Part shown: in pieces, positions 1 to 64,000 of the stretch
How the letters are laid out: the number at the start of each line of letters is the position of its first letter
Numbering within the stretch: position 1 is the stretch's first letter
Source of the DNA: Shigella phage ESh28
Reading direction: 5' to 3' (one strand)
DNA: 64,000 bases
Sequence record: ON528738
Translations under genes and position numbers: made by a program
The notes under the pieces: generated by a model
The model's database searches: none
Told to the model about the DNA's origin: nothing
What the model saw: the letters and a program-made list of their open reading frames with translations, nothing else

Positions 1-247
1 GACGAGCATCATGTGCCTCATCGTTCATTACTGTAACAGTCCAGTCATCGAATGTACGATCGCCTGCTACGTTAATTTTACGGTTCATAAAACCGACTGG
101 AATTTTTTCTACAATACCAGCTGGTAAAGCAGTGGCTTTACATTGAAACGTAAAATTTTGTCCAAGATAAGAAATTTCTACTTGGAATAAGTTAGGTCGA
201 GCAAAATCACCAGATTCAAACGCTCGTGTTACATCATCTACAAACAT
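1..247 (-). CDS. 19: tail tube protein gp19 (partial, N-terminal 82 aa; continues beyond window start)
   Basis: Reverse translation from ATG at 247 reads MFVDDVTRAFESGDFARPNLFQVEISYLGQNF..., matching the T4 gp19 N-terminus; lies downstream of gene 18 as in T4. Confidence 0.9.
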   Translation of the reverse strand, partial: MFVDDVTRAFESGDFARPNLFQVEISYLGQNFTFQCKATALPAGIVEKIPVGFMNRKINVAGDRTFDDWTVTVMNDEAHDAR

Positions 248-261
248 ATTAGCCTCTGTAG

Positions 262-269
262 TATTTATA
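262..269 (-). promoter_or_regulatory. T4-type late promoter motif TATAAATA upstream of gene 19
   Basis: Plus-strand tatttata is TATAAATA on the minus strand, a few bp upstream of the gene 19 SD (GAGG) and ATG. Confidence 0.45.
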
Positions 270-320
270 TCCCTATGTTTAACCTAGGGCATATAGAATT
301 AAAGAATTAAGGATATAGTG

Positions 321-328
321 TATTTATA
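321..328 (-). promoter_or_regulatory. second T4-type late promoter motif in the 18-19 intergenic region
   Basis: TATAAATA on the minus strand immediately downstream of the intergenic hairpin. Confidence 0.45.
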
Positions 329-329
329 T

Positions 330-347
330 GGCCTGCCGAAACAGGCC
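330..347 (-). terminator. GC-rich stem-loop after gene 18
   Basis: Inverted repeat ggcctg-ccgaaa-caggcc directly after the gene 18 stop; no strong U tract, so may be an RNA-stability or attenuating hairpin. Confidence 0.4.
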
Positions 348-363
348 TTTAGAATGCACCGTA

Positions 364-2343
364 TTAACCTGCAAGACCAGTTAACTCATCGAAATCTGCA
401 CCAGTAGCAGTTGCTACGAAGTTCAAGGTAATGTAGTTAATGCTTCTAGCCGGTTGAATGTAGAATGTTGCAACAAACTCATTTCTATCAATTACTGACG
501 GAGTGTTATTTGTTGTATCGCAAACTACACGATATTCATAAATTCCACCGAGAGCTTTAATTCCCTGTAAGTATTGGGCAGTTTCTGTGCGGAATGATGA
601 ACGAGTAAACGCGTTGTTTAATTCGAACAAACGATATTTTGAACTACGTCCGATATTCGTTTTCAACATATTAAACAGACGACGAACGTTAATACGATCA
701 AATGGAGAAGGAACAGAAGTAGCTGTTTTATCACCATACAATACGTAACCATCACCACCTGTACCAGTTACTGGGTTGATAGCTTCTTGATATAAACGGT
801 CGCGCTGAGCTTGGCGAGTTTCAATAGCAAGTTTAATAACGTTAAGAATCTGACCACGATTATAACCAGCTGGAGACATCCAAGTCTGAGAAACGTTATC
901 AGTTCTCGCGCATAAACCAGCAATGTCAGCTGCTAATGGAACCCAACGATTTACATCATTATATTTGTCATACTGATACTTGTAGTTACCATCAATTGCT
1001 GCATAGGTTGAACTGATATTAAAGTTATTATCAGTGTATGAACCTGCCGCAGTTCTCCAGTTAACTAAATTATCTACTGCACGAGTTACAGGAATTCCAA
1101 CAACAGTTTCACGCGGTGGTGAGCACAATACTAAGCAATCTTGGCGAGCATCTCCAATTGAAACGACGTGTTTTTGGACAGTAGATGCTGTTTCTAAAGA
1201 TTCACCGGCACAAGAACCCGCAATAAACAACTGAACGTCAACAGATTCGCGGTCAGCAAAGAAGTCCCAAGCTTCCATCAAATCTCCTGCTGTTACTTCA
1301 GCATTTGATGATAATCCACCAGACAGAGTTAAAATTCCAGAGAAGCCTTCTGGCCAGTTTTGCGCAGTTGCGAAAATATATTCTGAACCACCTTTTGCGA
1401 AAAAGTCATCAATATAGATGTTACTATCGTAAATATCTTTTTCACCTCGCTTTGTCGAAAGAACAACGCTTTGAACAATAGCATCATTGCGACGAACTAT
1501 AATAGCGTATTGTGAATCAGTTTGTGGTCCATATCCAAACACTGCTTTGGCAGTAGATGCACGAGTACCACCACCTGGATAAATTGGGAGTAATGCAGAA
1601 GCTCCTTTTGCATAGTCAGCTTTAGATACGATTTCAATTTCAATTTTATCGCCCAACTCGCCTGGATAAAGCGCTACTACTCCTGGAATTCCGTATTTTT
1701 CGAGATTTGCTTGAAAGTCAACCGCTGTCATAGCAGCTTCAGCATTTTCAATTTCAGCTAATAAAATACCAGAATCAGTAATAATTTTTCCAAGAGTTAT
1801 TACTGCAGCTAAACCAGAGGAAGACGAAGAAATTTCGGCAGTCCAGTTAGAACCTAGTGCTGGATATTCACCGACTTCTTTCGCTTTAGCGATAATTTTT
1901 GCAGTAGGAATATTAATTTTCTTAATTTTTCCATCTGCGTCTACTTCGGTAATTTTACCTTCAGTTTCAATATCATCTGAAACATACTTAACCGTGATTT
2001 TATCTCCAACCGCGTAGTTACTACCTGGGGTAGAAATAGTGTATTCAATATTACCGGCAATCGGAGATGAGTTTTTAGCGGTATCTCTATCAACAGCACG
2101 AACTACTCGTAAGTCATTTCCGTACTGCAAGAAATTCATCGCAGACATAAAATAGTCAGCAGTTTCAGCGGTTGGTTGACCAAAAGTATTAACTAAATCT
2201 ACTTCATTTGTAACCTGTTTAATCTGAAAAGCAGGACCCCACTGGAATTTACCGGCCAAAGCTGCTGTACCAGTAGAGTTATTAACCACGGTGCTTTGAA
2301 CCGTAGTTTCTTTGAGCTCAATGCCCGGAGATAATAAAGTCAT
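364..2343 (-). CDS. 18: contractile tail sheath protein gp18
   Basis: 659-aa ORF, same length as T4 gp18, located between gp17 and gp19 as in T4. Confidence 0.93.
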   Translation of the reverse strand: MTLLSPGIELKETTVQSTVVNNSTGTAALAGKFQWGPAFQIKQVTNEVDLVNTFGQPTAETADYFMSAMNFLQYGNDLRVVRAVDRDTAKNSSPIAGNIEYTISTPGSNYAVGDKITVKYVSDDIETEGKITEVDADGKIKKINIPTAKIIAKAKEVGEYPALGSNWTAEISSSSSGLAAVITLGKIITDSGILLAEIENAEAAMTAVDFQANLEKYGIPGVVALYPGELGDKIEIEIVSKADYAKGASALLPIYPGGGTRASTAKAVFGYGPQTDSQYAIIVRRNDAIVQSVVLSTKRGEKDIYDSNIYIDDFFAKGGSEYIFATAQNWPEGFSGILTLSGGLSSNAEVTAGDLMEAWDFFADRESVDVQLFIAGSCAGESLETASTVQKHVVSIGDARQDCLVLCSPPRETVVGIPVTRAVDNLVNWRTAAGSYTDNNFNISSTYAAIDGNYKYQYDKYNDVNRWVPLAADIAGLCARTDNVSQTWMSPAGYNRGQILNVIKLAIETRQAQRDRLYQEAINPVTGTGGDGYVLYGDKTATSVPSPFDRINVRRLFNMLKTNIGRSSKYRLFELNNAFTRSSFRTETAQYLQGIKALGGIYEYRVVCDTTNNTPSVIDRNEFVATFYIQPARSINYITLNFVATATGADFDELTGLAG

Positions 2344-2371
2344 TTTTAATCCTCTTTAATATGCTTTAATA

Positions 2372-5512
<3,141 letters not shown>

Positions 5513-5553
5513 GATTTCTCCTAATCTGGGCTTTAATTAGTTTATAATATTTA

Positions 5554-7255
<1,702 letters not shown>

Positions 7256-7267
7256 TTAAAATCCTTT

Positions 7268-7283
7268 GGGGCCTTGCGGCCCC
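7268..7283 (-). other. GC stem-loop between wac and gene 13
   Basis: Perfect hairpin ggggcc-ttgc-ggcccc in the 32-bp intergenic gap, just upstream of the gene 13 SD. Confidence 0.4.
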
Positions 7284-7287
7284 CATG

Positions 7288-8745
7288 TTATGCTGGTGAT
7301 AAAAAGGTAGAAAGTAGTACCCATTCGCCGTCTTTACGAACGTAAGCTTGGCCATCTTTTGGAGCTTCAGGAATATAACCTGCTTCTTGTAGAGCTTGAA
7401 CGCTGCTCTGTAAAGAGGATATATTGTCTTTAGCTGTATTTACTTCATGTGTGACTGCCGCAATGTTGGTTTCATTCGTTTTTACAGAATTAGTTAATCC
7501 TCGTTCTTCAACAGTTGATCCGTCAGGATTATTTCCATTTATAAGTGAAGTAAGTTCAATAACTTGACCTTTAATTCCTGTTCTATTATTTCCTATTTCA
7601 ACTTGTATATTTTGAACATTATTGTTTAAAACTGAAACTTCTCCTTCAAGCACTGAAACTTTATTTAATAGAGATCCAGAAGGAGACGGTTGTCCTCCGC
7701 TGGAGTCAGTTCCAACAATTTGATTTAACCACGAAACATTCGCTCTTAAACCAGACGAAGTGTTTTCACCAACAATTCCGTTTAAAGACTCAATAGAAGT
7801 TGTGTGATTTTTAATTTTTCCTTTAATGCTAGAAGGAATATCATCTGAACCTATAGAAGTTTCAATAGCCGTTAAGCGTTGTTTAACACCTTCACTCTGA
7901 TTTAATTCATTATTAATAGCTTCAATGCTACTTTTGTTATTATTAATTTCTGTTATTATAGAAACATTTTCTGGGTATCCAATAGAAGATTTAATTTCTG
8001 CTATATCAGAATTTATTAAAGTTTGTTTATCATCTATAGTGTTTAATCTATTATAAATATTTGGTCCAAAATCTACCGGTTTATTACCAAGTTCATCACG
8101 TAATTTACCAACTTCAACAGTTAATGATCCTACGTCAGATTCAGTAAATTTATTTTCTAATTCGCTTAAACGAATGCCCTGTGAAGATAATAATGTACTA
8201 TTTGTTATTATTCTGTGTTTCATTCCTGTGCTAGCATTACCAACAACAGGAAGACCGTTAATGTCTTGGCCAGAATATTGTCCTAATTCCTGTTTAATCC
8301 ACAATAAATCATTTCTAATTGTTCTATAAACAGAGTTTTCTTCATCATTAAATGGACCTATATCAGCAATAATTTTGTCAACTGTATTATTAGTTCCAGT
8401 TAATATATCAGTGTGTTCACTGGTAAGTGTCTTTAAATTCGATATGTCATTTTTATTAACACTGATCTGCGATAGTGCTTCTATATCTCCTGATACATCT
8501 AAAACTCCTTGAATTGTTTTAATATCTTTCTGTGATGTTTCAATGGCAGTTTTAAGAATTCCCACATTTTCATCAAGAACTTCGACGTTTTTAAACACGG
8601 AAACAATTGGTCTATTCATTGATCCATCATTTCCATACTTAGTACTAGCTCCTAATATTTCTTCACCATTTTTAATCCATGAAATACGTTCCTGACCTTC
8701 GTCAGGAGCGCTATCAACAAAAGGTAACTCTTTTAATTCAATCAT
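7288..8745 (-). CDS. wac: fibritin (whisker antigen control protein)
   Basis: 485 aa with repetitive coiled-coil-like sequence; sits between gp12 and gp13 as in T4 (T4 wac remembered as 487 aa). Confidence 0.88.
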
Positions 8746-8754
8746 TTGTAATCC

Positions 8755-10305
8755 TTAGTAATGAATTTTAATAATATAGTTTAATGATATATTCCATGGT
8801 CTAGTTTCATAACCAATTAATCCTTCACGATTAAGTGTACCATGAGCATCTCTCGGTCCACCTAATTCAAATCCATCATTAGTGAAGTATGAAGCATTAT
8901 CCCAGTCGGAATATTTTCTAGTTCCAAGATATCCTTGATAAACTGACGCGCCAAATGGGCCTTCACTTCTGTTATATTCTCCCCAACCACCGGCGTGTTT
9001 ATGGTATGACATTTGTTGTGCCTGGACACCACCAACATGCATTCCGTCACATCCTACACCAAGTCTATCCTTTCCATAACCATCTTGTCCTCGTTGATTT
9101 AAAATATGACCGCCAGTACCGGCTCCTCTGACGAAAAGACCTCGCATATCAGGAATACCAGGATTGTTCCAATCACCACCAAATCTTGATCCAACTACGT
9201 TTCTATAATCAGGAAATTGGTCACCTGACACGGTTCCACCATGACACATAATCCAACCTGGAGGTGCTGAATCACCTGCAAACATCATAATAGTCCCAAC
9301 TGGAATTCTTTCGGACGCATATCTTTCAGTGGCAACAGGTTGATCGCCATTTTTCCACATTCCGCCGCGCGACCAAATTCCGTTTGCTGTAAGATGGTCT
9401 AAATTTAAAGAACCATTAATAGTTTGTCCACCACGAGTATTAATTACATCTGCGTTCCATGCTAATGCTCCAGAACTATCACCTTCAGGGGCAATACCGG
9501 CTTGCGTCGTTAATTTAACTACTCCGCGCATAGAACCAGTAGCTCCTCGACCATTTAGTGTTTCACCTGTTACTGCAACATCTCCCAAATTACTGTTAAT
9601 TTCCGATTGTGTTCCTAAACGTATAACACCCTTATATTCTTGTGTTGCAACAGAATTCATAAAGGTATACGGGGAAATTGCATATCCTTCGCGGAGAGTT
9701 CCTTGACGAGTTTGCGCAACAGTAGATAATTGAACTACACCTCTCACAGATTCTGATGCAGTATCTTCGGAAGGAGCTATTTGTGAAATTAATTTTATTG
9801 CAAGTTTTTGCGTTTTTAATGGAGTCATTGCCGTAGTATCATCTACTCCAGCTAAAGCTGCAGGTGTAGATGATATTTTAATAACCCCATTTGATGACTC
9901 AGACGAATATCTATTTTGGAACACATCGTCAGTATGGTATTTCAGTTTTTGCGGCGTTATTGATGAATTATTATCTGAGCCTTCTAATGTTTCTTCATTT
10001 GTTGAATAGCGCGTTAAACCATACTTAGTTTCAGTAGCATTTGGATACAATAATCTTGTTGCTAATGTAGCTGGTGTAACGATTTTAGAATTATTAGTTC
10101 CATCTAAAACCTCTTGCTCTGACGCAATCATTGCTATTCCTTTAACTTCCATAGTTGCATCAGGAATACCATTTACGCCGATATTACTTATTTTTGATAA
10201 TGCAGACTGCACTGTCGTGACAGTGTCAGGAAAATTCGATCCAGTAGGATCGAATTTAACATATTTTGATTCATTTGATACGTGCTGATATGTATTGTTA
10301 CTCAT
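8755..10305 (-). CDS. 12: short tail fibre protein gp12
   Basis: 516 aa, Gly/Thr/Ser-rich repeats; position between gp11 and wac (T4 gp12 remembered as 527 aa). Confidence 0.88.
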
Positions 10306-10961
10306 GCTATTCTCTCAAAATAATAAAATACCGTAGGTTGTGTGTGACTATCTAGCGTGACAGTTTGCGCACCTAATAATTGCCAAGTTCCGTATCCAGG
10401 TTTAGAAGGAGAAATTATTTCTTGTTTGAAAGTAATTCCTTTATCAGAGTATTGTTCTAAGATATGTTCTTGGTTATCTAAATACTTAACTTGTATTTTA
10501 TTTCCTATGGTAGGATGGTCTTCAAATGAATCAATTGCAATAAATTTTGCAACCATTTCCTGTAGAGCTGTTCTAACGGCACTGGTAAATTCGATTGAAG
10601 TCATTCCATTAGTAGCTTTAACTGGAATACCAAACATGTTAACAATAACTGGATCACCTGGTTTGGCTGAAGTATCAGTAACGGTTCCTTCAAATGACCA
10701 ATAGTCTGTTTGTTGCACGCCAGTAGGAGATACGCCGCTTATATTAACTAATACAGCTCCAACCTGTTGCTCTGCCATATTTCTAACATCATTGATAGCA
10801 GATTCTACATTCGGGTCATAAAAGCCTTTTGCTATTTGTGAAATTGTTACAGCGCCTACTGGCTGATTATTCATAACCGAAATATCATTTTTCTTAGTTC
10901 TAAAACCAAGAAAATCTGCTAAGCGGGAAATAACTCCCGCTTTATTATTAAGTAAACTCAT
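10302..10961 (-). CDS. 11: baseplate wedge protein gp11
   Basis: Start set at internal Met ([20 protein letters not shown]...) giving 219 aa as in T4 gp11; the ORF-track start MDKDCIM is 6 codons upstream. Confidence 0.88.
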
Positions 10962-12766
10962 TATGCAATCCTTATCCAACGGTATACAGTAATAGACGGT
11001 TGAATATTACTAATATTAGCAGGAGGAGTATGTGAAGAGTTTGTTGTTGCGTAGTCTTCACGATATTTTGTATATATAGGACCAGTTTCGTCTGGGTCAT
11101 ATTGACAACCTCCAATAATAACTGATCCGTTTTCATCTTCAATTAAAACTTTTTCATCAGTTTTAGTCGCAGGAAGATTTGCGTTCTCAAGTGCCACCGA
11201 TGTTGTTCCAACTGTTCCACCGGCAGTATGTGAAGGATTTCCGCTAGAATCTAAATCATTATTGTTTAAAGCAAAGTTTGGATCCGTAACATCATCATTC
11301 CATCCTACTAAAACTTGTCCTTTACCAAATAATTTCCATGAACCAAATCCCATATAAGTCACCGGATTATTTGGATTTATAGCATTTTCATAAATTGAAC
11401 CTACAGGATAAATGCTATCGAAAATAGATGATATTGAATTATACGTTCTAGTATAAGAATCAACTTTTTCAACATTTGGCCAACCGATTTTATCAAAATC
11501 TGTTAAGGCTACATCACCAGTAACTTCGGTAGATGATCCTTTGCTAACATAACGGTCATCTGTTAATTCAATAATGTCATCTTTTTCTAAAAGAGTTCCT
11601 AAATCATTATTGAACCACGTTATAACGATTATATCGCCTGATTCAAATTTTCTATCAAATAAAAGACTGATCGGTTTTCCATCTTCATATTCTATAGAAT
11701 AATCTGTGTTTGATTCTTTCCATTCGCCACCAAGAGATATACATCCTTCTTGCGTATCTGAATTAGCGCCTTCGCACAAAAACAGAGGATACCCAGCTGT
11801 TCCAGCCTGTTGCTGTAAAATTCCATTAAAACGAACCTCAAGAGAATTAGGATTAATGGGTTCGCCAGGAATTAATCCAAAAGCTGAAAATGGAATTGAT
11901 TTCATCGCCGATAAATCAGTAACATAAATGCTTCCTTCTAAAGAAGTCTTTGATGTTAGTTTTGAATCTAGCACTTTTATTTGGCGTCTTGTATATGAAC
12001 TTCTCCATTGTGATACACCATCCATAAACGTTTCAATTTGAACAGTGTCACCAACATTACAAGGCTGTCTTAATCTAATATTAAATCCATCAAGAGGAAT
12101 CAATTCTCCTTCATTTTCCCCAGGAGAGCCAAAGTCACTGTTTTCGCTAAATACATCACCGTAATACAATTCGTTACCACGATGTTTTACTCTGATGTTG
12201 TTGACATTATAACTAGTTCCATTAAAAACATCTAAAAAGTCTGTTTGTCCTTGAACTTCGACTAAAAATTCTTTACGAGCTACATTGCTAATGTCTGAAC
12301 TAATAATTTTGTCAATTTGTTTATTTTTGACATATTCCCAACGACCCGGAGCGCAATAAACTAGCTCTAAATCACTAAATTGAACGTTAATTTCAACCGA
12401 TGACGATGATCCTTTGATAGTATCACCAGAAGCGGCTACTAAAGTAACTGGATTAACATTCCATGTTGCAAATACATCCCTAGCTCTAATTACTTTATTA
12501 TAATCATTAACAGTTCCTTTAGGAAGTTGCAGTGTTACTCTTCCAGACGAAGTATTAATAGCGTATGATTTTCCCCATTCAGCTTTTAACGTTTGCCCAG
12601 ATGAAGCATTATAAGTTTTCCAGGCACCGGCTGAATATGGAACATTACCATCACCGAGTTCATAATAAAGCTCATCAAAGTTTTCATTTATTTTTATACC
12701 ACCTTTACGCAGGTAGTCACCGGTACCATCATCTACAACATTACCGATATTAATATTTTGTTTCAT
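10961..12766 (-). CDS. 10: baseplate wedge protein gp10
   Basis: 601 aa, [23 protein letters not shown]...; T4 gp10 size and order. Confidence 0.9.
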
Positions 12767-13632
12767 TATTGAGCCACCCCGATTTTCTGCGTAGCGATAA
12801 CTTTAACTGCTGCTCTCATACCGACAGTTGAAGAACTTATAGTCGCCGTTACATAATTTTCTTTAATACTAAATGCAATATTAGCGATTTCGTCTTCTTC
12901 GGTTTCATTCCCAACTCGCATGACAGCATATTCAGAAGAAATGACCTCTGAATTAACAGTATCCACAAGAATATTTATTTCTGCTGTTTTAATTTTTCTT
13001 CCATCTATCGATTGGCACGTAACTAACAATTTAGCCATATTGTATTCAGTACGATGAAATAGTGGAATATCAACTGATCCAGATGTAGAAATATTCCATG
13101 TACCTTCAGCTGGTGATTCCTTTTGTCCAAACATGCTTTCAATAGAATAATTCCAAACCGATGTAGAATTATCAGATGAAATACAGCGTAAAGTAACTTT
13201 ACTATATGGGCTAGTTACTACTAAATTACCTGAAACACCTTTAATTGAATCAATAGCTTGAATTGTCAAAGGATTAGTAACTGATATTGATCCATTAGAG
13301 TTAATGAATTCAACACAATCGCCGAGTTCGCCTCTTTCAATAATAACTTTAACACCTACAGTAGAGGTATCAATATCATGTCTAGTGCCAACTTTCACTG
13401 GAGTTGCGTACTCTGTAATAGAGTGTTTTTGATAATACCCAGTAGCATGGATAATTTGACCATCTGCTCCGGTGCCATTTGCTACTGCCATTTTACGTTG
13501 ATCGCCAAACGCATTATAAATTGCGTTAAAATCACTATTAATTTTATTACCACCGTCGAATAAGATATCACCAGTAGAAGCGTTACCAATTTCGCCGGTA
13601 TCAATCAATTTCTTTGGTTCTTGAATGAACAT
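12766..13632 (-). CDS. 9: baseplate wedge / long tail fibre attachment protein gp9
   Basis: 288 aa; T4 size and order. Confidence 0.9.
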   Translation of the reverse strand: MFIQEPKKLIDTGEIGNASTGDILFDGGNKINSDFNAIYNAFGDQRKMAVANGTGADGQIIHATGYYQKHSITEYATPVKVGTRHDIDTSTVGVKVIIERGELGDCVEFINSNGSISVTNPLTIQAIDSIKGVSGNLVVTSPYSKVTLRCISSDNSTSVWNYSIESMFGQKESPAEGTWNISTSGSVDIPLFHRTEYNMAKLLVTCQSIDGRKIKTAEINILVDTVNSEVISSEYAVMRVGNETEEDEIANIAFSIKENYVTATISSSTVGMRAAVKVIATQKIGVAQ

Positions 13633-13656
13633 AGCGGTTTCCTTATGAGTTTATAG

Positions 13657-13664
13657 TATTTATA
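13657..13664 (-). promoter_or_regulatory. T4-type late promoter TATAAATA for gene 9
   Basis: TATAAATA on the minus strand about 25 nt upstream of the gene 9 ATG. Confidence 0.5.
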
Positions 13665-13670
13665 AAGAAA

Positions 13671-13692
13671 AAGGGAGCCCATGGGCTCCCTT
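13671..13692 (-). terminator. rho-independent terminator after gene 8
   Basis: Hairpin gggagccc-atgg-gggctccc followed by a T-run on the minus strand. Confidence 0.6.
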
Positions 13693-13695
13693 AAT

Positions 13696-14700
13696 TTAAA
13701 ATGTAAACAGAATATTGATTTCTTCTGTTTGATCCATTGCCATGATAATAGGTGGCCTATTTTCCATATAAATCATTTCGCCCGAATGCCTCATTAAATC
13801 TTCCGGATCATAATAATCCTTTTCAGCTTTAACGTTTGGGTCATTTGGATGAACTTTAGCTTCAAGAGGATTGGTGATTATTGATATTTGTCTAAATCCT
13901 TTATTTCCCGGTAATGCAGCATCAGGAAAATAAACTGAATCTAAATATGCTTTAAAACGGATAGTATTTGCCTTAACACGGTAAATTAATCCAAAATCAT
14001 CTTGTTGCCAAGTGAGATTATCTTCATACCCCCATCTAGTTGGGTCTTCTTTTAATTCCTCAGGCCAAGGAACTACGATATATTCATTTGTGCATCTATT
14101 TATAGATACATCAGGCGGAATCTCAAAAAGATATTCCCAAACATATCCGTCTCCAGGTTCGATTGTTCCTTCCGCGTCTCCTCGACCTTCAGGAGGAGTC
14201 ATTGACCTAACAGAAGGAGTCCATTTTCCACCTAACTTAATACATTCATCCTTGTCAGTCAAAGATGTTATTGAGCATGTTCCTGTGTCAGGAACATCTA
14301 AACAACGATATACTAGCCATCCTGCGCCTGATTCAGTAGCATTGTAAGGAGCTGAGTTACATACTACAATATCGTTAATTCTAAATGTGTATGGATCCGG
14401 ATATCTAGTATCTCCCCAATCTCTACGAGGAATAACCGCATCAAGCATTGATGGAAGAACTTTTACTGTTCCCATCATATGCGTCCACATGTCAGTTACG
14501 CCTAATACAGAATCGGTTGGATAAGGTGGAGCAAAGCCCACCTCATTTTCATTTGATGACCACGGTTCTGATCTTCCAAATGTGATAAAGATAGTGTTTT
14601 TATCCGGACCACTCCCAATTGAATTATAAAAATTCAACATTTTTTCTGTTCTAAATTTTGAAGTAACTATCGCACGATAGATAACACTTGAATCATTCAT
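13696..14700 (-). CDS. 8: baseplate wedge protein gp8
   Basis: 334 aa; T4 size and order. Confidence 0.9.
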   Translation of the reverse strand: MNDSSVIYRAIVTSKFRTEKMLNFYNSIGSGPDKNTIFITFGRSEPWSSNENEVGFAPPYPTDSVLGVTDMWTHMMGTVKVLPSMLDAVIPRRDWGDTRYPDPYTFRINDIVVCNSAPYNATESGAGWLVYRCLDVPDTGTCSITSLTDKDECIKLGGKWTPSVRSMTPPEGRGDAEGTIEPGDGYVWEYLFEIPPDVSINRCTNEYIVVPWPEELKEDPTRWGYEDNLTWQQDDFGLIYRVKANTIRFKAYLDSVYFPDAALPGNKGFRQISIITNPLEAKVHPNDPNVKAEKDYYDPEDLMRHSGEMIYMENRPPIIMAMDQTEEINILFTF

Positions 14701-17700
14701 CTATTTTAACCTGTGTTGGATTTTCAGGGTCTCTTGGATTTCCTATATTATCTTTTAGACGTTTATTAACTAAATCCCTAAACTGTGCAAATGTTGTTCC
14801 AGATGCGTCAAATAGAGGACTCATTAACTTGCGTCGTTCAGAAGGCAATTGACCTTGAAATATTGAATTACTATTTTCAGCATTATAGTCATCAGGAAGA
14901 GGATATTTTACACCAGCCATTGGGCCAGGTTCATAAATTGCTTCTCCTGTTACTGAATCATGTTCAATTTCGCCAGTTGGAGTTAATTTAGCTACTCTAT
15001 CAGCATATTCAGTAGGCAATCCAGAATCCCATTTGTAGTTTTTGTATTTATTAATTATAGTCTCTGTGTGTTTAAGAGTTAAACCAACATTAATAAACAT
15101 CGTTAAAAGGGTAATTGCTATAAATCCAAATCCTACTGGATGAACAAAACGAATAACGTCAGATTTCCAGCGAGAAGAAGGTAAATTGGATTTAATTTTC
15201 ATTACATAATATGATCGGCTTCTATTAATATAGTCTATATTATTTTGAAGCAAATCCTTTCCTTTAACACCACGAATAATTTCGCCTTCAAAACTCGGAA
15301 GTCTTTCTGCTTTAACTTCTTGACCAGCAATTAATCTTCCCAAAAGATTATGAATAGTTACGGTCCATTGCAATTTACCATTAGAATAACTTCTTTCTAT
15401 ATAAGTAACATTACATCTTCCTGTAGATGTATAAATCGTTTGTCCTACCAAATCTTCAGTTAAAGAATCAGATTGAACGATTATATCGTATTCAGTACCA
15501 GCACCAGATTCAATTTCAATTTCAACTTCTTCATTATAAAGAACTTTAAAAAGAAATTTGTATGATGCTTCAATTCCTTTAGTAGAATAAAAATCATAGC
15601 TACGTGATTCAAAAAATCTTGCAACAGCATCACGTTTGTCAGCATTTAAATAAATGTTTCTTTTATATATCTCTGACCACAAATATTCCCATGCATGCTC
15701 TTCTCGTGGATATTTGTTACGAATTAAATTTCGTAAATTGTTATACTGAGTTCCATATCCATCAGAAAGATATTGAATATATGCTTCGCAAAATGCCTCA
15801 AAATTCGAATCTTGTAGTAAATAAGAATCAGGCATCATTGTGCCAATCAATGGTCTTAAATCAGGGTCAGCTAATCCGTGCTCTTCTTCTGGTGCCCAAG
15901 GAGTTTCATGCTCTTGGTTTTGTAAAAATGCTTTTAAAAATATTCCAGTTGGCTTCCAAATTATTTCAACCGTGTCTCTCACTCGATAGTTAAAATCATA
16001 ATAAGAAATTATTTCACCAGAGGATTTATAAAAAAGCATCCCAGACGCATATTTTTTAAATCCCGTGAATTTAACGTTTGGCATTACTATAGTGCAATCG
16101 CCGTCATCCCAGTATTCATGAACTAATCTATCTGGCGATGTTTCTGGAAAATTTTCAATAACTTTAGTATATTTTAAATCTGCATAAACTACCACAGCCC
16201 TATTAGAGTTGTTTATCCAGCACCGTGTATTAGACTTTTTAGACCAGTTAAAGAATGGTTCTGCATAGTATTTCATTGGCTGAGGCGTAAAAGTTTCCCA
16301 ATCAGACTTTTCATCTGCTATAAATGCCATCATATGATAATGCTTATCAGCTAACCATTCACGAGGAAATTCATATTTAACGGCACCGATTAACTGATAT
16401 TTTGCTACAGTTTCAGGGTCATTAACAACGTTATCATTTAAAAATTTAAAATTACTCGAAGATAGAGAAACTAATTTACCATCAGTTGACATATTCGCAT
16501 ACCCAGGTTGAATACGTCTTCTTTCTTCTTCAGTGTTGCCAAAAACTCTTTTCCACGTTTTTGTGTCATGATTTAAAACATATATTCCTTTATCAGTAGA
16601 ATCAATTATTTTTGACGTTCTAGGATTAGCATTTAATGTTTCAACTTCACCGATAATAAGAGCAAAAACTTTATCACCAATAGAATCCATTTTATAGCAT
16701 ACTGCTTTAGGATTTCCAGTTATAGTCATTGTATCAGGTTCAAATAGCCTTTCCGAATATGTTGGAGATAATGGATCAGAATCTATAGGTGCATTACTCG
16801 TTTTTATGTATCTAACTTTGTCTCTGGCGACAACGTAAATGTAATCATCGGTGCAAGTAATAGCTTCAGCTATACGATACACGTTTGCAGGTAATGTAGC
16901 ATAAGTACCAAAGATTTCAACATCAAATCCCAAATGAAGTTGATCACCAAGTTTAGCGAATGTTATGTCCTGCGAACTAAATCTGACATCATCAGCTGAC
17001 CATCTAACATCAGTAGATTTGCGGCCATAGAAAATCTTGTCGTATCCTAGAACATATGTTGTGCTCGCAGATTGGTAATATACAGTCTTAGATAAAGGAT
17101 ATCCTACACGGTCATTGAAGAGCTTTACAGCTTTCCAGGTTTGACCTTTATCATTGGATACTTTAACTACAGGTTGATAACGCTCAAAAAGATATAGAAT
17201 CCCTTCTGATTCCATCAAATAAACTCGATTAATATCCTTACATACTTGCTGAATAGAACCTTGTATTTCATGATACTCATTTTCACCAATAATAAAATTA
17301 CTTATTGATGAAACATCAGCATATGATGGGCTGAATTGGAATGATTCATTCATCAATGCAGCCATTATAGTGTCATTATTAAAATTGACATAATTAGAAT
17401 TGTTAAGAGTAAATTTTTCCTGAATGAATTTATTAGCTAATTGCATTTCAATCATGTTTTGAAATGTATAAGCATTTGTAGCAAAAGTTTCAAACTCTTC
17501 GGTATAAATCCAATCAGACTGCTCAAAATCTTGTGCAGCTGTAGCTACTCTAATGATGTATGATGTTAGTGGATCAGCATCATCAAAAAAGAAACTATTG
17601 TTTGCTGTATATCCTAAATTAATCCAACGATATTGATCACTCGGGAGATTTTCCCCCGAGTCTGTTTTTGTCTCAGCGATTTCTACAAAATAGTAGAAAT

Positions 17701-17791
17701 TAGCACCAACGTCATCCCAGCGTACTTGCACCTGATTTGCGGATAACTTGGAAATTCTGAGACTAGTGACTGAAGGTGCTTTTACTGTCAT
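14693..17791 (-). CDS. 7: baseplate wedge protein gp7
   Basis: 1032 aa, same length as T4 gp7. Confidence 0.92.
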   Translation of the reverse strand: MTVKAPSVTSLRISKLSANQVQVRWDDVGANFYYFVEIAETKTDSGENLPSDQYRWINLGYTANNSFFFDDADPLTSYIIRVATAAQDFEQSDWIYTEEFETFATNAYTFQNMIEMQLANKFIQEKFTLNNSNYVNFNNDTIMAALMNESFQFSPSYADVSSISNFIIGENEYHEIQGSIQQVCKDINRVYLMESEGILYLFERYQPVVKVSNDKGQTWKAVKLFNDRVGYPLSKTVYYQSASTTYVLGYDKIFYGRKSTDVRWSADDVRFSSQDITFAKLGDQLHLGFDVEIFGTYATLPANVYRIAEAITCTDDYIYVVARDKVRYIKTSNAPIDSDPLSPTYSERLFEPDTMTITGNPKAVCYKMDSIGDKVFALIIGEVETLNANPRTSKIIDSTDKGIYVLNHDTKTWKRVFGNTEEERRRIQPGYANMSTDGKLVSLSSSNFKFLNDNVVNDPETVAKYQLIGAVKYEFPREWLADKHYHMMAFIADEKSDWETFTPQPMKYYAEPFFNWSKKSNTRCWINNSNRAVVVYADLKYTKVIENFPETSPDRLVHEYWDDGDCTIVMPNVKFTGFKKYASGMLFYKSSGEIISYYDFNYRVRDTVEIIWKPTGIFLKAFLQNQEHETPWAPEEEHGLADPDLRPLIGTMMPDSYLLQDSNFEAFCEAYIQYLSDGYGTQYNNLRNLIRNKYPREEHAWEYLWSEIYKRNIYLNADKRDAVARFFESRSYDFYSTKGIEASYKFLFKVLYNEEVEIEIESGAGTEYDIIVQSDSLTEDLVGQTIYTSTGRCNVTYIERSYSNGKLQWTVTIHNLLGRLIAGQEVKAERLPSFEGEIIRGVKGKDLLQNNIDYINRSRSYYVMKIKSNLPSSRWKSDVIRFVHPVGFGFIAITLLTMFINVGLTLKHTETIINKYKNYKWDSGLPTEYADRVAKLTPTGEIEHDSVTGEAIYEPGPMAGVKYPLPDDYNAENSNSIFQGQLPSERRKLMSPLFDASGTTFAQFRDLVNKRLKDNIGNPRDPENPTQVKIDE

Positions 17792-19770
17792 TGTGATATA
17801 GGCTCCAAATCGATAGTTAAGTATTGCGGACGTAAATCATTTTCAAATACAATCAGTGAACCATCACGGGTAAAGATAACATCATCGGTTGGGTCAGAAT
17901 ATAATTCAATAGTCTGAACTTCAAATTTTTCAGATGTTAAATTAATTTTAGCGATATTCCAATAAATCATGTCAGCTGGATAATTTATTTCACCGATAAC
18001 ATAGTATTTGTCGCGTCCATCAGAATTTGCTAATTTGTTAAAATCGTTGCCCGTATACGGCTGAATGTTTTCATTTTCAGTAACATCGCCAGAAGCAAAT
18101 GGACCAATAATAACTTTACCGATTCCTTTAGAATCTCGGTCTGTTGATACTATACGAACGTCATATAATACATCTTCTTCTAAACCAGTATCAGGATTTA
18201 CAACCTTTCGTCCAGAATTAAATGAAAACGTATTAGATTCCATAGAACGGTCTTTTATTTGATTATTGTATTTAATACCTGCTTCAGGCGTTTTATAGAA
18301 GTTTTGTACTTCACGAACAATTTGAATAGTCGCTGATGAACCAATGATAGAATGATCTGCATCATCTACGTAAGTTAACATCTTAGACTTGGCAAAAGAT
18401 GAGTTAAAAATTTCTACATCTTCGATATAATAGCGATCAATTTTATCAATTATTTGACCTTCAAGCCACTGTTCGGATTCTTGCAGCTTATTTAAAGCAT
18501 ATGTGACTTTTAAATTAGTCTTAATAAAAAGATAATTAGGAGAAATAATTGACGGTGTAATAGGCGCTAAATTATAATCTTTGAGATAATTTTTAATATC
18601 TTCACGCTGTACAGTAGTTAAATACAATCCTGATTTAGGTTTAGCAGCAATAAATGCATACCCAGGTTTAGTAGAATCAGTGAAAGTCTGAACAGCTTGA
18701 ATAATAGAACCGAATCTCTCTGAAACGAATGTATCATAGTCAGTCGCAGTTACGCAGCGTTGCTGGGTTTCGCGTTTAATAGTACCCAATTCGCGAATAC
18801 GCTCAATATCTTCTGGATCGCCACCGCCATCTGCCCCAACAAAATCTGGGTCATCATTTGGATTTTCGTTAATATTGATGACAGTTATATTTGTTAATGT
18901 ATCTGCGTATGAAAATCCGACTGCACCATTCGCATCTGCACCGTTAGTACTGATATACTCAATAACAATCGTAGAGTTCTGAGTAGGTTTAAGACCTCCA
19001 ATATAATTAGCAGTCAATGCTCCTTCTGCCGCATTAACGGAAATCTCACCTTCGCCAAAATAGAATTCAGTGTTTCCATCAATAGTTTCACGCATATAGT
19101 AAATCGTTGATGTAGAACCAGCATGAACCATTGACTTTCTTGTCCAGTTAATCCATTCTGCTCCATCAACATATAATTTAACCTGGTTTCTATCAATATT
19201 TTTATCATAAATGATAATAGGTGTTAATTTATCATAAATGATTTCAGTTCTTACTATACGTCCCTGGGCCAATTTTAAACGTGGAAAATATTGGTTATTT
19301 TTATCACGAATAGCAATAACGTCTTCGGTAGAAACGAAGTTATATGGATTAACAGAAGTATCCTTTGCATATGCTAAAAAGCGAGTACCGCGAGGAATAG
19401 TAATGTAATTCCTATTCAATGCGTCGGTGCATGTTAACATAATTTCAGTTTGAGCAGCTGATTTTGAAGTAGGTAAATATCCGTTATCTTGCGCAGCTTG
19501 AACAACTGAACTTCGTAAGTTAGCAGTACGCATAAAGCTTTCATACACAGCAGCATTACCAAACTGCTGAATGTACAATGTATTATAAGCCAAAAGGTCA
19601 CACAGAACGTTTAATCTTGAGCCTTCAAAATCATAATCCAAAAATTCATTTTGGCCATTAAGCCATTCAATGAGGTTTTGTTTTATTTCAGCAAACGTAC
19701 CCCCGACGAATATCTCGGGAATAGCATTTGCTGTTCTTGTTAATTGATAATTTACAGGGGTATTTGCCAT
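17788..19770 (-). CDS. 6: baseplate wedge protein gp6
   Basis: 660 aa, same length as T4 gp6. Confidence 0.92.
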   Translation of the reverse strand: MANTPVNYQLTRTANAIPEIFVGGTFAEIKQNLIEWLNGQNEFLDYDFEGSRLNVLCDLLAYNTLYIQQFGNAAVYESFMRTANLRSSVVQAAQDNGYLPTSKSAAQTEIMLTCTDALNRNYITIPRGTRFLAYAKDTSVNPYNFVSTEDVIAIRDKNNQYFPRLKLAQGRIVRTEIIYDKLTPIIIYDKNIDRNQVKLYVDGAEWINWTRKSMVHAGSTSTIYYMRETIDGNTEFYFGEGEISVNAAEGALTANYIGGLKPTQNSTIVIEYISTNGADANGAVGFSYADTLTNITVININENPNDDPDFVGADGGGDPEDIERIRELGTIKRETQQRCVTATDYDTFVSERFGSIIQAVQTFTDSTKPGYAFIAAKPKSGLYLTTVQREDIKNYLKDYNLAPITPSIISPNYLFIKTNLKVTYALNKLQESEQWLEGQIIDKIDRYYIEDVEIFNSSFAKSKMLTYVDDADHSIIGSSATIQIVREVQNFYKTPEAGIKYNNQIKDRSMESNTFSFNSGRKVVNPDTGLEEDVLYDVRIVSTDRDSKGIGKVIIGPFASGDVTENENIQPYTGNDFNKLANSDGRDKYYVIGEINYPADMIYWNIAKINLTSEKFEVQTIELYSDPTDDVIFTRDGSLIVFENDLRPQYLTIDLEPISQ

Positions 19771-19778
19771 TTTAAATC

Positions 19779-20072
19779 CTATTTAATGAATACTTTAGAT
19801 GATGCCTGAGCCACAGTATCACCACATGATATTGGATCAGCCATTTGAACAGCTTTCTTTCCAGTGACATATACCTTAGAAGTTCTAGGTTGTGTCACTC
19901 CGCCATGTGTTTCATATGGCTTTTTAATTTCTGTATGTTCTGTAATTGGATCGCCTGCTACTAGAACAGCAATTCCTCCAGTGAATACTTTACTTTGCGT
20001 AGCATTCACAACTGTTGGAGGCCACGCTTCATGGCCAGCAGTAACACACTTATCATAACTCAATCCTGACAT
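19779..20072 (-). CDS. 5.4: PAAR-type spike tip protein gp5.4
   Basis: 97 aa, Gly/Cys-containing, between gene 5 and gene 6 as in T4. Confidence 0.8.
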
Positions 20073-20630
20073 TTATGACCTCTCATATACATAGCTTCTT
20101 AATTTATTAGCCCAACGACTCCAATTTCCAACTATAGTTTTTGTGTAATTTTTAACTAGAGTTTTTCTTACTGGAGCAGGAGGATCCGTTGGTTCAGTAG
20201 TATCAGAAGATGACCTAGAATTACTGCCAGAACCTCCAGATTCACTTTGTTCTTGGTAGTCATATATTAATGTTACTTCGTAAGTGAATGTCTTCTGGAG
20301 ATTTTGAGGAGCTTTCCACAAATACAACTGAGTATCAGAATCAGTAGGAAGTTCTTCCCATGAAGCAGCAGTTTTAAATTCATCGCCTAAACGATATTTC
20401 AACGCGTCATTTCCAAATCCAAACACAGATTCATATGTTCCATATAAGCGATTTTCTTCTACTAAAACCCCAGGAGTTTCTTCGTAACTAGTTATATTTA
20501 TAGATACTAACGTTTCACCTGTTTCTAATTGAGCGGTAAAGGTGACGTCGATAGAAGAACCTTCCATGGATTCTCCTAAATCAGCGCTCATTGGAAGTAT
20601 ATTAGCCAATGTCAATCCTCGATCCATCAA
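20073..20630 (-). CDS. hypothetical protein (gene 5.1 position)
   Basis: 185-aa ORF with Ser/Gly-rich C-terminal part, immediately downstream of gene 5. Confidence 0.6.
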
Positions 20631-22329
20631 TTGTGTATTGACCAGATGAAATAGAACTCATAGATGCCATTTTTTCTGTCCAATCACCACCAACGTCCCA
20701 ATCAACTGTCCCAGCAACTTTCCAAGAAAGATTTCCATTTACTGTATTAGTTTGATTTCCTTCAACTAAAGTAGTAGCATCTCCTTTAACTGTAATGTCA
20801 GCATTACCTTCAACTACAATAGTAACATTACCTTTAACTAGAATAGTTCCATTACCTTCAACCGTCTTAGTTTCATCGCCACGGACAAATATTGTATTGC
20901 TTCCATCTATCTGGTGAAGACGATTATCCATGTTGTAATAAATTTCTGATCCACCGACGTTAGTCTTTTTATCACCGGCTACCAAAAAATTACCATCAGC
21001 GTTGGTTATATCATACAAATTATCAACAGTTTTTCTTGTTCTTCTTCCTGACGGTGATACTTCTTCATAAGTTCCAGTTGGATGAACTAATCTGTATCGT
21101 TCTTGCCCAGGGGTATCATCAAATTCCTGAATATGTCCGCTTTCAGTTTCCATTGTATGCACATAAGGATATTCACCTTTATATGAAGAAACTGGTTCTT
21201 TGAATAAAATTCTCGAGTCATTTGGAATAGGAGGGTCAGCAGGGTCAGAAGATTTAGCTACAGTAGCAGCCATTGCTGATAGAGACCTAGCTGGGGTTTT
21301 CACTTCAACACCATATGATTCCAAATTTCCCGTAAGAATAATCATAGTAACACGGGATGCACGGCCTTTTGTTTGTTGATACCACAATGAATCACGACCG
21401 GCTTTATATGCTTTTTCCCAATCTCCGGCTAACATAGCAGTTAACATTGTGTTAAATTTAGCTACACCGCCAACACCCATCTGAAATGCCATATTTTCTA
21501 ACGCCATTTGACGAGAACGATTAACTGCTTGCCAAACTGGGCCAACTTTAGAATGTGATTTAATGTCACGTTGCATATCAGCTAAATCACGTTCAAATAA
21601 AGTTACCGCTTCTTCCATTGTAATAGAACCTGGATTTCCAGTAATTTCACGACCAACTTGTTTCGATAAAACTTTATTAATTTGGGTCATATCACGAACT
21701 GGCTGCTTCATGATAAGATGACCAATACCAATTGTCGGATATCCTTCGGTATCCCAATAAACTTTTAGTCTTAATCCTTCATCACGGCGAAGCATTTCAG
21801 CCATTGACATATTTGGATTATCATCAGTTGGAATTTCTGATAACGGTCTATCATCGGGATTTATCGCAGTGTCTAGATTGCTATCTTGGATAATATTAGA
21901 AGACGAATCATATCCTACTTCTCCGCCTTGGTTTAATACGTTAGTATCATTTCCTAGACGTCTAGGATACTGTCCAGTTGGGTCAGAAAATCCTTCAAGT
22001 CTATTAGGTTTTTCGCGAACTATTCCGCCATAAGTGCCAAGGACAATTCCGTTAGTTTTCCATTTGTCCAAAAAATGACCATAAACTCTAGTTCCTTCTA
22101 CTGGTCCAGTAACAGAACCTCCAATTCCAGACATTGCTGCAGAAGTTATCGGTTGAATAACTGACATCCATGGCAATTTATCGGTTGGAATACCCATTAC
22201 ATCGCCTTGTGCTCTTTGGGGTGGATGCAGACCAACCACACGAACACGAACACGACCTAATTTTAATGGGTCCATTCTATCTTCAACAACACCAACAAAC
22301 CAATTAAGGTTATTACTTATCATTTCCAT
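20602..22329 (-). CDS. 5: baseplate hub / cell-puncturing protein gp5 with lysozyme domain
   Basis: 575 aa as in T4 gp5; internal LRLKVYWDTEGYPTIGIGHLI lysozyme motif, paralogous to gene e. Confidence 0.93.
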   Translation of the reverse strand: MEMISNNLNWFVGVVEDRMDPLKLGRVRVRVVGLHPPQRAQGDVMGIPTDKLPWMSVIQPITSAAMSGIGGSVTGPVEGTRVYGHFLDKWKTNGIVLGTYGGIVREKPNRLEGFSDPTGQYPRRLGNDTNVLNQGGEVGYDSSSNIIQDSNLDTAINPDDRPLSEIPTDDNPNMSMAEMLRRDEGLRLKVYWDTEGYPTIGIGHLIMKQPVRDMTQINKVLSKQVGREITGNPGSITMEEAVTLFERDLADMQRDIKSHSKVGPVWQAVNRSRQMALENMAFQMGVGGVAKFNTMLTAMLAGDWEKAYKAGRDSLWYQQTKGRASRVTMIILTGNLESYGVEVKTPARSLSAMAATVAKSSDPADPPIPNDSRILFKEPVSSYKGEYPYVHTMETESGHIQEFDDTPGQERYRLVHPTGTYEEVSPSGRRTRKTVDNLYDITNADGNFLVAGDKKTNVGGSEIYYNMDNRLHQIDGSNTIFVRGDETKTVEGNGTILVKGNVTIVVEGNADITVKGDATTLVEGNQTNTVNGNLSWKVAGTVDWDVGGDWTEKMASMSSISSGQYTIDGSRIDIG

Positions 22330-22903
22330 AAGATTTCTCCATTATACGTATAAGGTCGTTCATAAATGAATTGATGTCTGATTTTGCTATTATTTTTATT
22401 TGACGAAGTTTTTCATTTTCAAGAACAGCAGCTTCATACGTATCGACCGCAGCAAGTGCTCCTTCGTATTGAGGATATTTTCTAGCTTTATCGCCTTTAT
22501 CATACCAAACATATGGATTATCATCGTATGATATTAAATTATAAAATTTTTCACCGTTCTCATTCACGTGATATACTATTTGGTCTCCACCTACATTTTT
22601 GTATTTTTGTATAGATGCTTGATAAGCAGCTTCTTGCGAAGTAATCCATCCATAATACGGGTCATAATTATCATTACACATCAATAAAACCCAATACAAC
22701 TGTGGATTTCCATATATAGCATTTGCTAATTCTTCCGGGCGTGGTGAACCTTTAATATAATAAGTACGTAAGCGGTATCCCGCAAGAGCGCGTTTAAAAT
22801 AGTCTTTATAGTTTCTAAAAATATCTGTCATAGGAATAGTCGGCGCGTTTTTATTCACCGTTTTGGCCGCATATTCAATCGGATCAAAAAATGTAAAGAG
22901 CAT
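22313..22903 (-). CDS. 53: baseplate wedge protein gp53
   Basis: 196 aa; T4 size and order. Confidence 0.88.
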   Translation of the reverse strand: MLFTFFDPIEYAAKTVNKNAPTIPMTDIFRNYKDYFKRALAGYRLRTYYIKGSPRPEELANAIYGNPQLYWVLLMCNDNYDPYYGWITSQEAAYQASIQKYKNVGGDQIVYHVNENGEKFYNLISYDDNPYVWYDKGDKARKYPQYEGALAAVDTYEAAVLENEKLRQIKIIAKSDINSFMNDLIRIMEKSYGNDK

Positions 22904-22916
22904 GGGCCCTCCTGTT

Positions 22917-22924
22917 TATAAATA
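22917..22924 (+). promoter_or_regulatory. T4-type late promoter TATAAATA for gene 4
   Basis: TATAAATA about 27 nt upstream of the gene 4 ATG, followed by SD AGGAG. Confidence 0.55.
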
Positions 22925-22931
22925 TATTATC

Positions 22932-22939
22932 TATTTATA
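22932..22939 (-). promoter_or_regulatory. T4-type late promoter TATAAATA for gene 53 (divergent)
   Basis: Plus-strand tatttata is TATAAATA on the minus strand, about 29 nt upstream of the gene 53 ATG. Confidence 0.5.
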
Positions 22940-22950
22940 AGGAGAATCCA

Positions 22951-23403
22951 ATGGCATATTCTGGAAAATGGGTTCCTAAAAATATATCAAAATATAGAGG
23001 TGACCCTAAAAAAATTACGTATAGATCAAATTGGGAAAAATTCTTTTTTGAATGGTTAGATAAAAATCCAGAAATTATTGCATGGGGTAGTGAAACAGCA
23101 GTAATTCCGTATTTTTGCAATGCAGAAGGCAAAAAGCGTAGATACTTCATGGATATTTGGATGAAAGATTCTTCTGGACAAGAATTTTTTATTGAAATAA
23201 AACCTAAAAAAGAAACACAACCACCAGTTAAACCAGCACATCTAACAACTGCAGCGAAGAAAAGATTTATGAATGAAATTTATACATATTCCGTTAATAC
23301 TGACAAATGGAAAGCAGCTCAATCTTTAGCTGAAAAGCGTGGAATAAAATTTAGAATTCTAACAGAAGATGGATTACGAGCTCTTGGCTTTAAGGGGGCA
23401 TAA
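22951..23403 (+). CDS. 4: head completion protein gp4
   Basis: 150 aa, [17 protein letters not shown]...; T4 gp4 size; divergent from gene 53. Confidence 0.9.
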
Positions 23404-24227
23404 TGGCTATTTTTCAAATAATTAATGAAAGCACTCCCCAAGTTCCAAAGGTTAAGCAATCATTAAACGAAAAGAAATGGATTCAGATAGGTCTTGAATA
23501 CAAAAAGGCCAAAGCAAAAGGAATGACAGGAAAACAATTTGCTGAAGAAAGAGGAATCAAATACTCTACGTTTACTTCAGCAATGTCAAAATATGCTTCA
23601 GGAATTAAAACGGCTGAAAAGATTCAAAAGCTTGAATCAAAACCAATGAATAAACTCAATAAGCAAGAAAGACAACTGCTTATGATAAATTCATTCAGAC
23701 AAACATTGCGTGATAAAATTCGTAATGAAGGTGCAGCAATTAATAATAAAACCAGAAAGTGGTTTGCCGAAACTATTAAGCAAGTAAAAGGACATAAAGT
23801 TGTTCGCCCGCAGCCGGGACGAATATATGCTTTTGCTTATGATGCTAAACACAAGGAAACTCTTCCTTATTGGGATAAATTTCCTTTGATAATTTACCTC
23901 GGTTTAGGTAAACACAATTTAATGTACGGATTGAACTTGCACTATATTCCACCTAAAGCTCGTCAGCAATTTCTAGAAGAGCTTTTAAAGCAATATGCAA
24001 ATACACCTACTATTACTAATAAAACGAAATTAAAAATTGATTGGAGTCAAGTGAAAGGATTTAGGGGTGCAGACCAAATGATTAAGGCATATATACCTGG
24101 TAATATTATGGGTAGCCTTGTTGAAATCGCCCCGAAAGACTGGGCGAACGTTGTGTTAATGCCACTTCAGCAGTTCGTTTCAAAAGGAAAACGTTTCTCT
24201 GCAAACAAAGTCTGGTCAAATATCTAA
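23403..24227 (+). CDS. 2: DNA end protector protein gp2
   Basis: 274 aa; T4 gp2 size and order (4-2-3). Confidence 0.88.
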
Positions 24228-24333
24228 TTCTATTATCTTCCATTCTTTTCTGTTGTTTGTTCTAAATGGAATTGAATGGAAGGGACTTAGACCCATTATA
24301 CCACTAACAGTTATAAAGCATTATGAGGAATAT

Positions 24334-24864
24334 ATGTCGCAAGCTCTGCAACAAATTTTTAACCAAGCAAATACAACTAACTTTGTAGTATCAATACCAC
24401 ATAGTAATACTACATCTGCTTTTACTTTAAATGCTCAGTCAGTTCCTATTCCAGGAATTAGAATACCTGTTACTGATACCGTGACTGGGCCGTTTGGACT
24501 GGGCCGAGCACAACGTCCAGGTGTTACATTTGAGTATGATCCACTCATCGTGAGATTTATAGTTGATGAAGAACTTAAGTCGTGGATAGGAATGTATGAA
24601 TGGATGCTAGGAACTAGCAACTATCTTACAGGTGAAAATACTGCCCAAAAAACAGGTCCTGAGTACATTACGCTTTACATCTTAGATAATAGCAAAACTG
24701 AAATCGTGATGTCAATAAATTTTTATAAGCCTTGGGTTTCTGACCTATCTGAAGTAGAATTTAGCTATACGGAAGATTCAGACCCGGCGTTAGTATGTAC
24801 TGCAACGATTCCTTACACCTATTTTCAAGTAGAAAAAGATGGTAAAATTATAGCAGAAGTTTAA
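24334..24864 (+). CDS. 3: tail completion and sheath stabilizer gp3
   Basis: Start set at MSQALQQIF... giving 176 aa as in T4 gp3; SD GAGGAA upstream. Confidence 0.85.
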   Translation: MSQALQQIFNQANTTNFVVSIPHSNTTSAFTLNAQSVPIPGIRIPVTDTVTGPFGLGRAQRPGVTFEYDPLIVRFIVDEELKSWIGMYEWMLGTSNYLTGENTAQKTGPEYITLYILDNSKTEIVMSINFYKPWVSDLSEVEFSYTEDSDPALVCTATIPYTYFQVEKDGKIIAEV

Positions 24865-24913
24865 TGCTTCAGTTTTGTGTGTTATAATCTTAATTAAATT
24901 TGAGGAGAAACAC

Positions 24914-25638
24914 ATGAAACTAATCTTTTTAAGCGGTGTAAAGCGTAGTGGAAAAGATACTACTGCTGATTTTATCATGAGCAATTATTCTGCAGTTAAA
25001 TATCAACTTGCTGGTCCTATTAAGGATGCATTGGCTTATGCATGGGGAGTATTTGCAGCAAACACTGACTATCCTTGCTTAACTCGTAAAGAGTTTGAAG
25101 GAATTGACTATGATCGTGAGACTAATTTAAATCTGACTAAATTAGAAGTAATCACGATTATGGAACAAGCATTTTGCTATCTTAATGGTAAAAGCCCAAT
25201 TAAAGGTGTGTTTGTTTTTGATGACGAAGGACAAGAATCAGTTAATTCCGTAGCATTTAACAAGATTATTGACGTTATAAATAATATTGAAGATCAATGG
25301 TCAGTCCGTCGTCTGATGCAAGCCCTAGGTACGGATTTGATTGTTAATAACTTCGATCGCATGTACTGGGTAAAATTATTTGCTTTAGATTATCTTGATA
25401 AATTTAACTCAGGTTATGATTATTATATCGTTCCTGATACTCGTCAAGATCATGAAATGGATGCGGCTAGGGCGATGGGTGCTACAGTAATTCATGTAGT
25501 TCGTCCTGGTCAAAAATCCAATGATACACATATTACAGAAGCTGGATTGCCAATTCGTGATGGCGATTTAGTAATTACAAACGATGGTTCTCTTGAAGAA
25601 CTTTTTTCTAAAATTAAAAATACACTAAAGGTACTATA

Positions 25639-25639
<1 letters not shown>
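24914..25639 (+). CDS. 1: deoxynucleoside monophosphate kinase gp1
   Basis: Start at MKLIFLSGVKRSGKDT (P-loop) giving 241 aa as in T4 gp1. Confidence 0.9.
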
Positions 25640-26336
<697 letters not shown>

Positions 26337-26344
26337 TTTCACAA

Positions 26345-26380
26345 AGTTGTTTACATACTGATGAGGTAGTGATACTATTA
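26345..26380 (+). promoter_or_regulatory. T4 early promoter module
   Basis: -35 GTTTAC and a -10-like TACTAT about 18 bp downstream, with inverted repeat gatgaggta/tacctcatc around the -10. Confidence 0.6.
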
Positions 26381-26408
26381 CCTCATCAAAATTAATTAGG
26401 AAAATAAA

Positions 26409-26666
26409 ATGAAAACTTTCAAAGAGTTTGCTACAAAAACTACTATTACTGAATCTTCCCACGGTATGGAAGTAAAGCTTGGAATGGCTTTAGCTGAAGC
26501 TGAGCGTCTTTTCTCTCGTATTAAAGAACTTGCTGCTGCAGTCGATCCTTCGTCTTTTAAAGGAGACCAAACTAAAGTTAAAGCGCTTTTAGCATTATGC
26601 TCCGATGCGGGAGAAATCGCTAAAAATGGTTCTAAGATGAAGAAACGATTAGAAGATTTAAAATAA
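26409..26666 (+). CDS. internal protein with capsid-targeting N-terminus (ipI position)
   Basis: 85 aa; N-terminus MKTFKEFATKTTITE resembles the T4 internal-protein capsid-targeting sequence with an I-x-E prohead-protease site. Confidence 0.6.
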   Translation: MKTFKEFATKTTITESSHGMEVKLGMALAEAERLFSRIKELAAAVDPSSFKGDQTKVKALLALCSDAGEIAKNGSKMKKRLEDLK

Positions 26667-26674
26667 TTTCACAA

Positions 26675-26710
26675 AGTTGTTTACATAGGGTTTTAGTTGT
26701 GATACTATTA
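26675..26710 (+). promoter_or_regulatory. T4 early promoter module (direct repeat of the 26345 module)
   Basis: Same ttcacaaagttgTTTACAta...gtGATACTATtacc core, with a different inverted repeat (ataggg/ccctat). Confidence 0.6.
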
Positions 26711-26736
26711 CCCTATCAACTACTGAGGAGAATAAA

Positions 26737-26922
26737 ATGAAACGTTGTGAATTAATTCGAAATGTTGCTATTGCAATTTCTGCTTCCGCTTTTAGTTTTT
26801 CAATGTTTGTTGGATTTATATGCGGATTATTAACTACAGCAGAAAATGTGTTTTCACTTGTAGTAGCATTTTTAATTGGTTTAATCGCTATTGTTATGGA
26901 TAAAATTTCTAAAGGTGAATAA
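26737..26922 (+). CDS. small hydrophobic membrane protein
   Basis: 61 aa, two predicted hydrophobic helices; strong SD GAGGAG upstream. Confidence 0.6.
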   Translation: MKRCELIRNVAIAISASAFSFSMFVGFICGLLTTAENVFSLVVAFLIGLIAIVMDKISKGE

Positions 26923-27327
26923 ATGAATATTAACGAATATTATGTTTATGCTGGGGATTATGCAAATCCTTCTCATTTTGAAGGTAATTTAATACCTGAT
27001 AGAGTTTTTAATACTCCTTTTGAAGCGTGGAGTTGGGTTGAAAGTAAAAATGGATTTTCTTACCGTTATGTTGAAGTAACTGATTGGAAAGGAACTAAAT
27101 ATCCTAAAGAGCATTATTATATAGACCCATCTAAAGTAAATTTTCTTTTGTTCGCAGGCGATAATTACTATCCTTGCGGTGGATATGATGATTTGATTGC
27201 GTATGCTGAAACAGAAGATGAATTACGCCAAATTATTGAAGACAATAAATCAAAACGATTTGGCGATAGTTTCGACTGGTGGCAAATTGTAAATGCCAAT
27301 ACGCACACTATTGTCGATAAAGGTTAA
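26923..27327 (+). CDS. hypothetical protein
   Basis: 134-aa ORF, start abuts the previous stop; no recognised motif. Confidence 0.6.
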   Translation: MNINEYYVYAGDYANPSHFEGNLIPDRVFNTPFEAWSWVESKNGFSYRYVEVTDWKGTKYPKEHYYIDPSKVNFLLFAGDNYYPCGGYDDLIAYAETEDELRQIIEDNKSKRFGDSFDWWQIVNANTHTIVDKG

Positions 27328-27329
27328 TA

Positions 27330-27620
27330 ATGATTCTTTATGCGAAAGTATCATCTATTGAAAATGGATATAAATATGATCAAGAAGCAGCTAAAGCCTT
27401 GATTGATGATTATGGCATTTTAACATATTTTGAAGTTGAAAAGGTTTACATTGACCGTTCATCTTCTCAAGTTAAATTAGTGAAGGAAGACAGTAAATTT
27501 AATACAGTAAATTTTGATTTCTTTATTGAAACAGAAAAAGGTCCTCTTGAATATGATATTTTCAAGAATCCTTTGGGTCTTGAATGTATTAAATATACTT
27601 ACATTAATGCAGCGTGGTGA
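27330..27620 (+). CDS. hypothetical protein
   Basis: 96-aa ORF packed tightly after the previous gene. Confidence 0.55.
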   Translation: MILYAKVSSIENGYKYDQEAAKALIDDYGILTYFEVEKVYIDRSSSQVKLVKEDSKFNTVNFDFFIETEKGPLEYDIFKNPLGLECIKYTYINAAW

Positions 27621-27622
27621 AA

Positions 27623-28138
27623 ATGAATATTTGTTTAGGTACTACAATTCCGCAGGGCTACGTAATTGATGTCACTACCTGGGAAAATGATGGTGACAAC
27701 TATAAAACCAAAACATTGTTTGGCGTAGAAGAGCATGAAATCTTACAATTTCAGTATCTTTTAAAGAAGTTTAAAAGCAGATATTCTAGTACTAAAATTG
27801 AGCGCTATTGTGGTAATGGTTTGTTCAGCGAGCAATCTCTTTTTATTTATGAATACTTGGTTGAAGGACTGTTCTCAGATCAGCTTTATCCAGAATTCAT
27901 TAAAAAGGTCTTTCGCATAGAAGTTGACCTTGGTAATAAATCTGAAGAAGATGAAGAACGTGTATTTGACTTATTCTTTGTGAATGGTAATAAAGTGCTT
28001 GAAGGACTTATTAATATTTTAGGTAATGCTTCTGAGTATTATGATTATGATTTTTTGCGTGTAGTTGAGAGTGTTAAATACTCTTATATAGAAGAAGAAA
28101 TTGTTTTGCCGACCGTTAAAATGTTTAATTTGCTTTAA
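27623..28138 (+). CDS. hypothetical protein
   Basis: 171 aa from the first ATG (MNICLG...); the ORF-track start is a GTG three codons upstream. Confidence 0.55.
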   Translation: MNICLGTTIPQGYVIDVTTWENDGDNYKTKTLFGVEEHEILQFQYLLKKFKSRYSSTKIERYCGNGLFSEQSLFIYEYLVEGLFSDQLYPEFIKKVFRIEVDLGNKSEEDEERVFDLFFVNGNKVLEGLINILGNASEYYDYDFLRVVESVKYSYIEEEIVLPTVKMFNLL

Positions 28139-28224
28139 GAATTATTTGTTATTATTAACTCATATCGCACTGATTAATACCCTCTATCATCAAGGGTTCT
28201 TGCTTAAGAGCCTTTGTTAATAAT

Positions 28225-28297
28225 TGGGAATTAGCCAAGTTGGTAAGGCATAGCACTTTGACTGCTAGATGCAAAGGTTCGAGTCCTTTATTCCCAG
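28225..28297 (+). tRNA. tRNA-Gln (anticodon UUG)
   Basis: Cloverleaf: acceptor tgggaat/attccca, anticodon stem tagca/tgcta with loop cuUUGac, T-loop TTCGAGT. Confidence 0.85.
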
Positions 28298-28298
28298 C

Positions 28299-28385
28299 GC
28301 GAGAATGGTCAAATTGGTAAAGGCACAGCACTTAAAATGCTGCGGAATGATTTCCTTGTGGGTTCGAGTCCCACTTCTCGCACCA
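28299..28385 (+). tRNA. tRNA-Leu (anticodon UAA)
   Basis: Class II tRNA: acceptor gcgagaa/ttctcgc, anticodon stem cagca/tgctg with loop cuUAAaa, long variable arm, encoded CCA. Confidence 0.85.
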
Positions 28386-28390
28386 AATTT

Positions 28391-28464
<74 letters not shown>

Positions 28465-28474
28465 ATTTAATTTA

Positions 28475-28548
28475 CTCCGTGTAGCTCAGTTTGGTAGAGC
28501 GTCTGCTTTGGGAGCAGAATGTCGCAGGTTCAAATCCTGCCGTGGAGA
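28475..28548 (+). tRNA. tRNA-Pro (anticodon UGG)
   Basis: Acceptor ctccgtg/cgtggag, anticodon stem tctgc/gcaga with loop uuUGGga, T-loop TTCAAAT. Confidence 0.8.
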
Positions 28549-28550
28549 CT

Positions 28551-28640
28551 GGAGGCGTGGCAGAGTGGTTTAATGCACCGGTCTTGAAAACCGGCAGTCG
28601 CTCCGGCGACTCATAGGTTCAAATCCTATCGCCTCCGCCA
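28551..28640 (+). tRNA. tRNA-Ser (anticodon UGA)
   Basis: Class II: acceptor ggaggcg/cgcctcc, anticodon stem ccggt/accgg with loop cuUGAaa, long variable arm, encoded CCA. Confidence 0.85.
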
Positions 28641-28645
28641 GTTTT

Positions 28646-28721
28646 GCTGATTTAGCTCAGTAGGTAGAGCAACTCACTTGTAATGAGAAGGTCGGCGGTT
28701 CGATTCCGTCAATCAGCACCA
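28646..28721 (+). tRNA. tRNA-Thr (anticodon UGU)
   Basis: Acceptor gctgatt/aatcagc, anticodon loop cuUGUaa, T-loop TTCGATT, encoded CCA. Confidence 0.85.
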
Positions 28722-28722
28722 A

Positions 28723-28797
28723 GGCCCTGTAGCTGGAAGGTTCAAGCAAGCGACTCATAATCGCCAGATGGTGGTTCAATTCCACCCAGGGCCACCA
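28723..28797 (+). tRNA. tRNA-Ile (anticodon CAU, lysidine type; Met by anticodon alone)
   Basis: Acceptor ggccctg/cagggcc, anticodon loop cuCAUaa, T-loop TTCAATT; occupies the position of T4 tRNA-Ile. Confidence 0.75.
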
Positions 28798-28809
28798 AAT
28801 TATGAATTA

Positions 28810-28896
28810 GGGGAGTTATCCCGTAGAGGTAGCGGTGTGGACTGTAAATCCATTGTCATTGCGACTCGGGTGGTTCGACTCCATCACTCCCCACCA
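28810..28896 (+). tRNA. tRNA-Tyr (anticodon GUA)
   Basis: Class II: acceptor ggggagt/actcccc, anticodon stem gtgga/tccat with loop cuGUAaa, long variable arm, T-stem ggtgg/ccatc, encoded CCA. Confidence 0.75.
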
Positions 28897-28900
28897 ATTT

Positions 28901-28975
28901 GGATGTGTAGCTCAATGGCAGAGCGATCGCCTGTTAAGCGATTGGTTATAGGTTCGAATCCTATCACGTCCGCCA
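28901..28975 (+). tRNA. tRNA-Asn (anticodon GUU)
   Basis: Acceptor ggatgtg/cacgtcc, D-stem gctc/gagc, anticodon stem atcgc/gcgat with loop cuGUUaa, T-stem atagg/cctat, encoded CCA. Confidence 0.8.
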
Positions 28976-28979
28976 AATC

Positions 28980-29055
28980 CGAGGCATAGCTCAGAAGGAA
29001 GAGCAAGGACCTTCTAAGTCCTAGGTCGTAGGTTCGATCCCTACTGCCTCGACCA
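28980..29055 (+). tRNA. tRNA-Arg (anticodon UCU)
   Basis: Acceptor cgaggca/tgcctcg, D-stem gctc/gagc, anticodon stem aggac/gtcct with loop cuUCUaa, T-loop TTCGATC, encoded CCA. Confidence 0.85.
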
Positions 29056-29401
29056 GACAAGAAGCCGGGTCGCTACCGGCAAGTCGTCGGACTGATGTTC
29101 CCTGGGTAAGGACTGGCATTAACAAATCTTTACGATCGGTTAATGCCCCCTTACATCACAGCAGAAACGGCGCACCGAATTATCGATTCGAGGAAATATC
29201 TTTGCCGTAAGCCGAGTAGCGTTTTTGACGGAACGTTCGGATATGGTCGAGATATGGCCTTTTAAAAATATTGAGTAGCGTCAACTACTTAATAACCGGG
29301 TTCGAATCCCGGCGTTTCGTACAAACACTTGCCTTAGCAGGTGGAACCCCGACAAGGTTGCCGCAAGGCTTAGCCCCGACCGAAAGGTTGGGGCTTTTTA
29401 G
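29056..29401 (+). ncRNA. GC-rich structured non-coding region, candidate stable small RNA(s) with a tRNA-like acceptor/T-arm module
   Basis: About 345 nt without a credible ORF and clearly GC-richer than flanks; about 29229-29320 has acceptor pairing cggaacg/cgtttcg and a canonical T-arm ccggg-TTCGAAT-cccgg but no clean anticodon arm; ends in a terminator. Confidence 0.4.
29372..29401 (+). terminator. rho-independent terminator closing the tRNA/stable-RNA transcription unit
   Basis: Hairpin agccccgacc-gaaa-ggttggggct followed by TTTTT. Confidence 0.7.
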
Positions 29402-29489
29402 TTTGAATCGCATAGAGAATGCTGTTACGGATAATAACAAAGTAATAAATAATTAATAACCAACCGATAAATTATTTCAAGGATTTTAA

Positions 29490-30053
29490 ATGAAAACCTA
29501 TGCCGAATTTTTAACCGAAGCAGCAAAATTACCATCTGAAGCAGATCTTACTAAAGTATTCTTCCAATTGGACCCAAAAGACCGTGGCGATTTTCTTAAG
29601 TGGAAAGCTAAAGCTATTGAAATGTATAACATCGATAATAGTTCTTTTACGATGAGTCAAGAAAATAAATTCAATAAAGCATTTTTCAAAATTTCTAAGA
29701 AACTGGCATCAGGCGCTCAGGTTCCTAAATCTGCCTTAGCTACTCCTGAACGCGCACCCGTCAAAATTTCTAAGAATATGTTTGACACTAAAAAATATGT
29801 TAATGCTTTGAATAAAGCTCTTGATGCATTGGATGATGCAAAGAAGGCAGCCCGCGATCTTCAAGACGTGTACACCGATTTTGATCGTAAAACTAAAGGT
29901 TCTATTTCAAATAGTGAACGCAATAGTGTAAGTGTTTATTCAGATAGCCTTGATGTTCTTGGCGATGCGTATACTGAAATTAAAAATCGTATTAACACTG
30001 CATCTAAGCTAAAAGCTGCTGCCGAAGCTATAATAACTAAACTGGGTAAATAA
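29490..30053 (+). CDS. internal protein III-like (capsid-targeted)
   Basis: 187 aa; N-terminus MKTYAEFLTEAAK matches the internal-protein capsid-targeting consensus (MKTYQEFIAE-like); Lys/Ala-rich. Confidence 0.6.
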   Translation: MKTYAEFLTEAAKLPSEADLTKVFFQLDPKDRGDFLKWKAKAIEMYNIDNSSFTMSQENKFNKAFFKISKKLASGAQVPKSALATPERAPVKISKNMFDTKKYVNALNKALDALDDAKKAARDLQDVYTDFDRKTKGSISNSERNSVSVYSDSLDVLGDAYTEIKNRINTASKLKAAAEAIITKLGK

Positions 30054-30059
30054 TTTTAA

Positions 30060-30087
30060 ATCCCTATCTAAATGATAGGGATTTTTG
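30060..30087 (+). terminator. rho-independent terminator
   Basis: Hairpin atccctatc-taaat-gatagggat followed by TTTTT. Confidence 0.65.
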
Positions 30088-30217
30088 GTATCTAGGCCTT
30101 TCCAGGCCTCTCTAGACATCATTTAGTTTCTACCCTTTATAATATATTATCCTATCCTTTGATTTCCCCTCTCTGCCCTAGAATTCCCCAAAACCTTTAA
30201 AATTTTTTTTTTTCACA

Positions 30218-30256
30218 AAACTGTTTACAAGACTGTTCTTCCATGGTACTATACAA
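30218..30256 (+). promoter_or_regulatory. T4 early promoter module
   Basis: A/T-rich upstream tract, -35 GTTTAC, -10 region tgGTACTATACAACTATC shared with other modules in the window. Confidence 0.6.
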
Positions 30257-30295
30257 CTATCAACTACTGATACAGAAAACAACTTGGAGAATGAA

Positions 30296-30559
30296 ATGGA
30301 TAATTACGGCGAACTGTTCAACTTCTTTATGAAATGTGTTTCAGAAGATTTCGGTCGTACGGTGAATGATATTAAAGTTATCGGTCCTGATCATCCAATG
30401 TTTGAAACTTACGCAGTAATGGGTAATGAAGACGGTCAGTGGTATACTGTAAAGGTTGTGATTAACATGTTCACTGCTGAAGGTTATGTTAAACTGTCTT
30501 CTAAAGTTTACCATGATAACGACGAAATCGCAGAAGAATATTTCAATAATATGAAATAA
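30296..30559 (+). CDS. hypothetical protein
   Basis: 87 aa from the first in-frame ATG (MDNYGELFNFF...), SD GGAGA upstream; the ORF-track start is TTG. Confidence 0.6.
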   Translation: MDNYGELFNFFMKCVSEDFGRTVNDIKVIGPDHPMFETYAVMGNEDGQWYTVKVVINMFTAEGYVKLSSKVYHDNDEIAEEYFNNMK

Positions 30560-30661
30560 GTTTGCATAGGCTCATGATTGAGATATTATGAGCCTATAAT
30601 TTGATGATAGAATATAATAATTTTTACAGATTTTAAATCTTAATCAACCTAAGGAAATACT

Positions 30662-31255
30662 ATGAACACACTGAAGAAAATTGTTGAGTTTATTCGCACT
30701 AAACTTGGTTCTGCTATGGCTAAAAATCTATCTGTTGAAGAACAGTATACTGCTGCGGCAGCAAAACTACTTGATAAAATTAAAGACCTAAAAACTGCTT
30801 CTGTTAAATCTATTAATGAAGAAAAACGTATTCGTGAACTTATTGTCGAAAAGAATAAGCAGGCCGAATCAAAAGAGCGTGAAATTCGCAAGCTTCTTTC
30901 CGAAGGTCAAGATGTAACAATGCATGCTAAACTCGGTTTACTATATCGTCGAACAGCTGAGCAGTTGACTACTAAGGCTGACGGTTATGCTGAAATGCGA
31001 ATTGAAATCGCCAAGAAAGTAGTTGAGTTAGATGATGCTCGTCAAGAACTTGCGGTTAAATTGGAATATATCCGTGAAACTCGTGCAGCAAATGCCCTTG
31101 GAATTAGTACTGCTGATGATGTAGTTGAAATTGCAGCACTGACTAAGGTTGATATTGAAGATACCCTTGCTCGAGTTGAAACCTTTAACGGTAATATTTC
31201 TGGGGTTGAAACTACCTCTGCCGATGTTCAGGAATACATTAATTCTCTGAAATAA
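30662..31255 (+). CDS. coiled-coil protein (weak PspA/IM30-like pattern)
   Basis: 197 aa, heptad-rich charged sequence ([11 protein letters not shown]...[26 protein letters not shown]); SD AAGGAAA upstream. Confidence 0.6.
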
Positions 31256-31260
31256 TGATA

Positions 31261-31280
31261 AGGGGCTTCGGCCCCTTATA
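31261..31280 (+). terminator. GC hairpin (terminator-like)
   Basis: aggggc-ttcg-gcccct stem-loop right after the stop; weak U tract. Confidence 0.45.
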
Positions 31281-31296
31281 CTTGGAGTAAATAGGA

Positions 31297-31911
31297 ATGA
31301 AAATGAAAATGCAAAGTGATTTCAATTCAATGTTTGAAGAGTTCCAAAGACAGGTTGATGTTCCAGACCAATTACTAAATGCTCTTAAACGCATGGCAGA
31401 AGGACGTAATTACTATTGGGGGTCTTCATATGAAACTGATGAAAGCCTTTCCGGAAGATTTTCTAGAGGTAAAAAGTCTTTAATACGTCCTGGAATACTC
31501 ATTAACAGTATTGAATCAATTCATTCATTGACGTGTGATTTTGATGTTGAATTTACTGATTTCATTTCTCCTGAATGGACGGTTTGTTATTTAAACGACG
31601 ATTATGATTATCTTGGCGTTTATAGTTTAAGTGATGCATGGTTTAAACGTAATTTACAAAAATCAAATTTATTTTATATTGATACTACGGTAAAATTTCA
31701 GGGAAAGAAATATTTCTTTACTCTTATAGTTGACTCTGAAACAAAATATGAAAATAAGCGTATTCTTAGTAAAAAGAATATCTTAACTATTGTTGATGAT
31801 CTTTTTGATAAATTCGTAGAAAATCCCAATTTTGAAAGCGATTTATTATTAGAAAAATTTGTTAAGGAATGTAGAGAATATGTCAAAGCCATCACTATAC
31901 CTTCCAAGTAA
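31297..31911 (+). CDS. hypothetical protein (C-terminal FVKECR motif family)
   Basis: 204-aa ORF; C-terminus ...EKFVKECREYVKAITIPSK shares a motif with the three following genes. Confidence 0.6.
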   Translation: MKMKMQSDFNSMFEEFQRQVDVPDQLLNALKRMAEGRNYYWGSSYETDESLSGRFSRGKKSLIRPGILINSIESIHSLTCDFDVEFTDFISPEWTVCYLNDDYDYLGVYSLSDAWFKRNLQKSNLFYIDTTVKFQGKKYFFTLIVDSETKYENKRILSKKNILTIVDDLFDKFVENPNFESDLLLEKFVKECREYVKAITIPSK

Positions 31912-32272
31912 ACCTGTGAAGTATGAACCAAAGCGTCAGCTAATTTCTACTGATGTGTTAATAGGTCCTGTGGTAGTTGTATCATTTGTGATTCTATTGA
32001 TTATTGGAGGTGTTTTAGATGTTATGACTGATATTGATTCTGGCGAAATACTTGTGTTAATGCTAATTCTTCCATTAATAGTTCCACTTTTATTAGTACC
32101 CGTAAATTGGGTAGGATACTGGTATCAAGGAAGACATTATCGTAAACGTGTACGTGATTGGAAAGCTCAGTGTAAAAAGATTAAAAAGGAACACCAGCTT
32201 AAGCTAGATATGTATGAATTTGATGAAATTATGAAATTTGTTAAGGAATCACGATGCAAAAGCCAAAACTAA
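31880..32272 (+). CDS. small membrane protein (C-terminal FVKESRCK motif)
   Basis: 130 aa from the ATG at 31880; two hydrophobic helices; start overlaps the 3' end of the previous gene. Confidence 0.55.
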   Translation: MSKPSLYLPSKPVKYEPKRQLISTDVLIGPVVVVSFVILLIIGGVLDVMTDIDSGEILVLMLILPLIVPLLLVPVNWVGYWYQGRHYRKRVRDWKAQCKKIKKEHQLKLDMYEFDEIMKFVKESRCKSQN

Positions 32273-32616
32273 ATAAAGTCAAATATTCGTTTCCTGAGGC
32301 ACTATTAATTCTTGCTGTATCAGTATTTACAGCTCTTGCGGGTAGTCTTATTGGATTGTTAATTGACTGTTTTATTTTAAATATCGACGGCACAGTAATT
32401 ATAACAGAGGTTTGGAGTGAACTTCGTTTTACTATAGCGATTTCATTATTTTCATTCTTTGGTACCATGTTATATTTTCATTATGATAATTTTAAAATAA
32501 ATTGGCAAAGAAAAAAGGATTACAAAATACAATTAAAGGAATATAATAGCTATATGTCTTATATTGAAAAAGAATCAATGGAAGAGTTTGTGAGTGATTG
32601 TAGGAAAATTAAATGA
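32254..32616 (+). CDS. small membrane protein (C-terminal FVSDCRKIK motif)
   Basis: 120 aa, two hydrophobic helices; overlaps the previous gene's 3' end. Confidence 0.6.
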   Translation: MQKPKLNKVKYSFPEALLILAVSVFTALAGSLIGLLIDCFILNIDGTVIITEVWSELRFTIAISLFSFFGTMLYFHYDNFKINWQRKKDYKIQLKEYNSYMSYIEKESMEEFVSDCRKIK

Positions 32617-33101
32617 TTTTAAAAACTCGCTGGTATGATTTAGATGATGGGGACGATGGCATTTCAGTTGATAGAGTTGACTGGAGCGGCTGTTCTGAAG
32701 ATACAAAGAAACGATTAATTAGGGAGTTTAGAATGGGATATCAAGCAGTTAAGCCATCTACTGTAACAGATGATAAATTCGTGTGTATTCATAATGGTCG
32801 TGCTAAGTTAACGAATGCTGAATGGTTCACAGATAAGATTATGATTCTGTGGTATATCATTAGTCTTCCTGTGTCATCATTCGTATTTTACTTTTTTATA
32901 AAAAATCCAATGGACAGAATAGGAGATTGGATTCTTTTAACCATACTTGTTAATATTTTTACAGCATCAATATTATCTGGGATATGGTACACGTTCATTG
33001 AAATGCCATGGCGGCTACGCAGACAACAAAAGATTTTTGATGAAAAGAAATATACTCAAAATTTAAATAACTTTATCACTGAATGCAGGAAATTAAAATG
33101 A
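32613..33101 (+). CDS. small membrane protein (C-terminal FITECRKLK motif)
   Basis: 162 aa, hydrophobic central helices; ATGA start/stop overlap with the previous gene. Confidence 0.6.
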   Translation: MILKTRWYDLDDGDDGISVDRVDWSGCSEDTKKRLIREFRMGYQAVKPSTVTDDKFVCIHNGRAKLTNAEWFTDKIMILWYIISLPVSSFVFYFFIKNPMDRIGDWILLTILVNIFTASILSGIWYTFIEMPWRLRRQQKIFDEKKYTQNLNNFITECRKLK

Positions 33102-33538
33102 AAACATTATCAGCTGGTATTATCTTCATGACAGAAGATAAAGATTTATTTATGGGTCGGGTTACTGGTTCTCGTAAGCCTGGAATGATGGCACATCGCT
33201 GGGATATTCCAAAGGGACGTGTAGAAAGTTCTGATTTGAATGCACTGGAAGCTGCAAAAAGAGAATGCTTAGAAGAGACCGGTTTTAGCAATTATAATCC
33301 AGACCTTCTAGAAGACCTAGGTGTATTTAAATATTCTAGTAATAAAGACTTACAGTTATTTTATTATACGATTCCAGTAGAGCATGAGATGTTCAGAAAT
33401 TGCTATTGTGAGTCTTATTTTGAAAATAAAGATGGCGTTATGATTCCAGAGATGGATGCTTTTGCTCTTATTCCTCGTACTCAGTGGCAATATGTGATGG
33501 GTCCTTCACTTTACCGAATAATGAACAACCTCTTTTAA
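33083..33538 (+). CDS. nudE: Nudix hydrolase NudE
   Basis: 151 aa; Nudix box GRVESSDLNALEAAKRECLEETGF; directly upstream of e as in T4 (an alternative start at 33098 has a better SD). Confidence 0.85.
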   Translation: MQEIKMKTLSAGIIFMTEDKDLFMGRVTGSRKPGMMAHRWDIPKGRVESSDLNALEAAKRECLEETGFSNYNPDLLEDLGVFKYSSNKDLQLFYYTIPVEHEMFRNCYCESYFENKDGVMIPEMDAFALIPRTQWQYVMGPSLYRIMNNLF

Positions 33539-34069
<531 letters not shown>

Positions 34070-34106
34070 AGTTGTTTACTTTCTCCTAGAATTGTGATAG
34101 TATATT
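34070..34106 (+). promoter_or_regulatory. T4 early promoter module upstream of denV
   Basis: -35 GTTTAC with a -10-like gtgaTAGTAT about 18 bp downstream. Confidence 0.5.
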
Positions 34107-34128
34107 CACAGTTACTTGGAGGGATAAA

Positions 34129-34545
34129 ATGACTCGTATTAATTTGACTTTAGTATCTGAACTTGCTGATCAACATTTAATCGCAGAATACCGTGAATTG
34201 CCGCGTGTTTTTGGTATAGTTCGTAAACATGTTGCAAATGGTAAGCGGGTTAAAGATTTTAAAATATCTTCCGAGTTTATTTTAGGTTCTGGTCATGTTA
34301 CTTTCTTTTACGATAAGTTAGAATTTTTGCGAAAGCGTCAATCAGACATTATAACGGAATGCTTAAAACGTGGGTTTAGTATAAAAGATACTGAAGTTCC
34401 TGACATCAGCGATATTCCAGTAGAATGGAAAAATGATTATAATCCATGCAAATCAGCTATTAAATTGAGTCAACAACGACTTGATGAAAAAATTTTAATG
34501 AAACCACATTGGTATAAGTATTACGGTAAAAATATTTACATTTAA
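34129..34545 (+). CDS. denV: endonuclease V (pyrimidine-dimer DNA glycosylase)
   Basis: 138 aa, [29 protein letters not shown]..., matches T4 endonuclease V as remembered. Confidence 0.95.
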
Positions 34546-34554
34546 AGGAAACCC

Positions 34555-35028
34555 ATGAAAACATATCAAGAATTTATTACTGAAGCAGCTATTAATTCTC
34601 AAATTATTGCTGAATCTTTTACTGATCTTTTGAAATTTAAAAAAGGTCAAAAAATCACTGCTGTATTGGATGATGGTACAGAAGTTGAGATGGATGTACA
34701 GGGATATAATTATGCAGTAGATGGAAAACTGTATAATAAATCTCATGCTAAATTTGATTCATTTGACGATTTTGTTAATACAGTTGAAGATGAAAAAACT
34801 CGTAGATCCATTGCAACTGGCGACGCTAAGGTTCTTATGGCACACGGTCATGAACGTATCCGCGTCAAACAGAATAAAATGGGCGAAGATAATTTCGCAT
34901 TAGTTGGTTATCAATCTGGTAAACAAACTTATGGCTATCAACGTACTGCTACCATGTATAACAAAAATGGTAAAATTGCCTTTGTAAATAGTAAAGGTTC
35001 TATTCAGTACGTTAAATCGTTCAAATAA
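34555..35028 (+). CDS. internal-protein-like protein with capsid-targeting N-terminus
   Basis: 157 aa; N-terminus MKTYQEFITEAA matches the capsid-targeting consensus; located between denV and the regB-side small genes, not at the T4 ipII/ipIII position. Confidence 0.55.
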   Translation: MKTYQEFITEAAINSQIIAESFTDLLKFKKGQKITAVLDDGTEVEMDVQGYNYAVDGKLYNKSHAKFDSFDDFVNTVEDEKTRRSIATGDAKVLMAHGHERIRVKQNKMGEDNFALVGYQSGKQTYGYQRTATMYNKNGKIAFVNSKGSIQYVKSFK

Positions 35029-35180
35029 GCAAATAAGAAATATGGGAACAAACTGGACCTCATGATTCTGTGAGGGATTCCCGCCAACCTGTAATAAGGT
35101 CGAGCCCAAGTGCGGTAATGGGTAAATACAGAAATGGACAATTCATGCGCCACGGAATGGCCCAAATTTAGAGAGAAGAA

Positions 35181-35720
35181 ATGAGAACATTTTTAACTGG
35201 TCCTTATCTATCCCTGATGAATGCTTTTACACACCATTCTGATGCTAGAGTAGAAGAAATTTGTAAAAACGATTATATCCCACCATTTGAAGACTTACTT
35301 AAGCAGTATTGCACACTTCGACTAGATGGTGGACGTCAATCCGGTAAATCAACTGCAGTAACTAATTTTGCCGCTAATTGGTTGTATGACGGTGGAACAG
35401 TTATTGTTCTTTCTAATACTTCAGCTTACGCTAAAATTTCCGCAGATAATATTAAAAAGGAATTTTCGCGTTATTCTAATGATGATATTCGATTCCGCTT
35501 ATTTACTGATTCTGTGCGCAGTTTTATTGGTAATAAAGGAAGCAAGTTCAGAGGTTTATCGCTTTCGCGAATTTTATATATAATTGATGAGCCTGTCAAA
35601 TCTCCTGATATGGATAAGATTTATAGTGTCCATATTGACACTGTACACTGCTGCTGTAATATTAAATGTTGCATTGGTGGTATTACTCGTCCACAGTTTT
35701 TCGTAATCGGAATGCAATGA
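35181..35720 (+). CDS. P-loop NTPase-like hypothetical protein
   Basis: 179 aa; Walker A-like GGRQSGKST and Walker B-like hydrophobic run ending IIDE. Confidence 0.6.
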   Translation: MRTFLTGPYLSLMNAFTHHSDARVEEICKNDYIPPFEDLLKQYCTLRLDGGRQSGKSTAVTNFAANWLYDGGTVIVLSNTSAYAKISADNIKKEFSRYSNDDIRFRLFTDSVRSFIGNKGSKFRGLSLSRILYIIDEPVKSPDMDKIYSVHIDTVHCCCNIKCCIGGITRPQFFVIGMQ

Positions 35721-36046
35721 TGACAGACACTCAGCTTTTCGAATATCTTTATTTTTCGCCAAAAACTATTAAAAATAAATTGGTGAATCATTTTGAAATT
35801 TTGGCAAATAACAACGTCTTGAGCGAATTTTATCCTAAGCAATACAAATTACAAAAAGGCGTATTCAAAGGATGCAGAGTTTTGTGTACTGCTCCTAATG
35901 CACGGTTAATGAATAAAATTCCATATTTTACCATGGAATTTATTGATGGTCCTTTTAAAGGACTAATCACACAGAGTTTAATGGCATATGATTCTGAGCC
36001 ATTTTTAATTAAAGAACAATCTTGGATAAATTTATTTTCTAATTGA
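35717..36046 (+). CDS. hypothetical protein
   Basis: 109 aa from ATG at 35717 ([13 protein letters not shown]...), ATGA overlap with the previous stop. Confidence 0.55.
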
Positions 36047-36053
36047 GGTTTAT

Positions 36054-36416
36054 ATGAAAGCATATCAAATTCTTGAAGGCACACACAAAGGTACTATTTA
36101 TTTTGAAGATGGTATTCAAGCACGAATTATTGTCTCTAAAACCTTTAAAGAGGACTCTTTTGTAGACCCAGAAATTTTCTACGGTTTGCATTCCCGTGAA
36201 ATTGAAATTGAAACACAACCTACAGTTAAAATTGAAGGTGGTCAACACCTGAACGTTAACGTTCTGCGTCGTGAAACTCTGGAAGATGCAGTTAAGCATC
36301 CGGAAAAATATCCGCAGCTGACCATCCGTGTATCCGGTTATGCAGTTCGCTTTAACTCTCTGACTCCGGAACAGCAGCGCGACGTTATCGCTCGTACCTT
36401 CACCGAGAGCTTGTAA
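36054..36416 (+). CDS. autonomous glycyl radical cofactor (GrcA/YfiD-like; T4 Y06I homolog)
   Basis: 120 aa; C-terminal half [59 protein letters not shown] carries the RVSGY glycyl-radical motif; codon usage switches to GC-rich host-like codons near 36240. Confidence 0.85.
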
Positions 36417-36637
36417 TGGCAAAGATAATTATTGAAGGTTCTGAAGATGTGCTAAATGCTTTCGCCGAGTGGTTTAGTAATTCAGGCGAACAGCAATTTA
36501 ATGAAGCATGGAACATGGGTGATATTAATGGAATTTATCCTACGACAGAAATTTCTGTTCAGGGATATGGCATTCATGAACCTATTCGTTTAGTTGAATA
36601 TGATTTATGCACTGGTGAGGAAGTCAAATATGATTGA
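36416..36637 (+). CDS. hypothetical protein
   Basis: 73-aa ORF, start abuts the previous stop. Confidence 0.55.
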   Translation: MAKIIIEGSEDVLNAFAEWFSNSGEQQFNEAWNMGDINGIYPTTEISVQGYGIHEPIRLVEYDLCTGEEVKYD

Positions 36638-36896
36638 AGATATTAAAGGTTATAAGCCACATACCGACGAAAAAATCGGTAAAGTAAATGCTATCAAAGA
36701 TGCTGAAGTTCGTTTAGGACTTATCTTTGATGCTTTATACGATGAATTTTGGGAAGCATTTGATAGCTGTGAAGATGATGAACTCGCGAAGAATTATGCT
36801 GAAAGCCTCGATCAGTTAACTATTGCTAAAACGAAACTCAAAGAAGCCAGTATGTGGGCTTGCCGTGCTGTGTTCCAACCAGAGGAAAAATACTAA
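36630..36896 (+). CDS. hypothetical protein, candidate Vs.4/Acb2-like
   Basis: 88 aa from ATG at 36630 ([17 protein letters not shown]...); sits at the vs.4 position counting from regB; assignment by position and size only. Confidence 0.5.
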
Positions 36897-37174
36897 TGGC
36901 TCAATTAAGTGCAGGGTTTGGTTATGAATATTATACTGCACCTCGTCGTGTATCTGCCGCTCCTAAGAAAATTCAAAGTCTTGATGACTTCCAAGAAGTA
37001 ATTCGTAATGCTTTCCAGGACTATGCGCGTTATCTTAAAGAAGATTCACAGGACTGCCTCGAAGAAGATGAAATTGCTTACTATGCGCAGCGTCTTGAAC
37101 AGCTCAAAAATCTACATGAGGTTCGTGCAGAAGTTTCAAAGTCTATGAATAAATTGATCAGATTTAAAGAATAA
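36896..37174 (+). CDS. hypothetical protein
   Basis: 92 aa from ATG at 36896 ([13 protein letters not shown]...), TAATG overlap with the previous stop. Confidence 0.55.
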
Positions 37175-37208
37175 CTGTTTACTTTTCCTCTTGACTGTGG
37201 TATAATTT
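37175..37208 (+). promoter_or_regulatory. sigma70-type early promoter upstream of regB
   Basis: -35 GTTTAC and extended -10 TGgTATAAT. Confidence 0.6.
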
Positions 37209-37233
37209 TTCTATCAGTTAAGAGGAGAATAAC

Positions 37234-37695
37234 ATGACTATCAATACAGAAGTTTTTATCCGTCGAAATAAGCTCCGTCGTCACTTTGAGTCGGAGTTTC
37301 GTCAAATTAACAATGAGATTCGTGAGGCATCAAAAGCAGCAGGGGTCTCATCGTTTCATCTAAAATATTCTCAGCATCTTCTTGATCGTGCAATTCAACG
37401 GGAGATTGATGAGACATATGTTTTTGAATTATTCCATAAAATAAAAGACCATGTTTTAGAAGTTAATGAATTCCTGAGTATGCCTCCACGTCCTGACATT
37501 GACGAGGATTTTATTGATGGGGTTGAATATCGTCCTGGACGTTTAGAAATCACAGATGGAAATCTTTGGCTTGGATTTACAGTTTGTAAACCTAATGCGA
37601 AGTTCAAAGACCCGTCACTTCAGTGCAGGATGGCAATTATCAATAGTCGCCGTTTACCAGGAAAGGCTTCTAAAGCAGTAATTAAAACTCAATGA
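37234..37695 (+). CDS. regB: endoribonuclease RegB
   Basis: 153 aa, MTINTEVFIRRNKLRRHFESEFRQINNEIREASK..., matches T4 RegB as remembered. Confidence 0.93.
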   Translation: MTINTEVFIRRNKLRRHFESEFRQINNEIREASKAAGVSSFHLKYSQHLLDRAIQREIDETYVFELFHKIKDHVLEVNEFLSMPPRPDIDEDFIDGVEYRPGRLEITDGNLWLGFTVCKPNAKFKDPSLQCRMAIINSRRLPGKASKAVIKTQ

Positions 37696-37702
37696 GGTAA
37701 GC

Positions 37703-38248
37703 ATGAGAAAAGCACTACTCGCTGGTCTATTGGCCATTTCAATGATGGCACATAGCTCCGAGCATACTTTCAGTAATGTCCAACTCGATAACATGCGTTA
37801 CGCGTATCAATTCGGGGAACAATTTTCTAAGGATGGAAAATATAAAACACACAAAAATATCCACAAGAGCGGATTAGGTCATATAATGGCTGCTATTTTA
37901 TGGCAAGAAAGCTCTGGCGGAGTTAATTTAAAATCTAAACCAAAGCATCACGCCTACGGAATGTTCCAAAATTATTTGCCTACTATGCGAGCAAGAGTTA
38001 AGGAACTTGGTTATAATATGACCGATGCTGAAATAAAAAGAATGTTGAATAAACGATCCAATTCAGCTTCCTGGGCGTACATTGAACTTTCTTATTGGTT
38101 AAATATACATAAGGGCGATATAAGAAAAGCAATATCCTCTTATAATTCGGGATGGAATGTTAAAGCTGGTTCTAAATATGCTTCTGAAGTCCTAGAAAAG
38201 GCTAATTACCTTAAAAATAATAAACTTTTGGAAATAGTAAATGACTAA
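37703..38248 (+). CDS. secreted lytic-transglycosylase-like protein
   Basis: 181 aa; N-terminal signal peptide (MRKALLAGLLAISMMAHS); SLT-like motifs WQESSGG, GMFQ, SYNSG. Confidence 0.6.
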   Translation: MRKALLAGLLAISMMAHSSEHTFSNVQLDNMRYAYQFGEQFSKDGKYKTHKNIHKSGLGHIMAAILWQESSGGVNLKSKPKHHAYGMFQNYLPTMRARVKELGYNMTDAEIKRMLNKRSNSASWAYIELSYWLNIHKGDIRKAISSYNSGWNVKAGSKYASEVLEKANYLKNNKLLEIVND

Positions 38249-38588
38249 AATTTTAGTTTTATGTATAGGATTAATTTCATTTTCTGCTTCTGCGTCAGCA
38301 GATACATCATATACTGAAATTAGAGAATATGTAAACCGCACTGCGGCAGATTATTGTGGGAAAAATAAAGCATGCCAAGCTGAATTTGCACAGAAATTAA
38401 TATATGCATATAAAGACGGAGAAAGAGATAAATCAAGCAGATACAAAAACGATACATTATTAAAACGATATGCTAAAAAGTGGAATACCTTAGAATGTTC
38501 AGTTGCGGAGGAGAAAGATAAAGCCGCTTGTCATTCAATGGTTGACCGTTTAGTAGATTCTTATAATCGAGGATTGAGTACTAGATGA
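38241..38588 (+). CDS. secreted Cys-containing small protein
   Basis: 115 aa; signal peptide MTKILVLCIGLISFSASASA; four Cys. Confidence 0.6.
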   Translation: MTKILVLCIGLISFSASASADTSYTEIREYVNRTAADYCGKNKACQAEFAQKLIYAYKDGERDKSSRYKNDTLLKRYAKKWNTLECSVAEEKDKAACHSMVDRLVDSYNRGLSTR

Positions 38589-39064
38589 TTGTAAAATATA
38601 TCAAGGGCGATATTGTCGCCCTATTTCTTCAAGGTAATATTATTGCGCACGGGTGCAATTGCTTCCACACAATGGGCTCTGGCGTAGCGGGTCAATTAGC
38701 AAGAGCCTATCCCAAAATTTTAGAAATAGATAAAACCACTACCGAGTACGGTTCTCGTGATAAATTAGGCGATATGTCTATTGTTTTTAAACATAGTCCT
38801 ACGGGATTTGGTATATGCTATAACCTGTATACACAATACGAACCGGGTCCTAATCTTGATTATGGTGCTTTAGTAAACTGCATGATAGAATTAAATCTAC
38901 AGGCAGAAACCCTTTTGTTTAAACCAGTAATTTACATTCCACGCATAGGTTGTGGTATTGCTGGCGGTGATTGGGATAAGGTTTCTAAATTAATCGACAT
39001 GTTTACTCCTGATATTGATTTGATAGTGGTGGATTATGAAAGTACATTACCCGCATCCGTTTGA
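38585..39064 (+). CDS. macro-domain-like protein (putative ADP-ribose binding/processing)
   Basis: 159 aa; GDIVAL...NIIAHGCNCFHTMGSGVAGQLA and PRIGCGIAGGDW resemble macro-domain glycine-rich ADP-ribose-binding loops. Confidence 0.5.
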   Translation: MIVKYIKGDIVALFLQGNIIAHGCNCFHTMGSGVAGQLARAYPKILEIDKTTTEYGSRDKLGDMSIVFKHSPTGFGICYNLYTQYEPGPNLDYGALVNCMIELNLQAETLLFKPVIYIPRIGCGIAGGDWDKVSKLIDMFTPDIDLIVVDYESTLPASV

Positions 39065-39248
39065 TCCTAAAAACAAAGCAGAAATTATTCGTCAATGGGA
39101 ACGCATTTGCCGTACTAAATGTCCAATTAATAGTCCACATGATGTAGATAAAGACTACATTGGAACATTCGTTGAATATACCTTTATTGATAAGAAAGGT
39201 CGTAAACAACATGTAGAAGAATATTGCTTAAAGGTTACATGGTTATGA
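39036..39248 (+). CDS. hypothetical protein
   Basis: 70-aa ORF overlapping the 3' end of the previous gene by 29 nt. Confidence 0.4.
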   Translation: MKVHYPHPFDPKNKAEIIRQWERICRTKCPINSPHDVDKDYIGTFVEYTFIDKKGRKQHVEEYCLKVTWL

Positions 39249-39451
39249 GCCAAACTAGTATTCTTAAAAATGCCCACTGTGAAAAGTGTAAGTGGCCGGT
39301 TGTTTTTGCTTTATGTAATGATGAAATGGCTTGTGATTTCGATTATTGGTGCTATTGTTCTAATAAAGGATGCATCAATCATAAAGGTGAAGGATTTTAT
39401 TCAGGATTTTATCCTTATCCTGATTTCGTTAAAGAAGGTAAACCAAAATGA
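39245..39451 (+). CDS. Cys-rich small protein (zinc-ribbon-like)
   Basis: 68 aa from ATG at 39245 (MSQTSILKNAHCEKCKWP...); CxxC...C...CxC...C pattern; ATGA overlap with the previous stop. Confidence 0.5.
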   Translation: MSQTSILKNAHCEKCKWPVVFALCNDEMACDFDYWCYCSNKGCINHKGEGFYSGFYPYPDFVKEGKPK

Positions 39452-39621
39452 ATAGTTTTGAGTTACAATACGAAGTGTTACGTGAGCTTGATAATTTAAT
39501 TGAACTCGCTGTTAATAAAGGTTTTGCCATTGGAATCGGTCAAAAAGATACTGGTCATTTAACTATGGAAATATTTAAGCAAAAGCGAATTATTTTAAAA
39601 CTCCTGGAAATTAATATATGA
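39448..39621 (+). CDS. hypothetical protein
   Basis: 57-aa ORF (MNSFELQYEVLRELDNL...) found by reading the frame; below the ORF-track length cutoff; coupled to both neighbours by overlapping stop/start. Confidence 0.4.
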   Translation: MNSFELQYEVLRELDNLIELAVNKGFAIGIGQKDTGHLTMEIFKQKRIILKLLEINI

Positions 39622-39803
39622 GTCTGAGTAAAGAACAAAAAGATAAATTGTTTGAGCTTATCCATGAACTTCTAGATGAGCATACAGAAACAAACACCTT
39701 TTATGATGAATACGGCCCGCTATCTCCCGAACAGCAGGAAGAATTTGTTGATCGGTTTGATAAGAAAGAAAATGAATTAATAGCTTATGTGAATACGCTT
39801 TAA
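39618..39803 (+). CDS. hypothetical protein
   Basis: 61-aa acidic ORF immediately upstream of tk. Confidence 0.5.
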   Translation: MSLSKEQKDKLFELIHELLDEHTETNTFYDEYGPLSPEQQEEFVDRFDKKENELIAYVNTL

Positions 39804-39812
39804 GAAGGTGAT

Positions 39813-40394
39813 ATGGCGAGTTTAATTTTTACTTATGCAGCAATGAATGCTGGAAAATCTGCTTCTCTTTTGACTGCTGCGCATAATTATAAAGAACGTG
39901 GAATGAGTGTATTAGTTCTTAAGCCTGCTATTGATACTCGCGATTCTGTCTGTGAAGTTGTTTCTCGCATTGGAATTAAACAGGAAGCGAATATTATTAC
40001 AGATGATATGGATATTTTCGAATTCTATAAATGGGCCGAAGCACAAAAAGATATTCATTGCGTATTTGTAGATGAAGCTCAGTTTTTAAAAACTGAACAG
40101 GTGCACCAATTAAGCCGAATTGTTGATACATATAATGTTCCTGTTATGACTTATGGATTAAGGACTGATTTCGCTGGAAAATTGTTTGAAGGTTCTAAAG
40201 AACTTTTAGCGATTGCAGATAAACTTATTGAACTAAAGGCAGTTTGTCATTGCGGCAAAAAAGCGATTATGACAGCTCGATTAATGGAAGATGGAACACC
40301 AGTTAAAGAAGGTAATCAAATCTGTATTGGTGATGAAATTTATGTTTCTTTGTGCAGAAAACATTGGAATGAATTAACTAAAAAGCTCGGTTAG
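39813..40394 (+). CDS. tk: thymidine kinase
   Basis: 193 aa; P-loop AAMNAGKSASLL; C-terminal Zn ribbon CHCG...C; T4 tk size. Confidence 0.93.
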   Translation: MASLIFTYAAMNAGKSASLLTAAHNYKERGMSVLVLKPAIDTRDSVCEVVSRIGIKQEANIITDDMDIFEFYKWAEAQKDIHCVFVDEAQFLKTEQVHQLSRIVDTYNVPVMTYGLRTDFAGKLFEGSKELLAIADKLIELKAVCHCGKKAIMTARLMEDGTPVKEGNQICIGDEIYVSLCRKHWNELTKKLG

Positions 40395-40436
40395 TGCAAA
40401 AGTTATAAATAGGTTTATCTAACTAAAGGGGTATAT

Positions 40437-40649
40437 ATGCTACAATTAACTGAAAAGCAACTTCGCAATCTTACTGTGCTTCAATTAGATGAAATTCGTA
40501 GGGAAGTTGGAAATATCATTTCAGCTTTGCGTCGAGAAGTATCACTCAACCAATCTCCGGCAGACTATACTAGATTGCGAAATTTTGAAAAATACCTTGA
40601 TAAAGTTAAGGCCGTGCATCGGCATAAAGTAAATACAGGACAAAAATGA
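40437..40649 (+). CDS. rI.1: hypothetical protein (rI.1 position)
   Basis: 70-aa ORF between tk and rI. Confidence 0.6.
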
Positions 40650-40661
40650 TAGGAGGCCTTT

Positions 40662-40955
40662 ATGGCCTTAAAAGCAACGGCACTATTTGCCATGCTAGGA
40701 TTGTCATTTGTTTTATCTCCATCGATTGAAGCGAATGTCGATCCTCATTTTGATAAATTTATGGAATCTGGTATTAGGCATGTTTATATGCTTTTTGAAA
40801 ATAAAAGCGTAGAATCGTCTGAACAATTCTATAGTTTTATGAGAACGACCTATAAAAATGACCCGTGCTCTTCTGATTTTGAATGTATAGAACGAGGCGC
40901 GGAGATGGCACAATCATACGCTAGAATTATGAACATTAAATTGGAGACTGAATGA
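40662..40955 (+). CDS. rI: lysis inhibition regulator RI
   Basis: 97 aa; N-terminal signal-anchor MALKATALFAMLGLSFVLSPSIEA; matches T4 RI in size and sequence as remembered. Confidence 0.9.
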   Translation: MALKATALFAMLGLSFVLSPSIEANVDPHFDKFMESGIRHVYMLFENKSVESSEQFYSFMRTTYKNDPCSSDFECIERGAEMAQSYARIMNIKLETE

Positions 40956-41338
40956 AATTCAGCGACTTTTCACAAAGTGGAAAACCTTCAAAGGCAGATG
41001 AATACTTAGGTTTATTAATGGCTGCACAAGCTTATTTTCATTCTGCACATTTTGAAACTAAAAGTTATGCTAGACACAAAGCATACGATTTTATTTTCTC
41101 CGAGTTGCCAGATTTGATTGATAAATTTGGTGAGCAATATTTGGGGTATTCTGGTAGAAAATACACGCCTTCAATTCCAGATGCCAGTAAACTTCCTACC
41201 GACACAATTAAAATGATTGATCGCATACTAGACCAATCTAACAGCATTTACAAAGAAATGCCTCCAGCCATCCAAAGCACGATAGATGATATTACTGGAA
41301 TGTTTTACCAGAGTAAGTATCTTCTTTCCCTCGAATAA
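40952..41338 (+). CDS. rI.-1: hypothetical protein (rI.-1 position)
   Basis: 128-aa ORF with ATGA overlap to rI. Confidence 0.65.
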
Positions 41339-41342
41339 CATT

Positions 41343-41366
41343 AGTCTCCTTCGGGAGACTTTTTTC
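41343..41366 (+). terminator. rho-independent terminator
   Basis: Hairpin agtctcc-ttcg-ggagact followed by TTTTTT. Confidence 0.7.
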
Positions 41367-41371
41367 ATTTT

Positions 41372-41408
41372 ACCGGTTTACTTTCCGTTTGAGCTGTGGT
41401 ACTATACA
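41372..41408 (+). promoter_or_regulatory. T4 early promoter module
   Basis: -35 GTTTAC and -10 region tgGTACTATACAACTATC. Confidence 0.6.
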
Positions 41409-41433
41409 ACTATCGGATAAAGAGGAGAACATC

Positions 41434-41622
41434 ATGAAAATTGAAGCACTCAATCAAGAAGGAAATATCTACGTCATCATTAATGGTGATTTTTTCGTCG
41501 ACATGGATGAAGTTACTAGTGAAGAACTTGTAGAACTTCTTAAGAAACGTTATAATATGTGTGATGAAGTTGCAACTCATATGGCGTGTGCAATATTCTC
41601 TCTTTCATATGTGGTGGAATAA
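41434..41622 (+). CDS. hypothetical protein
   Basis: 62 aa from ATG at 41434 ([16 protein letters not shown]...), SD AGAGGAG; the upstream part of the ORF-track reading is translated promoter sequence. Confidence 0.55.
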
Positions 41623-41804
41623 TGATTAGTATCGAACAAGCGGATAAGATTAAAGAATTGGTAGCTTTAATTCGTAAAGCAGACGAGGAGCGCATTAACT
41701 TTGCCTTATCAGGTATTGAAGAATTTGAAGCTAAAGTTGATAATGCTTTAGAAGCGTTAGATATGTTTCTTGATGAAATTATCGATCATAATACGAGAGT
41801 TTAA
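41622..41804 (+). CDS. hypothetical protein
   Basis: 60 aa from ATG at 41622 ([14 protein letters not shown]...), TAATG overlap. Confidence 0.5.
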   Translation: MISIEQADKIKELVALIRKADEERINFALSGIEEFEAKVDNALEALDMFLDEIIDHNTRV

Positions 41805-41805
41805 T

Positions 41806-42000
41806 ATGCTAACACGCGAACAGTTTGAAAAAATCATTAAATTAGCACGTGATATTGAAATAGATTCATACCAATTAGCAGTTGAGCATTGTGAAGGATA
41901 TTCATACGACGGTATAGAAGCAGCTAAAAAGGATTTGGATAAATCCAAAGCTAAGTTAGTTCAATATCTTGAAATGATTAGGTGGAATAATGAAAACTGA
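41806..42000 (+). CDS. hypothetical protein
   Basis: 64 aa from ATG at 41806 (MLTREQFEKIIKLARD...). Confidence 0.5.
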   Translation: MLTREQFEKIIKLARDIEIDSYQLAVEHCEGYSYDGIEAAKKDLDKSKAKLVQYLEMIRWNNEN

Positions 42001-42163
42001 AAAGCAGATGTTTTTAATGAAACTAATTGAAGAATATGCTAATGCAGTTTCTGACTATGAATGTTCTTCTCGGGAAAGAGGTACAGCTTTCGCCAAAGAA
42101 GAAATGAAAATCATGGTTGATGCTCACACAAAGCTTCAGAATTTTATTGAAAACGTCATTTAA
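41990..42163 (+). CDS. hypothetical protein
   Basis: 57-aa ORF (MKTEKQMFLMKLIEEY...) found by reading the frame; overlaps the previous stop. Confidence 0.4.
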   Translation: MKTEKQMFLMKLIEEYANAVSDYECSSRERGTAFAKEEMKIMVDAHTKLQNFIENVI

Positions 42164-42198
42164 TGGTTTACAAGTTGGCAAGGTTATGGTATAGTAAT
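42164..42198 (+). promoter_or_regulatory. sigma70-type early promoter
   Basis: -35 GTTTAC and extended -10 TGgTATAGT, flanked by inverted repeat ttggca/tgccaa. Confidence 0.55.
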
Positions 42199-42327
42199 CT
42201 TGTCAACTGCCAAGGAGAAGAGAATGAAAGTTTTGTTTGTTGTGTATGTGATGATTCAATATAATTACCCAATGTTTACTTATAATCTGGTGAACAACAT
42301 TATTGATATTATTCAAAGGAGTATGTA

Positions 42328-42513
42328 ATGACGAGTGAGCAGGCTTTTAAATTAAGAGAATTAATTGAGACGTATAGTAAAGCTGTTCATACATCAACAA
42401 TTATTGATGAATCAGCTTTCTCCGGACATGCTAACAAGATTAAATACAAAACTCTTATGGAAGAAGCTAAAGTAAATCTTGATTCTTATATTGAAACTTT
42501 AATTGGTGAATAA
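42328..42513 (+). CDS. hypothetical protein
   Basis: 61-aa ORF with SD AAGGAG upstream. Confidence 0.5.
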   Translation: MTSEQAFKLRELIETYSKAVHTSTIIDESAFSGHANKIKYKTLMEEAKVNLDSYIETLIGE

Positions 42514-42514
42514 C

Positions 42515-42781
42515 ATGGGCTTTCCTAAATTAGAAGTAGGTGATTTAATCTTAACAAAATTATGGAATGATGTTCAATCAGTAGAAATCTGCCAATATCG
42601 TGGAGCAACAGGTAATTTGATGTACACGATTTATAATCCAGAAATTTTGTTAGAGTGTCATTTGGAACGCTTTATAAAAGACACCGATAGTATGCCTTAT
42701 AGTGTATCAATTGTACGTAAATCTGATACAAAGGAATATTCTAAAATTTTAGAACAAATCAGCGCAAATAAAAAGGATTAA
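42515..42781 (+). CDS. hypothetical protein
   Basis: 88 aa from ATG at 42515 (MGFPKLEVGDLILTK...). Confidence 0.5.
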   Translation: MGFPKLEVGDLILTKLWNDVQSVEICQYRGATGNLMYTIYNPEILLECHLERFIKDTDSMPYSVSIVRKSDTKEYSKILEQISANKKD

Positions 42782-42782
42782 T

Positions 42783-43316
42783 ATGAAACGATTAGTATTA
42801 GAAGTTAGTCCACTTTTTGGTGAATTGGCTATAGAAAAAGTAAATAATATGTATCGTTTGACGCAAGAAGACGATATGATGTATTTTACACCTAGTGAAA
42901 TTATTCATTTAACCCAAATTGAATATCCTTATACTGATAAAATAGTAAGCATCAATGATGAGCACAAAATTCATTTTTATTCTTCATGCCCAGGATTTAA
43001 TATTAAAAGTGAGTCAATGTGTTTATCAGTTATCCATTGGGATAGTTTTATAGCTAAGATTAAATATTTTTATTATTCTAATGAAAGAAAACATAGTTTA
43101 AAATGGCTCAAAAATTGCAATGCTATTATTACTAACGCTTGCAATCAGAATGATGAAACTCTTTTAAATGTATCAAAATGTTATGAAGATGGAGATGTCT
43201 TAACTATTCGTCAAATTGACGATTTTCGATCGCATATTGTCACATTTACCAAAGACGAAGCTATTGCGCTAAAGACTTATCTTGATTCTGTCATTCCAAC
43301 TATGATTTCAAAGTGA
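42783..43316 (+). CDS. hypothetical protein (paralog A, shared C-terminal motif)
   Basis: 177 aa; C-terminus FTKDEAIALKTYLDSVIPTMISK resembles the C-terminus of the next gene. Confidence 0.6.
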   Translation: MKRLVLEVSPLFGELAIEKVNNMYRLTQEDDMMYFTPSEIIHLTQIEYPYTDKIVSINDEHKIHFYSSCPGFNIKSESMCLSVIHWDSFIAKIKYFYYSNERKHSLKWLKNCNAIITNACNQNDETLLNVSKCYEDGDVLTIRQIDDFRSHIVTFTKDEAIALKTYLDSVIPTMISK

Positions 43317-43322
43317 GGAAAT

Positions 43323-43844
43323 ATGTTTATTTCAAGTGAAAGTGGTTTAATTCGTGCTGAATTTAAAAATGACATCTTTCTTATTCAAGGAGATGATATT
43401 ATTAAAATGAGTTATGACGAAATCAAGAAAATTTGTCATGCTCTTGAAAGTCATGGAAAAGTGAACGCTGTTATTGATATTGGCGATTTATGGGTGACAC
43501 TTTATGAAGTATCCGAAGGATTTAATATTGAAGATGAAAACAACATCTTAGCTATTGATAAAAGAAGTGATTTGTTTGATGTATTAAAAGTTTATGAACA
43601 GTCAAACGGTGGAAGAAAAGCTGTATTGATTTATCAAAAACCACATTCATGTGGAACTGCTTCAATCATTTCAAATATTGATGATGAAACTGATACTTAT
43701 ATGTGTGTTTTAAAAGCTGGTGGTGACCGTCATCCGGATTTTATTTCTATTCGTCAAAACAATGGAGAAATTTCATTATCAAAATCAGAAGCTGAAGCGA
43801 TGATTAAGTATTTAACAACCGTTACGCCTTCAATGAAAGGATAG
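43323..43844 (+). CDS. hypothetical protein (paralog B, shared C-terminal motif)
   Basis: 173 aa; C-terminus LSKSEAEAMIKYLTTVTPSMKG. Confidence 0.6.
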   Translation: MFISSESGLIRAEFKNDIFLIQGDDIIKMSYDEIKKICHALESHGKVNAVIDIGDLWVTLYEVSEGFNIEDENNILAIDKRSDLFDVLKVYEQSNGGRKAVLIYQKPHSCGTASIISNIDDETDTYMCVLKAGGDRHPDFISIRQNNGEISLSKSEAEAMIKYLTTVTPSMKG

Positions 43845-43846
43845 TT

Positions 43847-44308
43847 ATGATTATTAATGAAAACTCTTGGCACTATAAATTATTCAAATTGTTTAACGAT
43901 GAATGGCAACGACCTAAGACACTATGCGCATACTTTTGGTCTATTGTTATCCCTACATTTTTCGTTTCTATTTTTGGGTGTGCTATACTCGTAGGGTTAA
44001 CAATTATTTGTGCAGAAAGCCTACAACGTTGGCTTATTTTCGGTAGTTTATGGACTTTGCTTCCATCAGCATTTATACTTGCGCTTTTGGTTGTTTTACT
44101 TATTATCGGTTCATTTGTTATTCCTGCACAACTGCGTGAAAAATATAAAGATTATAAATGGAAAAAGGACTATGCTTTACACGTAGAAAATATTGATAGA
44201 GCGTATAAAGGTTTACCTCCTATTCAACCCAAGAAATCGATTATCGTCGAATTTTTAAAAGCTCGTAAAGCTAAAGTATGTCCTGTTATTGAATATAAGG
44301 CTGAATGA
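43847..44308 (+). CDS. membrane protein
   Basis: 153 aa; two long hydrophobic segments (FWSIVIPTFFVSIFGCAILVGLTIICA; LLPSAFILALLVVLLIIGSFVIPA). Confidence 0.6.
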   Translation: MIINENSWHYKLFKLFNDEWQRPKTLCAYFWSIVIPTFFVSIFGCAILVGLTIICAESLQRWLIFGSLWTLLPSAFILALLVVLLIIGSFVIPAQLREKYKDYKWKKDYALHVENIDRAYKGLPPIQPKKSIIVEFLKARKAKVCPVIEYKAE

Positions 44309-45318
44309 TGAAAACAGTAATGAAAAGCTATTTTGGTAGTCATCTTTATGGAACTTCTACCCCAGAATCTGATGTAGATTTTAAAGAAATCTTTGTTCCT
44401 CCTGCTCGCGATATTCTTATTGGAAATGTTAAAGAGCACATGAGTAAAAATACCAACAACACATCATCTAAAAACACTAAAGATGATATTGACCACGAAT
44501 TGTATAGTCTTAAGTATTTCTTTAAATTAGCAGCAGATGGTGAAACTGTAGCATTGGATATGCTTCACACTCCACCTGAACTAGTGGTTAAATCTGATTT
44601 GCCTGATGTGTGGAAGTTTATTCAAGACAACCGTTCTCGTTTTTATACGACTAACATGAAATCCTATTTAGGATATGTCCGCAAGCAAGCTTCTAAATAT
44701 GGTGTCAAGGGTTCTCGTTTGGCTGCATTACGCGATGTATTGAAAGTAGTTAATCAAATCCCTGAGCAATGGGTTGATTACCAAGAAGATGGTTCTATTA
44801 AGCAGCGTCGTACTAAAGTTGAAGATATTAAGCATCGTCTTCCAGAAAACGAATTCTGTGAATGGGTGTTCCATAATCATGAGAAAACAGGCCCACAAAC
44901 GTTCTACACTGTGTTGGGTCGTAAATATCAGACAACGCTTTCTCTTATTGAGCTTAAGCAGTCACTGAACAAATTAGATGCTGAATATGGTGAACGTGCT
45001 CGTAAGGCCGAAGCCAATGAAGGTATTGACTGGAAAGCTCTGAGTCATGCTTGCCGTGGTGGACTCCAACTATTGGAAATTTACAAAACTGGTGACTTGG
45101 TTTATCCACTCAAAGATGCTCCTTTTATTCTCGACGTGAAGTTGGGTAAGCATCCATTTAAAACGGTTCAAGAGTTTTTGGAAGATGTGGTCGATCAAGT
45201 AGAAGCAGCATCTACTGAAGCTTCTAAGAACGGTATGCAACAAAAAGTAGACATGAGTTTCTGGGATGACTTCCTTGAGAAGGTCTATCTTGAAAACCAC
45301 CGAAATTATTATAAATGA
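44305..45318 (+). CDS. nucleotidyltransferase-fold protein (Pol-beta-like GS...DxD motif)
   Basis: 337 aa; N-terminal YFGSHLYGTSTPESDVDF fits the G-S-x9-D-x-D nucleotidyltransferase signature. Confidence 0.55.
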   Translation: MMKTVMKSYFGSHLYGTSTPESDVDFKEIFVPPARDILIGNVKEHMSKNTNNTSSKNTKDDIDHELYSLKYFFKLAADGETVALDMLHTPPELVVKSDLPDVWKFIQDNRSRFYTTNMKSYLGYVRKQASKYGVKGSRLAALRDVLKVVNQIPEQWVDYQEDGSIKQRRTKVEDIKHRLPENEFCEWVFHNHEKTGPQTFYTVLGRKYQTTLSLIELKQSLNKLDAEYGERARKAEANEGIDWKALSHACRGGLQLLEIYKTGDLVYPLKDAPFILDVKLGKHPFKTVQEFLEDVVDQVEAASTEASKNGMQQKVDMSFWDDFLEKVYLENHRNYYK

Positions 45319-45320
45319 TA

Positions 45321-45346
45321 GGGAGCCTTCGGGCTCCCTTTTTTAT
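45321..45346 (+). terminator. rho-independent terminator
   Basis: Hairpin gggagcc-ttcg-ggctccc followed by TTTTTT. Confidence 0.75.
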
Positions 45347-45364
45347 TTCAAAAATTTTTCACAA

Positions 45365-45400
45365 AGTTGTTTACAAGCATAAAGCTTTATGGTACTATAC
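45365..45400 (+). promoter_or_regulatory. T4 early promoter module
   Basis: ttcacaaagttGTTTACA...tgGTACTATACAACTATC, with palindrome cataaagctttatg between -35 and -10. Confidence 0.6.
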
Positions 45401-45432
45401 AACTATCAACTGATACGGATTTGGAGAATAAA

Positions 45433-46401
45433 ATGAAAACTGTAACTATCAATAAGGGTATCTACTTCGGTAAAGAAATCTCTGGAACTTTTGAGCTCTT
45501 AGGCGAATGGTTCCCAGATAATGCTCCGGTAGATGCACAAGGAGATGGTAAAGTTTTTGTTGAAATTGACGGTAAGCGTCGCGGTGTTTGGGTTTACAAA
45601 TCAGACATTTCATATGATGGTGTAAAAGTTGAAGAAGTTAAAGAATCATATGAAGATATGAAAACCCGCATTAATAAAAGATTTAATGTTATGGGAATGA
45701 TGACGAATGGTATTATTAACGGAAACATTCGTTCATTAATTATCTCTGGTGCGGCGGGTATTGGTAAAACGTATTCTTTAGATAAAGCTTTAAATAAAGC
45801 AAATGATATTGGATACATTGAATATAAAAGCATTAACGGTAAAATCTCTGGTATCGGTCTTTATGAACAGCTTTGGAATAATCGTGAAGAGAATTCTGTC
45901 CTTTTGATTGATGATGTGGATGTTTTCTCTGATATGGACATTCTTAATCTTCTAAAAGCTGCTCTGGACACTGGAGAGACCCGTAAAGTCTGCTGGAGCA
46001 CTGCATCTTCTTACTTAGAAGAAAAAGGCATTGAGCGTGAGTTTGAATTTAAAGGAACGATTGTTTTTATCACAAACGTTGACATTGACCGCGAATTAGA
46101 CCGTGGTACTAAACTTGCTCCGCATTTACAAGCATTAGTGTCCCGCTCAGTTTATTTGGATTTGGGTGTTCACACTAATGAAGAAATTATGGTCAGGGTT
46201 GAAGATGTTATTCTTTCAACTGACATGATGCAAAAGCGCGGTCTTTCTGATGAAGAAACTTATAAAGCATTATCATGGATGAAAGTCAATGTTAATCGTT
46301 TACGCAATGTTTCACTGCGTACTGCACTTTATCTTGCTGACTTTATTATGACCGACAAAAATGGTTGGGAAGAAATTGCTGAGGTTACTCTTCTGAAATA
46401 A
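45433..46401 (+). CDS. P-loop ATPase (AAA-like)
   Basis: 322 aa from ATG at 45433 (MKTVTINKG...); Walker A GAAGIGKT, Walker B VLLIDDVD. Confidence 0.7.
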   Translation: MKTVTINKGIYFGKEISGTFELLGEWFPDNAPVDAQGDGKVFVEIDGKRRGVWVYKSDISYDGVKVEEVKESYEDMKTRINKRFNVMGMMTNGIINGNIRSLIISGAAGIGKTYSLDKALNKANDIGYIEYKSINGKISGIGLYEQLWNNREENSVLLIDDVDVFSDMDILNLLKAALDTGETRKVCWSTASSYLEEKGIEREFEFKGTIVFITNVDIDRELDRGTKLAPHLQALVSRSVYLDLGVHTNEEIMVRVEDVILSTDMMQKRGLSDEETYKALSWMKVNVNRLRNVSLRTALYLADFIMTDKNGWEEIAEVTLLK

Positions 46402-46499
46402 TTCATAAGAGGCCTTCTATGACAAAAAGGCAGTTCAGAAATAGATTATATGGACTGCCATCAAAAAGATGACTAGAATTAAACTGGTAAATGGAGGTA

Positions 46500-46805
46500 A
46501 TGATGTTATACTCAAAGGCTCGTGAAATTTATGAAACTAAAATTAAAGACGCGGTTCATCAGTTCGCAACGACAATGCGTTGGACAAATGACTGGGAATA
46601 CTCCAAGAATCATAAGAAGCCCTTGGTGACAAGAAAGGCTCATATATTAGTGTTAATAGACCGTGAGCAGATTAAAGCCCGAGAAGCCCTCCAGAATCAT
46701 AAAAAGGCTGCCTTTGAATGGTTTATGGATAACACTGCTCCTGAGACTAAGAAAGCAGTGAGCGCTTGGTTCAGTGGAAAAAATTGTGAAAGAAGTTTCT
46801 TTTAG
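46500..46805 (+). CDS. hypothetical protein
   Basis: About 101 aa from ATG at 46500 with SD GGAGG upstream. Confidence 0.5.
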   Translation: MMLYSKAREIYETKIKDAVHQFATTMRWTNDWEYSKNHKKPLVTRKAHILVLIDREQIKAREALQNHKKAAFEWFMDNTAPETKKAVSAWFSGKNCERSFF

Positions 46806-46840
46806 TTGTTTACAAGACCGTTCCTCTGTGGTACTATACA
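46804..46840 (+). promoter_or_regulatory. T4 early promoter module
   Basis: GTTTACA...tgGTACTATACAACTATC with inverted repeat gttcctc/gaggaac; overlaps the stop of the previous gene. Confidence 0.6.
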
Positions 46841-46865
46841 ACTATCAACTACGGAGGAACAGAAA

Positions 46866-47393
46866 ATGAATGCTAAAGATATTTTCAACTTGGTAAACTA
46901 CAATGATGGTAAATTTAAATCTGAAGCTCAAAGCAAGTTCTTTAATGATGTCTCAATCGGTGGTGAAATCACGGTTGATGGAGGACAAATTTACAAATCC
47001 CGTTGGAATTGGATCGTTATTATCGATGAGATTGGTATTGTAGAAATTTACAAGAATACGAATAAAAATCGTACATTACACTGGTCTCGTGATACTAACG
47101 AACAGTACAAAAAGGATAAAGCATCTAAATTATCTCGTGTAACTCAAGAAGATATTGAGTTCATCAAGAAAGATATTTTGATGTATGATAACTTAATTGC
47201 TGAAGAGCAAGCTGTTATTGATAAATTTGACGAGATTAAAGCTTCTCGTGAAATTCCTGATTTTATGAAAGAATCAGTAAATGAACGATACACTCTCATT
47301 TCAGAGCGTATTGAAACTTACAAAAAGCAAAGAGCTGAACGCCAAAATACTCTTCGGAAGTTTGAAGAACGGTTAAAGACGGTACTCGCATAA
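46866..47393 (+). CDS. hypothetical protein
   Basis: 175 aa from ATG at 46866 (MNAKDIFNLVNYNDG...), SD GGAGGAA. Confidence 0.6.
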   Translation: MNAKDIFNLVNYNDGKFKSEAQSKFFNDVSIGGEITVDGGQIYKSRWNWIVIIDEIGIVEIYKNTNKNRTLHWSRDTNEQYKKDKASKLSRVTQEDIEFIKKDILMYDNLIAEEQAVIDKFDEIKASREIPDFMKESVNERYTLISERIETYKKQRAERQNTLRKFEERLKTVLA

Positions 47394-47394
47394 C

Positions 47395-47419
47395 CGCTTT
47401 ATACCAAGGATGGTATAAT
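47395..47419 (+). promoter_or_regulatory. candidate T4 middle promoter (MotA-box-like plus -10)
   Basis: cGCTTTA (MotA box is TGCTTtA) 12 bp upstream of extended -10 TGgTATAAT; no GTTTAC -35. Confidence 0.35.
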
Positions 47420-47448
47420 GGTTCTAAGCCCTTTTAATTGAGATTATT

Positions 47449-47811
47449 ATGAAACAGTTGATAATTAAAAGATTGAATTTATTGATATGTTGTTTATGTA
47501 TAGTAATTGCATATGGTTATTACGCAATTAATGATTATATGCATTATAAAGATTATGATGTTACTGTAGTTAATACCATTACAGGAACACAAGGAAAGGG
47601 GTCTAGTTTATCGTTTATTGCCGTATATGAACTCAAAGACGGTTATAGATTTAGCGAATATATTTCGCCAGAGATGTATTCATCAATAGAAAAAGGTGAT
47701 AATATTACTGTAAGTTTACGTCCTTTCGACGTAAAACAGACATTGTTTGATAATATTGTTTGGTTTTTTGGAATGGTATTAGTTCAATCTGTGTGTGTGG
47801 TGCTTATATAG
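47449..47811 (+). CDS. membrane-anchored small protein
   Basis: 120 aa; N-terminal hydrophobic helix LLICCLCIVIAYGYYAI and a C-terminal hydrophobic segment. Confidence 0.6.
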   Translation: MKQLIIKRLNLLICCLCIVIAYGYYAINDYMHYKDYDVTVVNTITGTQGKGSSLSFIAVYELKDGYRFSEYISPEMYSSIEKGDNITVSLRPFDVKQTLFDNIVWFFGMVLVQSVCVVLI

Positions 47812-47865
47812 TCTGTTCCATCTTATTCTGTATATTTAGTAAAATTGAAATTGAGTGAGGAAAAT

Positions 47866-48753
47866 ATGTCAGTAGTAATTAATAATGTCAATGCAGTAAT
47901 TAAATCTTTAGTTAATAAAAAATTGAATGAATGGACTGTACTTCGTCGTGGAGAGCCAGATAAATTTTTTCATAGATTTAACCCAACTTTGGATTTGAAT
48001 GTTATTGATAAAGATGTTCATGCTGAAATTTTAGATAAATTTAAAGTTGATATTGGGTTTGGATTAGATAAACATTTACAACGAACAAACGGGTCTGGAA
48101 TGGGTTTATCTAATCGCATTATGAAAGCCCTTAATAAAATTGGAGCATTGTCTCGTATTAACGCGAGTGAAATCCTTCGCAATTATAATAAAGGATACGA
48201 CCTTTATGGTCGACTAATGCCGAAATTATCATTTGACCAAATGATAGCGGATTTGTGGGAAAATCAACGACGATTATTAGCATTAGGCGCTCGATTAGCT
48301 AAAGGTCTAGATAAACAAATGATTTTTAAGACCAATAATACAGAAGACCTTAAATGCTTTAAATTTAGTATTCGCGGAGATGATTATTACATCAGAGCTC
48401 GCTCTACAGATTATGTTAATATGGGACATCATCTCTGTTTAGCTTTTGAAGTTTTAAAAGAAGCCGGAACATTAGAATATTCGTCTGGTGCAAAATGCCC
48501 GATTGGTTCAAGTTGTATTTTAATTTATCGCCCGGATGAATCCAGTTCATCTAAATTACCTACAAAACCTGTACCAGTTCGTAGTAACGAAAAACATTCT
48601 GAACAAATTGATTATTTTAATAAGCAAATTGAAGAGCTGAATATTTCTATTCAACAGTATGACGATGAAATTTTCAGACTATCTGGATTGAGTAGTAAAG
48701 CTAAATCTGAGCGTGAAAAGTTAATTAAAATTGTTGATTTACTTAAATCTTAA
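47866..48753 (+). CDS. hypothetical protein with C-terminal coiled-coil tail (array member 1)
   Basis: 295 aa from ATG at 47866; C-terminus NKQIEELNISIQQYDDEIFRLSGLSSKAKSEREKLIKIVDLLKS. Confidence 0.6.
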   Translation: MSVVINNVNAVIKSLVNKKLNEWTVLRRGEPDKFFHRFNPTLDLNVIDKDVHAEILDKFKVDIGFGLDKHLQRTNGSGMGLSNRIMKALNKIGALSRINASEILRNYNKGYDLYGRLMPKLSFDQMIADLWENQRRLLALGARLAKGLDKQMIFKTNNTEDLKCFKFSIRGDDYYIRARSTDYVNMGHHLCLAFEVLKEAGTLEYSSGAKCPIGSSCILIYRPDESSSSKLPTKPVPVRSNEKHSEQIDYFNKQIEELNISIQQYDDEIFRLSGLSSKAKSEREKLIKIVDLLKS

Positions 48754-48761
48754 GGAACACT

Positions 48762-49790
48762 ATGAAAACTCGTTCTCAAATTGAAGATATAGTTCGTAAT
48801 GCCAGCTATACTCGTGATGTTATGACATTTTTGTGCCAAAATAATTTAGACCCTGATAAAGTTAATCGTGATATTCATCACTTTAAGTATACGAATAGCA
48901 GTGAATGGGTGCGTAATTTTAGTAAAGCAGGGTATATTACGCAAATGACTGCTCGTGAACAGCTCACCGATTTCTGTAAAACTATTGATTATAAAAATCC
49001 TTTATTTGTTCAAGGCGTTGGTCAGAGTAAGGTTGATTTATCAACAGGATTTTTTAATCCAAATCATTATCGTCTTGAATGGAGATTTATTGCTCTATTC
49101 CGTAAACAATTAAAGCAAATTTTGTCTACAGCTAGTCGATTAAAAGGTTCTAATATTAACTTAAAGAATCTGAAATTTGATGGTTATACTCTTCAAATGG
49201 AAGTAAGACCATCTAAAGAAAATAATAGAACTGCACGAATTAGCTTTAAACCTAATACAAAAAATTCTCTTTCAATTTGTGAATGTCTTAAATCACAGTT
49301 GACAGAAGCATTTAAGTATATGGATGTTGTTGCTGCTGTTCAATCTAAGATTTTACCTCGTTTTGAACGATTTAAGTTAGATACAACATCATATGAACTT
49401 GATATGATCGTTTCATTTAAATACGATTTTTTGAGAAAGGACGAAGTCCCGCAAGAGAAAAAGCAGGAAGTGCAAGATAACTTAAATTTAAATTTATCCA
49501 ATTACTTATCAAACGATCCTAAATTTTGGATGTATAGCTCAAGCAATATAGATGCATGTAAACTTAATAAAGTGAGTTTTCTTCCTACTGAAAATTCAAA
49601 TTTTAAACCTGTAGAAAAATGGCACGCTGACGCGATTGAGAAGTCTCTTAAGGCAGTAGATGATGAACTCGTTAAAGCGACCAATGAAGTGCTAGAAGCT
49701 GAAAAGGTGTTAGAACAAGCTCAGTCAAGGGTTCAAAATCTGACAAAGCAACGTTCTAAACTGAACAATGCACTAAATGCACTGAACTAG
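48762..49790 (+). CDS. hypothetical protein with C-terminal coiled-coil tail (array member 2)
   Basis: 342 aa; N-terminus MKTRSQIEDIV; C-terminus ...LEAEKVLEQAQSRVQNLTKQRSKLNNALNALN. Confidence 0.65.
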   Translation: MKTRSQIEDIVRNASYTRDVMTFLCQNNLDPDKVNRDIHHFKYTNSSEWVRNFSKAGYITQMTAREQLTDFCKTIDYKNPLFVQGVGQSKVDLSTGFFNPNHYRLEWRFIALFRKQLKQILSTASRLKGSNINLKNLKFDGYTLQMEVRPSKENNRTARISFKPNTKNSLSICECLKSQLTEAFKYMDVVAAVQSKILPRFERFKLDTTSYELDMIVSFKYDFLRKDEVPQEKKQEVQDNLNLNLSNYLSNDPKFWMYSSSNIDACKLNKVSFLPTENSNFKPVEKWHADAIEKSLKAVDDELVKATNEVLEAEKVLEQAQSRVQNLTKQRSKLNNALNALN

Positions 49791-49821
49791 TTTACTTTGC
49801 CACAAGGATGTGGTATAATGT
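49788..49821 (+). promoter_or_regulatory. sigma70-type early promoter
   Basis: -35 GTTTAC and extended -10 TGgTATAAT. Confidence 0.55.
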
Positions 49822-49847
49822 TCTTACTTTCTACTGAGGAGATTAAT

Positions 49848-50849
49848 ATGACTCGTAACGAATATATCAAATCATTCAATAGCGTTATTGATGATAAAGC
49901 TATACCGATGTTTGGTCAAAATATCGTTCTTTCTATTATCAATCAATGGCTCAATAGTGTTGATGCAAGTATTGTTTCTTCTACTAAATTTATTCATGAA
50001 ATTCGTAAAATTTCTAGCCGTGTAGATAAAGATCTTATCAAGAAAACCTTTAAAGAGTCTCGTCTTCTTTCATATTTGGTTAATCGGGATATTCTTGGTA
50101 ATTTTGGGAAAGAAATTAAACGAACCAAAGATGTAGTAGGATATAATTGGTTCGGTGATGTTAATTCTTATCATCTTAATAATAAAGAAGACCCTGAGAA
50201 TATTTTTACTCGTCGTTGGATTAGTAATTTCAGACTTTTCAAAGGACAGATTCTAAAATCAGCTTCTAAATTATGTTATGGCGATTATCGTCAAATTCAT
50301 CCTTTGGCTTCTGATATGATTATCGTAAAAGAATATGAGCTTGATGAAAATAAAGTAGCTATTTTTGTGAATTATGGATTTTTTACACCAGAAACTAACC
50401 AAAAGAACATCAATAAATTTTTCTCAATTGCTAGCACTATAACTCGTCAATTAGAGACCGCATTACTTTGTATGGAAACAGTAGAAAATATTCATACATA
50501 TCCTTTTAAGAATATATGCGGTTGGGAAGGATATAAAATTGTAGTTAGTCTTCGTGAAGTGAAATGTACTTATTCACCTACTAGTAAAGAAATTTACCAA
50601 CAAAAATGTGATGAAATTGTGAATACTCCTAAAGAAGAAACTACCCTTGAGGAACTAATGGAATGTCTTGACGATTCACCTGAACCGATAGAAATTCGTC
50701 CAGAAGTTATTGCACTAGAAAAAGCTTATAAAGAAGCTCTAGAAATTTCTAATAAAGCACAGAAAGAATATGAGAAGGCTAAAAGGATTTGGGAAGAATC
50801 TGTTAATCGCCTGGATCGTCTTGAACAAGCTTTACAGTTAATTAAGTAA
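49848..50849 (+). CDS. hypothetical protein with C-terminal coiled-coil tail (array member 3)
   Basis: 333 aa from ATG at 49848 (MTRNEYIKSF...), SD GAGGAG; C-terminus ...EYEKAKRIWEESVNRLDRLEQALQLIK. Confidence 0.6.
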   Translation: MTRNEYIKSFNSVIDDKAIPMFGQNIVLSIINQWLNSVDASIVSSTKFIHEIRKISSRVDKDLIKKTFKESRLLSYLVNRDILGNFGKEIKRTKDVVGYNWFGDVNSYHLNNKEDPENIFTRRWISNFRLFKGQILKSASKLCYGDYRQIHPLASDMIIVKEYELDENKVAIFVNYGFFTPETNQKNINKFFSIASTITRQLETALLCMETVENIHTYPFKNICGWEGYKIVVSLREVKCTYSPTSKEIYQQKCDEIVNTPKEETTLEELMECLDDSPEPIEIRPEVIALEKAYKEALEISNKAQKEYEKAKRIWEESVNRLDRLEQALQLIK

Positions 50850-50901
50850 TTTAAAGCCAAGGATGGCTCGGAGTATAAACCATTAACCAAGTGAGAAGAA
50901 T

Positions 50902-51831
50902 ATGAAAACTCGTAAACATTATATTGATTATTTTGACAGTCTTATTACTAAACACCGTAATTATCAGATCGGGCACAGAGCAGTAATCAATAATATTCTT
51001 CGTGATTTCCTTCAATATGTTGGCCAGGAAAATCATATCTGTAAAGATACTCAAAACGCTTATTCTCATTCGTTAGGCAATTTGCTTCAATGGTTTAAAC
51101 GTTCTCGTCTGTTATCTTCTACTGTAGCTAGTGATAACATTAAAAACTTTATGAAGCCGAGCTTCATTAAATCTGAGACATCTATAACCGATTTGGTTGA
51201 ATTTACTATTGTTAACGATGTTAAAAAGACCCATTTGGCTGATTGGTTATCTACCATTCCCGAAACTAAATTTGCTGATAAATTCGCTTGTCAATTCAAT
51301 GACCAAGTGAATATGCTTTTTAAGCATGCTCGTAAACTATTTACCGCGGGCGATGACCGTACAAATACAGTTCATGTTAAGGATTGGGTTATTGCTGATG
51401 AAGTAACACACAAGCCAGGTGGTTCATCAGTATTAATTAATATCCAGGTTCCTTATTATTACTCACGTAATCTCGGCACCATGACAGCTAGAGAAATTAA
51501 TAAGCACAACAAAACTATTCGTTCGTTGTCTTATAAACTCTGCACGATGGTGGAGATGATGGACGTAGTGGAAATGTATGATGAAACCGAAGATAATGGT
51601 TCAATGTTATACAGTTCACGCATTCTAATTAAACTGAAGAACCCTAATACATATAAGACAGTTGTAAAAGAGCCTAAAGTAGAAAAGGTTGATAATCTGA
51701 GTGAAGAACGTGAATATCTCAATGCCCGTTTGACTGAAGTTGAAAAACAAATTGCAGAACACACCAAATTGTTAAAATCTCTTAATGCAAAAGCAAATGG
51801 TTTACGTAATGCTATTGAGGTATTGAAATGA
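50902..51831 (+). CDS. hypothetical protein with C-terminal coiled-coil tail (array member 4)
   Basis: 309 aa; N-terminus MKTRKHYIDYF; C-terminus ...[42 protein letters not shown]. Confidence 0.65.
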   Translation: MKTRKHYIDYFDSLITKHRNYQIGHRAVINNILRDFLQYVGQENHICKDTQNAYSHSLGNLLQWFKRSRLLSSTVASDNIKNFMKPSFIKSETSITDLVEFTIVNDVKKTHLADWLSTIPETKFADKFACQFNDQVNMLFKHARKLFTAGDDRTNTVHVKDWVIADEVTHKPGGSSVLINIQVPYYYSRNLGTMTAREINKHNKTIRSLSYKLCTMVEMMDVVEMYDETEDNGSMLYSSRILIKLKNPNTYKTVVKEPKVEKVDNLSEEREYLNARLTEVEKQIAEHTKLLKSLNAKANGLRNAIEVLK

Positions 51832-52145
51832 AAAAGCGTCTATTAGAAGACATTGCAGCTTCAAGTAATTCCAGTTTAATTAAAATTATTATGGCCGGTG
51901 AAGAAGACGATATGGAAATGCGTGGAAAGATTCACGGCTGCGACGATCTAGACTTTAAACCTCCTGCTTGGGATGCTATTATGGCTATGGTTGAACGTCG
52001 CGAAAGGGCTTCTAAAAACGTTCCTAATTGTCCTGAATGCGGTACTGAACAGGTTCAATTGGTCCATTGGCAGACTAGTAATCTTCGTTATAAATGCCGT
52101 CATTGCAAACACCGATTTAACCGAGAAGAAAATGACAAAGCGTAA
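51828..52145 (+). CDS. zinc-ribbon protein
   Basis: 105 aa; CPECGTEQ...KCRHCKH (CxxC-x19-CxxC). Confidence 0.6.
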
Positions 52146-52374
52146 AGAATATATGGAGGCTGCTGAAAAGGCAGTCCGTGAATTAGCAATATCTTATTAT
52201 AATGAACATGGCAAATTTCCTGATAGATACAGTGTGCTTAAATCTGCTTTAACTCGTTCATACAAAAATATGCTATCAGAAGTAAGTGATATTATATACA
52301 AACATAAAGAACAAACGGGCCAAAGTCTTGATTACGACGAGACTTTTAAACAAGTACTAGGAATTAAGGAATAA
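52132..52374 (+). CDS. hypothetical protein
   Basis: About 80 aa from ATG at 52132 ([15 protein letters not shown]...); the long ORF-track version overlaps the previous gene and is unlikely. Confidence 0.45.
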
Positions 52375-52375
52375 T

Positions 52376-52639
52376 ATGTTTAAAGTATATGGTTATGATA
52401 GCAACATCCACAAATGCGTATATTGCGATAATGCAAAACGTCTCTTGACTGTGAAGAAACAGCCATTTGAATTTATCAATATTATGCCGGAAAAAGGTGT
52501 TTTTGATGATGAGAAAATCGCTGAGCTTCTGACTAAACTAGGTCGTGATACTCAAATCGGCTTGACGATGCCTCAAGTATTTGCTCCTGATGGAAGTCAT
52601 ATTGGTGGATTTGACCAATTGCGGGAATACTTTAAATGA
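52376..52639 (+). CDS. nrdC: glutaredoxin (thioredoxin) NrdC
   Basis: 87 aa, MFKVYGYDSNIHKCVYCDNAKRLL...; CVYC active site; matches T4 NrdC as remembered. Confidence 0.93.
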   Translation: MFKVYGYDSNIHKCVYCDNAKRLLTVKKQPFEFINIMPEKGVFDDEKIAELLTKLGRDTQIGLTMPQVFAPDGSHIGGFDQLREYFK

Positions 52640-52851
52640 TTCTCGAAGGAACTGATTATATCCATGATTACCGCGGAAGCGCGGTATATGTAGGTGATGA
52701 AGTTGCAGTTTATTATGGGTATGGAACTTTGATGACAGCTAAGGTTATTCAAATTAAAAATAATCGTGCTAAACTCGAAGTTTATTATTCTAATGGTGAA
52801 AAGTCTATTTCTAAGTGGAAATATGGCGATTGCATGGTCAAACTGGGGTAA
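52636..52851 (+). CDS. hypothetical protein
   Basis: 71-aa ORF with ATGA overlap to nrdC. Confidence 0.55.
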   Translation: MILEGTDYIHDYRGSAVYVGDEVAVYYGYGTLMTAKVIQIKNNRAKLEVYYSNGEKSISKWKYGDCMVKLG

Positions 52852-52853
52852 AT

Positions 52854-53024
52854 ATGATTTACGATATTAATGCAGCAAGAGCTCCGTCAATGGTTACTAT
52901 TCCAGTTGAAGAATTAGATCGTCTTCATAAAATTGAAGAACTTCTTTGGGAAATTGAATCTGATTTGCCATCAGGATTAGAATCCTGGATTGATTATGAA
53001 GACCTTAATAAATTGCGAAATTAA
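52854..53024 (+). CDS. hypothetical protein
   Basis: 56 aa from ATG at 52854 (MIYDINAARAPS...). Confidence 0.45.
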   Translation: MIYDINAARAPSMVTIPVEELDRLHKIEELLWEIESDLPSGLESWIDYEDLNKLRN

Positions 53025-53034
53025 GTGGTGACAA

Positions 53035-53355
53035 ATGACTATTGAAAATAAATTAGATGTTGATGCAGTTCTGAGTGAAATCATTGAAGACCATGATGCA
53101 TTTTCAGAAAACTATGATTTCGATTTTTCCGATTATCTCAAACCTGTCGAAATAGAAGACTGGGTACAAGACGGCAAATGTCAATATCGTCAGTGTGTTT
53201 ATTTTAGTCCAAAACATAACGTTCATGTGGCTGTAAATGAAACTCGCTCAGGTTCTTACCATTCTGACTGGTATTATGCAGTTCCTACTGTTGAACTGGT
53301 TGAGCTTCGAGAACGTGTAGTAACTCAGACAGTACGAGAATGGATTACGCTATAA
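53035..53355 (+). CDS. hypothetical protein
   Basis: 106-aa acidic ORF. Confidence 0.55.
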   Translation: MTIENKLDVDAVLSEIIEDHDAFSENYDFDFSDYLKPVEIEDWVQDGKCQYRQCVYFSPKHNVHVAVNETRSGSYHSDWYYAVPTVELVELRERVVTQTVREWITL

Positions 53356-53478
53356 AACCTTGGTGGGCGGCTAGATGGGAAATTGTAGAGCCAGAGCCGG
53401 AAGAACCGGTTTACACTGATGAAGAAACAGTATATAATGAACCAACGATAAATGACTTAATTGATATGGAGATGGGAC

Positions 53479-53964
53479 ATGATTACAGTAGATAAGTGGT
53501 TTAGAATTAATCGTGCTGATAAAGAGCTATGTAATTACTGGCCGGAACTTAGTGCAGGTACTGTCTTTAAAGTTCGTGAACTTGCAAAAGAATGCGAAGA
53601 TGATATAGAACCTGATACTGGAATTATTGAAATTGAACTTTCTGGTGGAAAGATTATTAACATCTACGATAAGCCAACTGCGTATTGGTGCTTGTGGAAT
53701 ACTGAATCAGTAGAAAATGGTGAAATCGAGGAAGTTGTAGAGAGAACTAATCAAGTTGTTCAGAAGCCTAAAGCCGATTTTCAAGGTGAACGTATTCCAT
53801 ACGCATTAGCTAAATTAGCTGCGCAAGAAAATAACGATGGCTATGAAGGTAACCTGATGCAAGCTGCCGCAGAATACATTGAATGGCTTGAAAATCAAAT
53901 TTCTTTTTCTGACCAAAAGATTCGGCAATATAAGCGATTGAATCAAATGTTTTACAATACTTGA
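53479..53964 (+). CDS. pin: Pin, inhibitor of host Lon protease
   Basis: 161 aa from MITVDKWFRIN...; position between nrdC and gene 49 as in T4. Confidence 0.7.
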   Translation: MITVDKWFRINRADKELCNYWPELSAGTVFKVRELAKECEDDIEPDTGIIEIELSGGKIINIYDKPTAYWCLWNTESVENGEIEEVVERTNQVVQKPKADFQGERIPYALAKLAAQENNDGYEGNLMQAAAEYIEWLENQISFSDQKIRQYKRLNQMFYNT

Positions 53965-53975
53965 AAATAATAAAT

Positions 53976-54005
53976 ACCCTTATCTATTTAAGGTAAGGGT
54001 TTATT
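53976..54005 (+). other. stem-loop immediately upstream of the gene 49 start
   Basis: Inverted repeat accctta...taagggt followed by a T-rich run directly before the gene 49 ATG; possible terminator or translational control hairpin. Confidence 0.45.
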
Positions 54006-54479
54006 ATGTTATTGACTGGCAAATTATATAAAGAAGAAAAACAGAAATTTTATGATGCACAAAACGGTAAATGCTTAATTTGCCAACGAGAACTAAATCC
54101 TGATGTTCAAGCTAATCACCTCGACCATGACCATGAATTAAATGGACCAAAAGCAGGAAAGGTACGTGGATTGCTTTGTAATCTCTGCAATGCCGCAGAA
54201 GGTCAAATGAAACATAAATTTAATCGTTCTGGCTTAAAGGGGCAAGGTGTTGATTATCTTGAATGGTTAGAAAATTTACTTACTTATTTAAAATCCGATT
54301 ACACCCAAAATAATATTCACCCTAACTTTGTTGGAGATAAATCAAAGGAATTTTCTCGTTTAGGAAAAGAGGAAATGATGGCCGAGATGCTTCAAAGAGG
54401 ATTTGAATATAATGAATCTGACACCAAAACACAATTAATAGCTTCATTTAAGAAGCAGCTTAGAAAGAGTTTAAAATGA
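54006..54479 (+). CDS. 49: endonuclease VII (Holliday junction resolvase)
   Basis: 157 aa, MLLTGKLYKEEKQKFYDAQNGKCLICQRELNPDVQANHLDHDHELNGP...; matches T4 gp49 as remembered. Confidence 0.95.
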   Translation: MLLTGKLYKEEKQKFYDAQNGKCLICQRELNPDVQANHLDHDHELNGPKAGKVRGLLCNLCNAAEGQMKHKFNRSGLKGQGVDYLEWLENLLTYLKSDYTQNNIHPNFVGDKSKEFSRLGKEEMMAEMLQRGFEYNESDTKTQLIASFKKQLRKSLK

Positions 54480-56293
54480 CAATTGAAAAAGAAATTGAAG
54501 GATTGATTCATAAAACTAATAAAGACCTTTTGAACGAGAATGCTAATAAAGATTCTCGTGTTTTTCCAACTCAACGGGACCTTATGGCTGGTATTGTGTC
54601 TAAACACATTGCCAAAAATATGGTCCCGTCTTTTATTATGAAAGCGCATGAAAGCGGAATTATTCATTTCCATGATATTGATTATTCCCCTGCTCTTCCA
54701 TTTACTAATTGTTGTTTAGTAGATTTAAAAGGAATGCTTGAAAACGGATTTAAGCTAGGTAATGCACAGATTGAAACTCCTAAATCAATTGGAGTTGCTA
54801 CTGCAATTATGGCACAAATTACTGCGCAAGTTGCTTCTCACCAATACGGCGGAACGACTTTTGCGAATGTAGATAAAGTACTTTCTCCTTATGTTAAACG
54901 CACCTATGCAAAACATATTGAGGATGCAGAAAAATGGCAAATCGCTGATGCGTTGAATTATGCTCAATCTAAAACAGAAAAAGATGTATACGATGCATTC
55001 CAAGCTTATGAATATGAAGTAAATACTCTCTTTAGTTCAAACGGACAGACTCCTTTTGTAACAATTACATTTGGTACGGGAACTGACTGGACTGAACGAA
55101 TGATTCAGAAAGCAATTCTGAAAAATCGTATTAAAGGTCTTGGTCGTGATGGGATAACTCCTATTTTCCCTAAGCTTGTTATGTTCGTCGAAGAAGGTGT
55201 TAATCTTTATAAAGACGATCCGAACTATGATATTAAGCAACTTGCTCTAGAGTGCGCAAGTAAAAGAATGTATCCTGATATTATTTCAGCTAAGAACAAT
55301 AAAGCTATCACTGGCTCATCTATTCCTGTTTCTCCAATGGGTTGTCGTAGTTTCTTGAGCGTGTGGAAAGATTCGACTGGTAATGAAATTCTTGATGGAC
55401 GTAATAATCTTGGCGTTGTAACACTGAATCTTCCTCGTATTGCGTTAGATTCTTATATTGGAACACAGTTCAATGAACAGAAATTTATCGAATTGTTCAA
55501 TGAACGAATGGATTTATGTTTTGAAGCTTTGATGTGTAGAATTAGTTCCTTAAAAGGAGTTAAAGCGACTGTTGCTCCTATTCTTTACCAAGAAGGTGCA
55601 TTTGGGGTTCGTCTTAAACCTGATGACGATATAATTGAGTTATTTAAAAACGGTAGAAGTTCAGTGTCTCTAGGATACATTGGTATTCACGAATTGAATA
55701 TTCTTGTCGGTCGTGATATTGGACAGGAAATTTTAACTAAAATGAATGCTCGTCTTAAACGGTGGACTGAAAGAACCGGATTTGCTTTTAGCTTGTATTC
55801 TACTCCTGCTGAAAACCTTTGTTATCGCTTCTGTAAACTTGATACAGAAAAATACGGAAGTGTAAAGGATGTTACTGATAAAGGATGGTACACTAATAGT
55901 TTCCATGTTTCAGTAGAAGAAAATATTACTCCGTTTGAAAAGATTTCTCGTGAAGCGCCATATCATTTCATTGCGACAGGTGGTCACATTTCTTATGTTG
56001 AACTTCCTGATATGAAAAATAATCTAAAAGGTCTTGAGGCCGTATGGGATTATGCTGCACAGCATTTAGATTATTTTGGTGTTAACATGCCAGTAGATAA
56101 GTGTTTTACATGCGGAAGTACCCATGAAATGACTCCTACTGAAAACGGATTTGTTTGTTCTATTTGTGGAGAAACTGATCCTAAAAAGATGAATACCATA
56201 AGAAGAACATGTGGTTATTTGGGAAATCCGAACGAGCGCGGATTTAATCTAGGTAAAAATAAAGAAATCATGCATAGGGTTAAACACCAATGA
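54476..56293 (+). CDS. nrdD: anaerobic ribonucleoside-triphosphate reductase NrdD
   Basis: 605 aa, uninterrupted; C-terminal Zn ribbon and glycyl radical motif RRTCGYLG. Confidence 0.93.
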   Translation: MTIEKEIEGLIHKTNKDLLNENANKDSRVFPTQRDLMAGIVSKHIAKNMVPSFIMKAHESGIIHFHDIDYSPALPFTNCCLVDLKGMLENGFKLGNAQIETPKSIGVATAIMAQITAQVASHQYGGTTFANVDKVLSPYVKRTYAKHIEDAEKWQIADALNYAQSKTEKDVYDAFQAYEYEVNTLFSSNGQTPFVTITFGTGTDWTERMIQKAILKNRIKGLGRDGITPIFPKLVMFVEEGVNLYKDDPNYDIKQLALECASKRMYPDIISAKNNKAITGSSIPVSPMGCRSFLSVWKDSTGNEILDGRNNLGVVTLNLPRIALDSYIGTQFNEQKFIELFNERMDLCFEALMCRISSLKGVKATVAPILYQEGAFGVRLKPDDDIIELFKNGRSSVSLGYIGIHELNILVGRDIGQEILTKMNARLKRWTERTGFAFSLYSTPAENLCYRFCKLDTEKYGSVKDVTDKGWYTNSFHVSVEENITPFEKISREAPYHFIATGGHISYVELPDMKNNLKGLEAVWDYAAQHLDYFGVNMPVDKCFTCGSTHEMTPTENGFVCSICGETDPKKMNTIRRTCGYLGNPNERGFNLGKNKEIMHRVKHQ

Positions 56294-56760
56294 ATTATGA
56301 TAGATTTTATCCTTGTGATTTTGTGAATGGCCCTGGTTGCAGGGTCGTTCTTTTCGTCACAGGTTGTTTGCATAAATGCGAAGGGTGTTATAATAAATCA
56401 ACATGGAATGCTAGAAATGGTATTCCATTCACTGGAGAGACACTAGAACAATTAATTGAATGTTTGAATAATGATTATATAGAAGGATTAACTATAACCG
56501 GAGGAGACCCTCTCTATCCTGACAATCGAGATGTTATTCATTGCATTGTTCAAACAGTAAAAAATCTTTATCCCAATAAAAGCATTTGGTTGTGGACAGG
56601 ATATAAGTTTGAAGATATTAAACAACTAGAAATGCTTAAATATGTTGATGTTATTATTGATGGGAAGTATGAGAAAAATCTTCCGACTAAAAAGCTGTGG
56701 CGAGGATCAGATAATCAGCGACTTTGGTCAAATACCGATGGGGTGTGGAAACATGATTAA
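56290..56760 (+). CDS. nrdG: anaerobic RNR activating protein NrdG (radical SAM)
   Basis: 156 aa; radical-SAM cluster CLHKCEGC; ATGA overlap with nrdD. Confidence 0.9.
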   Translation: MNYDRFYPCDFVNGPGCRVVLFVTGCLHKCEGCYNKSTWNARNGIPFTGETLEQLIECLNNDYIEGLTITGGDPLYPDNRDVIHCIVQTVKNLYPNKSIWLWTGYKFEDIKQLEMLKYVDVIIDGKYEKNLPTKKLWRGSDNQRLWSNTDGVWKHD

Positions 56761-56874
56761 ATTGAATTATATTATGGATACTATAAATGATATGATTTTT
56801 CATTTTGGTCCAGAATTTTATTCACAGTATAGTTTAGTGCTTATCAATGCTTGGTTAATTAATTAAGGGTAAAT

Positions 56875-57087
56875 ATGTATAAATTTCGTAAAGGTTTAGC
56901 TGATTTTCTTACAACTGTAACATTCTTTCTGTTTATGGCAGTTGGAGCTATTTTCCTTATTCCTTTTATTGTTATATTTTTCGTAATTAGTTTAATTTCT
57001 CCAGAAAAAGGACTATCTTCTAGCGAGTTCAATGAGCGTCTGGATAAAATTACTAACAAGCTGAATGCTGCTCTTAGTAAGGAATAG
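56875..57087 (+). CDS. small membrane protein
   Basis: 70 aa; hydrophobic helix TVTFFLFMAVGAIFLIPFIVIFFVISLI. Confidence 0.55.
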   Translation: MYKFRKGLADFLTTVTFFLFMAVGAIFLIPFIVIFFVISLISPEKGLSSSEFNERLDKITNKLNAALSKE

Positions 57088-57089
57088 TT

Positions 57090-57398
57090 GTGAAACAAAA
57101 TAAGATTGAAGTCTATGGAATTCCAGATGAAGTAGGTCGTTGTCCTGGATGTCAATCAGTTACAAAACTTCTAAAGGAGCTCAATGCTCCTTTTACTTTC
57201 TATAAAGTTCTTACAAATAATGGTAAGATTGAGTATGATCGTCCACTGATTGTATCTCTTGCTAAACGTGCTGGATTCACATCTCTTAACATTCGTTATC
57301 CAGTCATTTTCATTAATGATTCTAGACAAAAGAACATTAAACACTTCAAAGAAACTCTCATTTCACTTGGATATGATAGAGATATCATAGAAGACTAA
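57090..57398 (+). CDS. nrdH: glutaredoxin-like protein NrdH
   Basis: 102 aa; CPGC redox motif; adjacent to nrdG/nrdD. Confidence 0.8.
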   Translation: MKQNKIEVYGIPDEVGRCPGCQSVTKLLKELNAPFTFYKVLTNNGKIEYDRPLIVSLAKRAGFTSLNIRYPVIFINDSRQKNIKHFKETLISLGYDRDIIED

Positions 57399-57402
57399 GA
57401 CG

Positions 57403-57426
57403 GGCCCTCTGGGCCTTTCTTTCTTA
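57403..57426 (+). terminator. rho-independent terminator
   Basis: Hairpin gggccc-tct-gggcc followed by a T-rich run. Confidence 0.65.
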
Positions 57427-57492
57427 CATTCTGTATATTACCATTCTAAGCTATCGTTCCCTTCTTATCATTCCCTAAAATAATTTTCACAA

Positions 57493-57528
57493 AGTTGTTT
57501 ACAACAAGTTCAAACCGTGGTATTATTA
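57493..57528 (+). promoter_or_regulatory. T4 early promoter module
   Basis: ttcacaaagttGTTTACA with -10 tgGTATTAT about 18 bp downstream. Confidence 0.55.
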
Positions 57529-57556
57529 ATACATGAATTGCCTTTGAGGAATTGAT

Positions 57557-57733
57557 ATGGTTGATAAAGAGATTAAAATTGACCAGTACTATCGTGTTAA
57601 CGGACATATCGTTATTGTTACAGCAGTCGATGATTTAGATGTTCATTATACTGTAATTAAATGGAACAAACGTATGATTTGTGACCGTGTTGTATTTAGT
57701 TCAGTTGCTAAGGAAATTAAACTCCATGGGTAA
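57557..57733 (+). CDS. hypothetical protein
   Basis: 58-aa ORF (MVDKEIKIDQYYRVNGH...) found by reading the frame; SD GAGGAA. Confidence 0.45.
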   Translation: MVDKEIKIDQYYRVNGHIVIVTAVDDLDVHYTVIKWNKRMICDRVVFSSVAKEIKLHG

Positions 57734-58019
57734 AACGTATCGTCGTAAAGACTTAAAAGTGCGTGATTATGACTATTTCGGAAAGCGTAAAGCTCCTGAT
57801 GGGGTAAGTCATAAAGATATGGTTGAAAACATTTTTCGCTCAGATAAATGGCGTAGAATGAAAGGTATTGATTCAGAAGTTAAAGATGAGCTAAATCGCC
57901 AATTACGTGGTGAAGTAAGAAAGTTGAAAAAATCAGTTTACATTGACGATGATTTTGATTATAATACATCTCAACGAGTTGCTAAGCGCAAATCAAACGA
58001 GTGTTATCGTTACAGCTGA
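57726..58019 (+). CDS. hypothetical protein
   Basis: 97 aa from ATG at 57726 (MGKTYRRKDLKVRDY...); basic. Confidence 0.5.
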   Translation: MGKTYRRKDLKVRDYDYFGKRKAPDGVSHKDMVENIFRSDKWRRMKGIDSEVKDELNRQLRGEVRKLKKSVYIDDDFDYNTSQRVAKRKSNECYRYS

Positions 58020-58026
58020 GGAAAAT

Positions 58027-58158
58027 ATGAATATCAAACGAATGCTTTTTAAGCAAGGACTATACACTTTAAATGTTGCACCAAAAGGCGATACAACTAA
58101 GTGGTCAGTAAATGACTGGATTAAATTCATTGATGAAAACGGTAATTGGAAAATTTAA
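58027..58158 (+). CDS. hypothetical small protein
   Basis: 43 aa from ATG at 58027 (MNIKRMLFKQGLYTL...), SD GAGGAAAA. Confidence 0.4.
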   Translation: MNIKRMLFKQGLYTLNVAPKGDTTKWSVNDWIKFIDENGNWKI

Positions 58159-58359
58159 ATGAATCCTGAATCTAAATTATCGCAACGAATTGCTGAAGCT
58201 CGTCGCCAGTTCTTTGAAAATATGATAGCCCAAGGTATTGATGACGAAGTTTTTCTAAACTGGTTTTGGAATCACAAATATTCAAGTTGCTCAGGAGCAA
58301 TATTAATATCAGCCGCAATGATGTACGAAGGCTGGAAGGGTGCCAAAAAGTTTAGCTAA
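58159..58359 (+). CDS. hypothetical protein
   Basis: 66-aa ORF followed by a terminator. Confidence 0.55.
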   Translation: MNPESKLSQRIAEARRQFFENMIAQGIDDEVFLNWFWNHKYSSCSGAILISAAMMYEGWKGAKKFS

Positions 58360-58377
58360 GGGCTTCGGCCCTTTTTG
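58358..58377 (+). terminator. rho-independent terminator
   Basis: Hairpin agggc-ttcg-gccct followed by TTTTT. Confidence 0.7.
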
Positions 58378-58411
58378 GATAATAAAATTTTAATGCAATT
58401 GAGGATAATGT

Positions 58412-58738
58412 ATGACTATTCAAATTAAAAACGCCATCAATTCTTACGCATATGATAAAGTAGTTTCTTTGCTAGAAAAAGGCGATATTGTAACTCCTCA
58501 AATTTTGGATAAATGGGAAAAAGAGCTTCATCAAACGATGAAACAGAATGATCAGAAGATTGGACGCAATACTGTCCGTGAATTGTTGGTTCAATATATC
58601 TTGTCAGAATTTGATGTTAAAGCTTTTGGTGTAGAATCTAAAGCTTATCAAAAGCATGAAATTTCCGATAAAACTATTCGTCGCATGAAAAATCAACGCA
58701 AGAAAAAATTTGCAGACCTGAAAATTACTAAGGTATAA
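58412..58738 (+). CDS. hypothetical protein
   Basis: 108-aa ORF with SD GAGGA. Confidence 0.55.
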   Translation: MTIQIKNAINSYAYDKVVSLLEKGDIVTPQILDKWEKELHQTMKQNDQKIGRNTVRELLVQYILSEFDVKAFGVESKAYQKHEISDKTIRRMKNQRKKKFADLKITKV

Positions 58739-58740
58739 TT

Positions 58741-58956
58741 ATGAACGAAGCTCTTATTAACGATTTACGTCTTGCTGGGTATGAAGTAAATACAAATGGC
58801 ATTGGTTTAACTCAAATTGAAGGAAATGGATTCATCCTTGAGTATGAATTTAGCCAATGGTGGTTATACGCTAATTACGGCGAATTGATTGAATATGTTG
58901 ATCAATTTGATTCACTAGATGCAGCTCTTGAAGCGGCTAAGTTGATGAATGCATGA
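58741..58956 (+). CDS. hypothetical protein
   Basis: 71-aa ORF. Confidence 0.5.
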   Translation: MNEALINDLRLAGYEVNTNGIGLTQIEGNGFILEYEFSQWWLYANYGELIEYVDQFDSLDAALEAAKLMNA

Positions 58957-59222
58957 AATTTATTAATATTTCTATTACTATTGAAAATTATGGCATTTTC
59001 TATGTTGATCAATACATGAAAATTTCATTTTTCCCAAATAAGACTGGTGTTGGATATTGGGAAAGCCATGTTTCTGAATTAAATGAAAGTGAATATGTTA
59101 GTACACATGAAAAGTTTTTAGACTTTTTATATCATGCTGATCTAACTAGTCATTATATAGATATTCATGAATTTAAAAAGATGATGGAGAAAGTATTCCA
59201 AGCATACTGTTTACTTAGATAA
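58953..59222 (+). CDS. hypothetical protein
   Basis: 89-aa ORF with ATGA overlap. Confidence 0.5.
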   Translation: MKFINISITIENYGIFYVDQYMKISFFPNKTGVGYWESHVSELNESEYVSTHEKFLDFLYHADLTSHYIDIHEFKKMMEKVFQAYCLLR

Positions 59223-59300
59223 CTGATATCCTCTATGCTTTAAGATAGATCTTCAAATATTATGATATAATAGATCTATGAATTGAGCTAAGAGGTGAAA

Positions 59301-59858
59301 ATGTCAGAAACTAAGCCTAAATATAATTACGTAAACAATAAAGAGCTTTTACAAGCTATTATTGATTGGAAAACAGAATTAGCAAATAATAAAGACCCAA
59401 ATAAAGTAGTTCGTCAGAATGATACTATCGGATTAGCCATTATGCTTATTGCAGAAGGCTTATCTAAACGTTTTAACTTTTCAGGATACACCCAATCTTG
59501 GAAACAAGAAATGATTGCAGATGGTATAGAAGCTTCTATTAAGGGGCTTCACAATTTTGATGAAACGAAATATAAAAACCCACATGCATATATAACTCAA
59601 GCTTGTTTTAATGCATTCGTCCAACGTATTAAAAAAGAACGTAAGGAAGTTGCAAAGAAATATAGTTACTTCGTTCACAATGTCTATGACAGTCGTGACG
59701 ACGATATGGTTGCGTTAGTAGATGAAACTTTTATTCAAGACATCTATGATAAAATGACGCATTACGAAGAATCAACCTATAGAACACCGGGGGCTGAAAA
59801 GAAAAGTGTTGTAGACGATTCTCCTAGTTTGGATTTTTTATATGAGGCTAACGATTAA
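59301..59858 (+). CDS. 55: late-transcription sigma factor gp55
   Basis: 185 aa from [24 protein letters not shown]...; matches T4 gp55 as remembered. Confidence 0.93.
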
Positions 59859-60060
59859 CCTCTCCGGATTCTTGGAAGAAATACCTGAAGTTGAAGCTAT
59901 TCCCTATTTACTTAAAATGTATCTCAGGGAAGTTTTAGCTCTTGACATTGATATTGATCCAGAAAATCCGTATGATACCGCTTTTAAATCTAATGGTGTA
60001 GAATTAAACTATCGGTATCATTTAACAGATGATGATTTTTATTTTATATTAGAGAAATAA
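59842..60060 (+). CDS. hypothetical protein
   Basis: 72-aa ORF downstream of gene 55. Confidence 0.5.
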
Positions 60061-60061
60061 T

Positions 60062-60379
60062 ATGACTGATAAACCCGAAATTAATGATGAAGTGGAAAAG
60101 CTTATTTCTTCTATTGAAGAAAAGAACCGTCTTGAAGCAGAAAGAAAAGCAAATAAGTTATTGTCTAAAAACAAACGCGAACTGAATCGTCTTTATAAGC
60201 ACGCTCAGATCGCAGCTGAAAATAATAATTTTGCTCAATACGAATATGCTATCAAGAAAAGTCGGGATATTCTAAAACAGCCATATAACGATGAACTCAT
60301 CAGTATTCTTTGGAAGACTACTAGATCGCAAATTGAGGATATGATTGATGCTTACACACGTAAAATTCAAGCGTCTTAA
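60062..60379 (+). CDS. hypothetical protein
   Basis: 105-aa ORF. Confidence 0.55.
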   Translation: MTDKPEINDEVEKLISSIEEKNRLEAERKANKLLSKNKRELNRLYKHAQIAAENNNFAQYEYAIKKSRDILKQPYNDELISILWKTTRSQIEDMIDAYTRKIQAS

Positions 60380-60551
60380 AATTAATGCAGGATTTACTGA
60401 ATCTTTGAATGGTCATCTTTGTGTGAAAATTTCTGAAAAAGAATACCATGATAGTTCAATTAAAGAAGTTAATCCTCCTATTGTAAGAGCAGACCCTAAT
60501 ATGAAAGTGTGGGTTGATTCCTATCAAGTCAAAAAATGGTGGCAACTGTGA
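60348..60551 (+). CDS. hypothetical protein
   Basis: 67 aa from ATG at 60348; overlaps the previous gene by about 30 nt. Confidence 0.4.
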   Translation: MLTHVKFKRLKINAGFTESLNGHLCVKISEKEYHDSSIKEVNPPIVRADPNMKVWVDSYQVKKWWQL

Positions 60552-60554
60552 AAG

Positions 60555-60728
60555 ATGAACACCCAGACTTCTGAAATAGATTATAATAAAATTCGTTCCT
60601 CTAAAGAGGAAATGATGAGACGCTTTAAAGAGTCTCATGATAAAGCTAAAGCAGAAGGAACTATAAAATATAAGCGCATAAAATTTAAAAGTTCTAACGA
60701 GCCTCTGTACGGCGTATTATGCGGATAG
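60555..60728 (+). CDS. hypothetical protein
   Basis: 57-aa ORF (MNTQTSEIDYNKIRSS...) found by reading the frame; followed by a terminator hairpin. Confidence 0.4.
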   Translation: MNTQTSEIDYNKIRSSKEEMMRRFKESHDKAKAEGTIKYKRIKFKSSNEPLYGVLCG

Positions 60729-60745
60729 GAGCTTCGGCTCCTATA
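60725..60745 (+). terminator. terminator-like hairpin
   Basis: taggagc-ttcg-gctccta stem-loop followed by a T-rich run. Confidence 0.55.
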
Positions 60746-60794
60746 TTGCTTTATAAATTTTTGGTAAAATAAACCAAAACAAAGAGGATATTAA

Positions 60795-61997
60795 ATGAAA
60801 GTATGTATTTTTATGGCTCGAGGTCTTGAAGGTTGTGGTGTAACAAAATTCTCACTCGAGCAACGTGATTGGTTTATTAAAAATGGTCATGAAGTGACTT
60901 TGGTTTATGCTAAAGATAAATCATTTACTCGTAATTGCGCGCATGATTATAAATCATTTTCAATTCCGGTTTTATTGGCAAAAGAATATGATAAAACACT
61001 TAAGCTGGTAAATGATTGTGATATTCTAATTATCAATTCAGTTCCTGCTACTTCGGTTGAAGAAGACACTATTAATAACTATAAAAAAATTATTGATAAC
61101 ATTAAACCTTCTGTTCGTGTTGTAGTTTATCAGCATGACCATTCTTCTCTTTCTTTGCGTCGAAATTTGGGATTAGAAGAAACTGTTCGTCGAGCTGATG
61201 TTATTTTTAGCCATTCTGATAATGGCGATTTTAATAAAGTTCTGATGAAAGAATGGTATCCAGAAACTGTTTCTCTGTTTGATGATATTGAAGAAGCACC
61301 GACAGTATATAACTTTCAGCCTCCTATGGATATTGCGAAGGTTCGGTCAACCTACTGGAAAGATGTTTCTGAAATTAACATGAATATCAACCGTTGGATT
61401 GGTCGTACGACTACATGGAAAGGTTTTTATCAGATGTTTGATTTTCACGAAAAACATCTTAAACCTGCAGGACTAAGTACTATTATGGAAGGTCTGGAAC
61501 GTTCTCCAGCGTTCATTCCCATTAAAGAAAAAGGAATTCCATACGAGTATTATCGTCTTCATCAAGTAGACCAAATTAAAATTGCTCCTAATTTGCCAAC
61601 GCAAATTCTTGACCGTTATGTAAATAGCGAAATGCTTGAACGCATGAGTAAATCCGGATTTGGTTATCAGCTGAGTAAGTTGGACAAAAAATATCTACAA
61701 CGTTCTTTAGAATATACTCATCTCGAGCTTGGTGCATGTGGAACAATTCCGGTATTTTGGAAATCTACTGGCGAAAATTTAAAATTCCGTGTTGATAATA
61801 CTCCTTTGACCTCGCATGATAGCGGTATCATTTGGTTTGATGAAAATGACATGGAATCAACATTTGAACGTATTAAAGAACTGTCATCTGACCGAACTCT
61901 TTATGACCGCGAACGCGAAAAAGCTTATGAATTTTTGTATCAGCATCAAGATTCAAGCTTCTGCTTTAAAGAACAGTTTGACATTATTACAAAATAA
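60795..61997 (+). CDS. agt: DNA alpha-glucosyltransferase
   Basis: 400 aa, MKVCIFMARGLEGCGVTKFSLEQRDWFIKNGHEVTLVYAKDK...; matches T4 alpha-glucosyltransferase as remembered. Confidence 0.95.
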   Translation: MKVCIFMARGLEGCGVTKFSLEQRDWFIKNGHEVTLVYAKDKSFTRNCAHDYKSFSIPVLLAKEYDKTLKLVNDCDILIINSVPATSVEEDTINNYKKIIDNIKPSVRVVVYQHDHSSLSLRRNLGLEETVRRADVIFSHSDNGDFNKVLMKEWYPETVSLFDDIEEAPTVYNFQPPMDIAKVRSTYWKDVSEINMNINRWIGRTTTWKGFYQMFDFHEKHLKPAGLSTIMEGLERSPAFIPIKEKGIPYEYYRLHQVDQIKIAPNLPTQILDRYVNSEMLERMSKSGFGYQLSKLDKKYLQRSLEYTHLELGACGTIPVFWKSTGENLKFRVDNTPLTSHDSGIIWFDENDMESTFERIKELSSDRTLYDREREKAYEFLYQHQDSSFCFKEQFDIITK

Positions 61998-62013
61998 AGG
62001 GCTTCGGCCCTTT
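61997..62013 (+). terminator. terminator-like hairpin after agt
   Basis: aagggc-ttcg-gccctt stem-loop. Confidence 0.55.
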
Positions 62014-62036
62014 AGCTTTATACGGAGTTTGATATA

Positions 62037-62177
62037 ATGATATTTCTTGGATATGTGATACTTTTTCTTGCATTTTATCTATTCACTAGAGCATGTTGGA
62101 TTGGGTTCTTTAGCACACCAGATGGGTTTATTTCAATAATTTTATTTTGCATTTCAATGACGGTTCTTGATATATGA
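62037..62177 (+). CDS. small hydrophobic peptide
   Basis: 46-aa ORF (MIFLGYVILFLAFYLFTRACWIGFF...), SD GGAG upstream, stop overlaps the gene 47 ATG. Confidence 0.35.
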   Translation: MIFLGYVILFLAFYLFTRACWIGFFSTPDGFISIILFCISMTVLDI

Positions 62178-63193
62178 AAATTTTAAATTTAGGTGATTGG
62201 CATTTAGGCGTTAAAGCTGATGATGAGTGGATTCGCGGTATTCAAATTGATGGAATTAAGCAAGCGATAGAATATTCTAAGAAAAATGGAATTACGGTAT
62301 GGATTCAATACGGTGATATTTTTGATGTGCGAAAAGCGATCACGCATAAAACTATGGAGTTTGCCCGTGAAATAGTTCAAATGCTTGATGGTGCTGGAAT
62401 CAAATTACATACTATTGTAGGAAATCACGATCTCCACTACAAAAATGTAATGCATCCAAATGCCTCTACTGAGCTTTTGGCTAAATATCCTAATGTTAAA
62501 GTATATGATAAGCCTACTACAGTAGATTTTGACGGATGTTTAATTGATTTAATTCCTTGGATGTGTGAAGAAAATACTGGTGAAATTCTTGAACACATCA
62601 AAACTTCATCTGCTTCTTTTTGTGTTGGTCACTGGGAGCTGAATGGATTTTATTTTTATAAAGGAATGAAATCTCACGGTCTTGAACCTGATTTCCTTAA
62701 GACTTATAAAGAAGTGTGGTCTGGTCACTTCCATACTATCTCTGAGGCTGCTAACGTCAGATATATTGGGACACCATGGACACTAACTGCAGGTGACGAG
62801 AATGACCCTCGTGGGTTCTGGATGTTTGATACAGAAACAGAACGAATGGAATTTATTCCAAACAATACTACCTGGCATCGTAGAATTCATTATCCATTTA
62901 AAGGAAAAATTGACTATAAAGATTTTACAAATCTATCAGTACGTGTTATAGTAACTGAGGTAGACAAAAATCTGACGAAGTTCGAATCTGAACTAGAAAA
63001 AGTTGTGCATTCATTACGAGTTGTGTCAAAAATTGATAACTCTGTCGAGTCAGATGAAAGTGAAGAAGTTGAAGTTCAATCTCTTCAGACGTTGATGGAA
63101 GAATACATTAATGCAATTCCAGACATCACTGATTCTGACCGCGAAGCACTTATTCAATATGCAAATCAGTTATATGTAGAGGCAACACAATGA
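62174..63193 (+). CDS. 47: recombination endonuclease subunit gp47 (Mre11-like)
   Basis: 339 aa; phosphoesterase motifs GDWHLG, GNHD; T4 gp47 size. Confidence 0.93.
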   Translation: MKILNLGDWHLGVKADDEWIRGIQIDGIKQAIEYSKKNGITVWIQYGDIFDVRKAITHKTMEFAREIVQMLDGAGIKLHTIVGNHDLHYKNVMHPNASTELLAKYPNVKVYDKPTTVDFDGCLIDLIPWMCEENTGEILEHIKTSSASFCVGHWELNGFYFYKGMKSHGLEPDFLKTYKEVWSGHFHTISEAANVRYIGTPWTLTAGDENDPRGFWMFDTETERMEFIPNNTTWHRRIHYPFKGKIDYKDFTNLSVRVIVTEVDKNLTKFESELEKVVHSLRVVSKIDNSVESDESEEVEVQSLQTLMEEYINAIPDITDSDREALIQYANQLYVEATQ

Positions 63194-63453
63194 CTTTTGA
63201 TGAATTTAAAAATGTTATGATGAGTCAGCATTTTGAATGCGAAGTAAAAGATGATATTGGGCATAAAGAAATTATTGAATATTGGTTTGAACCGCTAGAG
63301 GTTGAAGATAATTGTATTAAAAAGGTTACAGTCTGCACTGACTGGGCTGTATCTTTTAACTTCAACATTTTAGATAATGACACACCTAAATCATTACGAG
63401 ATATGGCTGTATCTTGTATTAAGGATGCATACTGTGAAGTTTTCGACATTTGA
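63190..63453 (+). CDS. hypothetical protein
   Basis: 87-aa ORF with ATGA overlap to gene 47. Confidence 0.55.
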   Translation: MTFDEFKNVMMSQHFECEVKDDIGHKEIIEYWFEPLEVEDNCIKKVTVCTDWAVSFNFNILDNDTPKSLRDMAVSCIKDAYCEVFDI

Positions 63454-63640
63454 CATTAATGATGAATTCATAGCAAATATTGATTATACTGAAGAAGATT
63501 CCAGATATGTTGGAATAATTTATATTACATCAAAAACAGCACAAGGTGTTGTTTGCATGGCTGAATTTGATGAATACTTTCTAGATTATGATGATATGAT
63601 AGAATGGTCTAAAAGATACATTAAAAGGAATCTTTTGTGA
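63425..63640 (+). CDS. hypothetical protein
   Basis: About 71 aa (MHTVKFSTFDINDEF...); start uncertain (ATG at 63425 or GTG at 63434); overlaps the previous gene. Confidence 0.4.
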   Translation: MHTVKFSTFDINDEFIANIDYTEEDSRYVGIIYITSKTAQGVVCMAEFDEYFLDYDDMIEWSKRYIKRNLL

Positions 63641-64000
63641 AAAATTTTAAACTAAACCGAGTTAGGTATCAAAATATAATGTCAGTAGGTGGAAATCCTA
63701 TTGACATTCAATTAGATAAGGTTCAAAAAACTCTTATTACTGGACGAAATGGCGGTGGTAAGTCTACTATGTTAGAAGCCATCACATTTGGGCTTTTTGG
63801 CAAGCCATTTCGTGATGTAAAGAAAGGTCAATTAATAAACAGCACAAATAAGAAAGAACTTTTAGTTGAACTGTGGATGGAATATGATGAGAAAAAGTAC
63901 TACATCAAAAGAGGACAAAAACCAAACGTTTTCGAAATCACCGTTAACGGTACACGTCTTAATGAATCTGCCAGCAGTAAAGATTTCCAAGCAGAATTTG
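63637..64000 (+). CDS. 46: recombination endonuclease subunit gp46 (Rad50-like), N-terminal part; continues beyond window end
   Basis: Open frame from GTG at 63637 reads VKNFKLNRVRYQNIMSVGGNPIDIQLDKVQKTLITGRNGGGKST (Walker A); not in the ORF track because it runs off the window. Confidence 0.88.
   Translation, partial: MKNFKLNRVRYQNIMSVGGNPIDIQLDKVQKTLITGRNGGGKSTMLEAITFGLFGKPFRDVKKGQLINSTNKKELLVELWMEYDEKKYYIKRGQKPNVFEITVNGTRLNESASSKDFQAEF

Follow-up and report, generated by a model that had tools for sequence, protein, structure and literature searches.

The closest described relative of the gene considered here is vs.4 of phage T4, the product of which has been crystallized (PDB 7UQ2, entered as 'Vs.4 from T4 phage in complex with cGAMP'; Jenson et al., Nature 2023, PMC10097602). 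T4 Vs.4 binds cGAMP with a Kd of about 30 nM, and the crystal structure and accompanying mutagenesis assign roles to a small set of its residues: Y8 and F82 make stacking contacts with the bases of cGAMP, hydrogen bonds and salt bridges to the ligand come from Y8, H11, K23 and R79, and S74 is also involved in the site, with the change S74N interfering with the ligand (PMC10097602). The hexamer interface is formed by L29, A66, A73 and A77, and more mildly by F33, and T12 caps a helix. Mutations at these contact, interface and cap residues abolish either inhibition of CapV or oligomerization, and the single substitutions T12I, S74N and A77I are each able to inactivate the protein (Jenson et al., PMC10097602).

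T4 Vs.4 is also known as Acb2, and the Acb2 proteins differ in the ligands that they accept. T4 Acb2 binds cGAMP (a KD of about 84 nM was reported in this second study) but neither cA3 nor cAAG, and whereas the T4 and CHI14 proteins do not bind cA3, those of PaMx33 (p26; 8H2J, 8H2X and 8IXZ; Huiting et al. 2023; Cao et al., PMC10312549) and JBD67 do. In the PaMx33 protein cyclic trinucleotides occupy a second pocket, for which R67 and T74 are required; the exclusion of trinucleotides by T4 Acb2 has been ascribed to an unkinked helix together with Y37, A57, L60, D61 and T64, with D61 replacing R67 of PaMx33 (Cao et al., PMC10312549). T4 Acb2 also binds 2′,3′-c-di-AMP (Kd about 62 nM) and is both necessary and sufficient for triggering of Panoptes (OptSE), and its Y8A and F82C mutants give no such triggering (PMC12657218). 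A second T4 protein, Acb1 (57B; 7T26), serves the same goal of removing the CBASS cyclic-nucleotide signal, but it is an unrelated 2H phosphoesterase that cleaves the signal, whereas Vs.4 is a sponge, and there is no sequence similarity between the two. That T4 pairs Acb1 with Acb2 was noted previously (PMC10312549).

The window (the whole 64,000-nucleotide stretch of DNA analyzed here) contains an open reading frame of 88 codons at 36630..36896 on the + strand, with an ATG at 36630 and a TAA at 36894–36896. We are highly confident that this is a vs.4/acb2 ortholog of the T4 type, and thus an ordinary and already known gene, predicted to encode an 88-aa cyclic-dinucleotide sponge. The earlier note had guessed as much from position and size, and the guess is now supported by features read directly at this locus (the open reading frame, homology, conserved residues, predicted fold and synteny); the identification follows from the full-length match to 7UQ2, the matches to PF24729 and PHROG 717, the residues that are kept, the predicted fold and the gene order. 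First, in a phmmer search of all PDB chains the product aligns with T4 Vs.4 (7UQ2) along residues 1–88, with 83 of 88 residues identical (94%; E = 4.4e-53). Second, it scores 71 bits (cutoff 27) against Pfam PF24729, Acb2_Tad1_hairpin, which is described as a hairpin domain common to Acb2 and Tad1 and not as a model of a whole protein. Third, it matches PHROG 717 (E = 5.6e-32), the source from which Jenson et al. collected 198 Vs.4 homologs (PMC10097602). PaMx33 Acb2 falls in the same Pfam family but is only about 22–24% identical to the window protein, and its full-length match is marginal (8H2J and 8IXZ, E about 0.09 by phmmer). Had the assignment been misplaced, Acb2 homology might have turned up in a different reading frame; tblastn of T4 Vs.4 on the whole window gives 36630..36893 as the sole match, and a search of the whole window for a second Acb2 homolog, with both T4 Vs.4 and the window protein as queries, found nothing else below E = 2.

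The predicted structure points in the same direction. An AlphaFold2 model of the monomer, built on an alignment of homologs (mean pLDDT 87.6, pTM 0.71), is a hairpin of two long helices, residues 13–45 and 50–81, with short tails. When the model was compared with the PDB using Foldseek, the chains of 7UQ2 ranked first (E = 3e-10 to 2e-9, TM 0.78–0.79) and PaMx33 Acb2 second (8H2J and 8H2X, TM 0.73–0.75, probability 1.00), and the remainder were generic helical hairpins with E > 0.3. Alignment with T4 Vs.4 and structural prediction had both been suggested as checks on the positional assignment, and both came out in its favor. A hexameric state is what we infer for the window protein from the unchanged interface residues L29, F33, A66, A73 and A77.

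Membership in the Tad1 (Thoeris anti-defense 1) group was also considered, as the Pfam hairpin model is common to Acb2 and Tad1 and both sequester a signal. It was rejected: the 88-aa window protein consists of the hairpin only, and the structure matches with E < 0.1 are confined to Vs.4/Acb2 entries. Tad1 proteins are longer, with parts beyond the hairpin, and their ligand is gcADPR.

The gene also lies where a vs.4 gene is expected. The window comes from a Tequatrovirus, a T4-like phage; a 4-kb segment surrounding vs.4 matches 902 phage records, the best of them, Escherichia phage vB_Eco_T-01, at 97.7% identity. Mapping of T4 proteins onto the window by tblastn, together with the T4 annotation, gives the order nudE, e, denV, a gene for a 157-aa DUF7412 protein, vs.8, vs.7, vs.6, vs.5, vs.4, vs.3, regB, vs.1, vs, tk.4, tk.3, tk.2 and tk, all on the + strand, and from vs.8 to tk the synteny agrees with T4. 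Within the segment vs.6, vs.5, vs.4, vs.3, regB the order is that of T4, and the layout in vB_Eco_T-01 is the same. The count from regB that underlay the positional assignment holds up: 36630..36896 is the second gene upstream of the regB endoribonuclease gene (37234..37695, +; Pfam REGB_T4, 230 bits; 99.3% identical to T4 RegB), with the 92-aa vs.3 homolog (36896..37174, +; 96.7% identical to T4 Vs.3; PHROG 2037) between them, and regB, vs.3 and vs.4 follow one another in the same way in T4, where vs.4 is likewise 267 bp long. On its other side lies the 73-aa vs.5 homolog (36416..36637, +), identified by tblastn with T4 Vs.5 and by a full-length match to PHROG 1986 (E = 7e-44).

All of the cGAMP-contact and hexamer-interface residues mapped in T4 Vs.4, as well as T12, are identical in the window protein. 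The six pocket residues (Y8, F82, H11, K23, R79 and S74) are moreover invariant, as are A66 and A77, in an alignment of 45 homologs that extends down to 53% identity, and conservation of T12, L29 and A73 in the same set is 90% or higher. The dinucleotide pocket is also a point of likeness with PaMx33 Acb2, with Y8 of the window protein corresponding to the stacking tyrosine Y11 and K23 to the lysine K26. The differences from T4 Vs.4 are five substitutions (E13D, L44F, N46S, C50D and F52L, T4 to window). Position 13 varies among D, E, K and T across the family. Positions 44, 46, 50 and 52 fall in the middle of the family alignment, which is hypervariable and of varying length, and in the model they occupy the end of helix 1, the loop and the start of helix 2, at or near the hairpin tip; the N- and C-terminal tails, which contribute the dinucleotide pocket, lie at the other end.

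The mechanism that we propose carries over from the T4 experiments the hexamer, the binding of ligand, the inhibition of CBASS and the triggering of Panoptes. Six copies of the 88-aa two-helix hairpin would assemble into a hexamer holding three pockets, each lying between the N- and C-terminal residues of two protomers. The pockets would bind 3′,3′-cGAMP and related cyclic dinucleotides with nanomolar affinity and would not cleave them; with the signal of the host cGAS-like CD-NTase sequestered in this way, CBASS effectors such as CapV would stay off and infection could run to completion. As with T4 Acb2, dinucleotides would be bound and trinucleotides not, the latter being left to the Acb1 nuclease encoded at 25881..26336. 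The expected side effect would be sensitivity to Panoptes, since OptSE fires when its decoy 2′,3′-c-di-AMP is sequestered. For a phage whose Acb2 is intact, the prediction is thus resistance to weak type II CBASS and sensitivity to hosts carrying Panoptes (OptSE), which bears on the prediction of host range.

We predict a ligand range restricted to dinucleotides because the trinucleotide-blocking residues Y37, A57, L60, D61 and T64, and also T68, are the same in the window protein as in T4. The second, trinucleotide-type pocket of the PaMx33 and JBD67 proteins was looked for through its two required residues and was not found, the R67 equivalent being D61, although the T74 equivalent, T68, is present. 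It could be argued that the changes at the hairpin tip (F44, S46, D50 and L52) have shifted the range relative to T4 Acb2, so that binding of cyclic trinucleotides or of 3′cADPR has been gained or that of some dinucleotides lost. Homologs do differ in this respect, as the contrasting behavior of the PaMx33 and JBD67 proteins and those of T4 and CHI14 toward cA3 attests (PMC10312549), and the tip substitutions lie in the most variable stretch of the family alignment. However, the residues of the trinucleotide pocket are all as in T4, and even the targeted change D61R failed to give T4 Acb2 the ability to bind cA3 (PMC10312549). Binding of 3′cADPR by Acb2_43 relies on residues of an extra terminal beta-strand, and the termini of the window protein are those of T4. 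Furthermore, the same allele, or one within a single residue of it, is common in Tequatroviruses, with 59 records at ≥99% identity. We therefore regard a shifted range as improbable, and have as little expectation that this tip allele alters the axial second pocket or the stability of the hexamer enough to change which ligands are bound. If it did, natural vs.4 alleles of Tequatroviruses would differ in the defenses that they block or trigger, Panoptes included. No result of the analysis spoke against the preferred reading, a dinucleotide sponge with the properties predicted from T4 Acb2.

A GAGG Shine-Dalgarno sequence at 36618..36621 (+), 9 nt 5′ of the vs.4 ATG, is one that we infer to be the ribosome-binding site of vs.4, and the 26 nt around it (GGTGAGGAAGTCAAATATGATTGAAG) are identical in T4. 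The vs.5 stop codon and the vs.4 start codon overlap (ATGATTGA), from which it is probable that the two genes are translationally coupled and share one transcription unit; the vs.4 stop and the vs.3 start overlap as well (TAATG). At the DNA level vs.4 is identical to its T4 counterpart at 246 of 267 positions, and because 13 of the 18 codons that differ are synonymous and five non-synonymous, the comparison carries the signature of purifying selection on the protein and of coding beyond chance. The region 33500..40500 was scanned for sigma-70 promoters and terminators with the aim of finding the limits of the transcription unit; 23 promoter-like sites were found against 29.4 expected from shuffles, hence no enrichment, and one promoter-like site lies at 37178..37206, just 5′ of regB. 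As the promoter scan did not rise above shuffles, the timing of vs.4 expression is assumed to be that of T4.

The conserved frame might nonetheless encode a protein with no anti-CBASS role in this phage, through an allele that is either unexpressed or destabilized. That the consensus promoter scan around vs.4 does not exceed shuffles is compatible with this, and single changes (T12I, S74N and A77I) suffice to inactivate Vs.4 (PMC10097602). However, the positions at which changes are known to inactivate the protein are all unaltered here; vs.4 shares its Shine-Dalgarno sequence and start context with T4, and the overlaps of vs.4 with vs.5 and vs.3 fit the layout of the T4 operon. The ratio of synonymous to non-synonymous differences and the invariance of the termini across genera likewise speak for selection on the protein, and we consider a silent or defective allele very improbable. 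The frame stays open upstream to a TTG at 36594 (100 aa), with an in-frame ATG also at 36600, and translation from either would add 10–12 N-terminal residues that could disturb the pocket at Y8 and H11, but these starts were rejected in favor of 36630 and almost certainly are not used, since neither has a Shine-Dalgarno sequence such as the GAGG ahead of 36630, the ATG at 36600 is ACG in T4, M(S)IEDIKGY is the N-terminus of homologs in many genera, and the crystallized, active T4 Vs.4 comprises residues 1–88 (PMC10097602).

With vs.4 read as an Acb2 gene translated from 36630, its companion can be considered. The earlier note had supposed that a 57B/Acb1 homolog accompanies it, and this was borne out at 25881..26336 (+). 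The 151-aa product is a predicted 2H phosphoesterase degrading cyclic nucleotides; it matches Acb1 in PDB 7T26 with E = 4.1e-62 and Pfam PF23474 (Acb1) with 202.7 bits (cutoff 27), and both of its HxT motifs are intact, H43-S-T45 and H112-I-T114 aligning to H-T-T and H-I-T of 7T26. Judged by sequence, the phage carries the standard T4 anti-CBASS gene pair, an Acb2 sponge and an Acb1 nuclease, and the pairing is not new. There is accordingly little new biology in the finding, which places the standard T4 pair in another Tequatrovirus.

Its main practical value lies in annotation. The Vs.4 protein matches 1,231 phage records by tblastn, 59 of them at ≥99% identity, and exact matches are already deposited, for example in Escherichia phage slur14. 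In 40 of the deposited phage records, listed so as to spread across the ranking, the product is labeled 'hypothetical protein' or something similarly uninformative, and none of the 40 names Acb2; this annotation can be passed on with confidence. A protein 100% identical to the window Vs.4 is also present in PV654520.1, 'Pseudomonas phage vB_PSGBLB0006' (142 kb, host P. aeruginosa). Such identity is unexpected in a phage of Pseudomonas, and the record may be mislabeled or mixed.

Several other departures from T4 were observed in the window. Next to vs.4 itself, the T4 reference is one base short in vs.5 (T4 6382..6558 in the compared stretch), reading TTTCG-CGAG where the window has TTTCGCCGAG. 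As a consequence of this 1-bp deletion T4 Vs.5 is annotated with 58 aa and is followed by a 36-bp gap before vs.4, whereas the window vs.5 is an intact gene that overlaps the vs.4 start and whose 73-aa product matches PHROG 1986 end to end. From the sequences, it looks as if T4 vs.5 is frameshifted relative to its relatives.

Further upstream, the 219-aa T4 Vs.8 aligns along 35070..35717, but an in-frame TAG interrupts the window sequence at 35169–35171 and three codons are deleted immediately beyond it, so that the intact vs.8 reading frame is 35181..35720, with 179 aa, its first codon corresponding to Met41 of T4. The gene is split in the same way in vB_Eco_T-01, the closest relative. Either codons 1–40 of T4 vs.8 are non-coding or the gene is truncated in this clade. 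The 110 nt 5′ of the window vs.8 frame are highly conserved as DNA; an RNA element was sought at 35029..35185, 5′ of the vs.8 homolog, and this segment gave no Rfam match, and its predicted fold did not surpass that of shuffles (z = 0.26). Between 33575 and 35028 the order is unlike that of T4, with e followed directly by denV, and ipIII and ipII absent between them. The window DenV is 78% identical to T4 DenV, and the 157-aa DUF7412 protein encoded after it (34555..35028), termed 'internal virion protein' in relatives, has weak N-terminal similarity to T4 IPII.

Downstream of vs, the macro-domain protein Tk.4 (38585..39064; Pfam Macro, 32 bits) is only 58% identical to T4 Tk.4, although identity to T4 is 100% for the flanking vs and 94% for tk.3; tk.4 has the look of an exchanged or rapidly evolving allele of what is possibly an ADP-ribose-related gene. 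A homolog of T4 tk.1 was sought in 39224..39803 by tblastn with T4 proteins and was not found there. Ahead of tk.2 are a 75-aa Cys-rich reading frame (39224..39451) and one of 57 aa (39448..39621), and the tk.2 homolog itself is 54% identical to T4 Tk.2. Finally, a tRNA cluster lies at 28225..29052 (+), with ten Rfam matches, that at 28812..28891 being borderline (30.2 bits, the gathering score being 29); the number of tRNA genes in T4 is eight.

Follow-up and report, generated by a model that had tools for sequence, protein, structure and literature searches.

Two questions are raised by an open reading frame in Shigella phage ESh28: whether it encodes a macrodomain protein, and whether such a protein would serve in regulation of the host or in counter-defence. 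The frame lies in the 64,000-nucleotide stretch of record ON528738 that was analysed here (the window). It is real, as the first-pass annotation had claimed, running from ATG to TGA at 38585..39064 on the forward strand and encoding 159 amino acids. The stretch belongs to a T4-like phage (Tequatrovirus), and by synteny in this Tevenvirinae genome the gene occupies the position of T4 tk.4, with vs upstream and tk.3 downstream, in a cluster ordered regB–vs.1–vs–tk.4–tk.3–tk that is all on one strand; the placement of the gene in the early region fits this arrangement. The upstream neighbour vs, which encodes the valyl-tRNA synthetase modifier (38241..38588, +), is 100% identical to T4 Vs, and the downstream neighbour tk.3 (39036..39248, +) is 94% identical to T4 Tk.3. 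As given by the ends of the reading frames, the start codon of tk.4 lies on the stop codon of vs in an ATGA overlap (38585..38588, +), an arrangement also present in T4, which suggests translational coupling. At the other end, the 3' end of tk.4 and the start of tk.3 overlap by 29 nt (39036..39064, +), compared with just 4 nt in T4. In a promoter scan, sigma-70-like sites were fewer than in shuffled sequences, and we therefore propose no promoter. The product shares 58% of its residues with T4 Tk.4 (E = 1e-70) and keeps all of the invariant family residues, and the gene is the ortholog of T4 tk.4 (adfM), carried as a Dhakavirus-type allele. Annotation of tk.4 as an A1pp/macro protein dates from 2006, and its T4 RefSeq note reads 'A1pp phosphatase motif'. 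The identity with T4 tk.4 and the replacement of Lys by Gln described below had both been missed in the first-pass annotation.

The proposal that the product is a macrodomain was borne out by profile, model and structure search. The Pfam Macro profile (PF01661) was matched far more strongly than expected by chance, with 32 bits (gathering cutoff 22; E = 1.3e-7) over profile positions 2–117 of 118, and PHROG 335, which carries the label 'phosphatase', was matched with E = 1.2e-71. Sequence matches in the PDB include BT1257, Poa1p, SCO6735, M. tuberculosis DarG and TARG1. The AlphaFold2 model (pLDDT 93.9, pTM 0.89), in which the last four residues, 156–159, are predicted to be disordered (pLDDT <50), confirms, as a predicted structure, a three-layer α/β/α macro fold. 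When this model was searched with Foldseek, a check put forward together with the macrodomain proposal, all of the top 50 PDB matches were macrodomains or macrodomain-based designs; the best match was TARG1 (E = 1.6e-9), Poa1p, BT1257, DarG and SCO6735 were also among the top matches, and the TM-scores among the top matches were 0.72–0.81. Poa1p was matched with E = 1.6e-9 by sequence and 1.7e-9 by fold. The 159-residue protein corresponds to the macrodomain alone, and reading frame, Pfam, AlphaFold2, Foldseek and synteny together describe a stand-alone macrodomain protein of the tk.4/adfM type (38585..39064, +). Both of the loop motifs that had been quoted are present, NIIAHGCNCFHTMGSGVAGQLA at residues 18–39 and PRIGCGIAGGDW at residues 119–130, and the conserved glycine loops suggest that the ESh28 protein would bind ADP-ribose.

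The active site was examined in an alignment of 73 sequences (A1), a second alignment (A2) and pairwise comparisons. In loop 1, NIIAHGCNCFHTMGSGVAGQLA (38636..38701, +), the columns of H22, G23, N25, C26 and G33 are invariant in A1. Residues H22, G23 and N25 align to H24, V25 and N27 of SCO6735, with a backbone role at G23/V25, in an alignment for which the evidence comes from the N-terminal part alone, the probe having consisted of ESh28 residues 1–112 and the SCO6735 segment 137–166. The Asn25 codon, AAT (38657..38659, +), specifies in the alignments the conserved macrodomain Asn that is Asn27 of SCO6735; N25 also aligns to N23 of PhiKZ AdfM, where the N23A substitution lowers activity (PMC13309987). 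The position of the catalytic Lys is taken by Gln84 (codon CAA, 38834..38836, +; A1 and A2): this column contains K84 of TARG1, K80 of DarG and the Lys of PhiKZ AdfM, and the equivalent residue in SCO6735 is Gln85 (pairwise alignment and A2). Gln84 is invariant in the 73 sequences of A1 and is present at 79 of the 79 viral loci, and the active-site residues are unchanged across more than 70 diverse homologs. Homologs in phages number 2,859. In the alignments, loop 2, PRIGCGIAGGDW (38939..38974, +), is the diphosphate-binding glycine loop, G124 aligns to G128 of SCO6735 and the position of TARG1 Asp125 is occupied by Ala126. SCO6735 cleaves thymidine-linked ADPr-DNA; its Q85A variant is inactive and the activity of N27S is nearly gone (PMC9411070). 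Judged from these alignments, the ESh28 active site is of the Gln type as in SCO6735, with Gln84 held by Asn25, and a DarG-type site is ruled out. Since the active site of T4 AdfM is of this Gln type and SCO6735-like, the catalytic-dead mutant of choice is Q84A or N25A rather than a Lys mutant. The loop that follows Gln84 (TQYEPGPN) is the shortest in the family, contains no Lys and is five residues shorter than that of SCO6735, and the proteins of the T-even clade are mildly acidic, their median net charge being −3. Net charge was considered as a discriminator between DNA and small-molecule substrates and was set aside, since PhiKZ AdfM, whose action on DNA is validated, and the T-even clade are equally acidic.

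The 58% identity of the protein to T4 Tk.4 contrasts with the 94–100% identity of the flanking genes to T4. Sliding identity delimits an exchanged cassette of ~470 bp, of Dhakavirus type in a T4-identical backbone (38623..39090, +; the right boundary is approximate): identity to T4 is 100% up to about 38619–38622, is then 33–80% within the cassette and is back to 93–100% from about 39100. Within the cassette, L008 and CLB_P2 show 80–100% identity; CLB_P2 is a Dhakavirus, and its protein is 94.8% identical in amino acids to the ESh28 protein. At the left recombination junction lies a terminator-like palindrome, AGGGCGATATTGTCGCCCT, in codons 7–13 (38604..38622, +), whose nucleotide sequence is conserved in alleles of the T4, Dhakavirus and other types and whose pairing is kept in L020 through two synonymous changes. 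The hairpin at 38604–38622 was rejected as a structured RNA, its folding energy being non-significant (z = −1.6), and is regarded as a conserved palindrome only. Between alleles dN/dS is 0.04–0.25, which indicates purifying selection, with every allele class kept functional; positive selection as the source of the 58% divergence is ruled out by these values at the whole-gene level, and the divergence is explained by cassette exchange instead. The gene behaves as an exchangeable cassette between T-even genera, which fits with anti-defence genes moving apart from the phage backbone. The ESh28-type allele is also carried by the BASEL phages Paracelsus and WilhelmHis; DarTG2 phenotypes were sought for these two, and the data for the BASEL T-even phages are for DarTG1 only.

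What this cassette does is indicated by its T4 counterpart. On a DarTG2 host, tk.4 was the single significant HIDEN-SEQ hit in T4 and a clean tk.4 knockout made the phage DarTG2-sensitive; the same 2025 preprint presents the T4 protein as a DarG homolog, names it AdfM, for anti-DarT factor Macrodomain, and words enzymatic removal as something that 'seems likely' (bioRxiv 10.1101/2025.11.20.689424). The suggestion of counter-defence against DarT-type systems is upheld by these genetics of the T4 ortholog, and the scan that led to this locus picked out a real anti-defence gene. With that preprint the anti-DarTG2 function of T4 tk.4 is already known; the gene is covered by the literature, and the present analysis adds refinements concerning the active site, the shared family and the cassette.

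We consider it probable that the ESh28 protein, as the tk.4/adfM ortholog, undoes DarTG2 defence via Gln-type hydrolysis. A small stand-alone macrodomain would be made early in infection; the host toxin DarT2 puts ADP-ribose on thymidines of single-stranded phage DNA, blocking replication, and the macrodomain would bind the ADP-ribose and cut it off by hydrolysis at C1'' of the distal ribose, so that free ADP-ribose would be released and the DNA restored. Gln84, positioned by Asn25, would orient the distal ribose for cleavage by an activated water, in the lysine-independent manner of SCO6735, and the Lys-dependent chemistry of DarG and TARG1 would not be expected. The DNA de-ADP-ribosylase activity of the T-even alleles is suggested by analogy, and the DarTG2 phenotype of the T4 allele would carry over to the 58%-identical ESh28 allele. 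Counting against this role are the post-Gln84 loop, the shortest of all and free of the DNA lysines of SCO6735, in an acidic clade; the identity of just 58% to the allele tested in T4; and the existence in the same phage family of Adpp, a validated ADPR-1''-phosphate phosphatase with the same catalytic residues.

Adpp of Vibrio phage Gary, encoded in a NARP1 operon, removes the phosphate from ADPR-1P in vitro (bioRxiv 10.64898/2026.01.28.702374), and gp178 of Vibrio phage Wyman, found in an Adpp context, is 35.6% identical to the ESh28 protein with the same H/N/C/Q/G-loop residues. By their sequence motifs, the T-even Tk.4 proteins and the Adpp phosphatases are inseparable, and because pipelines call both of them 'phosphatase', genome context is needed to tell them apart. 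The main task of the ESh28 protein may alternatively be that of an Adpp- or Poa1p-like ADPR-1''-phosphate phosphatase, converting ADPR-1''-P formed, for example, by aRES (RES-domain NADases) to ADP-ribose. The PHROG 335 label, the T4 RefSeq note and the presence of Poa1p among the top matches agree with this assignment and with the old 'A1pp phosphatase' annotation, as do the activity of Adpp and the residues of Wyman gp178. We nevertheless regard it as unlikely: Adpp is useful only alongside the remainder of NARP1 (Adps and Namat), and no homolog of either was found within the 64-kb window. Homologs of Adps occur in 178 Escherichia-phage records, the sampled ones being phages of 83–88 kb or 147 kb that are not T4-like, and T-even coliphages evidently lack Adps. 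In a neighbour-joining tree of 88 sequences, built without bootstrap and with moderate support, the ESh28 protein groups with T4 Tk.4 in a clade made up of T4-syntenic proteins, apart from the NARP1-linked and the cellular relatives, with SCO6735/BT1257 as the sister group and PhiKZ AdfM as the outgroup; the sole known phenotype of T4 tk.4, moreover, is DarTG2 sensitivity. The AdfM role is favoured over the Adpp role solely by synteny, by phylogeny and by the lack of NARP1 genes. The reactions on ADPR-1''-P and on DNA-ADPr each break the C1'' bond, so one enzyme could do both. More speculatively, and with considerable doubt, Tk.4 and Adpp might constitute one Gln/Asn-type family that cleaves any C1'' attachment, in which a single 18-kDa enzyme would act on both DarT2 marks and ADPR-1''-P, and perhaps on His-ADPR, with the short PGP loop and cassette swapping tuning it to substrates and DarT2 variants. 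A stand-alone homolog in Pelagimonas, P0094, has no DarT nearby, and this context gives no sign of a toxin–antitoxin origin.

Protection might alternatively be achieved mainly by stoichiometric binding and blocking of DarT2, as an antitoxin mimic, and not by DNA repair. Loss of catalysis does not keep the variants SCO6735 Q85A, DarG K80A and TARG1 K84A from inhibiting DarT in vitro, SCO6735 being the strongest inhibitor (PMC9411070), AdfB of phage ICP1 acts through direct interaction, and whole-gene allele exchange between T-even genera would suit a fit to variable toxins; the invariant active site and low dN/dS, however, are better matched by a conserved enzyme than by a surface tracking its partner, and the ESh28 protein lacks the C-terminal DarT-binding domain of DarG, and we give this explanation little credence. 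AdfB was also considered as a precedent for the fold and was dropped, as it is not a macrodomain. A regulatory role, in which the protein would erase the ADP-ribosylation or RNAylation made by the Alt, ModA and ModB of the phage itself, had been raised in the first-pass annotation on the ground that T4-type genomes encode both ADP-ribosyltransferases and a macrodomain, and it gained no computed support beyond that co-occurrence. The residue modified by Alt, ModA and ModB is arginine, and cleavage of arginine-linked ADP-ribose is not known for macrodomains of the TARG1/DarG class, which makes erasure of these marks unlikely; furthermore, tk.4 is dispensable on a plain host and was scored on DarTG2 only, and a reduced-genome T4 mutant has tk.4 split into two CDS. 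With the linkage arguing against it, this role is very improbable. The probability is slighter still that the protein breaks down or captures immune signals derived from ADP-ribose, such as the gcADPR or His-ADPR of Thoeris. His-ADPR is also C1''-linked and is bound by the macrodomain of host ThsA, but that macrodomain, which had been followed as a lead, belongs to the host effector and not to a phage enzyme. Tad3–7 bind a defence protein and are not macrodomain enzymes (bioRxiv 10.64898/2026.01.28.702374), and the other known anti-Thoeris proteins named in the literature examined are sponges rather than macrodomain enzymes. The Thoeris part of the counter-defence suggestion found no genetic or biochemical link to the ESh28 protein, either in this analysis or in the literature examined. 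A paper on CmdTAC, taken up as a further macrodomain lead, was discarded as it contains macrodomains in its reference list only.

The anti-DarTG2 enzyme that we favour can be placed among the known systems. T4 Tk.4 and the ESh28 protein are encoded at the same locus, are almost equal in length and agree in their invariant residues, Asn25 and Gln84 among them, whereas the glycine loop reads GAGIGKGNW in T4 and GCGIAGGDW in ESh28. SCO6735 and BT1257, of the TARG1/ALC1-like class, also have Gln in place of Lys, an Asn partner and a G-C-G-x-A-G-G-x-W loop, and are likewise stand-alone with no adjacent DarT; SCO6735, at ~27% identity, is nevertheless basic and has a longer post-Gln loop with the DNA-contacting Lys89 and Lys94, whereas the ESh28 protein is acidic. 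The catalytic dyad of TARG1 (OARD1), Lys84/Asp125, is replaced by Gln84/Ala126 in the ESh28 protein. The K84/D125 numbering of the TARG1 sequence used in the alignment agrees with PMC9411070, and TARG1 also removes thymidine-linked ADP-ribose from DNA (PMC8501950). In yeast Poa1p the H-x-C-N-C motif is shared, with Ser and not Gln at the position of Gln84. Adpp is a member of the broad phage family to which the ESh28 protein belongs; at ~29–36% identity, the two agree in the H-x-C-N-C, N-x-Y-x-Q and G-loop residues, and the post-Gln loop is longer in Adpp-context proteins. The gene for Adpp lies within Adps–Adpp–Namat operons, whereas the ESh28 gene lies in the vs–tk cluster of a phage group that lacks NARP1.

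The DarG macrodomain (T. aquaticus, M. tuberculosis) has its fold, clade and conserved Asn in common with the ESh28 protein, and its substrate is the one proposed here. DarG differs, however, in its catalytic Lys (K80, in an FPTK motif), in a C-terminal domain that binds DarT and in a darT gene next to its own, none of which is present in ESh28: no darT adjoins the gene, its neighbours being vs and tk.3, and the protein scores 27.7 bits against a cutoff of 250 with the DarG NCBIfam equivalog (model positions 2–142 of 338) and 27.5 bits with the PADLOC DarG model, over positions 3–144 of 329 only. In the chimallivirus PhiKZ, gp104, also named 'AdfM', is a stand-alone macrodomain that counters DarTG2 and removes DarT2 marks from DNA in vitro (PMC13309987). 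It is of the DarG type, with E = 9e-25 to M. tuberculosis DarG and the Lys of the FPTK motif, where ESh28 has Gln, and its similarity to the ESh28 protein is weak (BLASTP E = 0.001 over 23 residues; hhalign probability 95.9%). The AdfM proteins of T4 and PhiKZ are independent recruitments of the macrodomain, with different catalytic residues.

The 159-aa ORF at 38585-39064 on the plus strand (480 bp; ATG at 38585, TGA ending at 39064) is the ortholog of T4 tk.4, and the phage itself is a Tequatrovirus. The gene gave megablast matches in 561 phage records, some of which carry the label tk.4, and T4 tk.4 (155 aa, with the note 'contains A1pp phosphatase motif') likewise lies between vs and tk.3. 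Coordinates and length are as described in the first-pass annotation, and the two motifs quoted there are found at residues 18-39 and 119-130. The macro fold that it proposed is secure: the protein matches nearly the full Pfam Macro model (PF01661; 32 bits, gathering cutoff 22 bits, E=1.3e-7) and PHROG 335, labelled 'phosphatase' (E=1.2e-71), and its sequence matches in the PDB are BT1257, yeast Poa1p, SCO6735, M. tuberculosis DarG and human TARG1. In the Foldseek comparison that had been suggested, the best matches to its AlphaFold2 model (built from a 73-sequence alignment; mean pLDDT 93.9, pTM 0.89) were macrodomain proteins, with TARG1 first (1.6e-9), followed by Poa1p, BT1257, T. aquaticus DarG, M. 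tuberculosis DarG and SCO6735.

The gene and its role have both been published before, so novelty is low. The A1pp/macro assignment of tk.4 orthologs has been in print since 2006 (PMC1524935). In the HIDEN-SEQ preprint of November 2025, tk.4 was the sole significant hit when a library of T4 transposon mutants was screened on bacteria carrying DarTG2; a clean knockout made T4 sensitive to DarTG2, the gene was named adfM, and the authors, who compared T4 AdfM with M. tuberculosis DarG, wrote that removal of ADP-ribose from DNA by the enzyme 'seems likely' (10.1101/2025.11.20.689424). The counter-defensive option of the first-pass annotation is thus supported, with DarT-type defence as the specific answer. 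T4 sublines differ at Tk.4 S36G (PMC8573959). In the mutant T4 clone T4_7t1 (OL964745.1; reduced genome of 159.8 kb; L089, 431-806) tk.4 is annotated as two 'macro domain-containing' CDS and is therefore apparently disrupted, which fits dispensability on laboratory hosts. In Shigella phage SHFML-26 (KX130862.1; L088, 20088-20480; also P0002) the GenBank CDS of 130 aa begins 87 nt past the true start; as this version would be without the active-site residues H22 and N25, the start was probably mis-called.

Residues H22, G23, N25, C26, G33, A35, D49, N80, Y82, Q84, P119, G122, G124 and W130 are invariant in the 73-sequence family alignment. In a multiple alignment with characterised relatives, Gln84 shares its column with the catalytic Lys of TARG1 (K84), of both DarGs (K80) and of PhiKZ AdfM, the column of TARG1 Asp125 holds Ala126, and SCO6735 and BT1257 also have Gln at the catalytic-Lys column. 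The HMMER pairwise alignment equates H22/G23/N25/Q84 with H24/V25/N27/Q85 of SCO6735, a numbering which matches the residues named in PMC9411070. In that study, cleavage of thymidine-linked ADPr-DNA by SCO6735 was abolished by Q85A and almost abolished by N27S, and a water-mediated mechanism was proposed in which Gln85 positions the distal ribose (PMC9411070). Since Gln84 and N25 equal this catalytic pair, the T-even protein is, as judged from its sequence, of the SCO6735 type and not of the DarG type, and the Gln-type active site of T-even AdfM is worth passing on.

We consider it likely that the protein has the role of T4 AdfM against DarT2. The allele in the window would hydrolyse thymidine-linked ADP-ribose on phage ssDNA by a water-mediated Gln/Asn route, and this removal would protect replication from DarT2; DarT marks are removed from DNA by both SCO6735 (Gln-type; PMC9411070) and PhiKZ AdfM (Lys-type; PMC13309987). 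Stoichiometric inhibition of DarT2 is improbable, erasure of the phage's own Alt/Mod marks more so, and degradation of ADPR-derived signals the least probable. The serious rival, although itself rather unlikely, is a primary role as an ADPR-1''-phosphate phosphatase of the Adpp kind. Adpp, described in a January 2026 preprint, is a Poa1p-like phage macrodomain inside NARP1 (Adps + Namat) operons which converts ADPR-1''-phosphate to ADP-ribose, so that NARP1 overcomes aRES defence (10.64898/2026.01.28.702374). Homologs of the window protein occur in 2,859 phage records (tblastn), some adjoining 'ribose-phosphate pyrophosphokinase' genes, and gp178 of Vibrio phage Wyman, in an Adps-macro-Namat operon, has the same motifs AHQCNCF, FNVYGQY and IGCGLAGGDW. 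Because the H/N/C/D/N/Y/Q/G/G/W set is kept by all family members in any genomic context (79 IMG/VR loci plus references), catalytic residues do not separate the two roles.

Three points nevertheless favour the AdfM role, namely the lack of NARP1 genes, the phylogeny and the loop length. Adps and Namat homologs are absent from the 64-kb window, and Adps homologs occur in only 178 Escherichia-phage records, of which those sampled belong to phages of 83-88 kb or 147 kb, whereas this tk.4 allele by itself is found in 387. In a neighbour-joining tree, drawn without bootstrap, all T4-syntenic proteins, the window protein and T4 Tk.4 among them, make up a single clade, outside which the NARP1-linked members lie scattered; the phage family has SCO6735 and BT1257 as its sister group, with DarG and PhiKZ AdfM as outgroup. 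The loop after Gln84 is short in the T-even clade (TQ[YF]xPGPN) but longer in NARP1-linked proteins, as it is in SCO6735. NARP1-linked homologs, inside or beside Adps/Namat genes, were seen in unrelated phages: Vibrio phage Wyman (L005, 2632-5638), Vibrio phage K408 (L006, 1666-4619) and Acinetobacter phage phi1_092033 (L007, 1-2974). Their scatter in the tree suggests that such homologs were recruited more than once or that the family is broadly dual in function. Dual activity, on DNA and on ADPR-1''-phosphate, is possible because both reactions cut a C1'' bond, and that the T-even proteins share a family with the Adpp phosphatases merits mention.

Protein identity to T4 Tk.4 is only 58%, whereas the neighbouring proteins are nearly those of T4 (Vs, Vs.1 and RI 100%, RegB 99.3%, Tk 99%, Tk.3 94%). 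DNA identity to T4 is 100% up to 38622, the end of the palindrome AGGGCGATATTGTCGCCCT; from 38623 to about 39090 it is 33-80% to T4 but 80-100% to the Dhakavirus CLB_P2 and L008, and T4-like sequence resumes from about 39100. The CLB_P2 homolog is 94.8% identical in protein, and those of four further viral loci (L008-L011) are 90-93% identical, with flanking genes only 44-72% identical to T4. These comparisons are best read as the transfer of a cassette of about 470 bp from one T-even genus to another, which would make this Tk.4 a chimera (residues 1-13 of T4 type, the remainder of Dhakavirus type); arrival of the allele by such a gene-sized swap is a point worth passing on. Pairwise dN/dS among tk.4 alleles is 0.04-0.25; the gene is under purifying selection, and its divergence is therefore put down to the exchange of functional alleles and not to gene-wide positive selection or decay. 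At protein identity of at least 95% the allele occurs in about 275 phage records. The palindrome (38604-38622; perfect 8-bp stem, inside codons 7-13) is conserved at the nucleotide level across diverged alleles, and in L020, another viral locus, two synonymous changes leave the pairing intact. Taken by itself, the folding energy of the palindrome is not significant (z=-1.6). Because it is located exactly at the T4/Dhakavirus switch, it may anchor recombination or be an RNA element. At the other end, tk.3 starts within tk.4, so that the two genes overlap by 29 nt (39036-39064) compared with 4 nt in T4, and the four extra C-terminal residues of Tk.4 (PASV) are predicted to be disordered; the longer overlap appears to have arisen as a side effect of the right-hand junction.

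T4 tk.1 is absent from the window and is replaced by two small ORFs, the first Cys-rich and 75 aa long (39224-39451; CEKCKW...CNDEMACDFDYWCYCSNKGCINH), the second 57 aa long (39448-39621), annotated in a related phage as RB32ORF111c and RB32ORF110c; the gene that follows, tk.2 (39618-39803), shares only 54% identity with T4 Tk.2, and the whole tk-vs interval is therefore variable. Lysozyme e (33575-34069) is closely preceded by an ORF for a Nudix hydrolase of 151 aa (33083-33538; Nudix box GRVESSDLNALEAAKRECLEETGF), which by position is T4 nudE/e.1. The nudE product is reported to hydrolyse ADP-ribose, which is what a de-ADP-ribosylating macrodomain would set free.

DarG combines the catalytic K80 with a C-terminal DarT-binding domain, whereas the 159-aa protein has Gln84 and lacks that domain. 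DarG family models reach 27.5-27.7 bits on its macrodomain portion only (NCBIfam DarG cutoff, 250), and its tk.4 gene, flanked by vs and tk.3, has no darT beside it; a cellular homolog from Pelagimonas also stands alone. PhiKZ gp104, separately named AdfM (Cell Reports 2026), strips DarT2 marks off an oligonucleotide in vitro, and N23A, at a conserved catalytic-site asparagine, lowers its activity (PMC13309987). With its FPTK motif and its match to M. tuberculosis DarG (E=9e-25), PhiKZ AdfM is by sequence clearly DarG-type; this Lys-type protein is only weakly related to the Gln-type protein described here, and the 'AdfM' of T4 and the 'AdfM' of PhiKZ should be passed on as not equivalent.

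Follow-up and report, generated by a model that had tools for sequence, protein, structure and literature searches.

Phage T4 encodes at least two factors against host defence in the region upstream of nrdC. When supplied from a plasmid, T4 nrdC.5 allows a T4 deletion mutant to plate again on Dsr1-carrying cells (Srikant, Guegler and Laub 2022; PMC9391042), and Dsr1, the system overcome by NrdC.5, is a SIR2 defence (NADase) (PMC9391042). The neighbouring gene nrdC.1 inhibits Septu (preprint 10.1101/2025.11.20.689424). Given these anti-Dsr1 and anti-Septu activities, the locus can be described as a counter-defence island. A mechanism for NrdC.5 was not found in the literature, nor was anything on nrdC.3, nrdC.4 and nrdC.6 beyond a genome announcement.

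Genomic Organization of the Locus

The sequence analysed, called the window below, is a stretch of 64,000 nt (one strand) from Shigella phage ESh28 (record ON528738). Its identity to Tequatrovirus genomes is 96-97%, and its gene order is collinear with T4 from nrdC.11 through nrdD. Positions 47866-51831 hold four consecutive plus-strand ORFs of 295, 342, 333 and 309 aa, here called A to D:

47866..48753, + strand: gene A, 295 aa; T4 nrdC.6 orthologue; phrog_2257; homologues carry PF26899 (Phage_T4_Y05B)
48762..49790, + strand: gene B, 342 aa, starting MKTR; T4 nrdC.5 orthologue; DUF7235 / PF23882
49791..49819, + strand: promoter-like element between B and C (TTTACT, 17 nt, TATAAT, TG upstream); a consensus match only
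49848..50849, + strand: gene C, 333 aa; T4 nrdC.4 orthologue; phrog_1435; homologues carry PF26897
50902..51831, + strand: gene D, 309 aa, starting MKTR; T4 nrdC.3 orthologue; phrog_1435

An earlier note on this DNA had described four tandem ORFs of 295-342 aa at exactly these coordinates, two of them (B and D) beginning with MKTR, in an accessory region between an ATPase gene and nrdC; all of this is borne out. The genes sit between nrdC.7 and nrdC.2. Upstream lie the orthologues of nrdC.11 and of nrdC.10, which encodes the AAA-type ATPase; nrdC, gene 49 and nrdD follow downstream. The length of C is counted from the ATG downstream of a GAGGAG ribosome-binding site. The promoter-like element precedes this site and the ATG at 49848, and promoter consensus matches in the region occur at the chance rate, their total equalling the shuffle expectation.

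B is 93% identical to T4 NrdC.5 (NP_049703) over its full length and occupies the syntenic position. It matches DUF7235 (PF23882) over profile positions 1-307 of 307 (E 1.8e-117; 392.6 bits for a cut-off of 30), a model to which A, C and D gave no match. By identity and synteny, B is the orthologue of the T4 anti-Dsr1 factor. A belongs to phrog_2257 (E 1.3e-152), and C (E 1.1e-167) and D (E 6.8e-114) fall together in phrog_1435. At 60% identity to T4 nrdC.3, D represents a different allele. Pfam and PHROGs thus distribute the four proteins over three separate DUF-type families, and in alignment A, C and D show just 13-18% identity to B. PADLOC and NCBIfam scans of the genes returned nothing meaningful.

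The names of the genes and the ‘thioredoxin’ label in many GenBank records could suggest a role in nucleotide or redox metabolism, the more so as the genes adjoin nrdC, nrdD, nrdG and nrdH. However, the ‘nrdC.x’ names merely mark T4 map position, thioredoxin, glutaredoxin and other enzyme families were unmatched (Pfam at E up to 1; NCBIfam up to 0.1), and the structure models of A and B contain no thioredoxin fold. A metabolic role is therefore extremely improbable and effectively refuted; no family or fold match in this analysis supports the ‘thioredoxin’ label that is so widely attached to these genes.

Homology of the Four Proteins

In pairwise BLASTP among the four proteins, C-D alone was significant (E 5e-7, 25% identity over 226 aa); pairwise BLASTP is too insensitive to settle their relatedness. 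First-round hhalign comparisons of narrow families were weak for A-B, A-C and B-D. They became convincing once the families had been enlarged with distant members from a representative search: C-D reached a probability of 98% (E 3e-14), A-B 94.5% (E 7e-8), B against C and D combined 93% (E 3e-7), and B-D 87% over 237 columns, the tail included. The direct A-C (28%) and A-D (36%) comparisons were weak, and profile similarity links the families as a connected chain, A-B-(C,D), with collinear body regions.

Bridging sequences from other T4-like phages join the same families. One of them (P0233) matches the family HMMs of B (4e-10), C (1e-10) and D (7e-4), and three others (P0235, P0240 and P0247) each match A and B. 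The only contig found to encode P0235 is 1.9 kb long. In MAFFT alignments, the same motifs were aligned across all four proteins. A superfamily HMM run against the 64-kb window matched exactly these four ORFs, and the upstream nrdC.8 orthologue (46866-47393) gave no match at E up to 1. Among 1.84 billion representative proteins, the profile matches only 29, none of which is a generic coiled-coil protein.

It might still be supposed that the four proteins are unrelated and that their common coiled-coil-like end is a compositional coincidence. The restriction of BLASTP significance to C-D, the three separate Pfam/PHROGs families and the tail-only HMMs, mostly no better than pattern-preserving shuffles, would fit such a coincidence. 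It is very improbable, and already contradicted by the profile-profile probabilities of 87-98% along a chain with collinear bodies, by the bridging sequences, by the same predicted element order in A and B and by the selectivity of the combined profile. The profile comparisons, the bridging sequences and the two AlphaFold models (A and B) together indicate that A to D are full-length paralogues forming one small superfamily. The bodies had previously been called dissimilar by eye, which holds for plain BLASTP with the exception of C-D but not for profile methods, by which all are homologous. Likewise, the proposal of a family sharing a C-terminal module stands as to the family relation, seen in profiles and bridges; it has to be recast as full-length paralogy rather than different bodies carrying one module. 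The similarity found in the all-against-all comparison thus goes beyond generic coiled-coil composition. On homology alone, three DUF-type families could become one.

Architecture and Predicted Structure

AlphaFold models were obtained for A (pLDDT 84) and B (pLDDT 74). The order of elements is identical in both, and 76% of aligned positions have the same secondary structure, compared with 42 ± 5% in shifted controls; as both models were built from one mixed alignment, this agreement is not fully independent. On the question of a shared fold, raised in the earlier note, the models show a common element order for A and B, the two proteins that they cover. The layout indicated for the superfamily begins with N-terminal helices, continues with a beta-beta-alpha-beta-beta core and a disordered, variable linker, and closes with a helix at the C-terminus. 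The N-terminal region comprises two conserved helix pairs, with the motifs ‘FK.S..LS...A..IL.NF.K’ and ‘F..Q...L..A.(R/K)L..G.D(R/K)’. All four proteins would retain this one architecture: N-terminal helices, a compact core, a fast-changing disordered linker and a conserved heptad helix.

The B model gave a lead to a tail-terminator (gpU-like) fold. The A model gave no such match, and the lead was set aside because it was not reproduced. In a related reading, the alpha/beta core would derive from a tail-terminator or tail-completion protein, and the proteins would work as soluble decoys towards host sensors of conserved virion proteins; we consider this distinctly unlikely. Its fuller form, with an exapted tail-terminator-like fold duplicated into oligomeric decoys that each jam a different host sensor of phage structural proteins (Dsr1/Avs-type), is rated lower still. 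The coiled-coil tail of such decoys would display several copies, like an assembled virion ring. The genes belong to the early accessory region and lie outside the late structural (neck/tail) module.

C-Terminal Heptad Tails

Each of the four proteins ends in a heptad-rich segment:

48583..48750, + strand: A tail, residues 240-295, ending KLIKIVDLLKS; periodicity and AlphaFold helix
49611..49787, + strand: B tail, residues about 284-342, ending KLNNALNALN; periodicity and AlphaFold helix
50697..50846, + strand: C tail, residues 284-333, ending RLEQALQLIK; amphipathic, from sequence periodicity
51703..51828, + strand: D tail, residues 268-309 (the 10 terminal letters are not shown); from sequence periodicity

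The tails measure 42-58 residues, with a hydrophobic period peak at 3.46-3.47 residues. The observed power at 3.5 was reached by few composition shuffles (8 for A, 0 for B, 2 for C and 1 for D, each out of 2000). Heptad-rich tails had been announced for all four proteins and are present in each, although they are somewhat longer than the 30-40 residues first given. A cruder 28-residue heptad score placed A, B and D first, second and fourth among the 52 plus-strand ORFs of the window; by this score, the tail of C is less regular. In the AlphaFold models, the tails form single C-terminal helices (A 240-294, B 284-341) with a pLDDT of about 90-96, so that the coiled-coil prediction holds up both in the periodicity of all four and in the long helices, above 90 in pLDDT, of A and B. 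A helix-like C-terminal segment is also present in the nrdC.8 orthologue.

Against solved structures, the family profile matches through the tail only, and only coiled coils (Smc, ATPase inhibitor IF1, GCN4 chimeras and designed trimers). On the basis of its heptad periodicity, the tail probably promotes self-association, giving a coiled-coil oligomer. A terminal motif, L-x-x-A/I-L/I-x-x-L-K, is found in 4/4 of these proteins and in 0/126 other ORFs, a merely descriptive count as the motif was derived from A to D themselves. Across families, the tails share little beyond the amphipathic pattern and roughly the last 10 residues. Tail-only HMMs were compared with shuffles that keep the hydrophobic pattern: A to B reached 2/1000, A to D 32/1000 and C to B 38/1000, the rest being non-significant. 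As most were not above these shuffles, the tails are not claimed as a transferable, sequence-conserved module. Since the cross-family similarity is mostly at shuffle level, a shared interaction partner of the tails is not indicated.

Distribution, Variation and Selection

The family has a narrow distribution and forms a copy-number series. Marfavirus F48 and Kanagawavirus CIP9, T4-like phages at a greater distance, have a single copy at the syntenic site; three copies occur in Dhakavirus Bp7, in an RB69-like contig and in Gaprivervirus SP18 (where one of the three is split); Tequatrovirus has four. Presence across phage records is unequal (A 741, D 653, C 553, B 531). The survey of related phages proposed in the earlier note thus yields both a series of 1, 3 and 4 copies across genera and an unequal presence of the four members.

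Within each orthologue group, the tail is the least variable region (0.009-0.036), compared with 0.03-0.08 for the body and 0.065-0.148 for the linker; C is an exception in that its linker is no more variable than its body. The dN/dS values of B, C and D are 0.16-0.33. Those of neighbouring genes are mostly 0-0.12, with nrdC.7 up to 0.20 and nrdC.2 at 0.11-0.29, and A (0.04-0.16) is under purifying selection much like these neighbours. Constraint is relaxed on B, C and D, and none of the genes examined, A to D included, showed a gene-wide dN/dS above 1. In addition, D exists in three deeply diverged allele classes (about 95%, 76% and 60% identity) within genomes that are otherwise 96-100% identical. 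The description of the family as ‘diversifying’ is therefore valid in a relative sense, for B, C and D with dN/dS above most neighbours and for the three D alleles; it does not extend to A, nor to a dN/dS above 1.

Individual copies also undergo natural deletions and frameshifts. In the T4 reference genome, the tail of A is lost by a 1-bp deletion without known consequence. In phage ACG-C40 (H70), a deletion fuses nrdC.5 codon 71 to nrdC.3 codon 238. This junction was considered as a tail retained on a different body, i.e., a module swap, and rejected as a simple deletion; a second chimera (P0056) was likewise found to be a deletion product. Taken together, the dN/dS values, the D alleles, the copy losses and the unequal presence resemble an arms-race signature.

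These data also bear on whether the four proteins join through their tails into one hetero-oligomeric machine instead of acting as four independent inhibitors. In keeping with such an assembly, the four genes lie next to one another in one orientation, every tail ends in a common motif, and conservation within each gene is highest in the tail. However, relatives with one or three copies keep the tail intact, individual members are missing from natural genomes, and T4 NrdC.5 was sufficient by itself to complement the Dsr1 phenotype of the deletion mutant (PMC9391042). The tail sequence is moreover distinct in each family, to which homotypic pairing is a better fit. A joint machine is thus unlikely.

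A Putative Counter-Defence Family

Among the four genes, an experimental function exists only for nrdC.5, through the T4 protein. Because T4 NrdC.5 disables Dsr1, its paralogues A, C and D are candidate counter-defence genes, and counter-defence is the most likely function of the family. With moderate confidence, we interpret the locus as a tandem, lineage-specific expansion of one ancestral Straboviridae early accessory gene, encoding counter-defence proteins with an oligomerising tail and a diverging body and linker. We infer counter-defence roles for A, C and D; early expression of all four genes in ESh28 and direct binding of their products to host anti-phage proteins would follow the same scheme. 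Each protein would probably be made early in infection and bind and neutralise one host anti-phage protein, the target of the nrdC.5 copy being the SIR2 NADase Dsr1. Oligomerisation through the coiled-coil tail could provide multivalent binding, and the body and linker, diverging between copies and between phages, may carry target specificity.

If A, C and D act in counter-defence as NrdC.5 does, 4 kb would hold three candidate inhibitors of still-unmatched E. coli defence systems. The phages concerned belong to the best-studied family and are in therapeutic use. Tandem duplication would then be a way in which counter-defence genes multiply, the scaffold being fixed and the oligomerising tail conserved.

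Comparison with Known Systems

The tail terminator and completion proteins (lambda gpU, SPP1 gp17-like, DUF3168) show no sequence similarity to the four proteins, and the A model is without a match to them. In contrast to these proteins, A to D are encoded in an early accessory region and have additional N-terminal helices, a linker and a coiled-coil tail. DSAD1 of phage SPbeta, which inhibits the SIR2 defence DSR2, offers a functional likeness: it, too, is a phage product acting against a defence-associated sirtuin, which it neutralises by binding.

The closest system is T4 NrdC.5 itself. B is orthologous to it (93% identity, same position, full-length Pfam match), and A, C and D are paralogous with a common architecture, although they are only 13-18% identical to B and Pfam/PHROGs treat the set as three unrelated families. 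The T4 dmd-tifA-adfA anti-toxin locus and the anti-Septu gene nrdC.1 offer a parallel: variable early genes that are non-essential and grouped in accessory regions, which recombination removes or amplifies and each of which is adapted to a single host defence. Those T4 genes, however, are small and mutually unrelated, whereas at this locus a multi-part protein of roughly 300 aa has passed through three tandem duplications and kept its conserved coiled-coil end.

Organization of the locus

Over the 5 kb around the four genes A, B, C and D, many Tequatrovirus genomes share 96-97% identity with the window, and 707 phage records match this region. The gene order is collinear with T4, in an orientation reversed relative to the T4 map: nrdC.11, nrdC.10, nrdC.9, nrdC.8, nrdC.7, A-D, nrdC.2, nrdC.1, nrdC, gene 49 and nrdD. 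As the earlier note had described, A-D are consecutive open reading frames (295, 342, 333 and 309 aa), two of which, B and D, start with MKTR. C starts with MTRNEY, the same N-terminal motif. The T4 record annotates all four orthologues as 'hypothetical'.

Features of the locus (window positions)
44305-45318: nrdC.11 orthologue, RlaP-type nucleotidyltransferase (Pfam RlaP, RNA-repair-pathway, E 1.9e-11)
45433-46401: nrdC.10 orthologue, AAA-type ATPase (weak AAA/STAND-type NTPase matches, all under curated cut-offs)
46866-47393: nrdC.8 orthologue, 175 aa, charged helix-like C-terminal segment
47866-48753, + strand: A, orthologue of nrdC.6
48762-49790, + strand: B, orthologue of nrdC.5
49848-50849, + strand: C, orthologue of nrdC.4
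50902-51831, + strand: D, orthologue of nrdC.3
51828-52145: nrdC.2 orthologue, 105-aa zinc-ribbon protein, start codon overlapping the stop of D

The start of C was taken as ATG 49848, which is preceded by GAGGAG and has a promoter-like element upstream (49791-49819). This element of the B-C spacer consists of TTTACT, 17 nt and TG-n-TATAAT, and is overlapped by a short hairpin (49798-49815). The C-D spacer holds a weaker TTTAAA / TATAAA pair, and just 8 bp separate A from B. The nrdC.11 and nrdC.10 pair adjoins the family in most T4-like genera examined; an annotated nrdC.10 is absent in SP18 and F48. The end of the nrdC.8 orthologue has a heptad score of 0.758, reached by 5/200 shuffles, and the protein has no match to the superfamily profile built from the A-D families combined.

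The four proteins form one family

The bodies upstream of the C-terminal tails had been considered dissimilar by eye. This holds for BLASTP, which detects C-D as the sole significant pair (E 5e-7), but profile methods make all four proteins paralogues. PHROGs groups C with D (phrog_1435) and assigns A and B to two further families, and Pfam keeps three families apart (PF23882/DUF7235 for B, PF26897 for the C-type and PF26899 for the A-type). A first hhalign comparison of the family alignments gave a strong C-D match, a moderate B-C match and weak yet collinear matches, on the same motifs, for A-B, A-C and B-D. When all families are aligned together with MAFFT, the four proteins coincide at two helix-pair motifs, at a third helix and at the C-terminal end.

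The combined profile retrieved only 29 matches (E up to 0.001) from 1.84 billion representative proteins, none of them a generic coiled-coil protein. Several newly found proteins bridge the families. P0233, of the Klebsiella Marfavirus type, is matched by the HMMs of B (4e-10), C (1e-10) and D (7e-4), while P0235, P0240 and P0247 are matched by those of A (1e-16 to 1e-8) and B (7e-7 to 2e-4). With bridging proteins first added to their best-scoring family, hhalign gave 94.5% for A-B (E 7e-8), 93% for B-(C+D) (E 3e-7), 87% for B-D across 237 columns, tail included, and 98% for C-D. Direct A-C and A-D profile comparisons stay weak, so that A is joined to the family via B. Profile comparisons and bridging proteins thus link all four into the one family that the earlier note had suspected, and we conclude from these sequence comparisons that they are paralogues.

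Predicted structure of A and B

In the AlphaFold predictions for A and B (pLDDT 84 and 74), the elements follow one another in the same order. From the N-terminus, helices are followed by a helix pair with motif 1, a helix pair with motif 2, and a core in which one helix has two strands before it and two after it (pLDDT ~90 in B); a low-confidence linker (A 227-239, B 232-278) then leads to a long terminal helix. The secondary-structure state is the same at 76% of the positions aligned by sequence, against 42 +/- 5% (maximum 57%) in circularly shifted controls; this agreement covers A and B only, whose predictions drew on one common mixed alignment. Foldseek searches of predicted viral structures returned only uncharacterised proteins of ~220-370 aa from other T4-like phages (E 7e-7 to 2e-4: Enterobacter IME523, Erwinia Cronus, Klebsiella Mineola, Pectobacterium PM2, Citrobacter Merlin and Aeromonas 65.2). 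These model-based matches widen the family and give no function. A resemblance of the predicted core to a tail terminator is an unconfirmed lead.

The C-terminal tails

Heptad-rich ends are indeed present in all four proteins, but they comprise 42-58 residues, not the 30-40 first estimated. Their hydrophobic period is 3.46-3.47 residues, and the observed periodicity was attained by 8, 0, 2 and 1 of 2000 shuffles for A, B, C and D. In the models, A and B each finish with an unbroken helix, of 55 and 58 residues respectively (pLDDT ~90-96), and the family profile matches PDB sequences via the tail only, solely in classical coiled coils. Together, these results establish the heptad tail as real.

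Across paralogues, the tails have pattern, length and position in common, not sequence, with the exception of the last ~10 residues. A terminal motif, L..[AIV][LIVM]..[LIMF][KN] followed by at most one further residue, fits all four proteins and also distant family members; derived post hoc, it occurs in no other window ORF of at least 60 aa. Tail-only HMMs mostly did not score the tails of other families higher than shuffles in which the hydrophobic pattern was preserved. Within every orthologue group, variability is lowest in the tail (0.009-0.036), and in A and B it is highest in the linker (0.11-0.15); the C linker (0.065) does not exceed the C body. Low variability within groups and weak sequence signal across families indicate a tail that is under functional constraint and specific to each paralogue, which would favour a homotypic coiled coil over a common docking partner. 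A rival explanation is that the four paralogues form a hetero-complex.

Distribution, divergence and loss

By the superfamily HMM, Tequatrovirus has four copies. Three are found in Dhakavirus Bp7 (A, B and C types), in Gaprivervirus SP18 (B-type split into two ORFs) and in an RB69-like viral contig (A, B and D types). Marfavirus F48 and Kanagawavirus CIP9 have a single one, which occupies the syntenic position, with the nrdC.11 nucleotidyltransferase gene on one side and nrdC on the other. In tblastn searches of 50,697 phage records, A was found in 741, D in 653, C in 553 and B in 531, all of them T4-like phages of Enterobacterales.

Among Tequatrovirus genomes with flanking genes 99-100% identical, identity is 88-96% for B, 90-97% for C and 60-98% for D. 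The alleles of D fall into three classes, with identities of about 95%, 76% and 60%, and the dS of about 1 of the T4-type allele points to allele replacement by recombination. B, C and D have dN/dS values of 0.16-0.33 and A of 0.04-0.16, against 0-0.12 for most neighbours (exceptions are nrdC.7, up to 0.20, and nrdC.2, 0.11-0.29). Constraint is relaxed, and dN/dS gives no gene-wide positive selection. The nrdC.2 orthologue, as variable as D among close relatives (64-98% identity), may be another fast-evolving accessory gene.

Single copies are lost in nature, as seen in ACG-C40, a B/D chimera, a split C and the T4 nrdC.6 tail. In ACG-C40 (L010, 5805-6216), a natural deletion of ~2.9 kb fuses nrdC.5 codon 71 to nrdC.3 codon 238, so that C is gone entirely and the greater part of both B and D is removed. 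P0056, on a 167-kb contig, is a similar deletion chimera, B(146-270)/D(135-end). The C copy of one viral genome (L003, 5916-6948) is split into ORFs of 193 and 158 aa, and the B-type copy of SP18 (L015, 5956-6860) into ORFs of 170 and 106 aa; both look like frameshifted copies. In T4 (NC_000866; L001 ~10116-10137), a 1-bp deletion relative to window ~48640 changes GCTGAATATT to GCTGA-TATT in the nrdC.6 tail, as a result of which T4 NrdC.6 is annotated with 275 aa and lacks the coiled-coil end. The DNA past this deletion is still 98% identical, and the deletion may reflect either a genuine frameshift in the lab strain or a mistake in the old sequencing. The metagenomic protein P0245 (173 aa) starts with 85 residues that have no family-profile match and continues into an NrdC.5 tail, nearly identical over the last ~50 residues; it may likewise have arisen by deletion or fusion.

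Possible function

A-D have long been known as T4 ORFs, one of which has a published function; T4 nrdC.5, the orthologue of B, is the only member of the set with experimental data. Loss of this gene, called early by the authors of the study, left a T4 mutant unable to form plaques on ECOR17 and on MG1655 with ECOR17 dsr1, and plating was regained with nrdC.5 on a plasmid (PMC9391042). We found no paper on the NrdC.5 mechanism, and none on nrdC.3, nrdC.4 or nrdC.6 apart from a genome announcement. The neighbouring nrdC.1 is reported to inhibit Septu (2025 preprint, 10.1101/2025.11.20.689424).

The best-supported reading is that a counter-defence gene was expanded in tandem to give A-D. Body and linker would diversify between copies, the conserved coiled-coil tail would probably oligomerise the protein, and one of the four copies would be directed at Dsr1. 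Dsr1 itself is a NADase of the SIR2 type, and what its sensor recognises is the major capsid protein of the phage (PMC13581612). A rival reading is that the family consists of virion-protein decoys.

A metabolic role for A-D is a further rival. Many GenBank phage records label nrdC.3-nrdC.7 orthologues 'thioredoxin', a label that appears to have spread from map-position names; Pfam and NCBIfam scans found no thioredoxin-family match for A, B, C or D.

We found no prior description of A-D as a single family with a common architecture and copy-number series. Under the counter-defence reading, A, C and D would probably share this role, and the single-family result opens specific and cheap experiments in a model phage. 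A, C and D would then extend the known phage counter-defence proteins rather than form a new kind of system.
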